64,000 nt of DNA, taken from positions 5,270,001 to 5,334,000 of the forward strand of contig CP075492.1 of assembly GCA_021613535.1 (NCBI GenBank). Direction: 5' to 3'. Both the position numbers and the translations under genes were made by a program. Every line of letters starts with the position of its first letter. Within the stretch, counting starts at the first letter, position 1. Source of the DNA: Adineta vaga (Eukaryota; Animalia; Rotifera). This document shows, in pieces, positions 1 to 64,000 of this stretch. Under the pieces are notes generated by a model. That model was given only the letters and a program-made list of their open reading frames with translations, was not told the DNA's origin and ran no database searches.

Positions 1-2038
1 TTGTTTGTTTTGAACAAACGATTGATCTATTTAATTCAATAGTATCATTCGATGTATTAAATTCTTTAAATAATTTATTCATTGCTTGAGAAAATTCATA
101 TTTAGTAAAATCTATATATAATAATTGACCAATAAGAAATAATAACCATCCATCAGGTTTATAATGTTTTTGCAATAGAATTGGAATAATTTTTCGTTGA
201 CATTGAAATGCATAATGTGCTTCTGCTCGACAATAATTACTCTTTCGATATTGTTCACTAATGCAAAGAATAATAATATGTGATCGTTCAATTCCTTGTG
301 CCATTGCATCCATAACATTTCCATGCATTTGATCAAAATCAATCCATACACGATAATTTGCTTTGATTAATTCATTGTAAAGTTGTTGACAAAGAAGTTT
401 TTCTTTATGTGAATAACTAATCATAATATCAAATGTTTGATTATTATCATTGATATTTGATAATAAATGATTTTCATGATTAATTTCAAGATTCCAAAGA
501 ATTCCATGAATCACTTTTCTCATTTGTTCATCATGATTTTCTTTTTCAAAATGAGCAAGTTTCGACATAAATAAACTATTTGATCGAAGTTGCTGTTGAA
601 TATCAGAATTGAATGAAAATGTCCAAATAATATCCCATGTAATTGGATATTGATCACAAAGTTGAATAAAGAGAGAAATCTTATTTAAACTAGCTGCTTT
701 TTGTTGCATTGAATCATTTTTTGATAAACATTGAAAACCTTTGAGAAAATTAACAATATTCTTCTCGTTATAAGCAATGATTCTTTTCTACATACCTCTT
801 AGCATATAGACAATCGGTACTCTTCTGAAATTGTTTGGCGATTGATTTAGAGCTCCTTCAAGAGAATGAAAACAACAACTACTAATGTGATCAGCTATTT
901 TCATATGTTTTAATTGATCATCTGTAAGTGTTTCACCAAGAATATTATATGCACTTAAACAAATCTCAGTATTTTGCGATGTTTCAGCCATAAGTACAAT
1001 TGTTTCTCGTACTGTTGCATTTGAACGAAAGAACCAATTGATATTCAATCTTTGTACGATTAATATAAAAAGCATTAAAGATGAATGTAATAGAATTGTT
1101 TCACCATTCGAGCGATGTGGTTTGATTTGTTTATGAAATGGTTTATAAGATAATAGTTGTATGAGATCTTGTACATGATCACAAGTGACTTGTTCGTTAG
1201 GAAAAATCATTTTTATTGGTTTTTCAATTTGTCCATCCCACCAACAGCATCCAACAATGAAAGCAATTAGATGTGCAATACAATCCAGCTGTCCATTATT
1301 CCATGATGCAACAGTATGACAATGTGTACGAATCATTCGTAAATAATCATCGGAAAGATAATCGATCATTTCCTCTGCATTATATGGGAAATTGTGAGTT
1401 TTAGAAACCAAATAAGTATATGAATAAAATGAACATGTTTTGACATAGAATAACATTTTTGATGTAAACAAAGATGATTTATTGATATGTGGTTGATGAA
1501 GTTCAGTTAGATAGAATTTGTATTGTTTATTCATGACATATGTGTTGACAATATGTTGACCAATATGATCGACAATAGATATAGTATTGTAATTGGGATT
1601 TTCAAAGAGAAAATATGAATGATTATTGAATAATAAACTAATTATAGTTATATAAGAATTATTATCATCATCATCATCAATATTTTGATCGATTTGAGTG
1701 AACATATCATTGATTTGAGGAATAGTCATAGAAAAAATAAGATGAACTTTTATGTCAATGTCGATACTATCGTTGAAAATCATTATTTGATCAAAATTTG
1801 CAAGTGCATTAAAATATTCTCGATAAGAAGATTCATGAATCCACGAATGAGAATCTTGACTTAATAATTGCCATGACCATTGATGTAAATCAAGTAATGA
1901 TTGAAATGATTGAGAGATGCATGCAGATAATGTTTCGTCTGTTTGTAATTGAAGGAAACGTGTAATTTGTTGTATTGTATCAATAGATATTGAAGATGTA
2001 CATAGTGTAGTAATCAGTGATTCTAATGTCTTGTCCAT
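1..2038 (-). CDS. ARM/helical-repeat plus TIR-domain protein, 3' end beyond window; exons 2038-796 and 738-<1
   Basis: GT-AG intron 795-739 joins ORF 788..2038 to an open frame encoding FDIMISYSHKEK...VWIDFDQMHGNVMDAMAQGIERS...YRKSNYCRAEAHYA...PDGWL (TIR_2-like motifs, catalytic-position Glu present). Confidence 0.85.
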
Positions 2039-2389
2039 TAGAATTTATGCGTCTTCTCAAAAACAAGTTTGTGTAAGTGAAGCTTGAGATTATAAAGATA
2101 AGATCAAAAGAGATTAGTTTTAACCATATTATAAATAAGACAACAAAATTTAAATGTTAATTCGAGCTTTTGAGAGAGAATATTATGCATATACTTTGTT
2201 GTTAGTAATTTTACATTTACTTTATTCTTCCAGATGTTTGATTTAGAAAAGAAAAATATCAACACACTCACTCTATCATTCGTATACATTCACAGATACC
2301 ATCTTAAGCAAATATCAAAAAAAGAAGCGATATTATTAGCGACAACAAAGAAATAATAAACGAATTGAATCAACACTATCAACATCATT

Positions 2390-3371
2390 AATTTAAGTCT
2401 ATCCTTGAGAAGTTCAATCAACATACGATCTTCAAGAGCAGCACGACGACAATATTCGTAGACAAGATCATGTGCAGTTTGACGACCCGTCTTTGCACCA
2501 AGACCCATCATAACTGCTTCGGATACAATGAGACCTTTTGTCAAATTCAAGTTACGACGCATGTTCTTAGGATGAACTTGTAGACCAACCATTAACGACT
2601 TGCTTTGATTTAATGCACCAGCTGTAAGAATAAAAGCTTCTGGGAGAACGATCCATTTTAAAAAGAAAAGAAGAACATCACTATGGATTAACTTTATTTG
2701 GCATGATAGAACTCGATCCACGATGAGGAAGATAGGGTTCGGAAACTTCACCAATTTCAGTTTGCATCATCAACTAAATTATAATGGAAAAAAATAGAAA
2801 AATATAACTGATTTCTTTTCTCTTATTGTATATACCTTTATATCTGTCGCATTCTTCGATAAAGTACCGCATAGAATACCGAGAAATGCACCCACTTCAG
2901 CAATACGATCACGCTCTGTATGCCATGCAATTTCTGGTTGAGCTAATTGCAGTTCACGTGCTAGTTCTGCTTGACATTTCAATGCTACATTGCTGTCTAA
3001 AGTAGCAAGAGTGCCAGCAGCTCCTCCAAATTCCAAAGTCAATACACGTTTTCGAATTTCTCCAATACGTTCTTTATGTCGTTGAAAAGTTGCTAGAAGA
3101 CGTGCCATCTTGAAGTCAAAGCTGATGGGTACAGCTTATTGTAATTTGCTACGACCAGCCACTAGAAAATAAATCATATACTTAAAGAAATACCAATACT
3201 ATCAGACACAGAAACTTACTAGGTGTCAAACGATGATCTTCAGTCAACTTAGCAACACTATTCATGATAGAAACAAGTGTATTATAACTATTTCTTATAT
3301 CTATACGTACGACGCATAGCAGCAGTACCAAAGATATCCTTGAAGATGTGAGAATTGACAATCGAAGCCAT
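2390..3371 (-). pseudogene. 3-carboxy-cis,cis-muconate cycloisomerase (PcaB)/adenylosuccinate-lyase-like pseudogene, fumarate lyase superfamily
   Basis: N-terminus MASIVNSHIFKDIFGTAAMR; AGRSKLQ*AVPISFDFKMARL with in-frame TAA at 3138-3136; EFGGAAGTLA; WHTERD; signature GSSSIMPNKVNP followed directly by TAG; GRQTAHDLVY. Expected internal segments are missing; spliceosomal introns present. Confidence 0.8.
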
Positions 3372-3585
3372 AATGGTAACAAAACACGTTTAGTGTAGAG
3401 CAGTGAAAGGTGATTTGAGTACGGAGTAGAACAATCAATCATACGAAATATAACATCGAATGAAAAAAAAATGCAATTGAGTTGTGTATGACATCTATTG
3501 AAATCACTTTCTCGTATCAGAATCGTTCTGTACAATACACTATTCAAATTCGAAGATTGGACTCAGAGATTAAATCTCTATTGTT

Positions 3586-4668
3586 ATGTGTTATCATCAA
3601 AACTTGTTAATAATGATGAGTTTTGAATCACTACCAAATGAATTATTGATTGAATGTTTTCAATATCTCAATGGTCCATATTTATTCTATTCATTTGATC
3701 AACTGAACATTCGTTTTTTCAATTTAATTCGAAGTATTCCATTACATATCAATTTCTCACAAATGGAAAAATCTATATTTGATAAATTTGAACAGATAAT
3801 TACATCCGATGCTCAATTAAAACAAAAGATCATCTCTTTAAAACTATCCAACAATGAAGCATATGGCAAAATCGGAGATTTTCTTTCATCTTTTCCTTTA
3901 CGTGACTTTATCCATCTACGATCATTAGCATTAATTAATTTAGACGAAAAAGATATTCAAGAGCATTTAATACCAATGTTATCATTATTATCTAATTTAT
4001 ATTACTTTTCATTTACTGATGAAAGAGATTTATCTGGATATGTTTATGATCCTACAAGTTTATTCAGTTATTTCAGATTTCAACCGTTAGAAATCCTATC
4101 GTCATTACCCAAATCAAACTTACGAAAATTATCCATTCCATATTTCGTTTTTAATGCAATATCTTTGAAAATCACATCATTGACAGTATCTGTTTGTAGT
4201 ATAGACGATTTATTTGAATTATTTCAATATGCACCATTATTAAAAGATGTCAAAATTCAACAATTAATTAAGTCCAAAAGTAGAAATGATTTGTCGAATG
4301 TTATGAATAAAATTAATACAATTTATGTAAAAGAACTCATTTTAGAAGAATCAATGATTAAATTTGATAAACTTGAATTGTTATTAGAGCATTTATCAAG
4401 TTTACAGAAACTCTCAATCTTTGTTCGAAATCAATCAGATATATTCGATGCCAATCGTTGGCAAACGCTGATTCAGTCCTCATTGAAACATTTATCGATT
4501 TTCAAATTTTGTTTCAAACATTTTGATCTCAAAACGTTCTCTGAAGTATTCAACCAATTTCAAACTGACTTTTGGCATAAAGAACATCAATGGTATACAG
4601 ATTATCGCTTATCATCAATTTATACCATTCCGTACTTTCGAGATCATTATGAATTCGATAATTTTTAA
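3586..4668 (+). CDS. F-box-like/LRR-like protein (lineage-expanded family), possibly prematurely terminated
   Basis: FESLPNELLIECFQYL F-box-like start and LxxLxL repeats; same frame continues after the TAA as ILSVYTEALTNDSSHYFRNVQSLEI to TGA at 4767. Confidence 0.7.
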   Translation: MCYHQNLLIMMSFESLPNELLIECFQYLNGPYLFYSFDQLNIRFFNLIRSIPLHINFSQMEKSIFDKFEQIITSDAQLKQKIISLKLSNNEAYGKIGDFLSSFPLRDFIHLRSLALINLDEKDIQEHLIPMLSLLSNLYYFSFTDERDLSGYVYDPTSLFSYFRFQPLEILSSLPKSNLRKLSIPYFVFNAISLKITSLTVSVCSIDDLFELFQYAPLLKDVKIQQLIKSKSRNDLSNVMNKINTIYVKELILEESMIKFDKLELLLEHLSSLQKLSIFVRNQSDIFDANRWQTLIQSSLKHLSIFKFCFKHFDLKTFSEVFNQFQTDFWHKEHQWYTDYRLSSIYTIPYFRDHYEFDNF

Positions 4669-4963
4669 ATATTGTCTGTTTACACTGAAGCGCTTACAAA
4701 TGATTCATCACATTATTTTCGAAATGTTCAAAGCTTAGAAATCTTAGAAAATCGTAATTACACCTGATTATAATATTGCAGAACAATCAAGAATTATCTT
4801 TGTAATCGCTGAATAAATCAATAGTATATTTTGTTTCATTTATTCCATCAATGATTAGTTTTTTCGTCTTTGTTTTAACATGAGAATTTTATAAAAAAAA
4901 AAGAATTTCGAAAGAGTGTCAAAAAATATCTGTACTCCCATCCATTAAAATGATATATAGTTT

Positions 4964-7900
4964 CTATTGACTTTCAATGGTATCAAAAATACCAAGCATA
5001 TTCAAATCAGAAATATCTGGATCAAAGTCCATTTTAGGAGTTGCTTTTCGTTCATGTTTTTGTTGAGTTCGAGATTTTTCCTTTTTTCGTTTCCAACGTA
5101 CAGTATATTCCATCGCCTGTTGTCTTAAATATAAATCTCCATTTTGTCTCAATAGGCGAAGAAGATTTTGACATTGTTCTCGATTTGAATTTGATTGATT
5201 TAAAAGATGATTTTTGAAGAATTCAAAAACGAATAATTCTCGCTTTTTTTCTTCAATAAACCATTGAACTAAATTCAATTTATCTTCAACTGTTAATTGT
5301 TGAATTAACGAACATGATTTGGATAAGACAGTACCTAATACTTTGACTATTCTTTCGAAATAATCTTCCGATAAATTCTCTTGAAATAATATTAACATCT
5401 CTTCAAGATCTTCTTTATTTTTTGCGATATTGATTAATAATTTACCAATAAGAGGAGCAAGCGTTTTGTCAAATTCAAGAATCATTAATGTCAATGAATG
5501 AAATGAAAGTTTTTTTTCGTCACTATATTGATACATTCGAGAAATAAGTTTAGTTAAAATACATTGAATTCGATGATATACTGGCAGATCATGTTGAGCA
5601 TCAAGACCATTTTCTTTTCCATCAATTTCTTCACGAAATGACATGAGTTTTTGCAAAACAGTTGCAATAATATCCACAGATGATCGAGCAATAGTAAGAT
5701 CAAAAGCCGCTCCCCATAAAGTATTTGCTTCTTTATTGAATTCAGTACATAATTGAATACTTTTTTCCATTAATTTTTGTGTATTACAATGTTCTGATTC
5801 AATATTTGTCCAAGCCCATAAACGTGCTTCCAATGATGTTGGATGATCTAAGATTTTAAATTGAATTCGATCAACAAATATTTGAAAAATCTTATTAGAA
5901 GTATCCATTAATTTCGATAATGGCCAACGAGAATTGCCTCGACTAGCTGAAAATAGACATTGAATAGCAGGAAGATAATCATCATTTGCTGCTTCTTCTA
6001 AAATCTTCCATACAGTTGTTTTTTCCTCTTCAGAATGTAATTTATCCATAAAATAAAGTAAAGTTAAAATAAGACAAGCACGAACATCTGGATGAAGTCG
6101 ACTATTCCACAGAGGTTCAATAACTGATGTGATTAAACTTGAATCCGATGTAAATTCAGTTAATAAACGAAGAATTTCTTTATTGGCTGTAATTCCTATA
6201 AAAAAATAATAGAACATTGAAAGACAAGTCTGTGTAGAATAATTGATTTTTAGATTTACCTAATTTTTGAAATTGTTCACTATGAATGAATTGCAAATAG
6301 TTTGTAAGAAAGATTTCTTCAGGTATTCGACGTAGAATACTTAACATTGCATCACTGATATATTTCGCATTTGATGCATTGATTTTCATCGTTAACAAAT
6401 TCATCTGTTTGACTAAATCTTCGAAAGTTAAATCAAATGTTATTGGTACACATAGTAAGATATGCTCCAATGGATCGATGTTGATTGAGTCGATAGAAGA
6501 ACTTTGTTTTTCATTGAACCATCGGAATGATTCATCGAAGACATGAGTAAAATTATGTAAAATACGTAATGCTTTGATTTTCTTCGGATTTGTTACATCT
6601 TTATCCTAATAAAATATTAGCAAATGATTTTTACGATAAAAAACAAACATATTCTTTACCAGAAGAAATTCATGTAGAATAATCTTTGAAATATGTCCTT
6701 GTTGGTTTCCTGTTAAATAACAAAATGCACTATTGAGAATATGAATATCTAATCCTGGATATTTGAGTTTATTTGTTTTGAATAGAAAGTTTGTTTGGTT
6801 ATTTGATAATTTATCGAATGTTAAACATTTGTCATCTTCAATCAATTGATCGATGATTTGTCGATATTGTTGAGAATACAAAGCAATTCGTTGAACTGTT
6901 TTATCAAGAAAGAAAAAAGTATCAAATTTTTCAATTAATTGTTTGACACGTTCGACTTTGGTTGAACGATTCTTTAAAAATGATGAGATAAGAAGTGAAT
7001 GTGCATCAATACAAAATGCCGATTGAAGTTTCGTTGATAGAGGAAGATGATTAAGAAAAAATGATTCAATAAATAAATCAATTGCTGGTATATATCGTGA
7101 TTTTCCTAAATAATATCTTAACATTTCAGTTAAGTCATTCAACATATGTTTCGATAGAAGTTTTGTGAACAATTCTGAGACAAGAATATCTGCTATACGC
7201 TGACATGTTTTTGGTTGAAATGAAGAAAATGATTCGAGATAGAAGCAAGTGCAATCAGATGATGCTAAGAATCTGAAAGACGGAATACATTCATCTAGTT
7301 TATATATGTATATTGATTTCTATATACTTACCGTTTAATTGTTTTAATAGCAAATGTTTGAATTGTCTCACGTTGATCTTGGTTTGGATGTGATTCGACA
7401 CGTTGAAGTAACAATGAACTATAATTAGCGATAGTATTTAAACTAATATTGATTTGTGGGAAACGCTTAAGGACAAGTTCAATAATAGATTCTAATAGAT
7501 CGAAATTCTTTGGCATGAATTCCAATTGAAATTGATTATCATAATTTGGTAATGTACGTAGAAATGTTTCGATAACATTGAATCGTTCATTTGTAAATCG
7601 ATTTTGAATCCATTGAAACACTTTAGTCACTTGTTCGATATCATTTGTTGCAACGGCACATTGAAAGAAAAGAATATAAAATTGTTCACGTTGATTTGGA
7701 TTTGAACTTATTTGATTGAATAATGTAAGAAATTGATTGAAGACTTCTTCAGTCATGAATTGATAACGAAGTAATGAAAGATGTTGTTTATTTGAAAGAT
7801 TTTTGTTTTTATGATATTCAGATATTAGATGAACAGAAAGTGGTGTTGTTAGTTCAGCATATTCTCCAAATAATTCCAATGTTTTTTCATCACCTTCTTT

Positions 7901-9103
7901 CAATAATTCTTCGATAAATTTATCTTTACCAATACGTTCGTTTATAACAATATCAATTAACCATTTTCGACGTTTTCGAAGACTAGAAAGTCCTATGTGA
8001 TGTTTACACCCTGAAGCATATATTGAAGAAGACGAATAGTATGATCGGTTGACCAATGACATGTATCATATAATGCATAAAATAGACGGATGTAATGTTC
8101 GAGAGAAAATGAACGAGGAAAGATTAACGAGTCAAGATCGTATGGTTTGTCTTCCCAAAGTGTTTGATATTTAATTGTACCTTTGCATACTGATGATGCT
8201 ATAATTGTAATCAATTCAATCATTTCATCAGGTGCTTTTTTGAAGAAATATTTTTGTTGACATTGAATAACATGTGGTAATGATCTTTGATGATTTTCTA
8301 ATTGATTGAGATATTCAATTGTCAAACGACACATTTCTTTGGCATCTTTTTCTGCCAATAAGGATAAGATTTCATTATTATGTTGGAAATATTTCAAGAA
8401 TTTTTCAGGATTAGTTTTTTTCGTTTGTAAATCAGTTCGAATTAAATGAAAAACAGCTTCATATTGATAGAAGATCAATTTCGAACGTAGTAACGACGGC
8501 AAACGAAGTTGTTCGATACTTGTTATTGACCATCGAGAGAAAAGATTAATAGTTTGTTCTTTCGAACAAAATTGTATTAAATGGCTATTGATTTGGCATG
8601 TTTCATTTAATCGACAAGCAAGATTGTAGAAGAATGTTGACGATTTGTGAATACAATCGATTTGATGGAGAGATTTCAATATCCGAGTTTTAAATCTAAA
8701 TATGCAAAAGTTTATACTTTTTCTGTCATACACGAGAAATTTACCGTTGAGGATTGTTCTTATCAAGTATTGTATTGACAGCAAAGTCAAAGATTAATTG
8801 TTCATTCGTTTGAATTTTTAACCAAGCTTTTGCAGCAATGATTCGTTGTCCTATTGGATAGGAATCTGTTTTGAATATATGTAATAAATTGTTTTCATTT
8901 TTAGTCAATTTGGATATCAATACAAAAGTTTGTAAATCTTCATATGATCTGGATTGCTTTACATATTGTTCGATTTCAGTTTTATTTGATAAAGATCGAA
9001 GAAATTTAAGTCTATCTAACCATGTACCATTAATTTTCAATAATTCGTATTTCTCACTTGTACACACCATTTTACGATTAAACTGTTTCTGCGTTCGTAA
9101 CAT
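4964..9103 (-). CDS. Large alpha-helical (HEAT/ARM-like) protein of unknown function, about 1300 aa, multi-exon
   Basis: Exons 9103-8745, 8695-~7995 (frame change), ~7992-7332, 7272-6660, 6605-6260, 6196-4964, joined by GT-AG introns that keep frame; motifs KLGITANKEILRLL and LWNSRLHPDVRACLI. Confidence 0.7.
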
Positions 9104-9534
9104 GTGGAAAAGTGGTTAAAGTTTTTATCTATAATGAAATTACATAGAGAACGATAACGTCATTATGATTTCTTCGTAAAAACAATTTTGTTTTTGTTAT
9201 TTCACAATCATATGAAAAGTGTTTTGCCTCTGACGAGTGCAAAGATCATTGTGAAACATAGACAACAAGGCATAAATCTAGTTTTTGCACCTAGACACAA
9301 AATAAGATTGATCAAGAAATAAAGAGTTTAATTTCAGTCATTTCTTACCTACTGATAGGTCATTGATATAAAGATGAATTATTGTTTAATATAATTTAAT
9401 ACATAATACATAATCAAGAAAATCTATTTGATAACAGATGTTTTTCTTCTCACTATGGTCATATACGCATTGTTTTAATGAATTGCAGTATCATACACAT
9501 ATAAGCATTTCATCAAAAAAATACAAGAAGAAGA

Positions 9535-10977
9535 ATGATGCAAGCAGTTTATTTCCTATCTTTCAATGTGCTCATGTAAGTTCTAATGATCGAAACATTT
9601 TGTCTTCTTTTGAAATAATATATTTTCATTATTTTTAGTTCTTTAGGTAAATGTTACTTTAGATTTTGTTCTCATTTATTTATTGTTTTTCAATCTATTA
9701 AGTAACATTCATTAGTGCTCAGACATGTCACAATGCAACGGAATACAGTTCATGTTCATCGAATAGTGCATGTGGTTGTCTAATGTCAGCACATACAGAT
9801 AATGATGGTATATGTTCTTATCTGTATGTTGCATGTTCTGAATTGAATGGATGTGCTGCCGATAATCGGACATGTTTCGAATCGGATCATACATGTTTAA
9901 AACATCCACGTTGTGGTGCAAATCCATTATGTTTACCAAATGATATGATTAGTCAAACATTTTGTCCGCCAATGTCATCGTCTACAAGTAGGAAATGATA
10001 TTATAATTTCGTTTATGTTTTAACTATACGTCTACTTAGGTGATCCTTCGTTACCTCATGATGGGATATGTGCAAAATCTAAATGGAAACGTGATGGAAT
10101 TATTGTAGCAGAAGGAGGAGACGGATCTGATTCAGATCAAGTTTCTCCTAGTGCGTTATTTGTTGATAATGATGATGCCATCTATGTTGCAGATCGTTTA
10201 CAACAAAGAATACTGAAGTGGATACCAGGTGCTACGCATGGTGCACTTGTCGCTGGTGGCAATGGAAAAGGTAATGACAATGATCAATTTGAATATGTGA
10301 CAAAACTTGTTGTTGATAAGAACGGAACAATGTTTATTTGTGATCGTTACAATCGACGTGTACAGCGATGGTTTAAAAATGAAAATCATGGAGAAACAAT
10401 TCTTGATGATATTTTATGTAATGGATTAGCCTTAGATGATGAAGGATCATTGTATATATCGGACTCAGCATATGATAGAGTGAGAAAATGGCCAAGTAAT
10501 GAAACTGTTGCCGGTGGACATATGAATGGATTTGGTTTAGAACAATTAAACGATCCACAATATATATTCGTTGATCGCTATAAATCAGTCTATATAGCAG
10601 ATAATTTTAATTATCGTGTAGTTAAATGGTCTGTTGGTGATAAAGAAGGTGTTATTGTAGCTGGTGGTAATGAACAAGGTGTTGGCAGAAATCAATTCAT
10701 GGCACCAAGATCAGTCGTTGTTGATGATTCGGGTACTGTTTATGTTCTTGATTATGGCAATGATCGAGTAACACGTTGGTTCCTAAAATCACCATCAGGG
10801 ATTATTATCCTTGGTCGACCAAGTTTTGGAGATCCCGATGATACATCTGTCATTTATCGTCCGACTGATATGACCATTGATCGACATGGAAACTTATACG
10901 TTATCGATGATTCAAATGAACGTATCTTGAAATTTCTTATTGATAAAAGTGCGTGTGTTACAAGCAAGTTTCTCTAG
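9535..10977 (+). CDS. Secreted NHL-repeat beta-propeller protein with N-terminal Cys-rich module; exons 9535-9575, 9639-9646, 9703-9987, 10040-10977
   Basis: Spliced signal peptide MMQAVYFLSFNVLISLVTFISA, Cys-rich CSSNSACGCL...C..HPRC module, then NHL repeats (QLNDPQYIFVD, YVLDYGNDRV). Confidence 0.8.
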
Positions 10978-11241
10978 ATTGATAATACCAGTATGCGCGC
11001 TACTCAAATGATCCATTTGAATAAACAAAATAAAGAATAATATCTAACAAGATTTTCGAATATAAATCACTCTCATCTGCACTCACTTCGTACTCATATA
11101 TCATCATCTTCCGTCGCGTCATATCATTCTAAAATTTTCTTCAACATATAGAGTCATGATGGTATGCTATAAGCAACTTTTATTAATATTATTAAATAGT
11201 CACTGCAATATAATAACTGAAAAATATCAAATTATAGGAAT

Positions 11242-12977
11242 TCAGTTTGTAGTATTGGATTTTATCCATTTGATGTATACCGTGTTTAAACGATCATAGT
11301 ATATTTTGTATAAGAAGAGACGTCTGAATAAATATATTACTGAAATAATGGCTACTATGCGTAGAAGAAGTGGGCAAATAAGGAGCAAAAATTGAAGCTG
11401 TTTATAATGCACAATGATAAAGATGGATATGGGATGTATCTCGTCGGATACTGTTGACGTAAATGGTTGATAATTATTACCGAAAAACCATTTTGTTAGT
11501 CGGTAATAAACTCGAGCGGGACTTGCTATTTGATGAAGAAAATCATGTGGTGCATGTAATCTAAAGGAAGAAGAAAAAAAAGATGAAATAAAATAGTTAT
11601 GACTATCTGTCGTATTAACAAGGCAGTGTAAGTAGATGTTGAAATGTTGTTAACTGTCAAATAGCCACTTAGTGTAATCGGAGAATAATATCCAGTACGT
11701 TCAGAATAGATCAATTTTGCGAGACTTATTGATCGACCAGCTACAATTAATTGATGTTCAAGTGTCACTTCTGATGCAGATAAAATACTAATTTTCTTGT
11801 TGTATTTTGTGTTGGTAATAAGTATATAGTGTGAATCCGATAGACTGATTTCATGTCCTTCAATCGATGTGAATGTAAAAAAATTGACTAAAAAAGACGA
11901 TTTCTTGGACATTTTGTTAAATTTGAAATTTTACAAACGTGATATATTCGGTCCTGCATGTGGAATGATCATAATTTCATCTTCAACAAACTCTTGATCA
12001 TCAAGGTTAAATGTCCAAATTCGATCCCCAGCTTTTAAATTTCGTATTTGACGTTGTCCTCCTTCCACTAGATTGACATAATCGTCGCCAAAATAGCAAG
12101 CTACATTCAATATGTAAAGTTGATAGGAACATAAAGTAGAAAATGTTTGTCTTACCGGTTGTAGTTGTCGTTGGTAGTGTTGTTGTTACTATGGAATGAA
12201 TATGTAAAAATTGTTTATTGTATACTTGAATTAACAAATCTATTCACTGTGACTGAACAACACTGCTTAAATATTAAACTACATATACCTCATCTCGTTC
12301 ATAGAATTTACTCTTGAAATAAGATCTGTTATTTATGTGTCGAGTAACAAAAGAATTATCAACAGAACCTTAATTCTATCAAATATCTATAATTAAAATA
12401 TACTTACAAGTAGTAGTTGTACTACTACTAGTCGAGCTCGTAGTTATTGTAGTACTAGTCGACGTAGTTGAACTCGTACTTGTGATTGAAGTAGTAGCAG
12501 TACTAGTTGTAATTGTAGTAGTTGTTAATGTGGTGATGGTAGTCGTTGTTAATGTGGTGATGGTAGTCGTTGTAGTAGTCGTCGATGTTGTAGCTATCAA
12601 TAAAGGTAAAGAAATATAAAAAAAACAGTCATAAATGTGAACTAAATCATCTATGCTTTTATTTTCGTATTTTAAGATTATCACGATCTTAAAGTCTTAC
12701 TTGTCACCGTTGTTATTGTTGATTGGTTGTCATTATTTGGTTGTTTTCCAGTAACGAAAAAAACAACAGTCATGATGGTAGCAAAGACTATAGCTGCAAC
12801 TATCGCAGCAATAATTATTGCAACACAGGGACATTCTAGACATGAGCATCCTGCTGCAGATCTTCGTCTGCTAGAAATAAATTGAATAATAAATGTAGTA
12901 GAAAATAAAAGAACTAACTTTTGATTGTTGTCATTCGTTGTATTTTCTTCTCGAATATAGTATAGTTTTGGATCCAT
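11242..12977 (-). CDS. Hedgehog-related Hog (Hint + SRR) protein with N-terminal TM anchor, Thr-rich stalk and C-terminal TM; about 7 exons
   Basis: TM CVAIIIAAIVAAIVFATIMTVVFFV; poly-Thr exons; Hint starts A-CYFGDDYVNLVEGGQRQIRNLKAGDRIW (Cys codon 12098-12096); ISLSDSHYI; GYYSPITLSGYLTVNNISTS; SRR-like HDFLHQIASPARVY...EIHP; hydrophobic tail. Start codon is uncertain. Confidence 0.8.
12521..12568. repeat. Perfect 2 x 24-nt tandem duplication inside the Thr-rich exon
   Basis: gttgttaatgtggtgatggtagtc occurs twice in tandem. Confidence 0.85.
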
Positions 12978-14116
12978 ATTCAAAATAGTAACTTGGCATT
13001 TTCGTACATAAGACATTTGTCTCATATAATATTTTCGTTTATGAATGTAGATGGGCAATGGATGTGTTGTACTTTTTCCTTTTATTTTTATAGTAAAAAG
13101 CTCTCTAGTTCTGATGCAATCGTTTATATTGCAAGTTAACTGAATGGTTTTTCTCGATAAGATGTTATTATAAGGATTTCTTCTGTTTTGTTTAAAAAAC
13201 GTCGTCGTTCTTTTTTTTCGGTGAATTAGAAAGATGGTTTTGTCCCGTGGGTAATAAAATTCATTACATCACGCACGTCATTGTTGAGACACACAATTTT
13301 TTTGATTCGCATAATGATGTGTATGAGACGACATGAATATTTTTTGGCTTTTATTCGTGTCCGTCTCTTAAGCAAGTTTCTAAATGTATCTCTATATACA
13401 CTTTTGCGACGATCTGAACTGTTCGATGAGCAAATGAAAGATTACGAGAGAGATTCACAAATTTATATAGTAGAACAATGGTCACAGGTGGTAACGATAG
13501 AACGAGTATAATTGTTGACGTTCATCAAGTTATTCATGAATATGTACGCGATAATTCTGTAAATCTTGAATTACTAATCGTCATGGAGCTATTACGAAGA
13601 TGTTTTTGTCTCATCGTCTTTTGCCGCAAATTTAAATGATTGATCCTCTGATACTAAATGCTGAAATATTAGCTAACCATCAAGCCATATGTTTTCTTTT
13701 CTTCTTCTCAACACTGACTCTTCAAAGAATTGATCCCACATCATTCATCAACACAAAGGGGAAAAGAGTGAGAATTTGACTAATCCAAAAAGAAACGCTT
13801 CTGACGTATGGTTAAGTACCATCTTATGAATCATAGCGTTTTCAGTTTATTAGAAGCACACATTCTTCGTGAATAAGTGATTATGAGTAAGTTTCAGAAC
13901 ATTGTATGATCTCCTCTAGCAGCTTTGAAAGCATCGGAGGTATTTCATTAATCGTTTAAGCAATATTTATTTTAATTACATCGATAGATTAACCACTCGT
14001 TGCTATTCATTTGATTACACACACTAATGACTGTGAAGATACATACAAAACAATACATTTTTGGCAAAGAATTAAAATTTTTTCGATTGGTCACTCTATG
14101 AACTTCTTTCGAATGT

Positions 14117-15371
14117 TCAAATTAAAGTATATTTAGCAACTCTATTATATCCATACATAATTACATATAGATCACCATTATTTAGATCCAAAGCAATTGA
14201 TGCAAAATAGTCTGCAATATAATCATCATTCTCTCCAGCCATGTATGTATGTTCCCAAGCCGATGAAGTACGAGGATTGTCTAAAATATTCTGTATTGTA
14301 TTAATAGCATATCCCGTCGAATTATAAATAATTAATGATGCTTGACTATCGATTGTATACAAATTACCATTACAATCACCTACAATTGCCAATGGGCTTG
14401 GCTTTACTTGCATCACTGTATCTGCATATCTACTATCTTTTGCCATTCGTTGTACTCGAAAATATTCCATATCGATAGCAAAATAATTCAATTTCGAATC
14501 AATATAAGTATTCGCTGTACCAGTTGGTAATGTTCCTGAGATTTCTCGTTCTCCAAAAACTCTCTTCATTATTGATTCTTTATACGTGGGTGCTAAATAT
14601 ATCCAAAGATTAACTCCCGATGCAAAATATACATTTAAATCTTTATCGATATTAAAACTTGAGAATCTTCCAAATTGTACGAGCAATTCTGTACCATTTT
14701 CTAATAATGATGATGGCCAAACAATAACATGATTATACCGTTTAGAATCCTCATGATATGTATATAAAATATCATTTTTATCGATAGCTAATCCAAGAAA
14801 GTTATCCATTGTCGGATATCGTTCGATTCCATTTCCAATAACTACTTGTCCTATTTGAGAGTTGGGTGTGTATTTCAAAACACGTCGATTACCAGAATCG
14901 AATACATAGAAATTGTGTCGACTATCGACAACAACGGTCAATGGCTTATCGAGTTCATAAATAGTTGATCCTCGTGATTCATTTCCAGCAACAATTATTT
15001 TATTTGTACTATATCGCGGATACAATGGAAGTGAACAACCATTTGTTTTTGTTATATTTTCTGGAACTATAAAATAGAAAATAGTTAACGAGTATGGAAC
15101 GTATGTATTACTTTTTCTTACTCAAACTTGTCGATGTTACTACTCGCGTAGTACTTGTTTGCAGATCAGAATGATTAGTCGATGACGTTGTTGGTACATC
15201 TTGTATTTTCGTTTTCTTTGAAACGATAAAAACTATACCTGATATTGATACGATAAGAACACATATTAAACCAATGATGAATATAATAACAATTTTTATT
15301 GGTGATTTTCGAGAAAATTCATAATTGAATTCATCACCATGTTGTGGTAAAACTTGTCCTTCAAAATTCAT
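14117..15371 (-). CDS. Type II membrane NHL/beta-propeller protein; exons 15371-15122, 15066-14117
   Basis: N-terminal TM IVIIFIIGLICVLIVSISGIVFIV, Ser/Thr stalk, NHL-like IIVAGNESRGSTIYELDKPLTVVVD...YVFDSGNRRV. Confidence 0.8.
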
Positions 15372-15553
15372 ATTGAATGTAAATATGTTAGTAATGTGAA
15401 TGTCTATAATTTGTGAAAGCAATGAAGTGGAACGAGAAATCAATTTCGATTTGTTACGAAACATTTTCTTCCGACGTGTTGAAAATAAAGAACGCAAAAA
15501 AAAGATTGTTTGTATTGATTATATTAGACTGTTTTCATAAAAACAGTATACTA

Positions 15554-17887
15554 ATGGGTTCGAACGTTTCTCAATCCGAGGGAATGATTATCGATGTTTT
15601 ACCTTTAAATAAAAATACGTCTCATCGACTTCGTTTTATTGATGAAACAATTGATTCATTTACATTAATATGGTTAGATATACAATCCAAAGGTAATGAT
15701 CTTGATTCATTACGTACAAAACGATTACTTTTAGAAATCAATCAAAAATGTTTATTCTATGATGATTGTCAATTATTCTTTCATGATATTGATCAAATGA
15801 AATTTGAAAATAAAAAAGTTCTTCTCATTGTCTCTGGATCATTCATTGAACTTGTACTTTCTCGATCTGGAATTAAAACTATCATTTCCATGATTATCAT
15901 TTTCTGTCGACATTATTATAAATATGCAAAGTTAAAAGAAGATGGTATTGTTGATATTTGTACCGATCATAGATCATTACAAAATTGTATTCAACGCGAA
16001 TTACCATCATTAAAATTAAATCTTTTCGAAAATCAACCATTAAAATCTTTATTATCATTCACAGAAAATACTTTAAATGATCGAATTTCTTTTACATATA
16101 TTCTATTTATTGAATTATTAAAACAAATGCCACAAACGAAACAAGTTCGAGAAATCATGTTAAATAAATGTAAAGATTATTATCGTGATAATAAATTTCG
16201 TTTACTCGAAATTAATAACTTTCATCAAACATATAAATCTAATCAAGCTTTAAAATGGTATACTCAAGATTCATTTATCTATCGATTAGTTAATCGAGCT
16301 TTTCGAACTGAAGATATCACTCTTTGGTATATATTTCGTTATTATATTATTGATTTATGTTTACAATTAGAAGATATTCATCGGCAGCAAGTCACCAAAT
16401 TTGGTCATCGTTCTTTAAGATTATTTCGTGGACAAGCACAAATGTTAACAACAGAATTAGACGATATTCAATCAAGAATTGGCAATCTTATTGTTACTAC
16501 TGGCTTTTTATCTACATCATTTGAATCAAATGTAGCAAATATGTTTGCATCAAGTGCACCACAAAGTGAAACATTCAAAGCCGTTTTATATGAGATTATT
16601 CTTGATACGGAAATTGCAAAGAATGTGATTTTTGTTGATGTTTTGGATTATCTTTCCTCACAAAATGAAGCAGCTGATATGCATATAGAAGAACGAGAGA
16701 TTTTGTTTAATATTGGTTCAGTATTTCGAATTGAAAATGTGCATTATGAATCATCAACAAATCTTTGGCATATTAAAATGGAAGCAACGGATAGAGATTT
16801 TAATCAAATTAAATTAGTTAAGAATAAATTTCAACATGGAAATCAAAATCTTCTTTTCGGTCGTTTATTATTGGATAGTGATCATTATGAAGAAGCAAAT
16901 TCATATTTTCAATTGATGATTAAAGTTCTACCGAAATCTCATCAAGATCTTGGTACTGTTTATGATGCAATTGGAAATTTAAATATGCGTATAACAAATT
17001 GGAATGAAGCTTTGAAAAATTTTCATCAAGCTTATGAAATAAAAAAGAAATTTTACGAGAAAAATCATCCTGAATTAGGTATAACATTAAATAATCTTGG
17101 AAATTATTATAAAGCAATCGAAGAGAATAATCGTGCATTGAATTTATATCATCAATCATTAGAATGCATTAATAACAATCGTTTGAATATTGCCGTAACG
17201 AAACTGAATATTGGAACTATCCTAAAAATTAATCATCAATATTTACAAGCATTAGAAAATTGTCATGAAGCATTTTCAATTTTACAACAAATCGAACCTT
17301 GTATGCATATAGAATTGATTACTTGTCAAGGTTCAATTGGAGATATTCATTATGCAAAAGAAGAATATGAGATAGCTGAAGTATTTTATCTTTCGGCATT
17401 CAATATGGCGAAAAAACATGTCTTCTTTGGTGATCGTTGTTTAATACATTGCATTAATGCATTAGCAGATACTTATGAACAACAAGATTCTGCAGATCGA
17501 CAACGTGCAAGTGAATTTTGTAATGAACAATTGATATTACATAAAAAATATCTACCTGAAAATCATGTTTCAATTGCATATATTCTAATGAAATTAGGTC
17601 AATTGTTAGATAAGATTGATTTCTATTTAGAAGCATTCTATATTTTTGAAAGAAATCTTTATCGAGAATATGCATCGACAGCAAAATGTTCGATATTAAT
17701 TGCACAATGTTATGATAAACATAAAATGTATGAAGAAGCTTTATCATTCTATACGAAAGCATATCAAATTCAAACAAAAATTTATCCAAAAAATCATTCG
17801 ATAATCAATGGAACTGAACAATTACTTACTATTGTTGAAAAACGATTTAAAGAACAATTAAGTTTTCAACAGACAAATCAATCTTGA
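15554..17887 (+). CDS. Mono-ADP-ribosyltransferase (R-S-E clade, C3/VIP2-like) plus TPR protein, intronless
   Basis: WYTQDSFIYRLVNRAFR, LFRGQ (R), GFLSTS (STS), EEREILF (ExE), then TPRs (HPELGITLNNLGNYY). Probable start MGSNVS is a myristoylation-like motif. Confidence 0.88.
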   Translation: MGSNVSQSEGMIIDVLPLNKNTSHRLRFIDETIDSFTLIWLDIQSKGNDLDSLRTKRLLLEINQKCLFYDDCQLFFHDIDQMKFENKKVLLIVSGSFIELVLSRSGIKTIISMIIIFCRHYYKYAKLKEDGIVDICTDHRSLQNCIQRELPSLKLNLFENQPLKSLLSFTENTLNDRISFTYILFIELLKQMPQTKQVREIMLNKCKDYYRDNKFRLLEINNFHQTYKSNQALKWYTQDSFIYRLVNRAFRTEDITLWYIFRYYIIDLCLQLEDIHRQQVTKFGHRSLRLFRGQAQMLTTELDDIQSRIGNLIVTTGFLSTSFESNVANMFASSAPQSETFKAVLYEIILDTEIAKNVIFVDVLDYLSSQNEAADMHIEEREILFNIGSVFRIENVHYESSTNLWHIKMEATDRDFNQIKLVKNKFQHGNQNLLFGRLLLDSDHYEEANSYFQLMIKVLPKSHQDLGTVYDAIGNLNMRITNWNEALKNFHQAYEIKKKFYEKNHPELGITLNNLGNYYKAIEENNRALNLYHQSLECINNNRLNIAVTKLNIGTILKINHQYLQALENCHEAFSILQQIEPCMHIELITCQGSIGDIHYAKEEYEIAEVFYLSAFNMAKKHVFFGDRCLIHCINALADTYEQQDSADRQRASEFCNEQLILHKKYLPENHVSIAYILMKLGQLLDKIDFYLEAFYIFERNLYREYASTAKCSILIAQCYDKHKMYEEALSFYTKAYQIQTKIYPKNHSIINGTEQLLTIVEKRFKEQLSFQQTNQS

Positions 17888-17964
17888 AAGACAACTATCT
17901 ATTCTTCGTATTCGCCAATGATAAGCAAAAGATTGCGTCGATAGAAAAGATTCACTGTTAAATA

Positions 17965-18909
17965 TTATTTATTTGAAATATATAAGAAAAAAGTTAGTAA
18001 TAAGAAAATATTAAGAGAAACTCTATTTTTAATACTATTACTATTGTATGATAAAAATGGATTAATTTCATCAGCAATTAATTGATGTATTGTACTGGTT
18101 ACATGGAAACTATCCAGAAAAATATATGTGGATGGATCTTGACAAAATACTGCTACAGCAGTAAAATTATATACATCCCAACATCGATCAACCGTATTTG
18201 AAAAAGGAAATGATTGATTTGCCATTATTTTTGTGAAGAGTGTATAAACATCATACTTTTGTAAACTTATATTTGGATATGTAGTTTTTAAGGCATTAAT
18301 ACCAGTCGTTAAATCAGTATTGACCGCATTGGTTAGTGAAATGTAATAAGCAGATTTATTTTGTCGACTAAAATATGGAAATATTTGAATAGGTGGAGCA
18401 TTAAAGATAAGAAAATTTTGACCACCAAGTGCAATTAAATCTTTCACAGCATTCAAATAACTGTTCACAAAAGTTGATGAATTCATTGTTGGATTATAGA
18501 CTAAATCATTTCCACCAGCCCATAAAATATACATTGTTCGATTGAAATTCATCATAGTAGATGATGAACTGTTAATATAAGATGAGATTTGTTGTCGTAA
18601 ACCAGGCACAGGAACTGTCAACGATTTTGAATAACCTTGAACTACAGCATTGTCGGTTGTTCCACCAGCAAAAGCATAATTTAATTTTTCACTGATATTT
18701 ACTCGATCTACCCAATTTGGACCATTACAAAAGCGACCTTGATAATATGGACTTATTGGCCATGTATAGTTTGTTAATTTGTACACATTACCGGTATCTG
18801 TTAGGGAATCACCGAAGATAACAGCTCGATCGAATCGATATATTCGAACACCAATTACTGACGCAAAGATTGACAAAAATAAAAATACAAACCAATGTAT
18901 AGAGTGCAT
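17965..18909 (-). CDS. Secreted, possibly GPI-anchored SGNH/GDSL lipase/esterase
   Basis: Signal peptide, FGDSLTDTGN, GRFCNGPNW, NYAFAGGT, WAGGND, FLDSFH (DxxH), hydrophobic C-terminus; intronless. Confidence 0.9.
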   Translation of the reverse strand: MHSIHWFVFLFLSIFASVIGVRIYRFDRAVIFGDSLTDTGNVYKLTNYTWPISPYYQGRFCNGPNWVDRVNISEKLNYAFAGGTTDNAVVQGYSKSLTVPVPGLRQQISSYINSSSSTMMNFNRTMYILWAGGNDLVYNPTMNSSTFVNSYLNAVKDLIALGGQNFLIFNAPPIQIFPYFSRQNKSAYYISLTNAVNTDLTTGINALKTTYPNISLQKYDVYTLFTKIMANQSFPFSNTVDRCWDVYNFTAVAVFCQDPSTYIFLDSFHVTSTIHQLIADEINPFLSYNSNSIKNRVSLNIFLLLTFFLYISNK

Positions 18910-19488
18910 TTTGTTTTCGAAATAACATGATTCTCAATACTAAACGTATGTATATATCATTACATTTTTTTTTCTTCTTTCATGCATTTACTGACACATA
19001 TGGTACGGATCGATAGCTTATTATTGTATAAGTAAACGATTCGTTTAACTATAAAATGGAAAATAAACGCTTCTATTCATAAATAAATATGTACAGAACG
19101 AGTAAGAGAAAAAAATTGGACAAGCCGTTTTTATTCTTCACTCTCGCAGACATTCTAAACGATGTCATATATACAATGTCAAAGAAATCAACCGATTGAC
19201 ATTTCTTGAGTTTTAATTATAGTAGAAAATATGTTTGCATTTGATATTTTATTCATTGATATGTCACGTCGAACTTATTTTGATTATTTAGATTATAATC
19301 GGTACTTCTTAGTTCTCATGCAGATGGATTGACAGACTATACTGGAAATAATTCTTGTACGTTTTTCGTTTGATGTGAAGATAAGTGGAGAGAGTGAACA
19401 GATTTATAATTAGTTTTCAAACTATAGTGATTATGTTTATACCAATCTTTTCTCAAATTGATGCTTTCGATCAATAGCGTCTATTTAT

Positions 19489-19512
19489 TATATATATATA
19501 TATATATATATA
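19489..19512. repeat. (TA)n microsatellite
   Basis: Run of about 12 TA units. Confidence 0.85.
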
Positions 19513-19605
19513 AGTATAGTGCTCTCTTAGAGATGAATATTTTGATCAACCAAATTAGTTCAATAAAATTTGATGAGTTATTTGACAACGACGTTATTCG
19601 AGAAT

Positions 19606-19935
19606 TTGTTCTGTATTACTTATCATATGAATTGTAACTATACAAGAAGTATTAACACTTATGTGTTTTCAAACACATATTATACAGAGTGTAACGTATA
19701 CGATGAAAATAATGGATTCGACGATTCATCGTTATGATTCTGATGCTACAAAAGTTTGCAGTTGTGCAAGTTATTTATTTCAATGTTCCAACAATATTTT
19801 CTGTACAGATCAAGAAAAGCAAAATAAAACTATATTAAATGGTATCATGAATTAACAGATAAGAAATCATGTACGAAGATGCCTGAATTATCTGGATTTT
19901 TGAATGTGACGTGTTGTAGTACAGATCTATATATT
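19606..19935 (+). pseudogene. Ly6/uPAR (three-finger)-like pseudogene, first copy of tandem triplet
   Basis: SVLLII*IVTIQEVLTLMCF (stop in signal peptide); CSCASY; frameshift near 19833; then KWYHELTDKKSC...LNVTCCSTDLY (terminal Cys lost). Confidence 0.75.
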
Positions 19936-20174
19936 CGGTTTTTGTTTCATAACTATAGTATGTACGATGTTTAATTAGTTGAATATACAGTATACATATA
20001 TACATTAGTTTTTGTCACATGGTAAAACGTGATAGAATATGAGAGAAAAATAAGATAATAAAACTAATCATTGTTTTACTTTTGCAAAACATAGAATAGA
20101 AATTTTATAGAGGATGAATTTCACATAGAATATAATAGAAAAAAACAATTTTTTCAAACATTACTAAATCAAGA

Positions 20175-20660
20175 ATGTCGATGCTCCTCTATCCTATCGT
20201 TTTACTCACCATCATTCAAAGAATAGACACACTTCGATGCTACGTATCTACTTCAATAAACTATGGTACTCATCATTTAAGCATAGGTCATTCCTCTCTT
20301 AGTGAAAATGTGTGCGACGATATGTCAATTTGTACTTGTGCTAGCTATCAATATCGAGATTCAAATGATAATTCTGAAGGTAATCAAAAGAATACAACAA
20401 AATGGTTCTATAAAATCCTGACAAATGAATCATGTTTGGCACTCTCATCATTATCTGAATATATCAATGTGTCATGTTGTTATACTGATATGTGTAACGA
20501 TCAAGGATTTGATGATGATCAACATATAATATCATTTACAGTTTCTATACTACTCATTTTTGTTGCTCTCTATTTTGTATGCAATTATGTTTTAGTAATT
20601 GATATTCGTATTCTCTTTGAATTTACACGCGAGATTTTTAATTCAGCTATTTTTACATAA
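20175..20660 (+). CDS. Ly6/uPAR-like small Cys-rich membrane/GPI protein
   Basis: Signal peptide, LRCY, CTCASY, CCYTDMCN, hydrophobic tail. Confidence 0.8.
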   Translation: MSMLLYPIVLLTIIQRIDTLRCYVSTSINYGTHHLSIGHSSLSENVCDDMSICTCASYQYRDSNDNSEGNQKNTTKWFYKILTNESCLALSSLSEYINVSCCYTDMCNDQGFDDDQHIISFTVSILLIFVALYFVCNYVLVIDIRILFEFTREIFNSAIFT

Positions 20661-21063
20661 ATAAATAATCGAAAAGAATATAACTTCTTCGTTAAATTAA
20701 TTTTTTCTTATATCGAGTCAAATTTAGAATGTAGATAGTTTTATTTTCTATTTGTATATAAGTAATACGATAAAATTTCAAATAATCATTGTGGTAATAT
20801 GATTGGAAAAAATATGTGTTGTTTGTCAATAACATATAACAAAAATTCAGACTTGATTTTCGTCATTATACTCTTCTCGTCGTTTGTATATATAAACAAA
20901 CCGTGCACATGGTCGATTATATCTATTTGTTTTAAACACATATTCGTATTTATCTATAAGTATATTATATCAAAACATTTTATTCATCGGTAAAATATAT
21001 TGACGATTTTTTTCTCATCGGAGCATTGAAACGTAACTTGATCAATAGAAGTTATTTGTACTA

Positions 21064-21489
21064 ATGCACGCGTTCTTGCAAGTTATTCTTGTTGTGGCTG
21101 CAATCTCTGGCGTATATACACTTCGATGCTATACATTAAATCGAGATACAAGCAATGTGTATCGATTAAATGTTGATGATTCAGATACGAATCCAAATGC
21201 ATGCCAAAATACTTCAGATTGTGTATGCGTCAGCTATCGAGTTCAATGTCCTGATACCTTCAGTCTTCTTTGTACTACAGCTGAAAATCAAAGCAAAGCG
21301 TTCAAATGGGGTTATTCATTTGCAACAGCAGAAATTTGTACTGGATTACCATCGATAGCAGGAATTATGAATGTTACTTGTTGCTTGACAAATATGTGTA
21401 ATTCTCAAGGATTTAGTCAAGCGTCATTTACAAATATACCTTCGTTTTTAATATGGATTTTTTCATTCTATTTTCTATGTTCTATTTAA
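21064..21489 (+). CDS. Ly6/uPAR-like GPI-anchored protein
   Basis: Signal peptide, LRCY, 10 Cys in the domain ending CCLTNMCN, GPI-like hydrophobic tail. Confidence 0.85.
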   Translation: MHAFLQVILVVAAISGVYTLRCYTLNRDTSNVYRLNVDDSDTNPNACQNTSDCVCVSYRVQCPDTFSLLCTTAENQSKAFKWGYSFATAEICTGLPSIAGIMNVTCCLTNMCNSQGFSQASFTNIPSFLIWIFSFYFLCSI

Positions 21490-22124
21490 ATTTATTTAAT
21501 AAAATATACGAAAAAAACGCATCAGTCATACTATTTAGTCAAATTTGTCCTTATATTTCTTTCCCTGCGCCTGATATTTACAGCAATTAAACTAAATTAA
21601 CTAACATCACAATATTCATTAGAAAAGAAAGCGTTTTGTTTTCAAAAATGTTATTAAAACATAATTTGCAATGAGAGATAAACGTTCAGCTACACTCGAT
21701 GAATTCGACATTTTATAATGCTTAAGATAGATATTATATGCTTTCATCATCAAATTTTAATAACATCTTTGGAAACAGAGACATAGTTTTTTAAGATATG
21801 AAAATATACTTATAACTCTTCGATTTGATGAGACATTAACTCATTCAGCTCTAAACTATGCCAATAAACTAGTTCGGATAAATCGAATGGTACATACATA
21901 GTATCATGAACGGAAGATGCAAGTAAATCTTTTTTACTCTATATGATAGTAGGTAATGCTGCTATAAAATACAGTTACAATCTAAATAGTCTTTCGATGA
22001 TCACAGTCATTTTACAAAAATAGTTTGGAAAAGAACTAAATGAATTGGTGTTGGATATGTCGCTTCACTAAATATAAATATCAAGAAAAGAAAAACGAGA
22101 GCAGGTAAACATGTCATTATCGGT

Positions 22125-24161
22125 TCAATCAAAAACAATGTTGCAACTTTGACCACTTTGACATAGTTTTTGCATCGATGAGAAATCAATACCTAATGCA
22201 CAGTATTCTGGATGTTGAGGTAGAAACGTCTTAAACCACCATTTCGATTCAGGTAAAAGTGCAGGATGATTATCTGTAATACGTGTCAATACTCCCGTGC
22301 ATACAATTGGACATTGTGGATCATTAAAATCTAGAAAACTTTCTCCTTGACAGTCAATAAGCCATTCAATACAATCGTTTGATATGTTGGGATCGATCGT
22401 GCAATTATCAGTTCCTAAAGTTTCAGATCCTATTTTTTTAATACTTTCTGGATGAACACGACATTCCAATACAAACTGTACGTATTTACCCGTTTTGAAA
22501 AATTTATTTTGATTAGATGATTCAATGGGTTTTACTTCAGCATATCTAGGATGACCAGCGTAGTTCACAGATGGAGTAAGATATACACCAGACCCATGTG
22601 CTTTGACGTCAGCTGCCTTTAATCCATTAAGTAAAATAGATAATCCATGAGCAAATTTCGTTCCATGATAACCGATACACCAACCGTGAAATTGGGTATT
22701 AAAATTATCTGTCACATAGAATGAACGTCTTTGCCAACCAACAGGACAATAATACGGTTTATTTCCACGATTTTTGCCATCAGTGAGAGCACCTTTCCAG
22801 TAATCACAACCGAAAATATATTTACGATTAAATTGTGGATTCAATTTAATAGTAGCACGATGTTTTTGCGTTTTCCATAAATATTCTATAGGACCCAAAA
22901 ACATGAAAAACATCTTTGTTTTACCAAGTTCTTGTCGAGATTCATCGGTAAGTGAATGATAGATCAAATTTAAACATACATTTTTTTCCTTGGATTCAAT
23001 TTTATCAAGAACATCTAAATGTACTATAGCAGAACCTTGCTGAATTTGTTTGACTACAATATCTTTCATTTTTAGTTTAAATTTCTTACAGAACGACTCT
23101 AAAAATGGTTGTAATTCGAACGTTTTACAATCTTCATCAATGCCAAATACTAATGATGATGTTACTTTCGTATGCTTATCAAATATTTCATTAGCAACTG
23201 ATATCAATGGTTGCTTAGTTAGACGATAATATTCTTTACAATCTTCATAATAACTTTTTTCGTCAGGTGATAATGGTTTGTCTGTAAGGAATTGACCAGT
23301 TGTTAGAATAGGTTCTTCTACAATAGAAAAATAATCTATATATTCTATTTTTAAAGTCCTATCAAACTTACTTGGAGGAGGAGGAGGAGGAGGTGGAATG
23401 ACATAGTTCAAATAAATATCTCGTGTTTGTTGTAATCCATTCATAATCAATGGTCGTTGTCTTCTATTACTTTCTTGTGAAACATCATATGCGATACGTT
23501 CAAAAAGATCGACAATATGAATATTTTCTTGTTTGATATTTTTCAGTAAATGTTTGCTAAATAAATGATTCCGATCAATCTCATTAATACCACAAGCAAA
23601 TTGAATCAATACTCCATCCATTGTTTTCATTTCACATAAACCTTTGCTTTCACTGGCTGCTAAAACATGATTGAAACATCATTTTATGGTAACATTATTT
23701 TAATTCGATTACTTACAATTTGATGATGTTGCACTCTTGAATAAATACGTTCCTGGACAATCCAAGATAAAAGCATTTACATATGATGAATTTTTTTCTT
23801 GAATACGTTCGAGAATTCGTTGAAAATCAACAGCAAAATCTTCAATATCTCGATTTCTCTCTATATGATTATCATCAACCGGTATTAGATAGTTTTTATT
23901 TTTTACTTGACAACCATGACCAACGAAATAGAAGAAAATCAAATCATTATGAGAGATTATTTTTGCAAAATCAGTAATACACGTAGACAATTCATGTTTC
24001 TCCACATTACATGCCGTTGTCACATTAAAACCGATTGTTTTCAAAGAATCACCTAAACTTCTTGCATTTTCAATTGAACGTTCGAGACGATTTTCTGATC
24101 GATGATAATCACTATTAGCAATAATTAATGCTAATTTCCGATGACGAGATGAACTTGCCAT
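22125..24161 (-). CDS. Caspase-like (C14) domain, poly-Pro linker, SEA-like segment and PARP-like (H-Y-E, NEURL4-type) ART domain; exons 24161-23717, 23659-23372, 23317-22125
   Basis: KLALIIANSDY, FFYFVGHG, NYLIPVD, FILDCPG, LFSKHLL, QRP (C14 fold); QGSAIV; YYCPVGW, GYHGT, GVYLTPSVNYAGHPRYA, VQFVLECRVHP, IDPNISNDCIEW (ART). Confidence 0.85.
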
Positions 24162-24783
24162 GTATCTTCTACTTTCGATTTTCAATTCAAAATAACCACT
24201 CAGAATAAAAATGAAAGGTTTTTTTCTCTTCCGTATAAGTTAAGTTGGCAAAAAAAACAATGACGATTCAACATGTGACTTTAAATCAACAATGGAAAAA
24301 AGAAAGAAAAAAGAACTCTTTTTGAGAGTCAAAACAACATCAAACATTTGAAGAAAATCGTCTTATTAATTGCGCAATTCATCTCTGTATATTTTCTATG
24401 GTAAAACAAAAACAATGAATGATATTAGAAGATAATAACCATACGATCACATCAAATATTAATATGAATATATTAATCGCAAGTGATGAATCTTTACATT
24501 TGGTTTAATATAATAACCGAGAATAGGATCAAGTGAATATGATAAAGAATCTGTTCGTTGAAGATTTATCAGCGAGTGAATCTCATTTATGTGTTATTTC
24601 TTCAACAAATCATGGCAGTGATGCGCTAATTACTTTCGTCTGTTTTGTGTCTTCTTCTTTCGTTCAATGCGAGAACAATCAATTTTGATAAGATAATTAT
24701 AAATTCAATTGATATGAACATCTATTTCACGGAAAGGTCAATCATTCATCTCGTTCTCTTTTCGTATCACACATTCACTTGCA

Positions 24784-26535
24784 ATGTTTAAGACAACATT
24801 AGAAACTTTATCTAATGAGTTATTTATCGATTTATTTGAATTTCTCAATGCTCCTGATGTTTTCCGTGCTTTCCATGGCCTGAACAATCGTTTTAATTCT
24901 CTTCTATTTCATCAAATGCATAGTTATTCTCTCGATTTTCGTTCAATTCCTAAAGACGATTTCGAACAATTCTGTCAAACATATCTTTCATCTATTAGTT
25001 GTCGAATAGCATATCTTCGACTCTCGGATGATGATGATACACCAAATGAATGTTCGTATTTACGTTGTTATAGTTTTACAATGAATCATTTTTCAAAACT
25101 TCATTCTTTAACATTTGATTCTATCAATTCAGATTCAACATTTTATAAAGTATTCTTATCGCATTTACATTGTCTTGATTATTTGAAATATTTAAAATTT
25201 ACTGACTGTTATTTTGATATTTCTTCAGAAGAATCTCAAGATCTTATTGATCAGATTTGGAATTTACCAAAATTAACACATTTATATTGTGGTATTATAT
25301 TTCGAAATGGTTATACATTCGATGCAACAAAGTCAGTTTCAACATCATTACACGATTTGACTATTGTTAAAAACAGCTGGTATGGAAATATATTTGGATG
25401 TTTATTAAACAGCACACCAAATTTGCAAAAATTCTGTACTGAATTGAATAATTACGATAGTGATCACAGACCACCATACAAAGAATTTATTTTCCCATCA
25501 CCACATCTATTGATGCATAAATTAATATTAACGAATGTACGTTCACGACGTGAAATGATATATTTTTTTACATTATTACCCAACATTAATTATTTAAAAA
25601 TCGAATTATTTTCAGTGACATTGGATGGATGTCAATGGGAAAAAATTATCAATCAATATTTACGTCGACTGAACATATTTCAAATGCGGATGTCCTTTGA
25701 TCTTGTTCTAGAAGATGAAGAAGAACGAGAGAATAAACAAATAGTTAATGATTATATGCAAACATATATGACATCTTTTTGGATTGATCGTCAATGGTAT
25801 ATTCGATGTCATTGGACAGTACATAAAAAAATCATTTCAATGAATATTTATACATTACCTTATTCATTCAATTATTTTTCGATGGATAAAAACGAATTCA
25901 ATTTTTCTACGGTATCAACTTGTCCAAATGATATGTTCTTTAATTATAATTCTATTCGTAATATTAGATATGAACCAGCAATATTCCATAACAAGATTTT
26001 CTCGCATACGACTATGAATGATACTACAACATTAGAAATTATATTTCCAATTGATGATCGATTTTTTACTCTTTTTCCAGCATTTAATCAGATGTTTTCT
26101 TTATGTATACATATATCATCAGTTCATCAACATGATCAAGTACAAAAATTACTTGACAATATGCCTCGTCTATACTCATTAGGATTCATGTCTTGGGACA
26201 CTCCAATTATGCCACCTTATGAATATACTAGTACATCAGTTCGTCGACTTGATCTTTGCGGAATGGATAAATCAACTCATAAGCATTATAAATACAATCA
26301 AGGACATTGTCGACTATTATGTCAATCATCATTAGGTAAACAATGTCGTGTATTAATCATCGATGTTAAAACAGCAATTAGTGTTTTATACTTAATTCAT
26401 CATATGAATAATCTTCGAACATTGAAAGTATCATATGAAGATAATGATCAATATTCTGAAATAAGTAGAAAACATTTACCAACCACATGGACAATTGCAC
26501 AAAAACGTCGTGGATATCTTATTCTTCACTCCTAG
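24784..26535 (+). CDS. F-box-like/LRR-like protein, intronless
   Basis: LETLSNELFIDLFEFL F-box-like start, LxxLxL repeats, IYTLPYSF motif shared with the 3586 gene. Confidence 0.8.
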   Translation: MFKTTLETLSNELFIDLFEFLNAPDVFRAFHGLNNRFNSLLFHQMHSYSLDFRSIPKDDFEQFCQTYLSSISCRIAYLRLSDDDDTPNECSYLRCYSFTMNHFSKLHSLTFDSINSDSTFYKVFLSHLHCLDYLKYLKFTDCYFDISSEESQDLIDQIWNLPKLTHLYCGIIFRNGYTFDATKSVSTSLHDLTIVKNSWYGNIFGCLLNSTPNLQKFCTELNNYDSDHRPPYKEFIFPSPHLLMHKLILTNVRSRREMIYFFTLLPNINYLKIELFSVTLDGCQWEKIINQYLRRLNIFQMRMSFDLVLEDEEERENKQIVNDYMQTYMTSFWIDRQWYIRCHWTVHKKIISMNIYTLPYSFNYFSMDKNEFNFSTVSTCPNDMFFNYNSIRNIRYEPAIFHNKIFSHTTMNDTTTLEIIFPIDDRFFTLFPAFNQMFSLCIHISSVHQHDQVQKLLDNMPRLYSLGFMSWDTPIMPPYEYTSTSVRRLDLCGMDKSTHKHYKYNQGHCRLLCQSSLGKQCRVLIIDVKTAISVLYLIHHMNNLRTLKVSYEDNDQYSEISRKHLPTTWTIAQKRRGYLILHS

Positions 26536-26555
26536 ATTGTTCTTTTTATCGTGTC

Positions 26556-26570
26556 TGTGTGTGTGTGTGT
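26556..26570. repeat. (TG)n microsatellite in 3' UTR
   Basis: tgtgtgtgtgtgtgt. Confidence 0.7.
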
Positions 26571-26903
26571 ATTATTAAAAACTCATTTGATTTGTAAATA
26601 AATTAGATTAGATGAAGATTTCTTTTACATCGATAAGGATCTAAATCGTTCTAAAGATGCAATGACATCTACTAAGTCTGTATTTCAGTAAACTAAATCC
26701 TGACTTTAAATATTTAATGTTGTTAAATCAATTTGCTTTTATTTCCTATACGTCAGCATATTTCAATATTTCTTCTAAGTTATATATTCTTAACCGATGG
26801 TAACTTCCATCTGCCATGATATCGTTTTAAACTAACATTAAAAAGGAAACTTAACAGTTGGAATACATTACTCTAGTTTGGAACTGCGAATAAAACAGCA
26901 ACA

Positions 26904-28191
26904 ATGGCTCAATTAGAAACGTTGTATGTATATTTCAAAAAATTACAGGCATTGTAACTGCTGTTTTGTAATAGATATGTACAGATTCGAACACGAAAAA
27001 AGAAGTGGTTGATATTCAGCATCAGTATAGTTGCTATGACAATAATAATTGTTCCTATTGTTTTAGAAGTGGCCGTAACAAAGAAAAAGACACATGTAAT
27101 CGAAACATCAACAACGACAACAAAAATTCTAACATCGACAATAACAACAGCACCTGCAAATATAACAATAGCAACAGGTATTTTGTTTCAGGAGTGAGAA
27201 TGGAGATCGAAATAATAAATTTAAAATTTATACGTTTACAGTCGTCAAAAACATCATTAATTTTCACATTGTCACTTCTTTTTATGCTACAGATAATGTC
27301 AATATTACTTGGAAACAGGATGGAATTACAGTTGCTGGAGGAAATGGACAGGGTGACAGAACAGATCAATTAAATAATCCTCTAGGTTTTGCTATCGATC
27401 GTAATTTTACCCTCTATATTGCTGATGTTGATAACAATCGGATTGTTAAATGGAAATTAAATGCGACCAATGGTGAAATTGTTATCGGTGGTACGAATCC
27501 AGAAAACGAAATAGACCAATTAAGCCGACCGACGGATGTAGTTATTGATCAAATAGACGATACTCTCATTATATGTGATTCGGCAAACAATCGATTGTTA
27601 AAATTACGTCATCCCAATCCCGATAACCAACCAACAATTACTTTTTCAAGTAGTTGTGATCTTCTAGCTATCGATATTGATGGAACTATATACATAACTA
27701 TTTCTTCGGAACATAAAATAAAACGATGGAGAAAAGGAGAATTAGATACAACAACAATAGCTGGTGGAAATGGATTTGGAGATCAATTGTTTCAATTGTA
27801 TGATGCTCGTTATACGTTCGTGGATAAAGAGTATTCACTTTATGTATCAGATACGTTTAATCATCGTATCATGAAATGGATGCAAGGTGCAACAAAAGGA
27901 ATCGTTGCTGCTGGACAAGGTGCGAAAAATAATTTGACACAATTGTCTTATCCTATGGGATTGCTTGTCGATGATTCAAATAATATTTATGTCGTTGATA
28001 GTATATATATGCAAGTAATACGTTTTTCTCAAACATCTGGCAAAAGTAGTATTATTGTTGGTGGATATGGAGCTGGAAGTGCTAGTTATCAACTTCATGA
28101 TCCTCAAGATATATTATTCGATCGACAAGGAAATCTTTATGTTGTCGATTGTTTTAACAATCGTATACAAAAATTTTCTATTCATAATTAA
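26904..28191 (+). CDS. Type II membrane NHL-repeat protein, 3 exons (26904-~26923, ~26975-27177, ~27293-28191)
   Basis: MAQLETL|YVQIRTRKKKWLIFSISIVAMTIIIVPIVL TM, Thr stalk, WKQDGITVAGGNGQG...QLNNP and further NHL repeats. Confidence 0.8.
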
Positions 28192-28241
28192 ATTTTCTTA
28201 TTATTCTATGAAATCAATTCAAGTTTTGCTTATTGTATAAA

Positions 28242-31200
28242 TTATCCATTCGAAGTAACTGTATTTGTTCGACATCGATCTCGAATTTTGAATAGAATTT
28301 GGATTAAATATGGAATACTAAATCTTAGAGCAATAGTTAATCCACCATATAAACCGAGAATATTCGATATTGTATAAGTAATATAATCATCTTTTTCCAT
28401 AGTATACCAACATTCTTGTATATTACATTGATTATAAAATGTTAAGTAAGACGTGTTAACTATCCATTCTTCAATAAATAATTGATCTGCAATCTTTTCA
28501 ATAATTGTCTCTCGTTTAAAATGACTTTTATTCGAAAAATTCATAGCTGAGATATTAATCAGATCAGAATGTTGCCAAGTATATGTTTGTATATGAAATA
28601 CTAATGAATTCAAACATATTTGATCGTAGAAACATTGCAATGTTGAACGTAATACTGTTTCGACAACTGAACATCCAATTTTCCATCCAGGTATAAGTAA
28701 TCTTGCTGTATTATACCATTCATGATAAACTCCACCGAAACCAACACAATCACTTTGTGTGCCACATGAACATTCCTTAGTCATTTGAACTGGTTGAATA
28801 GGATGTATATTAAAAACAGTATCCAGTTCATTATACCAATACCAATTCAAACAATACGATGATACAAATGCATTTCCATTAATAATATCACGAAGAAGTT
28901 TGAGCGTTCGAGAGAATTTAATTAAAGTATTATTTCGAAATTGTGAATTAATATTATTCATTTGAATATCAAATTCCGATATCGATATCATATGAGTACT
29001 GATAAATGTTTCATTTAAAAATTGTTGTATTGCATTTTGAATTGTTATTTGAGATAGTTGACATAATGTCGAAAGAAATAGAAAATATGGACCACCACGT
29101 ACACGAATATCACGTCGATCATATTCGTACCAATCTCCAATATCAAATAAATAATCAATCCATTTTCGGCTAATAAAATCACTTGAACATACAGCATGAA
29201 TTGTTGTGTTGATTTCAATGAAATATTTATATTCAATCGAAATTTTTTCACATGGACATTTCAATGATTCTGAATAGGTCATTAGTAATTGATCGTAATC
29301 ATTCGGAGATGGATTTGAATAAGATCGAAGTTCAATTCTATTGGAAAAGATTGTATACAGTGTTATAACATACATAGCAATCGAAAAAACTAAGATATAA
29401 ACACGAGTGGATATTCTTTGACGACGAATTGTTTCCAAATGATCTGATTCGTCATCGAATATATTTAATATCAATAACTTATTGATCAATCGATTTATTA
29501 GATTGAACTCATGGTAAGTAACTTCTTGGTGTTCAGTTTGAGTTTGTAATGATCTATAGTAACTAACGACTTTGAAAATAATCTTGATAATCCATGGTAC
29601 AATCAACCGAAGAATTGTATTAATTCCACCAATAAGACTGATAAGAATAGTAATTATATGTATCATATTAGTTTTCTTTTCACAAGTAAATGAACAAAAT
29701 AATGGTTTACATTTTGAATAAAAATTCTCGTATGAAGACGAAAATTTCCATTCTTCAATCATAATTTCATTAAATATTGTTTCAATTGATGTATTTGGGA
29801 AATATCGACTGGATAATGATGGATCAAGTAGAATTGTAGAATCAGGTATTGGAATTCCAATTTTACTAACAAGTTTTCGTAATTTATTCATACAATCTTG
29901 ATTAAACCAACATATTAATGATGATCTCATGACTGTATCAATAATTGAACAACCACCATGTATTCCTTCAAGTTGCCAATCAATCGGATAATGTTGCTGT
30001 CCATCATAAATCCACTTATCTAAATGACATGTTGAATCAATAACACAATAACATTTATGATCATTTGTATTTGTAGTATATAAAGCATAGATAAACATTT
30101 TGACTGCATCTAAACTCTTATTTAAATATTGATATACAGATGTAAGACGAGTACTTGTTATTGTACGACTTAGATATTGATTACTATGAATTAATGTTTT
30201 CGTTAGATTTATTCGATAGAGAAATTCAGTTATTGTTAATTGTTTAAATGCATTTACAGATGAATTGATTTGTGAATAGAAAAGATCATTTGTTAGAAGA
30301 TGTGAATTAATCAAATTTCTTATTAAAAATCGTTGAATTGTATCATGAATAGTTTCATTTGCAATATGACAAAATGTTTCCAATGTTTGAAAATATGATG
30401 AAGCAATATATAAAAAATCGATATTTGAGTAAAAACTTTGTATAGATGAAAAACGTTGATACCATGATGATTGAATAAAATAACTTGAACATATTTGATG
30501 ATATCGAACTTCAATATTGATAATATCTTTGTACGAAATCATTACTTCAGTACATGAACAAGTTAATGTAGAGGAATATTGTTTTTCAAGTTGTTCATAT
30601 TCTTGAGTAGATGGATTGATGAGTTTTGCAGTAATGATTTGATTGGATAAATCAGAAGTGAAAATACAGATACAGATAGAAATGAACAATAAAATGACAT
30701 ATAATCGTGTAGCGAGAAGACCATGATATATACGTGTTGGATTACGAGAATTTGAATCGTATAAATTAAACTTGATGATCTTGATTTTGATTGTAACGAA
30801 AAGTTTTTTTAAACGAATTCGAATTGTTTCATCTCGTTGAATATGTTCTTGATGTGATTTTTTCGAAAAAACACGTTGTTTTACAAATAAAATCAATTGA
30901 ATAATACCAGGAGTAATTATACTTAATACAGCTGTTATACCTCCAAACAGAGCGATAATCATAGTAAGAACTGATATCCAATTAAATTGATGGAAATAAG
31001 TATAAGTACAACTGTATGGTAAGCATGTTGAATAATATTCCGAATAATTTGGTAGATTTACAATTTCTTCAATGAATAATTCTTTTACGAGTGATTCGAT
31101 GATTGTTTTCGAATTAAAACGACTTAGTATGGATCGATTTAGAATTGAAATATTGAATTTTGTTTGATAAGTTGAAAGTAGAATATTCAAACATGATTGA

Positions 31201-32172
31201 TTATAAAAACATTCTAAGGATGATGAGAGAGTCGTTTGAATTGGTAAACAATCAACTATTATACCAGATAAACTTTCTTTCGTTTCGATTTTATTCAAAT
31301 CGTAAACTTCAAGTTTTTTTTATATAGTTTTTGTACAAATAAAGATTTCCAGGTAATGGACATGAACCATGATCTTTACAAGAACATTCTATTGTAGAAT
31401 TTTTTCGTTTATATATATTCGCATGTATTCCAGCTTCTAGGACATGATTTTCATGTGTTGGTAAATCCAATTTTTGGGATATAGTAACATAATTTGTTAG
31501 TAATCCTGTTATTAATTGATTTGCTTGTGCCATTTTATGAGCAAGCAACATCGATTGTATAAAATTTGGTGCTGTTGTTTGATGCAGTAAATGTGAAGTT
31601 GTTTGAACTTTAGCTGTTAAGATTTGTTTTGTTAATAATATTGGATTAATCAATGGAAAATTGTCAAATTGATTAAGAATATCAATTGTTGTATTTGTTG
31701 CACTTTGACAAAATGATCGAATCAATTGAAACATTGTGCTTAAACTTGTTCGTACATCGATTGGCATAATTGAGGTTATATTTATTCTGAATATAAAATC
31801 GATCCATTTTTGAGAAATAAAATCACTTGAACACACTTGATGAAATTTTGGTATTGTTTGAACAAATTTCCCATAAGGAATGGAAAGTTTTGTACAAACA
31901 CATTGTAAACTATCGGAATATTTCTTTTGAAAATTTTCATAAACAGATTGACTTGGAAATGTGATTGTTCTAGTCTCAATTTGATTGGTTATTGAAATAT
32001 AGGTTGTTAAAATAATAAGAGAAATAATAACAAGAATGATGTAGAGACGAGTTGATAAGATTTCACGACGAATGATCAATGGATCGGGTGATCGAGAATC
32101 AAAAAGATTCCATCGAATGACTTGATCAAATACTGTTTTATACGATAATTGCAATCTCAATCTTATAGACAT
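28242..32172 (-). CDS. Six-TM protein made of three tandem units of about 430 aa (TM, Cys-rich ectodomain, TM); frameshift at ~31314-31321
   Basis: Three copies of TR(L/V)Y..L TM1, Y..(S/T)L.C.C, H.(V/I)CSS.FI, a late C...C.(Y/F) motif and (I/L)..L.GG TM2. ORFs 31309..32172 and 28242..31298 are joined by a frame change in an A8 run on the minus strand. Confidence 0.8.
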
Positions 32173-33004
32173 GAGAGTATTCTGCTAGATATGAGTGTTT
32201 GGGTAAATTCTTACTTTTTTATTGAAACGATTCATTGTTTTATATAATAACTTGATTCGCCTACATGATAATGTCAATATGAAATATTTAATGGAACATT
32301 TGTGACAAATACAACGTTGATATCAAAGAGACATAAACTTATCTATAATGCTTTTCTTTTCTTTTTTTAATTATAACTAGTTAGAAACATGAAAAGACAT
32401 TAGAAAAAATGACTCATTAAATAGTGAAACTTTCATGTCAGATGCGAAGTTGACGATTAGGGTGTGGGTGTGTATTAAGAATATAGTTTAACCCTCATGT
32501 ATAGAATACAGAATACGAAGCCGTCGTTTGAACTAAAGAAAACTTTATTGCGTAGTTGCAATGAGCAAAATATAAATATTAAATTTAATCATATAATTTC
32601 ATCGAAAGGAGAATCATCTTGAGAGTGATTGTAAACGTAAAGGTATATGTCTTGTTTTTGTCGACACTCACTCCATATAGTTGTCTCTTATTCTCAATAT
32701 AACAAATATTTCCTTATTTGTCAAATGTAATCACAAGAAGAAGAAGAATAACTCTATAGCGCAGTACATAAGAAATTGATCGAGAATTTTGTAAGAGCTA
32801 TTTTAAGCTTTCGATGTTGAATCCGATTTATACAGACCAAGTACAGTGAATTAATCTGTATACTTCAAGACTAAATGACAATCAGAGTATTTATTTTATA
32901 AAACTATATGAACGGTACGATCACATACATATCAAAATCAGCGTAGAACACAAATCATGCGTCTCTCTAATGGTTTTGTCATTGGACAATACGATGGTAG
33001 TTGA

Positions 33005-34372
33005 TTATACTGTTTGAATACATCCACTGCCATTACGTCTGGACTCTGCAAATGGTTCAAAGAAATGTTTTAACCCTTTGCGTAATCCTGATTCTGAATA
33101 ATCATGTAAATCAGCGGGTTTCCAAAACCAGCGATCTTTAAAATAGTTCGATGAGTAGTTTGATGGAATAAAAAATGGACTATTCTTATGAGTTTCCCAA
33201 TCGTATGAATTATCCATCACTTCTTTCGACTCATGATCGCGATCATCCGATATAGTCTTAATTGCGTGCAAATCTTTACAATGTGTTGGATTACACATAT
33301 AAGAATAAGGAATATAACAGTATCCCTTATCACCCTAGAATACAAATATCATCGTCACATTCTTTGTGTGTATGCTTGAAGGAGAAAAAAAATTATATCC
33401 TGTGAAGCCTAAGTGATGCAGAAAAACAGTCATGTCATCGATGAGAAGTGTGTGAGAAATCCCATACACTACATTAACTATGTTCTGTATTCGCTTGAAG
33501 ATTAATAAAAAGAACCTACCCACTTCTCACCCCATGAATTTCTAACAATGAAACATTGTGATCGATCGCTATAACCTACTGCCAACATTGCATGCCAACC
33601 GTGCTCTTGACGTTGTGCTTCTGTACCAACGTCTGGCATCGGTACTCTTCCACCATTGGTTTCTGCTTGTGAAAAAGATTTAAAAAGTTGCAGCCCAAAT
33701 GTAAAAGGATAACCTTGAGCTAGACATGCTTTCATTTCGTCTAATTCGGTTTTCAATTGCATACCATTAGTAATGCAATACTTTTTAGCTTCTGCGTAAC
33801 AATTTGATAATGGCTTGCGATTTACACTTGATGTTTCGTAAGGATGCAACTTTTCCTTGCAACACCCGAATTCTGTCAATCCTGCTATAGCACTTTTAAT
33901 AAAAGTACCACTATCCTTCATGTTCGATTCTTGAGCACCATCTTTTATACGTCCATTAAAATAAATAAATAATCGACTAACATCGACATGTTTTCCAGTA
34001 TTTTTCATAATTAAAAATTCATACGCCGCTAAAACAAGCTCAGTAAAAAAACGCACATCACTTTATTCAGATGAATTCTACCTGCGAGTGCATTTCCAAC
34101 GCTAGAATGAAATTTAAATGAGTTAAATACGTAGACGAATGAACTCAGCAATATGTCTGGACTTACCATGAACCTATTTGCTCTTGATCTTCAACTGGAG
34201 TCATCAACTGTCTCAAGTCAACAGATGGAGGTAACTTGTCGGTAGCATATTTCCTAACCATTGCAAACTTTGGAAGATCTGATAATGTTTCGCTAGGCTT
34301 AAAGCCGTCAAGACGATGACGACTGCCTGTTTCAGAATTGAGCAAAAAAACTAATCGACCTAACTGAGCCAT
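33005..34372 (-). CDS. Papain-family (C1A) cysteine protease of bacterial/xylellain type; exons 34372-34167, 34101-34082, 34028-33520, 33334-33005
   Basis: LPPSVDLR, EDQEQIGSCVGNALA (catalytic Cys codon split TG|C across an intron), SRLFIYFNGR, GWHAMLAVGY (His), IVRNSWG (Asn), GDKGYCYIPYSY; no signal peptide. Confidence 0.9.
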
Positions 34373-35479
34373 GGTGGTTGGTTCCTGAATGAAAATCTGA
34401 AATAAAAACTAATATCAAAAGACTTCTACTGTATTAAAGGGAATGAAATTAACAATACTTAACCACTCTTCTATGAAGAGGACTTGAAATGTCTTTTGAA
34501 AAGTTTCCCACATTCCATCATTCTTTTATGCATTTGTAGTCATTCTATCGCTGCATGTGGGAAAAATACCTTCTCAGAGCAAAGAAAAGAAGAAAAAAAA
34601 TGTTGAGTTTCATTACAGTATGGGAATGAAAATGAAGGAGGTAGACAATGTTTGTTTGGTCAAAAGAACGAGGAGAGAAAACAAATAGAGAATTACGCAG
34701 AAAGAATATGATCAAAAGTTGACTCTTCTACAGGCGAATTAGAATGATCAAGAAAGAAAACGGGAGCATATATTTTTTAATTGATGATTGGATAGTGAAG
34801 GCAAAAAAAGTAGTAAGTATTGATACAATAAATGATCGTAGTTTCATCTTCTTGCTGTATGTTATTCGAATGGAAATGGATGATGATGATAAATGAGATA
34901 CAGCAGGTCGAAATACATGAGTATACACGCTATATTGCTAATCATCATTAATAGATTAATCTTCTCTTGTAAAATGAGCTTACATGCTGAGCAAATTATT
35001 CAGCCATCATATACCTTGTAAAATGTAAGTTCATCTTTCTGTAAAAATATCATCTTTGCTTCTGACGACCTTATTAAATCTGTCTAAAGAGTTTAAAATA
35101 CCTCGGGATGATAATGATTAATGTTTGTTCTTCCACATCGTGTCAAAGGATTTGTTTGAGAAAGGAAATGAGAGTTACCAATGCATATATATTTAGTTTT
35201 CTAGCTGCTGCAGCAACAATAAGATTAACTGTGTATTATTGCGTGTTCGTAAGGCAATATCTCATCGATCAATGGAAAACCATGTAGTACTGATAGACAA
35301 AAATTCTTTGAATAATCTTCTTTAAAACACGCACCATGATCAGGTGAATTCATATAGTTCTCAAGATTTATTTCCTCAACGTCATTTTTCTTCCATTAAT
35401 CTTTGATATTCTATGGAGATAATAAAAGAAAAACGAAGGTAAATAATTAAGATACTCCTTAATTTGTGTTCAAATCTTC

Positions 35480-36387
35480 TCAAAACATTTTTTTAAGTTG
35501 TGGAGTAAAAAAAACCAATGATATAGACAATCCTATCATTGACAGACTAACTGAAAACCATTCAACACGAAAGAAAAGAGGTTGTTCTTGTCCAGTGATC
35601 ACAAATAGCATTACAATCACTACTGCTGGCATTCCAAGGAGTAGCAGTAAACAAACAATAACTACGATACGTCGAACAATTCGTAGATCTCGTTCTTGTC
35701 GTAATTTTACTACCATCGTTAGATTATTCGACTGCCGGTGAATATATATTGCGATACGAAGATAGATCATTGATAGCAACAAGACAGGACTTCCATATGC
35801 ATTCAGTATCACCCATAGTATACCACGAATGTTTTTATACGATACATAACAATAATGTTCACTTGATAGATACACTATATCACGCCAGAAAATAAGTGGA
35901 ATGAAAACAATGCCAACTAAAACGAGTTCGATCGGTGGTAAGAGAATGTACAACCACAAATTTCGAAGCCATCTCGCATTTGCATGCACAATGCGACAGA
36001 GACGAAACAGTGCCTAAAAAGAGCGATAACAAACGAAACTGTGCTTTAGTATTCCACTCACCTGATTAACAAATCCCCAATACATTGTTCCGCAGAGAAC
36101 AGGAAATAAATATGCGGGTAAAATACAAGATACTGATGTGTTAGATTCCTTTCCATCAAATCTCCTAATAATGATTGGATAGTAAATGAAACTAATATTG
36201 ATGTGAAGGCAAGAATAAATGGATAAATATTGACACAATGAATGATCGTAATTTTATCTTCTTGTTGCATGTGATTAGAACAGAGATAAAAGATGATGCG
36301 AATGATGATGATAAAGGAAATACAGCATGTCAAAATACTTATAGCAAGAGTACATAAATTCAGTGCAAACATTATACTGTTTATCAT
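35480..36387 (-). pseudogene. Rhodopsin-like 7-TM GPCR with a frameshift near 36157; exons 36387-36062, 36013-35480
   Basis: TM segments; LLGDL then frame change to GKESNTSVSCILPAYLF...GFVNQ|ALFRLCRIV; QERDLRIVRRIV. Could be a single-base sequencing error. Confidence 0.7.
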
Positions 36388-37348
36388 TGTTAATGAAAAG
36401 GTTTTGTTTGAAAATGATATAACCTGTACGATGAATCATTTACTTAATACACGTACTCGAGTGAATTCTTTACCGATCCTAGAAGGTAACACCGATGTAT
36501 GAAAATGCTTCAAATATGAATTGTCGGAAAGCACTAAGGTTACAAAACTTCTCAGAACATCAGCTAGATGGAAATGTACTTTTGTGTGAAGAAGAATCAT
36601 TCTTCTACCTTCTATATATATAATTAAGACGTGAATCAGTTCATCTATCTTTTCTTTGATTATTATCCTAAGCTTTTCAGTCATTTTTTTGACATTGCTA
36701 AAATATTAAGAAAAAAAATCAGAAGAAACTATGCAACTGACATGTTTTTTAATTATGATTTAGTGAACTTATTTTATGACAGAAATCTGTGTTTAAAAAC
36801 AAAGAACATTATTGGAATACAATTCAATCTGAAAAGATTTTGTATAATCATGAAAATTTGTGTGTTATGGCAACAGCAGTTTGATTTATACATATCAAGT
36901 TCCTTAAAAATAAAGCAATATTACTGGATGAAAAGAAAAATGCTTCTTTTATAAGAATAAATCTTCAAAAGATCTTCTGAAACGTTGGAATCAACCAAAA
37001 AAGACATGAGTAGTTTGTTGGTTAATAATGTTTCTTCTATGTATGGAAAATTCCCAGACTGTGTTTTTTTGTTCCTTTAAGTGCTATGAGAGAAAAACAA
37101 ACAAGTACGTCATATTTCCAGAGTTCTCGCTTTTGCCTCATTATTTATTTGTTTAAAGGAAAACACGAGAAGATGTTTTTTCCCAGTATAGACAAGTAGA
37201 TCGAAAAGTCTATATATGGCTTCTGATAGAAGTATTTAAAAAAAATTTCTATTAAGACTATATTCTCTAGAAGTTTTTCTCACTTTAAGAAATCTAAAAT
37301 ATTTCCTATTTCATTTAAATGGTCTCTTTTCAGATTAACGATCGGTGA

Positions 37349-38163
37349 ATGTCTTTAGAAGAGCTCAATAAAGAATTTCGTGATCAGTACGAATACGTTC
37401 TTGATGTCTGGCGAAAAAACCAAGGATATGTCATTATTGCTTCAGTTAGCTCTCTCATGCTTATGTCAAAAGGAATTATGTCTGGAACGCACAAAACCAT
37501 TTCAAATCTATATACGCAATTGAAATGTGTCGCACATATACCTCTTACGGTCTATTTTTTTATCAAGAATCAAAATTCATTATCCAACGATAAGCTTGAA
37601 CAATATAAGAAACGACTAGAAAATCCTGAATTACTAGTCGAAATTAATTCAGAATATTATTCGTCAGCGGAAAATATTGTAACAAAATCCTGTGAACTTC
37701 TTTCAGAAGCGAACACCAATAAGGAAGCGGTCGATCAGGTTCAAAACTGACTAATTTCTGTCAAAGTTTAAAAGAAGATCTATCTACTCTGTTGGACGGT
37801 GCTGCAATGGATCAATTAAATATAATGGATACCATTGTAAAGAATTGGATTCGATCATATAATATAGATATAAAAGAATCACCACCAAAAGTACTCATTC
37901 TCTCTCCAAAACCTGCTCGCGACAATAATCTTCAGACGATTTATCTTTAAGATGTTTTCGGTAAAGAGCGTGCACGTGCATTTTTCGTAGTTGAAGATAT
38001 CTTTAATCCGACAGCGGCTATCAAAGTCTTTTCAACTTGGTTCTATGATGAACAATTAGGTGATGCTTTTCTCAATGATCCAACTCACATGCATCGTGAC
38101 TTATTAGTCAGTGATCGTGTACGCGGCCATATAACGCACCTAAATTCTTCGACGCATAATTAA
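37349..38163 (+). pseudogene. Disrupted gene for an uncharacterised, bacterial-looking protein
   Basis: YTQLKCVAHIPLTVY; frameshift at ~37745; LTNFCQSLKEDL...AAMDQL; in-frame TAA 37948-37950; EDIFNPTAA...DEQLGDAFLNDPTHMHRDLL; final TAA 38161-38163. Confidence 0.65.
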
Positions 38164-38265
38164 TCTTAGCGCGTTGCAGACAAATTAACTTTTATCAAAC
38201 ATATTTTTAGCTAGATAATTTCAGTATTTAAAACAGAATTGAAATAAATATATATATATATCAAA

Positions 38266-38760
38266 TCAAATTTTTATGTTGACGTCCTTGGCACGTTTGG
38301 TCAAGATCTTGTCTTTATAATCTGTTCCCATTTCTAGATATTTTAATTTGGGACATATATCACGCTGATAAATGCAATCCTTTAACGATATGTAATTGGT
38401 CACAAATACTTCTAGAGTCAAAAGATGAACAAGATTATCTTCCACGATATTCAATTGTATGATTCAAACAAAAAATGTACCTAGATTGGATTCCTTATTG
38501 TTTTTGCTGGAATAACTAAAATCTTCTTCGAAAATACTCTCAAATTCTTCTCGATCATAATATCGTTTTCGAGTGAAGGCTACCCGGAATGCTTTGTTTA
38601 TGCCAGTATCATACTTAATGAGTTGATAGATCGCATCCATTGACGCATCTTGAGAGGTTGTCACTGATTTGATATTTCTGATCAATTATGTAAAAAGTTC
38701 ATCCTCAGATAATATATCAATTCGAGAACTTAAGATTACTTGGTATATTATAATTTTCGC
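38266..38760 (-). pseudogene. Coding-like fragment of unknown family
   Basis: Two short protein-like ORFs (38464..38685, 38266..38454) with an in-frame stop upstream; no family recognised. Confidence 0.3.
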
Positions 38761-39255
38761 AACACTAAAAAAAAGAGAAAAACAAATAAAAAAATGTCAC
38801 TTTTCTTTCATTTGGCTGTGCAAGATTTTTGATAAATATTTGTGAGAGTTTGCACATGGTAGAAAGAAAGAGAATTCAAAGACTCGTTACATACAAATCA
38901 GGGCACTGTTTGCCGTGCAATCAAGTATGGATTGTGTATGATTACATGTAGAAAAACGTGACATGTTACAAACTTGCCCTGGAATCTTAACAAATAGTTT
39001 CGATTTTGTTTCTATCAAAAAATGTGCAACAACTTTCTCAGGTGCGAAATATGCGAGTGTGAAAAAAGTATATCTCACCCTCAAAAAGAACTTTTGTAAG
39101 AACTATGTATTCTATAGAAATCATGAATAGTAATTAGAATTTTCTTTCGTTTGTCCTAATAATTAATTAGACAAGTATTATATTCCATCGTTAATCTGAC
39201 TCTATATACAATAAGGAATGCTACTTTTCTCATAGGAAGCATTTTTGAAAAGCAA

Positions 39256-40242
39256 ATGTCGTCAACAGCGTATCTATCGACTATTCAACAATATTTAACA
39301 CGTTATGGAATGAGTACATATGTTGCATTTGGAAATCTTGGTAATTTCTTAATCATTGCTGTATTTTCTCAAGTAGAACAACGTCGAAATTCTTGTTCAT
39401 TCTATTTGTTATGGATGACAATATGTAATTTAGTATGTCTTGATGTTGGTATCATTCCCGTGATATTTGCATTAGATCATACTGATATTAGTAATCAATA
39501 TGATGTGGCTTGTAAAATTCAATTTTATATTCGTCATGCATCATTTCAAATGATGAGACAATATAAAGTCTTAGCTTGTATTGATCGTTTTGCATTGACT
39601 AGTTCAAGTCTAATGATACGAAACTTTAGTCATTATAAAATTGCAAAATATTTAGTTATGATTTCCGGAATCTTTTGGGCATTGGTAGCCATCTTCTTTG
39701 TTGTAGTTAGAACAGTTGCAAATGGTTCCTGTAGAATACAAGACAATTTATATTCGACGATTTATACAATTTATTATATGATATTTGCAGGTCTTCTACC
39801 ACCATGTTTAATTCTATTGTTTAGTTTTTTAGTGATGAGAAATTTAAAACTAATTCGTACGCGTATTAAACCAGTAGTTCAAACAGCTAGTAAAGGAAAT
39901 GTTCTTCGTAAACGTGATCGTGATCTAATGAAAATGGTATTAGTGGAAGTTTTATTTTATGTCATTAGTACATTACCATTTTCAATTTATCTTGTTTATA
40001 AAATGATTACAGATGGTTGGAGTAAATCAAACGAAAGAAAACAAATTGAATCATTTATTAATTATTTGACACAAACATTTCTAATGTATTTTAATACAGC
40101 ATTACCATTTTATATTTATATAACAGCATCATCTTCATTTCGTCAACAAACAAAACATGTTCTGTTGAGATTTTATGCTTTTATGATAGGAAAACAGTTG
40201 AGAATCGATCAAAATGAACAAACAATGACAAAAATCAAATGA
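39256..40242 (+). CDS. Rhodopsin-like class A GPCR, intronless
   Basis: Seven hydrophobic segments, FGNLGN, CK in TM3, ACIDRF (DRY-like), RDRDLMKM, PFYIY...FR. Confidence 0.88.
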   Translation: MSSTAYLSTIQQYLTRYGMSTYVAFGNLGNFLIIAVFSQVEQRRNSCSFYLLWMTICNLVCLDVGIIPVIFALDHTDISNQYDVACKIQFYIRHASFQMMRQYKVLACIDRFALTSSSLMIRNFSHYKIAKYLVMISGIFWALVAIFFVVVRTVANGSCRIQDNLYSTIYTIYYMIFAGLLPPCLILLFSFLVMRNLKLIRTRIKPVVQTASKGNVLRKRDRDLMKMVLVEVLFYVISTLPFSIYLVYKMITDGWSKSNERKQIESFINYLTQTFLMYFNTALPFYIYITASSSFRQQTKHVLLRFYAFMIGKQLRIDQNEQTMTKIK

Positions 40243-41043
40243 TTTCAATGTACATTCCTATTTGTAATAGTCGAATCAATAATAAATATTTATTCTGTAT
40301 CTAACTCCATTTTATGAAACTGATTACATTAAAAACGACTGCAGGATTTATACATGGTAGAATATGGAGGTGATGAAAAGTAAATGAAACCTATGAATAA
40401 ACAAAGAATGTTGCTTCAATGTCCTATGCCAATAATACATTGACCTCATCTATATCTTAACATTATTTATTATGCGAAGTGATAGACATTCGCTACTATT
40501 AAACACATCAGTTTTTGTAGCTTTGAAATGGTGGCATCCTATCAAATAAATTCTCATAGATGTTTGCACACGCAACTAAGTATTGCTTTTTTTCGTTCTT
40601 TTTTTACATTTCTTATTTGAAAATGCTTCAGTATGAATATTTACGAGTTTCAAATGCGTTGGCCGAGACAAAAAGCGTATAATATTTCGATAGTATGCGA
40701 TTGTCACAAACAACAACTCTGTTACAGAAATAAGCTGTAACGTACGCATATTTAAAACTATCGATTGTTGTATTTCTGCGTTTAGTAAATCGTATCATTT
40801 GAATAATTTTACTCTGAGCAGGTGCCTAACAAGGCTCTTCGAATAATTACACAAAACGCTTTCATTACGATGTGGAAGATAAATGATAGCACTCTCAAAA
40901 ATCTGACAATACTTAGTCTGAGTACCAAGATGTATACATTCAGCTCCATTGCTGGAATGATCGGAGCGAACTTCATCAATCTTCAATATGTGTTCTTTAC
41001 TTTAGATTATATTTCATTTATTGTTTATAACAATACTGCTCGA

Positions 41044-42737
41044 ATGGCTCGAAGACCAATTGGTCGAACAAAACATCCCTACGAGCGCTCTAGCTCGGAA
41101 GAGAGATACATGATCGATGAAGATGAGCTAGAACGGTTGAACAGGCGTGTCTCACATATGGAAGTTTTTCAGCATGTTCAAAATGCTAACCAAAATATTG
41201 ATGATCCGAATATGCGAGCTCAACATTGTTGTTATGTTCATTCGATTGGAAAAGCTCCAAATTACAAAAGTAAACCTTCATCCGAAGAATTTCAATCTGA
41301 AGAAGTAGAAAAATATCTAGAATCCGCTATTCTTTATCAAAATGCTACTCAACTTCTTCAAAAACGTGAAGAATACGCTGTTATTGAAGATGATTTTGGA
41401 CCGATGCTTGCTCAAATGTTAATGCGCGGAAAGAAGCCATCATTTCTTAATTTAGTCGCAGCATGTAGAAACGTCGATAAGGAAGATTTCATTCAAATAC
41501 ATTTAATGACGACCGAAAAATCACATCATGAATTTCTGAAAAAAGGAATTAATGAAGATGATGCCAAAGCATTTGCCTTTGCCATTGCCTTCTATACTGG
41601 TGCCTATAGTGAAATGCTCAGTTTGAATGCAACTATTTTTGCACGTCGGTGGCAACGAAATAAAGCAACAGATGCAGAAAATATAAAAGTTGATGATAAC
41701 GCTGCTATGATTATGTTTTATCTCATTAAAGGTTTATCGCATATTAATTTCTATTGGGGTCGAGTAGTACGATATGTTAAATTAAGCGATAACGATCTCG
41801 AAGATTATCAACCGGGTGAAATAATAACATGGCTTCAATTTAGTAGTTCGGACAAAGGTGATGACAATAATGATAAACATTTGAATTATTTTAAAGAACG
41901 TAATACTAAATTTATTATTTATTCATTAACTGGACGAAGTATACAAGAATATTCAAATTGTGCTAAAGATGAAGATGAAGTTCTTTTCCTGCCACATTCA
42001 ACATTTCTTGTTTGTCATCATGAGATTGTCCAAAGAAAAAATGTTATCTCTATGAGACAGGTAAGTCATTACTTCTGAACTATGTTTAACGATAAATGGC
42101 CTTTGTTTTTAATTGGTGCAATTTAAGAATACACATAATGTGTTATCAAATACGAGGTTTTACGAGGTTTTCATTTCATTGCAGCATGTCTTTAACAAAA
42201 TTTATCAGTCTCGTGTTTGGATTATAGTTTAGAGCCTATGCTTTTCTACTTGAAAAGATCGAGTAATAAGATAGTATAGGAATGTATATAGTATTATAGA
42301 TTGAACTTGGTTTCACCAAATATGTAATATTATGGGTTGATGATCATATATTTGATGAATGGTGGGAAAATAAAGCACATATGGAAAAAGCAAGTACGCT
42401 CGGTACTCAAGTTAATGTTCACTTTATTCCAAAATCAACAACTGAATCAGCACTTGCTTTTCTTCGATCGGAATTTGGAAAACGATTAAAACGTAGCCAA
42501 ACATTTCGTATCGTTACGGATATGAATCGAGATAATGAAGGATCACCAAGTGATGCTGGTGTTCGTTTACTATGTGAACTGCGAAAACTTGGTTATAAGC
42601 AGAAATGTCTCATTTTTACGGGAGATGCAAGAGAAGGACGCAGAAAATTGCAGCAATGTTTTCAAAAAGATCAGCTAGATGATATTCAAGTGACAGAAAA
42701 TGTATTCGACCTCGAACAATTTGTCTTATTCAAATGA
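41044..42737 (+). CDS. Mono-ART (R-S-E clade) fused to a C-terminal receiver (REC)-like domain; exons 41044-42060, 42300-42737
   Basis: AIAFYTG, VVRYV (R), WLQFSSS, GRSIQEYS...DEDEVLFLPHSTF (ExE); exon 2 VILWVDD...FRIVTDMNR...AG...CLIFTG. Confidence 0.85.
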
Positions 42738-43179
42738 ATATAATTTCATCGCTTCTCAAGACAATTTTTATGACAAAATATTATTTACTTTAAAATAAAA
42801 TAATTATTATAGAACTGTATTATTGGGTATACTTTGAATACATATATAGAAATCGTCTACAAAATATCTGGCAATTGTTAGAACGTTTGTGCGATTGAGT
42901 ATACATAGAGATATCTAGTTGATCCTTGCACTCAATATCCACACTTATTGACATAGTACAATAATCATAGGATTAAATCTCAACTATACTCGTTCGAATC
43001 ATTTCCATACACATGATAACGGAAATCATACATGTTCTCGACTATTGTTTTTAGGGAACCCTCCGATGTTTTCACTAGCAATACAATACTATGAGTCAGA
43101 AACCAAGGTATAAATTCGACACAAAATGGATCCTAAAGAACATGTCTTATGAGAAAATATGCTAAATATTTTTTTTTTA

Positions 43180-44176
43180 GCGAATTTGTTCGAAGTTGAT
43201 ATGCTTTTTCCTGATGAGCCTGCATCGAAAGCCGTAAGTTTATCGAATTAATGTAATGTATTTCAAATTTTTGTTGAAACTTTAGCGTGGAGCTGCACTT
43301 CGTGGTGTGGCAGTACCTTGGACAGACGACATTGTGCCATATGAAATTCTTCCTGGCTACGGTAGTTAACGTTTTTTTTTGTCTTTTTAATTATACTTTT
43401 TTCATGAGTTTCATTAAATTTTTGCTTTGAAAAATAAACTTGATTGATTTAACGAAAGTCTTCTCTCTAGCATCAACACTACAATGCAAAAAATGGAACA
43501 TCAAATAGCAATCAATAATTATAAATGTATTCAATTTCGTCCAAAAATACCATCGAATCCTTATTATATAACTATTGCCAATGGAAATCGTCGTTCATCT
43601 TATGTCAGAAAGAATACATTCATTGAATAAACTATACTAACTTTCTTTTATTTTCTTGTTTTAGGTTGGTCAAAATACAGGTGTAAATATAACTCGTACA
43701 GTTTCACTACAATATCCAGGATGTATCGATGAAGGAAAATATGTCAACTACCTTTGCTTTTTTCTCTATCAGATATGTTACACAATTTTAATAAATATAC
43801 AAATACAACTGTGAATACTCCATATGATTATCGATCAGTGATACATTTTGAAAAAGCTGCTTTTTCTACCAACGGTCTTCCCACAATCGAACCACTTGTT
43901 CCCAATACGTTTATTGGACAACGAGATAATATGAGTACAATTGTATATTGTATCTGGTGTAACTTTACCACCCATTCCAACAACTACAACAGGTTAGTTA
44001 CTTCCTATGAAATCAGAGTCAACTCATTTGAAATTTCCTCTTTTTTTTAAATAGTTAATTTATACATACGAAATAGATCAATATCGTCATCATGGTCAAA
44101 TACGAATCAAAGATATGCTCGGTACGCTGGTTCTGGTTCTAATTATTTTATTTATATCAGCTGTTCACACAAAATA
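43180..44176 (+). pseudogene. Astacin (M12A) metalloprotease pseudogene
   Basis: Exon remnants RGAAL..VPWTDDIVPYEI, CIQFRPK, VGQNTG...VSLQYPGCIDEG, NFNKY...PYDYRSVIHF (altered Met-turn), IGQRDNMS; no HExxHxxGxxH segment found. Confidence 0.75.
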
Positions 44177-44692
44177 AAATCAAACAGTTTTCTTTTAGAA
44201 AATAATATACAAGACAAACTTCGACCATGAAAGTACTATGTTTTCTAATCGCGATGATTGCAATGGCTTCTTTTGGATGTCAAATGGGTTATTTACCGGA
44301 GGAAAAAGAACGAAAATCATGAAGCAATTTTTGTCATCATTGACAATAATTCCTTTCCAATCATTACTAGACGTATATAATATGTAAAAGATGTCGTTCC
44401 GTGTGAGAATTGAAGATGTAGGAGTGATGATTCATCTTAACATTACTAATAAATAAATTACGTCGAATTTAATCTTTTTTTCAATTTATTCATTTTATAA
44501 TCTCGTTTGTGTCTCTATAATATCGATGTGGTTACAACTTAAAATCTGTAATGTTCTATTGCATATATATACATTTTTTTTGTATGAGTCACTTAGAATC
44601 TTGTGACATAACGGAAAAATCCAACATAAGTTTAGTTTATTATATAATCAAATATTTTTTAGTCGATCGTATACATACACTATACTCATAAA

Positions 44693-46808
44693 ATGGATTA
44701 TTATCGATTAGACTGGGAAGACAAACCATTTATTATTGGTGATTTGTATGATTTGATCGATAGAAATAGGCCAAAAGAACTTGATACGTATTTGCGAGAT
44801 AAACCCTATGCCCAATTGTCTCTAACAGTAGTGGAAGAACGAAATGATGAAGAAATCAGTCTACTTATTTTAGCAACTCTTTATGGCTATGTCGATATAG
44901 TACGTATACTACTCAATTACAATTCAACAAACGAGCAGGTAGAATTGAAAGGATGTGTTTATAGTATTGATGGAGACTTTGTGAAGGATGCAACTGCATT
45001 ATGGTGCGCTCTTCATCACGGTCACTATGATATAGCCCGTATTTTAATTGAAGTTGGTCTGGCCGATGTGAATTATGGTCCATATGGACCATTATTAATT
45101 GATGCGATTGATACGAAACAGCATAGTATTGTTCAATTTCTAGTCGAAAATGATTATGCTGATATTAATCTTACTGTAAATTCTAATGATGAGAAAGAAA
45201 GTTGTCTTATGATAGCTGTACGCTGTGGAGATATAAAAACAGTAGTATATCTTTGCACTAAAGGTGCGAAGGTTGGTTATCGAACTCCACTGACACAAAA
45301 TAGTGCAATGAGTTACGCTGCAGAACATGGTTTTATGGATGTGGTACAGTATTTGTATGTAAAAGGTGCTTCTCCCACGAATGAAAATCGTTTAAAAAAG
45401 ACTCCATTATTATTAGCTACTGAAAATGGTCATCTACAAGTAATCAATTTTCTGCTTCAATTCGATCATACAGAGTCAACTATGAATGAACTTGAATTAA
45501 TAGCGTCTAAGTTCATCATGACCGATCAGGGTGTTTGGTGTGCAGATGTAGAAAATGGTGTGAAATTATTTCGACAATTATTGAAACAACGCATTCTCTA
45601 CAATATACCAAAAAATATTGCAGAACCCATTGCTGTATACGAATTTCAACAAGAGTGTCAAACAGTTGATGAACTGGATCAAATCCAGCAAAATGACAGT
45701 CTATCATTATATCGCCAAGGATTACTTATTAGAGAACGAATTCTTTTACCTCGTAAAGATCCTACATTACTTGAACCATTGCTTGAACAAAATATCGAAT
45801 TAATTGAAGATGGTATATATTACTTTGCACTTACTCTGTGTCATCATATCTTTGATCTACAACAATCAATGGAACTTGATGTTAAACTTGATGATTTTAT
45901 TTTAATTTTTTGTCAAATGCTTAATGACGATGTATTCATTCCTGGAGATGAATTCTTGAAAGCATGTCGTTTAGTTTTCACACCATCTCAACGACAATCT
46001 AATGATGATTGCCTAAGGAATACACTTCATCTTGTCACTATTGCAGTCGAAGTAAGCAACAAATGATTGTAAATCATACGACATTATTGACACTTTATAG
46101 GTTCTCAGACAGTCCATGTTGGACAGTACAGATCGAAAATTAATCGTTCATTGGATGATAGAGGTCTTTCGACAACAATGGACAACAAGTACTGGACAAA
46201 CATTATTACATCTTAGTGTTGATAGTGAAATTTATCAAGAAATCAGATATAAACCACTAGCGATCAGAAAAATTCTTATGTAAGTAACTATACTGAATGT
46301 AAAAAAGTATATCTTACACTGAATTCTATTTTCGTCGTTTAGTTATCCAAATATACATACTGTTCGACTTCTGTTAATTTATGGTCAACCATGGATTGAT
46401 TTAAATGCTGTCGAGCTAGTAAAATATGATACTGCTCTGCATATAATCTCTCGACATTGGAATCTTTTTGAAAATAACGTAAATTCCTCAGCAATTGTGG
46501 AAATGTTGATCAATTCAGGAGCACATGTGGATTGTGTCAATAGAGATAATCAAACACCACTGAATGGAGCTATGGATACTGACATATGCACACTTCTCAA
46601 GTCAAAACAAATACCACCTCGATTGAAATGTCTTTGTGCACGTCTAGTTAATGAAGAAAATCTCCTCGATAGTCATCTTTCACAGCAAGTTGGAAATGCA
46701 TTGATTAAATTCGTACAATTACATGGTGGGTTAACAACCAACAATCATTATTCGAGTGATTTGCAATATGAAAGGAGTTATTTTTCTGACGACTACATAT
46801 CTGATTAA
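44693..46808 (+). CDS. Fem-1-like ankyrin-repeat E3 substrate adaptor; exons 44693-46051, 46101-46279, 46343-46808
   Basis: ATALWCA..GH, TPLLLATENGH ankyrins; LELIAS..., IAVYEFQQECQT, GLLIRERIL Fem-1 motifs; GQTLLHL, DTALHI; C-terminal LKCLCAR (BC/VHL-box-like). Confidence 0.85.
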
Positions 46809-47213
46809 TATCTACCTAATGATGTCAGTTATATTTTGTTTTTGTTTATTTTAAATATCACATTATTATAAATACAATAACTTGTCTTAATATAGATAAA
46901 TTACGAGAACTTTTTTTAGCTAATATTTTTATTCGAATATGTATTACATTTTGTGTTGTATTTTCGAGCATTAGCAGTTTTGAAACATCGTTTAGATAGT
47001 TACCAAAAACAGTTTCCTTTTCATAAATCATCTGCTTGCTATTCCGATTGTTCACGTAAAAGTATAATGTATGTTCTTTATTTTGTTGTAAGCCAGTTGT
47101 GACTATCGTGAAAATCTCGATCATCAAAGGAATTCAAGTTGAAAGGCAAAGTTTTATGCATATATAAATTATTTAGTGCTGTCTATAACAAATATATGAG
47201 TTTAGTTACGTGA

Positions 47214-48266
47214 TTATAGGAAAATTTGAATAAAATTTATTTTTGATTTTGCTATTTTTCCAAGTTTAGTTTTTCCCGATTCCGATAGATTGCAATCATT
47301 TAACCAGAATTTCTGCAATGATTGATTACTTTCGAACATTTTCATAAGACAAGGAATGCTTGAATCTGTTATAAACTCATTTCCAGAAAATGATAGTGCT
47401 TGAAGAGTTCTATTTCGAATTTGAAGTACATTCGCCAGTGTTCCAACTCCTTGATCACTTATTCGATTTCTTGCCAATGTTAAATGAGTCATAGTTGTAT
47501 TCGTTTTTAACATGTGTGAAAGGTATTTTGCACCATCATCTGATATATTATTATCGGATAGATCAAGTTTTTTTAGTTGATTTCTCTGAAATGGAAGTTC
47601 ATTGCTCAACATTTGAACACCTATATCACCTATGCGATTATTCCAAAGAGATAATTGTTCTAATGTTTGATTGCAAGTTAAAGCAGGAGCCAATACTGAA
47701 GCACCCTTTGATGTTATTTCACCATGACAGAGTCGCAGCATTTTACATTGTGCCTTCTTAATACCTTCACAGACGACGATATTCATATCATCATCAGTTA
47801 TCTTATATCCAGTAAAATCGATCGTTGATTGGTTTTCGCATCCAGCGATAATCAATTCTTGTCTTTCATTTTTAAATTGAACTGATTGCTGCTGATGAGA
47901 TTCTGGTGCTGGTTGATGACGAGAATGTCGTATATACGCTAATAACATGTGTAAACAAAGACTAGCGAACATAGTCCAAACAACAGCGCGAAGAATGGCA
48001 GAGAAATTTGTGAGATAAAGAAGAATACCAAGTGCAATAGCAGCAGCGAGTCCCAAAACTGCATTTGTTAACATAGATGATGTATGATTAACTTGATGGG
48101 TAATTATACGAAGAGAATCTACGCATTGATTCCCAATGTTAGTTAGAGTACCGGATGCATCATCTCGAAGATTGTTGATCGTATTTGTAACTGTGACAAG
48201 AGTTGAAGATATATTTTCTGCTACTCCATCAACACGTTCTTGTATCGTAGTTACAGTACCACCCAT
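47214..48266 (-). CDS. Helical N-terminus, two TM segments and RNI-like LRR protein
   Basis: MGGTVT start, heptad-like region, two hydrophobic helices, LRRs such as NQTLEQLSLWNNRIGDIG and LKKLDLSDNNISDDGA. Confidence 0.82.
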   Translation of the reverse strand: MGGTVTTIQERVDGVAENISSTLVTVTNTINNLRDDASGTLTNIGNQCVDSLRIITHQVNHTSSMLTNAVLGLAAAIALGILLYLTNFSAILRAVVWTMFASLCLHMLLAYIRHSRHQPAPESHQQQSVQFKNERQELIIAGCENQSTIDFTGYKITDDDMNIVVCEGIKKAQCKMLRLCHGEITSKGASVLAPALTCNQTLEQLSLWNNRIGDIGVQMLSNELPFQRNQLKKLDLSDNNISDDGAKYLSHMLKTNTTMTHLTLARNRISDQGVGTLANVLQIRNRTLQALSFSGNEFITDSSIPCLMKMFESNQSLQKFWLNDCNLSESGKTKLGKIAKSKINFIQIFL

Positions 48267-48722
48267 ATGATGATTTTATTTTGAAAATGAAAAAAATAAA
48301 TCTTATTCGTTTCTTTAGTAATCTACGAATGACGACGAACGAGCACGTGGATTTATTCTTTTAACAGCAATTCAAACTTCTTTTCTGTTCTAAAAATATG
48401 CCAATACTACAATCATAAAAACAGAACGAAATGAAAAACAGATCGACTTCTACGTTAGCCGGGGTGGGTATGGGTTGGACAGATCAGATTAAGACGTTGC
48501 GTTGGTCATCACAGGAACTATAGTTGATTGAAATAGAATTGATAACGTTCAACGAAAGTAAAATATTCATAAGAGTATGTAAGCAATGTAGTTGAACGAC
48601 ATCCTTTTTTTCCTTATAATTTACTTGTGCAACATAAACTAAATGAAAGGAAAATATTACAAAGAACATGTTTTATTCAGAATGGTGTGAATTGATGAAT
48701 ACAACAAATAACACTAGAATTG

Positions 48723-49470
48723 TTACATGAAAAATTTTGAATTGAGTCTAATAAATGCATATTCAAATACATCTCGACAACCATATATATTTGCTTCCTT
48801 ATGAAAAATAGCATAATTACTATGGCGAAATTCAATTTCACTGGTATTCGGCTTTTTGAGATGAATTTCTAGAAGGATTCGACGTATATAAGGCAGTTTT
48901 TTTAATGGAATATTGTCATTTTGGTAGGATGATCTGTTCATGTGAGAAATTAATTCTTCAAACAATTGAAACTCACTACCTTCAACATGATCTCGACCAT
49001 CACCCAAATAAGTTCGATGGAAAGTACATAGATTGACCGGACAAGTAAATAAGTTTTTATCGAACGTATGTATCTCACTTTCTGGTAATTCTTCTTTGAT
49101 TGCTTTTTCGAAATCGAAGTTGTTATTTGAACCAAATGAGTACACAATTGTATCGTGGTTTGCTATTGGCTTTGAATTTATATAGTGAGTTTAACTGAAA
49201 TGAGTATAGCAATAGTGATAATTAGTACTTTTTTCGTCAGCCGACTGTATATCCAGTTGAAGTATGACATTAAAAATTCAACCAATAATGTGCGGACTTA
49301 TCATAGTTGATTAAATAAAACTTTCGTAGTGTAATTCTGCAGTCCAATACAATAACTTATGATCTTTGAAGAAATACTCGATATCTACACGTAGACGCTG
49401 TACGTTTCGATGTTTAAGAAACTCTTTTTATTTTTTGAGTGAATGGTTCCAAAATCCTTTAACCTGAAAG
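48723..49470 (-). pseudogene. FkbM/METTL24-like methyltransferase pseudogene
   Basis: IVYSFGSNNNFDFEKAI...EIHTFD, VEGSEF (upstream IDILKxD part missing), ILLEIH, IFHKEAN, EYAFIRL; upstream exons fragmentary. Confidence 0.65.
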
Positions 49471-50089
49471 AATAACAATTCTTTTAAGATGTGAAAGTAT
49501 GTGCTCTGACGAATCAGAAGCGTTTACTTGTTTGTATATTTCTTCTTCCCTTCAGTATATAAGCGAAGAATGAAAACGTTTTTGAGTTTTCTTGCACAAA
49601 AACTTATTTATGTATATTTTTATCGATTCTATGATTTTTTTAATCTATTTTTTCTCAAAATAAATTTGCATGCTTAAAAATATTGTTTGAGAATCATACT
49701 TCAAGAACAAAAACAGCAGTTTACTTTTGAAGCGAAATAATGTTAATAATATACGCCCTCAAGATAAAAGAATTTCTTGATTACGATCATTCAATATGTG
49801 TCATAAATGAGTGTGACTTGAATAAAATCAACAGCAGTTCTATATAAATTCGAGATATTTCTGATTGAAGTCACCTATGCATACAAAATAGGATCTAACA
49901 GACTGATATCGTCCAATAGCTTCTTATCTACCAATAAAAATTAATCCATCCAAATCAACAACTCCTTTCGTTTTAATCAATGACATTAATAAACGTAATT
50001 GGAAATATTAGTATTCGTCAAACATGAGTATTCAGTGACGCGAATGCATAAGAAAACTGTTAAAAACTTCTCTCTATGCAGTGTGAACA

Positions 50090-53000
50090 CTACTGAAAGA
50101 TATTCAAAAAACAATCTTTTCTGAGAAATAATATTAATCTCTTTTCTTGAACCTGAATTGCTCGTTGAAAATCTTCGTCAATGTCATTCTCCGTTATAGG
50201 CCCATATCCATTCGTTGTTAACGATGTTCTGCTTTCGATACAACTGAGGTTCGATACATGTTTAATAATTTCATAGATACGATAGCAATTGGTTGAATTA
50301 TCATCATTTAACAAGTCTCTAAGTATGACTGTTATATATTGGTGTATTTCTGATAAACTGATCACATGAGCCTGAGCAAGTTGTATCAATGATCTTAATA
50401 TAGCTTCAAAAAAATAAAATTTTGTATTATATGCATTTGGACCAAGTTGTTGAAACAATTTTTCGACAACACTTCGATCTGATACTTCTTTTATATCTTC
50501 AATATATTGCCAAATTCTATTAAGCATCGTATCGGTAATCCATGTCAACATCTCAACAAGTTCAAGTGTAAATACACCAAATGAAGCGTAAAGACCGATT
50601 ATTGTGCCAGAATATGATGCTCCTGTGAGGAAGTATTGATAGAGTAGTCTTTTAAAATTTTCTTCACCAAAATAGCTTCTTCGAATAGTATCACGGAATT
50701 CGTTGAAGTCTCCAGTGCTGAAATAACTTACTATAAAAATGTAATCAGGGGTAGGATCAGAAAGATACTTAGTGGTACAGTCGCTGCATAAATAGTTATA
50801 TAGGTCTTGAACAAATTTGTCATGAAGTTCAATAGCATGTGTTTTTATATAAGCAACAATGTCTTTCGTATTATCATTGTCCAATGCATAATGTTTCTTT
50901 TGATATAACAATTTTTCCAACATAAACTTGTATTGTTTATCAGGTGTTAAATTACATTTATTTTTGAACCAATCTAATATTGTGTTGAGCGTGAAAGATG
51001 GTTGTTCTGCAATAATTAAACAGAATGCAGATCGAACAGAAATCGTCTCTGATGGTGACGTTTCGAAGAGATTTTTCAAGTTATTTTGTATTTTGTCTGA
51101 AATGTTGTAACTTGTTTTAGTTTTCTTTGATCGAATCAAATAATTTCCATAAGCTAATAAGCAGATAGCTAGATTATCTTCGGAGTAAATATCAAAAGAT
51201 CCAATGATGTTTTCTAAACGAGAAATCGGATCGATATTTAAATGATTATAACATTCAGAAGATCGATGATTATGTGTTAATGCATGGTTAAAACCATTAA
51301 GAGCTGCTTTTTGAATTTGTTGAGATCGTTGATCTGAAAGACATGCAAGACTATATCTATATAGTTCTTGACAACATTTTTCGTCTTTATCATTCCAAAT
51401 TTCATTCTGAATAATCCATTTAATCAGAGTTGCCACATATTTTTCTTGGCCATTATTTTGAATTTTATTTTCTTCGTCAATAAGTACATGAAGATGCTCA
51501 AGCAAATAAAGTTGCAATTCTTGTGAAATACGATTGATCAATGATAATAATGAATATGTTGAAAATTCTGATGAGTTATCGATGTCCGAGATTATTTGTT
51601 CAATTTCTAAACTAAGAATTAATTGGAAGATGCTTTTGTGAATAATACAAATAGAAATTTGCGAAAGATAATAAACATGGTACTTCAGCTTAATCAAGAT
51701 TAGACGAAGAACAGTTATGTCTATCGAGTCTGTCGTAAATAAGCGTTCTACGAGTGATTTCAAATGAAATCTTTTGTCGGTATAAAAAATTTCTACAATA
51801 AGATCGATTAGATTAGTTTGTTTTGAACCTTCAATAACTAACTGTAATGCGGCATAATGTGAAAAAAATCGCAACGTTTCATCATTTCGATAGCAGAGCC
51901 ATTTTTCAATCACAGGTAAAGCATTTCTTTCTACCATTAAGCATCGAGCTATATCATCAATAATTTCATATATTGCAGCTTTGTTTGAATCTTGTACATA
52001 GATCGTAATCCATGTTGCAACTTTAAAAGTAATAAGGCTCTGGTTCCGTGATGTATTTCTCCATAATTGTTTCCATTGTTTCAAATACCACATTTTATTT
52101 TTGATCTTCATACAACTATTTATTTTGAAATATTGACTATCGAAAGCCAACTCGGTTAAATACATTATCGATAGAAGAATGGGATTTCCGACCCAACATT
52201 CTGTTTGCGTGAAATACCGACAAAATGCGGATGAATTGAATCGAAATAGTTCAGACAAATTTAGTTGTGTGTGTTTGATAAATTTCAATAAATGATTCGA
52301 AATATTTGAGATATTTAGTTGCTGCAATGCAATAAATGCTGCTTCTTGAGCTGGACTTGTTTCAGATGTTGACATTGTGTTTAATTTTTCACCAATAACA
52401 TCACCCATCTGTTGAAATTGAATTGGACAAATTTCATGTGCGTTGTAACATCGAATATATAATAGAGTCGATGTTAACAATGGAAGAGTTGGTAAGACAG
52501 ACTGTAGTAGATAAATCATTTCATGTCTTACTTCATCTCGTTGTTGTTTGTCGAAGACTAAAGGATCTTGCATATCTGTGATGATACTCAATCCAATAAT
52601 TCGTAGAATTGTATCAGATATATGCATTATAGCAGAACGCACCTCTTCACTATCGATTATGGAGAGACATCGAAGTTTATTAGAGTGATTCGCACGTGAT
52701 CGAAAAATTCGTGCAAGAGAACATGAGGCAGTTAGTAGTTGTATATCTTTCTCTTGATTTTCTAATAAGTTGTTAACATTATGAATACGTTGACGTTCGA
52801 CACTTATGTATGAGTCATAATCTTCGATATTGCAAGTAGAAAATCTATAACTTAACATTAAAGCATAGTTCTCTAACATGTAGATTTCAAATTTTGCTTG
52901 CAATGTTTTTAAAGTAAGATTATAATATAAATCATAAGTAGTCATCTCTTCTAAGAGTAGCAAGCATTGCAAAAAGAGTACAACTAACGGCATGGAATCT

Positions 53001-56000
53001 TTTTTATCTTCTACATCAACACTCATGAAATAGTATAACTTTTGTAGGGATTGCGGTAGAAACATTAATAGAAAGTATGGTTGATCTTGTAATAGTTGCA
53101 TAGGATAAATACGATTGCCAAGTTGAGAGTATTTGTTTTCGATACAAAAGCTAAATTCCGGTTGACATCCCAAGTACGGACTAATATTATTGGTAAGCAA
53201 AATATCTGAAGTGAATGAGTTCAATGAACAACGATAGCAAAGTTTATGTACTGCTGCTGCACATGCGATAGAAATTGATATTCGTTCTCTATCTGATAAA
53301 GAAGTTTGTAATAAAAATAACTTAATAATAGATTCAATATCAGCTGACATTAGAGAAGATGTGTCAAAAGTATCATATTTGAGATCTATAATTTCAAATG
53401 GTTGTTTCAAGTAGAACCAGGTCCTTTTCAGCCGAGTAAACGCAAGTGATAATGCTTGATAATCACCATACTTTTTATAAATTGATGATTCCGATAAGCC
53501 TTTCAAACAAACTAAAGTAACAAAGGCATCGACAAGATCGATTGAAGTATCAGACGACAAGGCATTCTCTACAATACTTTCATATTCTTTGATTAGTAAT
53601 TGTAATTTAGTTGAATGTGATTCTTTATTATTAGCAAGATATTTAATTATGGATGGTATAACTGATGATTGGCGATGAATATATTTTGTTGAAAAATTAA
53701 TCTTTACCTCCAACTCTTGGGTGTCAAAACATATTCCACCACAAATTGAAATAATGATAGAAAGTATTACTGGATGCAAGTCAGACGCATTAATGCCATG
53801 TAACGAAAGATAAGCGGACAATTCATTATTGAAAAGATCAATAGGTACATGTTCTGACATGATTGTGGTTCGGAATAGTTGATCAATGATAAATTCATTC
53901 AATGTATTAATGTGATAAAAAGTCGACAATTTTTGATAGATGAGATTTATCATTGCTTCGAATTGGTTTATATTCGCATGTGATGCTTTATTGAGTTCAA
54001 TACGTAAACATTTACAAAACGTGAAAAGACGTTTATGATCAGTTTTTATATTTAATTCCATCCATTCTATGATGATATCGTTCGATAATTTACATAAATT
54101 CGGTATTAAATAGGTTTCAGAAATTGGACTATAAGGATGATCTATCAAACAGTTGAATGCAGCGAACACAACTGATTGTGAAGGTAACGTGTGTACATAA
54201 TTAATTGCATCGCAAAAAAAGAAGCGGTCCCAATGGAAACACATATATTTTGCTTGAAATAAATAATAAATTACAGAATTGATTATAATCATCGAATGAC
54301 CATTTCCAACTGATCCATTCGAGAGTCATTCTAAGTGATTCACGAAAGCGTGGATTAATACCAAATGAAAGAATATGTTTAACCAATTCTTCTATCGAAT
54401 AATTAACTGATACGAAATACTGTGATACAAAATATTCTTGAAATGATAAATGAAGAAAACCAAATGCATTTAAACCTCGTTCATCAACAATACCATTATT
54501 CGTCTTCAATAAATTAATTAAGTGAGCTGCAGTTGCTTGCAATTCTTTACGCTTGTTTGAATAACTTAGTTGCCGTAAAGATACACAACAAAGATGTTCT
54601 AGATCGAATGTATCGATAAGACCGGAAGGTGATTGTAAATGGAGATAAGTGGCAAGATTGATTAGAAAATGATATAACACATTTTTTGAAATCTTTAAAC
54701 TTTTAAATTCTTCACTGTTGAATGCTATTTCAATTGCATAATTATATACTTGTACTCGAGATTTGAATTTAATTTCTTGTGATGTTTGGAGGATCATCAT
54801 AGAAATTAATGATAATAACGAAGGATTTGATAGTAATAATTGTGAACCATTTTCAAATAGTGTTTCTATCGAATTATTTTGTGTTTTCGTAATATTTTCA
54901 ATAGTTTTCAAGTCAATTTCAATTTCTTCATCAATCAGAATACGTACTACTGATTTTTGAATAAGACTTGTCCATTCTTTTACAAATTTCTTTGCATCAT
55001 TATGCTTCAACAAAGACAACGAATAATGATGAGCTGATAAATTGGCAAAAGGACATAAATGGAAACCTACAATACGGCTGGTGACAAGTATCTGGTTACC
55101 ACCAGACATACTTGGTGGTTCTGTCTCAATAATTAGACTCTGCCAATGCTCCGATAACTTTTCAAAGATTCCATCGTCCGACGGTAAAATAAAATCAGAA
55201 CCAAACACATACTCATTCATAAAATTACTAACAAGATCAACGATTTCTTTTCTTTTTTGAATATCGGGAATTTCATCGAGTCCATCTAAAAGAATTAAAG
55301 CATGTCCATGATGAATCAATTCTCGTAGCACACTTTCATTGTCATCACAGGTATATGGTTGTGAGAACCATGTATGTTTGCCAATGTAATCAATTAATGT
55401 TTTGTTACGATTCTGTTCGAGCCATGAAGCAAATTCTCCAATTCGAATTAAAATAGGAATACGCACTATAATTCCCCGATTATTTTCGAAAATTACTTCT
55501 TCTTGATGACTATAGGCTGCCTCCGCAAAACAGCATGCAATCCATCGGAGAATACTCGTTTTAGAACTTCCTGGATCACCTAAGATTATTAACCATCGTT
55601 TTGATTGCATTGCACTAAACAGAGTCACTTTCGATTGAGTCTGATTAAATCGTGGTTCAGCAGACGGTATAAAGCTATTGAAACTGTTATTAATTCGCTT
55701 TTGTGAATTAGTATACTTGAAGAATTCTTGTTGAATATCGCTCAGCAACCGACCCGAACAATTCAGTGGTATTTCAACGTGCTTCAATTTTTGATCTAAA
55801 TTTTGTTGCTTTTCTTGAATTAATTCAGATTGTGTTAATCCAAAATTATCATTAAGAAAGCGATCTAGATCTGCTACTAACCCATGAATTTGTATTTTGG
55901 AATGAAAACAAATACAATTCTCTAGATATTCTTTAAAAAATAGTTCATGTTTGCCTAGTATCTCATTTAATTCTTTTCGCCTTCCAAAAATTTGTTGAAA

Positions 56001-56375
56001 CTTCATTTCGCGTTGTATTAACTTTTCTTCTAAGTTTATGCAGTCAAGAAACGTTTCTCGGACATTGTTTGTATGTGGTTTACCATATTCATTTTCCAGT
56101 ATGTAAAGTATATCATCATTCATATGATTCCAAAATGCTTCCTCAATCGACGAATTATAGTTCAGTAGTCGCTCTAATTGTCGAAAGAACAATTGAGCCA
56201 ACCGATTTGTCGATAAATCTAAGTTAAACAGTTGTTCAAAGAGGCTACAAATGTCATCTAATTTTGGATTGGTAACATCTTCAAATTCTGAAAGAGTAAT
56301 AAACAGATCGTCAATCGATTCGATTGCACGTTTAATAGTGTTCTTTATACTTAAATCAACATCCGATAATGACAT
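50090..56375 (-). CDS. Giant intronless NACHT (STAND) NTPase with long helical C-terminus, about 2090 aa; frameshift at 54214-54220
   Basis: Walker A ILGDPGSSKTS, RIPILIRI, Walker B LILLDGLDE, ILVTSR, NPSLL, FLHLSFQEYF; the two ORFs overlap at a T7 run on the minus strand. Confidence 0.85.
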
Positions 56376-56441
56376 GATACATTAATAACTTTAAATAATC
56401 ATGCCTCTACAACAACAGTTACTTAAATACCATGCGAATGA

Positions 56442-56466
56442 TTTCTTTTCTTTTCTTTTCTTTTCT
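56442..56466. repeat. (TTTTC)n pentanucleotide repeat upstream of the NACHT gene
   Basis: tttcttttcttttcttttcttttc. Confidence 0.7.
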
Positions 56467-56865
56467 CAATTCTCGTCAGAATTTAAACCTTGAAAATTGA
56501 TAGAACAGTAAAAAGAAAAATATGTATAAAAATAAACAGAAAAAAATAGTTAGTTCGTTTCTACGCTACGCTGAATGTGGGTATCAATTCGACGCAAGGA
56601 ATGAAAAAAAGCCAGATGGGCAATTATATTTCGTTGCTCGAGGACATATTATATTTAGTATCGATTCAAGTAATTTTTTATATGTTTTTAAATAAATATT
56701 TTCACATAATGTAACAATCTAGGACATGTCTAGTTAACCTGCGGCATTCTACCAATCATCGATTCATTAGCGCAGAATAATGTTGTTTTTTATTTCTAAT
56801 TTTTCACTATAAATAGCATGACTTTTTTTCATTAAAAAAATCATTTGATTCCAAATAACACTAGT

Positions 56866-57857
56866 ATGGGTAACGACGCATTGAAAGGTCATTCAGCTAA
56901 ATTAGGCGATGGAGGTTCGTTTTTTAACTTATATTAAACTTTTCTAATTCTCATATATGAAAATGATTTATTTTATTAGAAATTGCTGCAATTAAAGCTA
57001 ATACAAAACTGAGTGAACAAGGTAAGAAAATGTATAGAATATAATCATTGTATGTAAACTTTCGTTCCATTGTATATTTAGAAATTCGAGAAATGTTTGA
57101 GGTAAGACACTTGATCTAGTAGCTTTTAAAATCCTATTTATCGTTTTTACTTGTGCGAAGGAATTTCAACATGGAGGTGGAGCAGGCGATGGAAAAATAA
57201 CTAAACAAGAATTTCAGAAATATTATAAAAAATCTGTTGGATCTGATGATAAAGATGGTATTTTAGCCGAGTATGTTTCCTAATATTTCTTATGTATTAT
57301 TTTTATGATGATGTTTATAGTCATACATTTGCTGCATTCGATGCTAATCATGATGGTTATATTAGTTTTACTGAATTTGCTTTGGCTATCATGGCACAAA
57401 ATAAAACCGATTTAGAAGGTATATTAGATTTTTCATTTGAAGTGTAAGTTTTGATTTTAATTTCTACAAGACAATGAATTATATAAATATTGAAACTTTA
57501 GAATGGATACATCAGGTGATGGACATCTTAATTTTGATGAATTGAAAAGTTATTTAGAAAAAGCGGTATGATCTTTTCTGTGAAGATAACAAAGAAAATA
57601 AATTATATGAGTTTTCTTTTTTTCAAGATGATATTAGCAGTTGGACCAGAAGAAGCAGCTGCAATTGACTCAAATCAAACTGCTACCAGTATTTTTAAAG
57701 AATTTGGTCTTAATAAAACACAAAAAATAAATAAACAACAATTTATTCAAGGGTAATTTGATGATAAAAACTGATCGTTTTCTTATAATTGAAGAATTTT
57801 TCTTGTAGATGTAAAAAGAACAAAGAACTTGCTGATATGTTTACTGGATCTGAATAA
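56866..57857 (+). CDS. EF-hand calcium sensor (neuronal calcium sensor/recoverin-like), 8 exons, mostly missed by the ORF track
   Basis: Exons 56866-56914, 56980-57021, 57082-57101, 57161-57270, 57321-57443, 57502-57565, 57628-57752, 57809-57857 give MGN...NTKLSEQEIREMFEEF...DGKITKQEF...FAAFDANHDGYISFTEF...MDTSGDGHLNFDE...FIQGC. Confidence 0.88.
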
Positions 57858-58185
57858 ATTCATATTATTCTTTTGAATAACCGTAGTTTAATCTAATGTT
57901 TTTCTTTCACTTTTCAATAAAACAAACTGAAGATGAATATTACGAGATAAAACATAGCAATAGGGAATACTTTCTTTATATGATAATCTATACTCGAACG
58001 TCGTCAGATTATAAATAAAATAGTATATTTATACTGAATGCACTGACGTCAATTGCCTAAAAATAAAGTGACAAACAATATAGATACGCATGAATTATTA
58101 TCATATTCTCCTGTATATTTTTTTTACTATATATTCTTAGCTATACTGAAGAATCTCTGTTGTCAACACATCACCGTTATTAAAA

Positions 58186-58831
58186 ATGTTGATCATTTGC
58201 TTCGTGTTGTTTTCATTTGCATACATTGATTTAACGGATAGTGCTTCGATTGTCGATGGTTTGAGTGGTGGTCTAGGTGGTACTGTTGGTGGACTGACTG
58301 GTGGGCTCAGTGGTGGTGTTGTAGGTGGTGCCACTGGTGCTCTTGCTGGAGGTTTTGTTGGTAGTGTTGCTGGTTCTCTAACAGGAGACCCAATGGGAAG
58401 GTACAGCTGGTGGTGTCGCTGGTGGTCTTAGTGGTGGCCTCAATGGTGGACTTACAGGTGGTGCTCTAGGTGGTGCGACTGGAGCTCAACTTGGTATTGT
58501 CACTGGTGATTTAGCCGGTAATCTTCTTGGTGCTCCCACCGGTATTCTTGTTGCTGGTGCTACTGGCGGTGTCTCTGGTGCTGTCGTTGGTGGTGCTACT
58601 GGTGCTCTAACGGGTACTCTTACTGGTGCTCAAGTTAGTGTCTCTTCTGGTAGTTTACCTGGTCTCATTGGTGGTACTGCTGGTGGTCTTACTGGCGGTC
58701 TTGCCGGTGGTGCTGTTGGCGGTTTAGTTGGTGGTGCTGCTGGTGGCCTCACTGGTCATATCACTGGTAGTCTCACAGATGGTATCGTTCGACGTCGACG
58801 ACAACATTTCATTAAAGAAAAACATCATTGA
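58186..58831 (+). CDS. Secreted glycine-zipper (GxxxG repeat) protein, frameshifted near 58396
   Basis: Signal peptide, then GGLxGGxx repeats; the repeat continues in another frame (EGTAGGVAGGLSGGLNGG...) to DGIVRRRRQHFIKEKHH* at 58829-58831. Confidence 0.7.
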
Positions 58832-59009
58832 TGTCTTGAATAGCTTTCTTTGTTATTATGACGAATAAAATCAGTCAATAGTGAGTCATTTCGACGATAT
58901 GTAATTGTGTAATATATAGAAAACAACGTCGTCACTGAGTAATATGACGTGTAAGAATCAAAACATCTGTATAAATACTTTGTATAATTCTGTGTTTTAA
59001 TATTGAAGA

Positions 59010-59773
59010 ATGACAAAAGATTCTGCTTTATCTATCAATACACAGACAAAACCCATCATTGCACTTGATTGTGATGGTGTTCTTTTAGATTTTGATGCTA
59101 CTTATGCACAAATCTATGAGAAAACATTTGGTAAACAATTGACTATTGTTGCACCTAAATCATGTTGGGTAAGTGTCATTGATTTTCTTTCTCTGTGAAA
59201 AGGATTATTTTCTTCGCCGATATATCTATATAGGCTGAAACAAAATATGGTATTGCTTTGACAGATGAAGAACAATATCAATTCGATCAAGTATGGAATG
59301 AACATGGTTGGAGAACAATGCCAGTGAAGGAGGGAGCATTAGAAGCATGTCAATTATTACATCAAGCTGGTTATGAATTAGTTTGTGTTACAGCAATGTC
59401 TGCTCGTTATAGTGAACATCGATTGGAAAATTTTCGTTCACATGGCTTTCCTATTGACAAAATTATTTGTACAGGATATGATTCAAATAATATCTGTAAA
59501 AATCCCAAGAAAAAAATGATTGAAGATTTACATCCAGTTGTATTTGTCGATGATTTAAGAAGAAATTTCAAAGATATTCAAGGTGTTCATACTAAATTTG
59601 TTTTTATTGATCATGAACGAGAAGATGATCCGGATCGACATGAAACTATTTATTATGATATCAAATATCCAAGTCTATTAGCATTTGCAAAAGATTTTCT
59701 TCGAACGGATCAACATGGTGAAGATATTCTTTGGTCTGCTGAAAGACCATCTCATCTTTTTTCTTCTAAATAA
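59010..59773 (+). CDS. HAD-superfamily phosphatase (5'-(deoxy)nucleotidase-like, bacterial/phage type); exons 59010-59168, 59234-59773
   Basis: Motif I IALDCDGVLLD, motif II VCVTA, motif III Lys (NPKK), motif IV FVDD; GT-AG intron keeps frame. Confidence 0.88.
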
Positions 59774-59791
59774 ATGCATTATTGTTAAAAT

Positions 59792-62700
59792 TTATTCATT
59801 ACAATTCATGTTTAATAAAACGCGTATACTATGTATCTCTGTATCAATAAAAACAAGATCATCTTTCCCATCTAGATTAAAATCAGCCACTTTAATCGAT
59901 TGTACACATTGATTATTTATCTGTCCCACATTCATTTCATAAGATAGATAGTTTCGATCAAATAGACCTGTATTTGTTCCAATGAATATGTTGATAGTTC
60001 GATTACAATGTAAAACTACTAAATCATCAATATGATCGTTATTAAAATTAATTTTCGCGACTGATGTTGGATGACTACTAGTAAGGTACGTTTGTTGAAT
60101 GTAGCCATGATTATAAGCGAGTATAATTTGTAACGTATCTGATTGAGGTGAAATCATTGCTAAATCATCAAAATCATCAAAATTAAATTTTCCGCGAATC
60201 ATTGATAATGGATTTTCGTACATATGCACATAATTAGTTTGATAACGATATCGAACAGTACTGAAATTCAATCCAAAAAATATGTATACATCGCCTTTAA
60301 TATCGCAGATACTAAATTCATTATATTTTCCATCTCGATCGAAATCACCAATGGCAATAGAAATTACGTTCCATGAAATAGCACACAAATCACCACAGAC
60401 GAGTGTGAATCTATTTCCATTGTTAAAATTTAAAAAGATTCCAAATTTTAGACTAGTTGATTGTGTTTGATTGAACTGATTACCAACGATCAAGTCTTCA
60501 AAACCATTTCCATCAAAGTCTGCTGATTCAATGACACTAGGTCTATGTGGCGATAAACCAAATACCAAGATTTGTGGTGATGAGAAATTTAAATCAGTTG
60601 ATAGCATATTATAAAAAATAGCTATTCTACCCGATCTCGACAAGGTCACAGCTTCAATAGAATGATTCATAAATGATATTCGATTTTGTATAAAAACTTA
60701 CCTATATCTGATAGATTGTCATTGTTAAAGTCACCCGTAGTTAAATCCCATGGATACGTATTATTACCCGTTGAAAATATCTTTTGTGTTTGGAACGTTC
60801 CATTTGCATTTCCCAAAAGGACACTTAGAGAATGATTATCATAGTTTGTTACAGCTAAATCTAATATATTATCTTTATTAAAATCTGCTATGATCAATGA
60901 TTTTGGAGTTTGACCAGTCAAATAAGTATATTGTTCATACTTTAATGTTGTAAAACAAGTTTCTAAGCTTGTCAATACTGTTGTTACATCGGTTTGTGTT
61001 GAACTAGTTGTAATAGTTGTTTGATGTGTCATATGAAGTTTTTGTTTTAATTGTTCTTGATTGTTATTTCCAATCAACCAAACAATTAAAAATATAAAGG
61101 ATGTAACAATAATCCAAAAGATAAGACCAACTACGAATACTTCATCTTTTCGTTTTTGATGAATTGTATTATGTTCATTTGGTACTATTTCACGTTTCTT
61201 TTTTCGAAAGTAATATAATTTTAAAACAATTTTTGATAGACATGAAACAATCATATGTAAACCTTTCGCTAAACCGCCGACCAATCCAATAAATGTGGTA
61301 ATAACATATATTTGATTAAATTTAGTTGAATACAAATATTGACATGTTTGAGGAGCACATTCATTGAAATAAAGATCAAAGGATATTTTATAAAACCATT
61401 CTGTAACAAATAATTGATTGATTAATGTTTCAATAGTTGTATGCGGTTTTATTGTTTGAGAATAATCGGTCAATATATAAACGGGAAGAGGTTTACTATA
61501 GTAAATACCAGATTGTAATAGATCTAAACATGTTTGATTGTAGAGACATGCAAAATTTGATTGAAGAAAGGCATTCAACGCAAAACAACCAAAACGAAAA
61601 CCAGGAAGAATTTGTATTGATGATTCTTCTGATATTTGAAAACCATAGTATGAAAGAACTGAACAATTGGATTGGGTTGCGCACGAACACGTCTCGTTAT
61701 TGTATGTTTTGGGGCTAGCTAAGAGACTAAATGTACTGGAAATATTAGATCGCTGATCGATAAAAGCTGAAGGATATTGAAATAAAAATTGCCAATTTGA
61801 TTGAAATCCTGTGGCTAATTGATTTCCACGATTAATAATGTGCATTATTTGAAGAGTTTGCATGAACTCATTCGCTATAGTATTCTTGAATTGATCGATG
61901 ATTGTTTCGATTTGAATTGCAAAATCAATTGGAGAAATCAATTCTCTCGTAAAATAATCTGTTTGTTCAAATACAGATAATGATGAATTGACAATCTTTT
62001 GTGTTAAATCACAGAGAACGGATACAGTTCGAAATTGGAAACTGATCATATTACGGTAATCAGCAGCGATAGAAGCTCTCGACATAATTTGGAACGTTTT
62101 TACTAATGCATCATCCCATTCTGGTGTATTAAATATACTAGAACATATTTGATGATATTTTGGTTTCAGTTCAAGAATAAATCGATGATATTTAATTGCA
62201 ATATGATTACAAGAACATTGTAAAGTTGAAGAATATTGCTTAAGTAGATCTTGGTATTGAGATACAGTGGGTGATCGAATAATGTATGTGTTTGTCTGTT
62301 GTTTTAAGGATGTATATAGAAGAAGAATAAATAAGAAGGTGATTAATAGAATTAAATAGATTCGTGTTTTATATCGATTTTGATAGATAATTCTGATATT
62401 TTGTGATGGTGGAATAGCTGGAAAGAGATCTAATTCAATGATACGTTTTCGAATAAAACTGTTCAAAGATCGAAATCGAATTGAAATAGATTGATTTGGT
62501 GAGGGATGTCTAAAATAATTCCATAGTCTGATTAGTAGTCCAACAATTAGTGATGTTAAGAAACGTAAAATAATATTTAAACCACCAATTAAACCAAAAA
62601 TAGTTGTGAAAATATAAATCATTTGTAATCGACTTTCAATTGAGTACTGACATATCAATGGATGACATTCATGAAAATATGATTGAAATGAACTTTGATT

Positions 62701-63888
62701 ATACCATGAATGAACAAAAAGATTATTTACTAAAGATGCAATTGTTAAATGTCGCTGATCATCAGAAGAGAATGATTGAAGTATCGTAAAATTGGTTGAT
62801 GTTGAATTAATAAACTGTTGAATATAAGAAAGACATGTTTGATTATAAAAACATTCTAATGTCGATATAAGAACTGAGTGAAAAGGAAACCAAGTATGCA
62901 TCATTCCTGGAATAATAATTTCAATTGTATTATCATTAATGATTGTTTTCATGTAACATAAACTATCAGACGTAGGATTACAAATACAGCGTGATGGATA
63001 AATAGATACTACCTCACAACCAGGTTTGTCAGTAATCCAGTAATAACTTATTTTTACCCCAAGAAACGAATTACCATAGATATCAACAGTTTTATAAAAC
63101 TCGGTATTTTTCGATGAAATAAATTGATTAATATCAAAATTTGATTTAATCATTTGAGTAATAGATTGATAGGATACAAGTGTAGTTCTTTGATATTGTT
63201 CCAAAAGTAGATTAATTTGTTGTTGAAATGAACTATTACTGAGAGCTTTTTGACTAATCAATTCTTTTCGATAGAAAGAATACAATGAATCAGTGATTGT
63301 TTGATTGGCCATTTGACAAAGAGTAGACAAGAGTTGAAAATAAAATTGAGATTGTGAACGAAAATCATGTGTAAAAAGTACTGTTGAAGGTAATTTCATA
63401 AATTCGATATTAATCCATTCAGAAGATATGAATTTACTTGAACAAATTTCATGAAATTGTGGTTCGAGTAAAGAAATAACTTGAGAATATTTAATTGTAT
63501 TTTGTGAACATGGACAATTCAATGTTAATGGATATTGTTGATAAAGCTGAAGAAATTGTGATAATGTTGGTGAGTTAACAGTAAATGTTGTTAGAGGTGT
63601 TTTAATCATATTGAATAGAATCAGAATAATTAAAGAAATAGATAAGAAAAGAAGATAGATTCGTGTAATTAATCGTTCTTGTTGTAGTTTATGTTCGTCA
63701 GTAGTTGATGGAGTTTTTTCAAAAAGATTCAATGTAATTAGTTTTTTTTTACACCATCGAGAGAAAAGAAGTACTTCTATAGAATAATGGAAAGAAGAAT
63801 TATGCATGAATGAAAAAATTTCTAATTTATACTGTTTCCTTCTTGTAATTGTATATGACGTTGTTGTTTCCGTTGAATTAAACTCCAT
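59792..63888 (-). CDS. Two tandem 2-TM Cys-rich units, an extra TM, Thr stalk and FG-GAP/VCBS beta-propeller; intron 60701-60652
   Basis: Units homologous to the 28242 gene (TRIYL, L.C.C, H.ICSS, C.P..CQY, GL.GGL); FG-GAP repeats ADFNKDNILDLAV, GDFNNDNLSDI, ADFNLDGKDDLV. Confidence 0.82.
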
Positions 63889-64000
63889 GTGATTCGAACA
63901 AGTAATGGCGCGAGAATTTTAATTGTTGATGACAATCCACCGAATAAACCAATCAATAATGTGATAATATGTAAAAATGAATGTTTAATACTATTTGTAT

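Follow-up and report, generated by a model that had tools for sequence, protein, structure and literature searches.

The window analysed is 64,000 nt from contig 3 (positions 5,270,001–5,334,000) of the 100.8-Mb, six-contig Adineta vaga assembly, and the whole assembly was the scope of the genome searches. The open reading frame listing and a reading of positions 21600–24800 show a minus strand gene of three exons at positions 24161–22125, with an ATG at 24161 and a stop codon at 22127–22125 (Table 1). When both introns are removed the 641 aa product is the deposited A. vaga protein I4U23_012326. The preliminary description of this DNA proposed one spliced open reading frame that joins a C14 caspase fold, a poly-Pro linker, a segment with QGSAIV and an ADP-ribosyltransferase (ART) domain with an H-Y-E pattern, and each of these features is present where that description placed it.

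Table 1. Features of the I4U23_012326 locus, with positions in the 64,000 nt window
Feature	Position	Strand	Properties
Whole coding region	22125..24161	-	three exons; 641 aa spliced; equals A. vaga I4U23_012326
Exon 1	23717..24161	-	aa 1-148 + first base of codon 149; p20-like C14 half, His82, D134-C135-P136
Intron 1	23660..23716	-	57 nt, GTAAGT..TTTTAG, phase 1, within caspase domain
Exon 2	23372..23659	-	288 nt, flanked by phase-1 introns; p10-like C14 half (to aa 222), then Pro8 linker
Pro8 linker	23373-23396, aa 237-244	-	eight prolines, ending exactly at phase-1 intron 2
Intron 2	23318..23371	-	54 nt, GTAAGT..TTGTAG, phase 1, in frame, stop-free; border of caspase head and cassette
Peptidase_C14 (paracaspase-like) domain	23439..24140, aa 8-222	-	split by intron 1; has His82, but Pro136 at the canonical Cys position
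RRM-fold, TRADD-N-like middle domain	22845..23267, aa about 262-402	-	core β1-α1-β2-β3-α2-β4 at aa 299-386; Q337-x-G339-S340 in β2-β3 turn
PARP-like H-Y-E ADP-ribosyltransferase domain	22224..22844, aa about 403-609	-	His462, Tyr490, Ser494, Tyr497, Glu562
Bdelloid-specific C-terminal tail	22128..22223, aa 610-641	-	family H-x-C-x4-C-C...C cluster, degenerate here
Codon His82 (GHG)	23918-23916	-	
Codon Cys135 (D-C-P-G)	23759-23757	-	
Codon Pro136 (D-C-P-G)	23756-23754	-	
Codons Gly339/Ser340 (QGSAIV)	23036-23031	-	
Codon His462 (YHGT)	22667-22665	-	
Codon Tyr490 (VYLTPSVNY)	22583-22581	-	
Codon Glu562 (IEW)	22367-22365	-	

The first open frame runs from 24161 to 23718 and is followed by the GTAAGT donor. 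The TTTTAG acceptor is 57 nt further on, and the second open frame extends from 23659 to the stop codon. Exon 1 ends with the first base of codon 149, hence intron 1 is in phase 1. The junction formed by removal of intron 1 reproduces I4U23_012326, and the Pfam C14 match crosses it seamlessly. Intron 2, which is absent from the preliminary description, follows the poly-Pro run immediately. When the second open frame was used in a word-indexed protein search, the window translation proved to differ from I4U23_012326 only by 18 residues after the proline run. These 18 read-through codons have no counterpart in the paralogues, and the 54 nt segment is therefore taken to be a real intron. Retention of intron 2 would add 18 residues between linker and cassette with the protein frame unbroken. 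Exon 3 encodes the cassette, i.e., the RRM-fold domain together with the PARP-like ART domain.

The N-terminal head has a Pfam Peptidase_C14 match with E 2.9e-18 on exon 1 alone and E 1.5e-21 over aa 8–222 of I4U23_012326. The PF00656 score is 77.6 bits against a gathering cut-off of 21.4. The match covers profile positions 1–225 of 233, which shows that the C14 domain is complete and spans intron 1. The Pfam scan of I4U23_012326 reveals no family besides C14, with no Death domain and no Ig domains flanking the protease, and a word-indexed search with the caspase head returned nothing beyond exon-1-sized rotifer-like fragments. The sole solved sequence relatives of the head are MALT1 paracaspases (best E 3.6e-8). 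In that alignment the G-H-G of MALT1 falls on His82 and its L-D-M-C lies over L-D-C-P, which puts Pro136 opposite MALT1 Cys464. The consensus of eleven full-length or head-only relatives contains G-H-G and D-C-C, and where the nearest relatives read D-C-C-G-T-Y, I4U23_012326 reads D-C-P-G-T-Y. The MALT1 alignment and the D-C-C family motif thus bear out the earlier statement that Pro occupies the nucleophile position and that Cys is one residue upstream.

The same architecture occurs in Adineta and Rotaria, and the state of the Cys position was tabulated over 23 head sequences, the number reached when eleven exon-1-sized fragments are added to the full-length or head-only set. The canonical second Cys is retained in 16 of the 23 and the His in 18. 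The head of I4U23_012326 is a derived, probably protease-dead member of a family in which several proteins have lost catalytic residues. The suggestion of a pseudo-caspase made from the DNA is supported, with Pro136 at the canonical Cys position and His82 of G-H-G kept. A homodimer prediction for the caspase head gave a score of 0.00, which is below the mark and counts neither for nor against dimerisation.

Downstream of aa 222 Pfam detects nothing significant in I4U23_012326, and the C-terminal domain was characterized by structural modeling and by comparison of family members. An AlphaFold2 model of aa 236–641, based on an alignment of 115 family members, has a mean pLDDT of 90.1 and a pTM of 0.80. 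When this model is compared with the PDB by Foldseek, every one of the best 50 rows is a PARP catalytic domain (PARP16, 4, 14, 10, 15, 2, 3 and 1; best E 3e-5). A permissive Pfam scan of 100 members gives PARP as the commonest family by far, with sub-threshold matches in 60 of the 100 and a best E of 5e-5, and the named language-model neighbours of the ART domain are PARP clusters. I4U23_012326 itself matches PF00644 with E 0.15 and 12 bits against a gathering score of 26.7, over the stretch from H-G-T to G-x-Y. Searches of the PDB by sequence found no match with the ART profile and only chance myoglobin rows when the cassette was used in phmmer.

Conservation in the domain is high. His462 is present in 99 of 100 members, Tyr490 in 96, Ser494 in 99, Tyr497 in 100 and Glu562 in 98; Gln525 and Arg531 are also kept (96–100 of 100), and I4U23_012326 has all of these residues. 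The assignment of Glu562 comes only from motif order and conservation, the local Pfam PARP match covering the H to Y segment. The PARP-type fold predicted by AlphaFold2 and Foldseek and the near-invariant triad agree with the earlier proposal of an H-Y-E ART domain. The assignment is well supported; it rests on the predicted fold and on motifs, with sequence matches that are sub-threshold. We infer that the ART domain is the catalytic output of the protein, because the triad is under strong constraint.

A search of 1.8 billion cluster representatives with the ART profile gave 832 clusters at E up to 0.001. The named clusters are from further bdelloid subfamilies, the monogonont rotifer Brachionus and the foraminifera Reticulomyxa, Nonionella and Sorites, and others are from the green alga Cymbomonas, where the domain occurs with an alpha-kinase, and the choanoflagellate Didymoeca, where it occurs with a ubiquitin-like domain. 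By these sequence matches the ART clade is broadly eukaryotic and the C-terminal Cys/His tail is bdelloid-specific. The tail has the cluster H-x-C-x4-C-C...C, with each position 79–92% conserved in the family. In I4U23_012326 (aa 609–641) three of the five Cys/His positions are lost (F609, P611, Y616), which marks this protein as a divergent member overall. The cluster is possibly a metal-binding or disulfide motif, which would have been lost here together with the caspase nucleophile. In one family member the region aligned to the middle domain has a Pfam ART (NAD:arginine ADP-ribosyltransferase) match with E 4.7e-5, and this suggests a variant that carries two different ART types.

The middle domain between linker and ART was also modeled separately. 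The model of aa 245–403 has a pLDDT of 89.5 and displays a core β1-α1-β2-β3-α2-β4 sandwich, which is likewise present in the two-domain model. Gly339-Ser340 is in the tight β2-β3 turn, between strands 96–102 and 106–112 of the model. Throughout the family the turn has Gly in 100 of 111 members, and the next residue is Ser (89), Cys (16) or Pro (4) and nothing else. The ESM Atlas gives as structural neighbours functionally uncharacterised sponge proteins, dystroglycan (TM 0.52) and an NCOA6 TRADD-N cluster (TM 0.52/0.49, rmsd 3.1). In sequence comparisons, PF20694 (TRADD-like_N) gives a weak match in only three of 79 members (best E 0.017), the middle-domain profile has no match in the PDB, a language-model Atlas search with the domain gave no usable match, and a word-indexed profile search added one rotifer fragment and nothing outside rotifers.

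The TRADD-N domain has been described as an RRM-like two-layer α+β sandwich whose antiparallel sheet has four strands (Kaur, Iyer, Burroughs, Aravind 2021, eLife, PMC8195603). It has a conserved tiny-residue-Ser ('uS') motif in the β2-β3 turn, where Ser is sometimes Cys, and it is placed between variable flanking domains that include caspases (PMC8195603). The same work reports that it has multiplied in certain animals, is combined with PARP14-like ARTs in oysters, and gives weak profile matches to dystroglycan that stem from the shared fold. The rotifer domain displays the RRM-like sandwich, the turn motif and the bridging position, here between variable heads and a constant ART. Since all of the published features are seen in it, the middle domain reads as TRADD-N-like, and it fits a TRADD-N-type adaptor better than a SEA domain, on the strength of these defining features and not of a significant sequence match. 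The SEA-type autoproteolysis suggested in the preliminary description is not supported, the G-[S/C] turn being the published hallmark of TRADD-N.

Two other sets of matches concern this fold. Domain 1 of Baculo_FP has sub-threshold matches in 28 of 79 members (best E 0.0028) that span the whole 85-position profile; these may reflect the RRM-like fold common to both or a genuine but remote relationship. No Baculo_FP match was present in the genome search, and no literature on such a link was found. Pfam TRADD-like_N is above cut-off at two A. vaga loci, C1:8482400-8483800 and C4:4000800-4002100, both of which resemble intron-split genes of the NCOA6 type. The turn motif there is apparently N-S, as judged by eye only. 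An hhalign comparison of the middle domain with the A. vaga NCOA6-like TRADD-like_N exon gave 0.3% probability.

The adaptor-ART cassette is found in more than 120 bdelloid clusters at 90% identity, from Adineta, Rotaria, Didymodactylos and environmental assemblies. Some have the same caspase head; elsewhere the head is a TRAF zinc finger, FN3, SNTX-thioredoxin with FN3, NHL repeats or a kinase fragment. Many family members are cassette-only open frames, which is consistent with the cassette being one exon, and the symmetric phase-1/phase-1 exon 2 is as exon shuffling would predict. The A. vaga genome has eight full-length cassettes, about eight broken ones and some 25 more distant PARP-like matches. 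The window holds a single copy, which rules out tandem paralogues there, and the neighbours are ordinary bdelloid genes, which rules out a horizontal-transfer or operon-like context.

Several open frames near the gene were noted. An 824-aa frame on the plus strand at 15413–17884 has strong TPR_12 repeats and a weak R-S-E type ADPrib_exo_Tox match at aa 346–459 (E 0.005); it represents a second, unrelated ART-like kind 4 kb from I4U23_012326. NHL-repeat open frames flank the region at 27595–28188 (plus strand) and 14120–15025 (minus strand), and NHL repeats are a cassette head in other species. A divergent 583-aa plus strand frame at 24784–26532, which is 620 bp upstream of the gene start, has no Pfam match.

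The TRADD-N polydomain immune and apoptosis proteins (PMC8195603) resemble the rotifer protein in the RRM-like sandwich, in the β2-β3 turn with its tiny residue and Ser (occasionally Cys) and in the bridging position, and also in having caspase partners, PARP14-like ARTs in oysters, lineage-specific multiplication and head swapping. The rotifer domain differs in that it has no significant match to Pfam TRADD-like_N or NCOA6_TRADD-N. Its ART is from a different PARP-like clade and follows the adaptor without a gap, there is no Death-fold domain, and the host is a limno-terrestrial bdelloid, whereas PMC8195603 restricts the expansions to marine animals and leaves rotifers unmentioned. MALT1 (Peptidase C14B) has the G-H-G and L-D-x-C blocks in common with the head, as well as the overall p20/p10-like single-chain layout, but the rotifer protein lacks Death and Ig domains, has Pro for the catalytic Cys and is fused to the adaptor and ART. 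cFLIP and other pseudo-caspases likewise keep the caspase fold, have lost the nucleophile and are assigned an inferred pairing or scaffold role; unlike cFLIP, the rotifer protein has no DEDs and carries an enzymatic effector fused in cis, and pairing would be by analogy.

With respect to the catalytic domains of PARPs (ARTD; PARP16, PARP10/14/15, PARP1-4), the rotifer ART scores under the Pfam gathering threshold and carries both a conserved N-terminal extension (the P-Y-Y-C-P-x-G-W block) and the bdelloid-specific Cys/His tail; it is in a separate clade shared with foraminifera, a green alga, a choanoflagellate and Brachionus. The C-terminal ART of NEURL4 (de Souza and Aravind 2012; Cardamone et al. 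2022, PMC8932523) is similar in being PARP-like, in the H-Y-[EDQ] group and outside Pfam coverage; Pfam has no model for it (PMC7955679). NEURL4 has Neuralized repeats, but I4U23_012326 has no PF07177 (Neuralized) match, and none of the eight NHR matches in the A. vaga genome is near any of the 42 ART-profile matches. This indirect comparison lends no support to the NEURL4-type label of the preliminary description, and the Salpingoeca seed of PMC7955679 was not met among 30 distant ART relatives that were named. Human NEURL4 is also listed as H-L-E (PMC7955679), in contrast to H-Y-E in the rotifer family. SEA and SEA-like domains (MUC1, MUC16, dystroglycan, IA-2, cadherin MAD) have a ferredoxin-like fold that the rotifer domain may share, and SEA self-cleaves in the β2-β3 hairpin, where the rotifer model has a G-S; the rotifer domain has no Pfam SEA signal and no signal peptide, is presumably in a cytosolic protein, and scores no better than RRMs.

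Other explanations of the gene have been considered. It is extremely improbable that the fusion is an annotation artefact in which neighbouring caspase and ART genes are read as one. The Pfam caspase domain runs 74 residues into the uninterrupted frame that encodes the linker, this same frame encodes the adaptor and ART even with intron 2 retained, and the architecture is kept in Adineta ricciae and three Rotaria species that were annotated independently. Its recurrence in Adineta and Rotaria at 45–57% identity puts the caspase-adaptor-ART order, as read from these sequences, far beyond chance. A caspase domain that remains proteolytically active through Cys135 and His82 is unlikely; the protein would then be an effector with two enzymes, a protease and an ART. 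His82 is present, 21 of the 23 relatives have Cys135, and the rest of the C14 domain is intact, including the p10-like Q-F-A-C block, but Pro is at the position aligned to MALT1 Cys464 and MALT1 has Met at the Cys135 position. The family ancestor has D-C-C, and the second Cys persists in the sole member that lacks the first (D-Y-C), which implies that the second Cys is the functional one. Relatives have lost this Cys (7/23) and the His (5/23), and these losses indicate relaxed selection on catalysis. Also considered was a non-catalytic pseudo-PARP, where the ART would be a binding or scaffold module as in PARP13 or TASOR and the protein a pure adaptor. This is quite unlikely in view of the presence of His, Tyr, Glu, Ser494, Tyr497, Gln525 and Arg531 in 96–100 of 100 members, including this one, and of the absence of the triad from known pseudo-PARPs (table in PMC7955679).

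The turn in the middle domain requires separate consideration. A SEA-type module would self-cleave at Gly339/Ser340 by an N-to-O acyl shift driven by hairpin strain and remain a non-covalent heterodimer, with the ART freed once the caspase-bearing N-terminal fragment is removed or degraded. Cleavage of SEA domains does occur in that same hairpin (PMC10556640), and the alternation of Ser and Cys is what a nucleophile would show. However, the same motif at the same position defines TRADD-N, where self-cleavage is unreported (PMC8195603). A Pfam SEA match is absent from all 79 members even when E values up to 10 are admitted, all structural scores are in the common-arrangement range and tied with RRMs, and a Gly may be conserved in a tight turn for structural reasons alone. 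The SEA domains that are known are extracellular. In I4U23_012326 the caspase domain begins at aa 8, too close to the N-terminus for a signal peptide to precede it, and no hydrophobic segment is seen in the sequence; the protein is thus presumably cytosolic. Taken together, a SEA-type module is rather improbable here. Still more doubtful is genuine cis-autoproteolysis at the G-[S/C] turn, as in SEA and dystroglycan, within a FIIND-like cassette (as in NLRP1/CARD8). The protein would be self-cleaved yet assembled, the head would be a bait that pathogens or stress cause to be attacked, and loss of the head would release an ADP-ribosylating death effector. If true, this would provide a chemical role for the unexplained 'uS' motif of TRADD-N from bacteria to humans.

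We consider it moderately likely that I4U23_012326 is a three-module protein of the kind seen in animal and bacterial immunity and cell death, in which a dead MALT1-like head and a Pro8 linker precede a TRADD-N-like adaptor and an H-Y-E ART, the whole working as an adaptor-gated switch. The cassette would be the constant effector unit of the bdelloid family and the head an exchangeable input joined at the phase-1 intron. The head, most likely proteolytically dead in this protein, could serve as a recruitment, dimerisation or decoy surface and perhaps pairs with catalytically intact paralogues. By analogy with the published TRADD-N model, the adaptor, which is predicted to pack against the ART (pTM 0.80), would hold it inactive. 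The adaptor may then be reconfigured through its conserved G-S turn by what happens at the head, for example when the head is engaged, oligomerises or is cut by an active partner. The freed ART would use NAD+ to ADP-ribosylate itself or its targets, with an immune, stress or death output.

The components and their logic are already known, and a caspase head with adaptor and ART in rotifers is a variant on them. The literature searched contains no description of TRADD-N or ART expansions in rotifers, nor of a caspase-adaptor-ART chain. Bdelloids are asexual, desiccation-tolerant and non-marine, and their innate immunity is poorly known. The reading given here would extend the adaptor-centred, head-swapping immune and cell-death proteins, so far from bacteria and marine invertebrates, to bdelloid rotifers. 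It points to a compact effector unit in a single exon, with the adaptor and the PARP-like ART together, which in the course of evolution has been joined to several different sensor or recruitment heads. The cassette would be a convenient system in which to study the role of the conserved Gly-Ser turn and the silencing and release of an ART. The coupled loss of the caspase nucleophile and the tail Cys/His cluster in I4U23_012326 would offer a natural contrast to the intact paralogues in the same genome.
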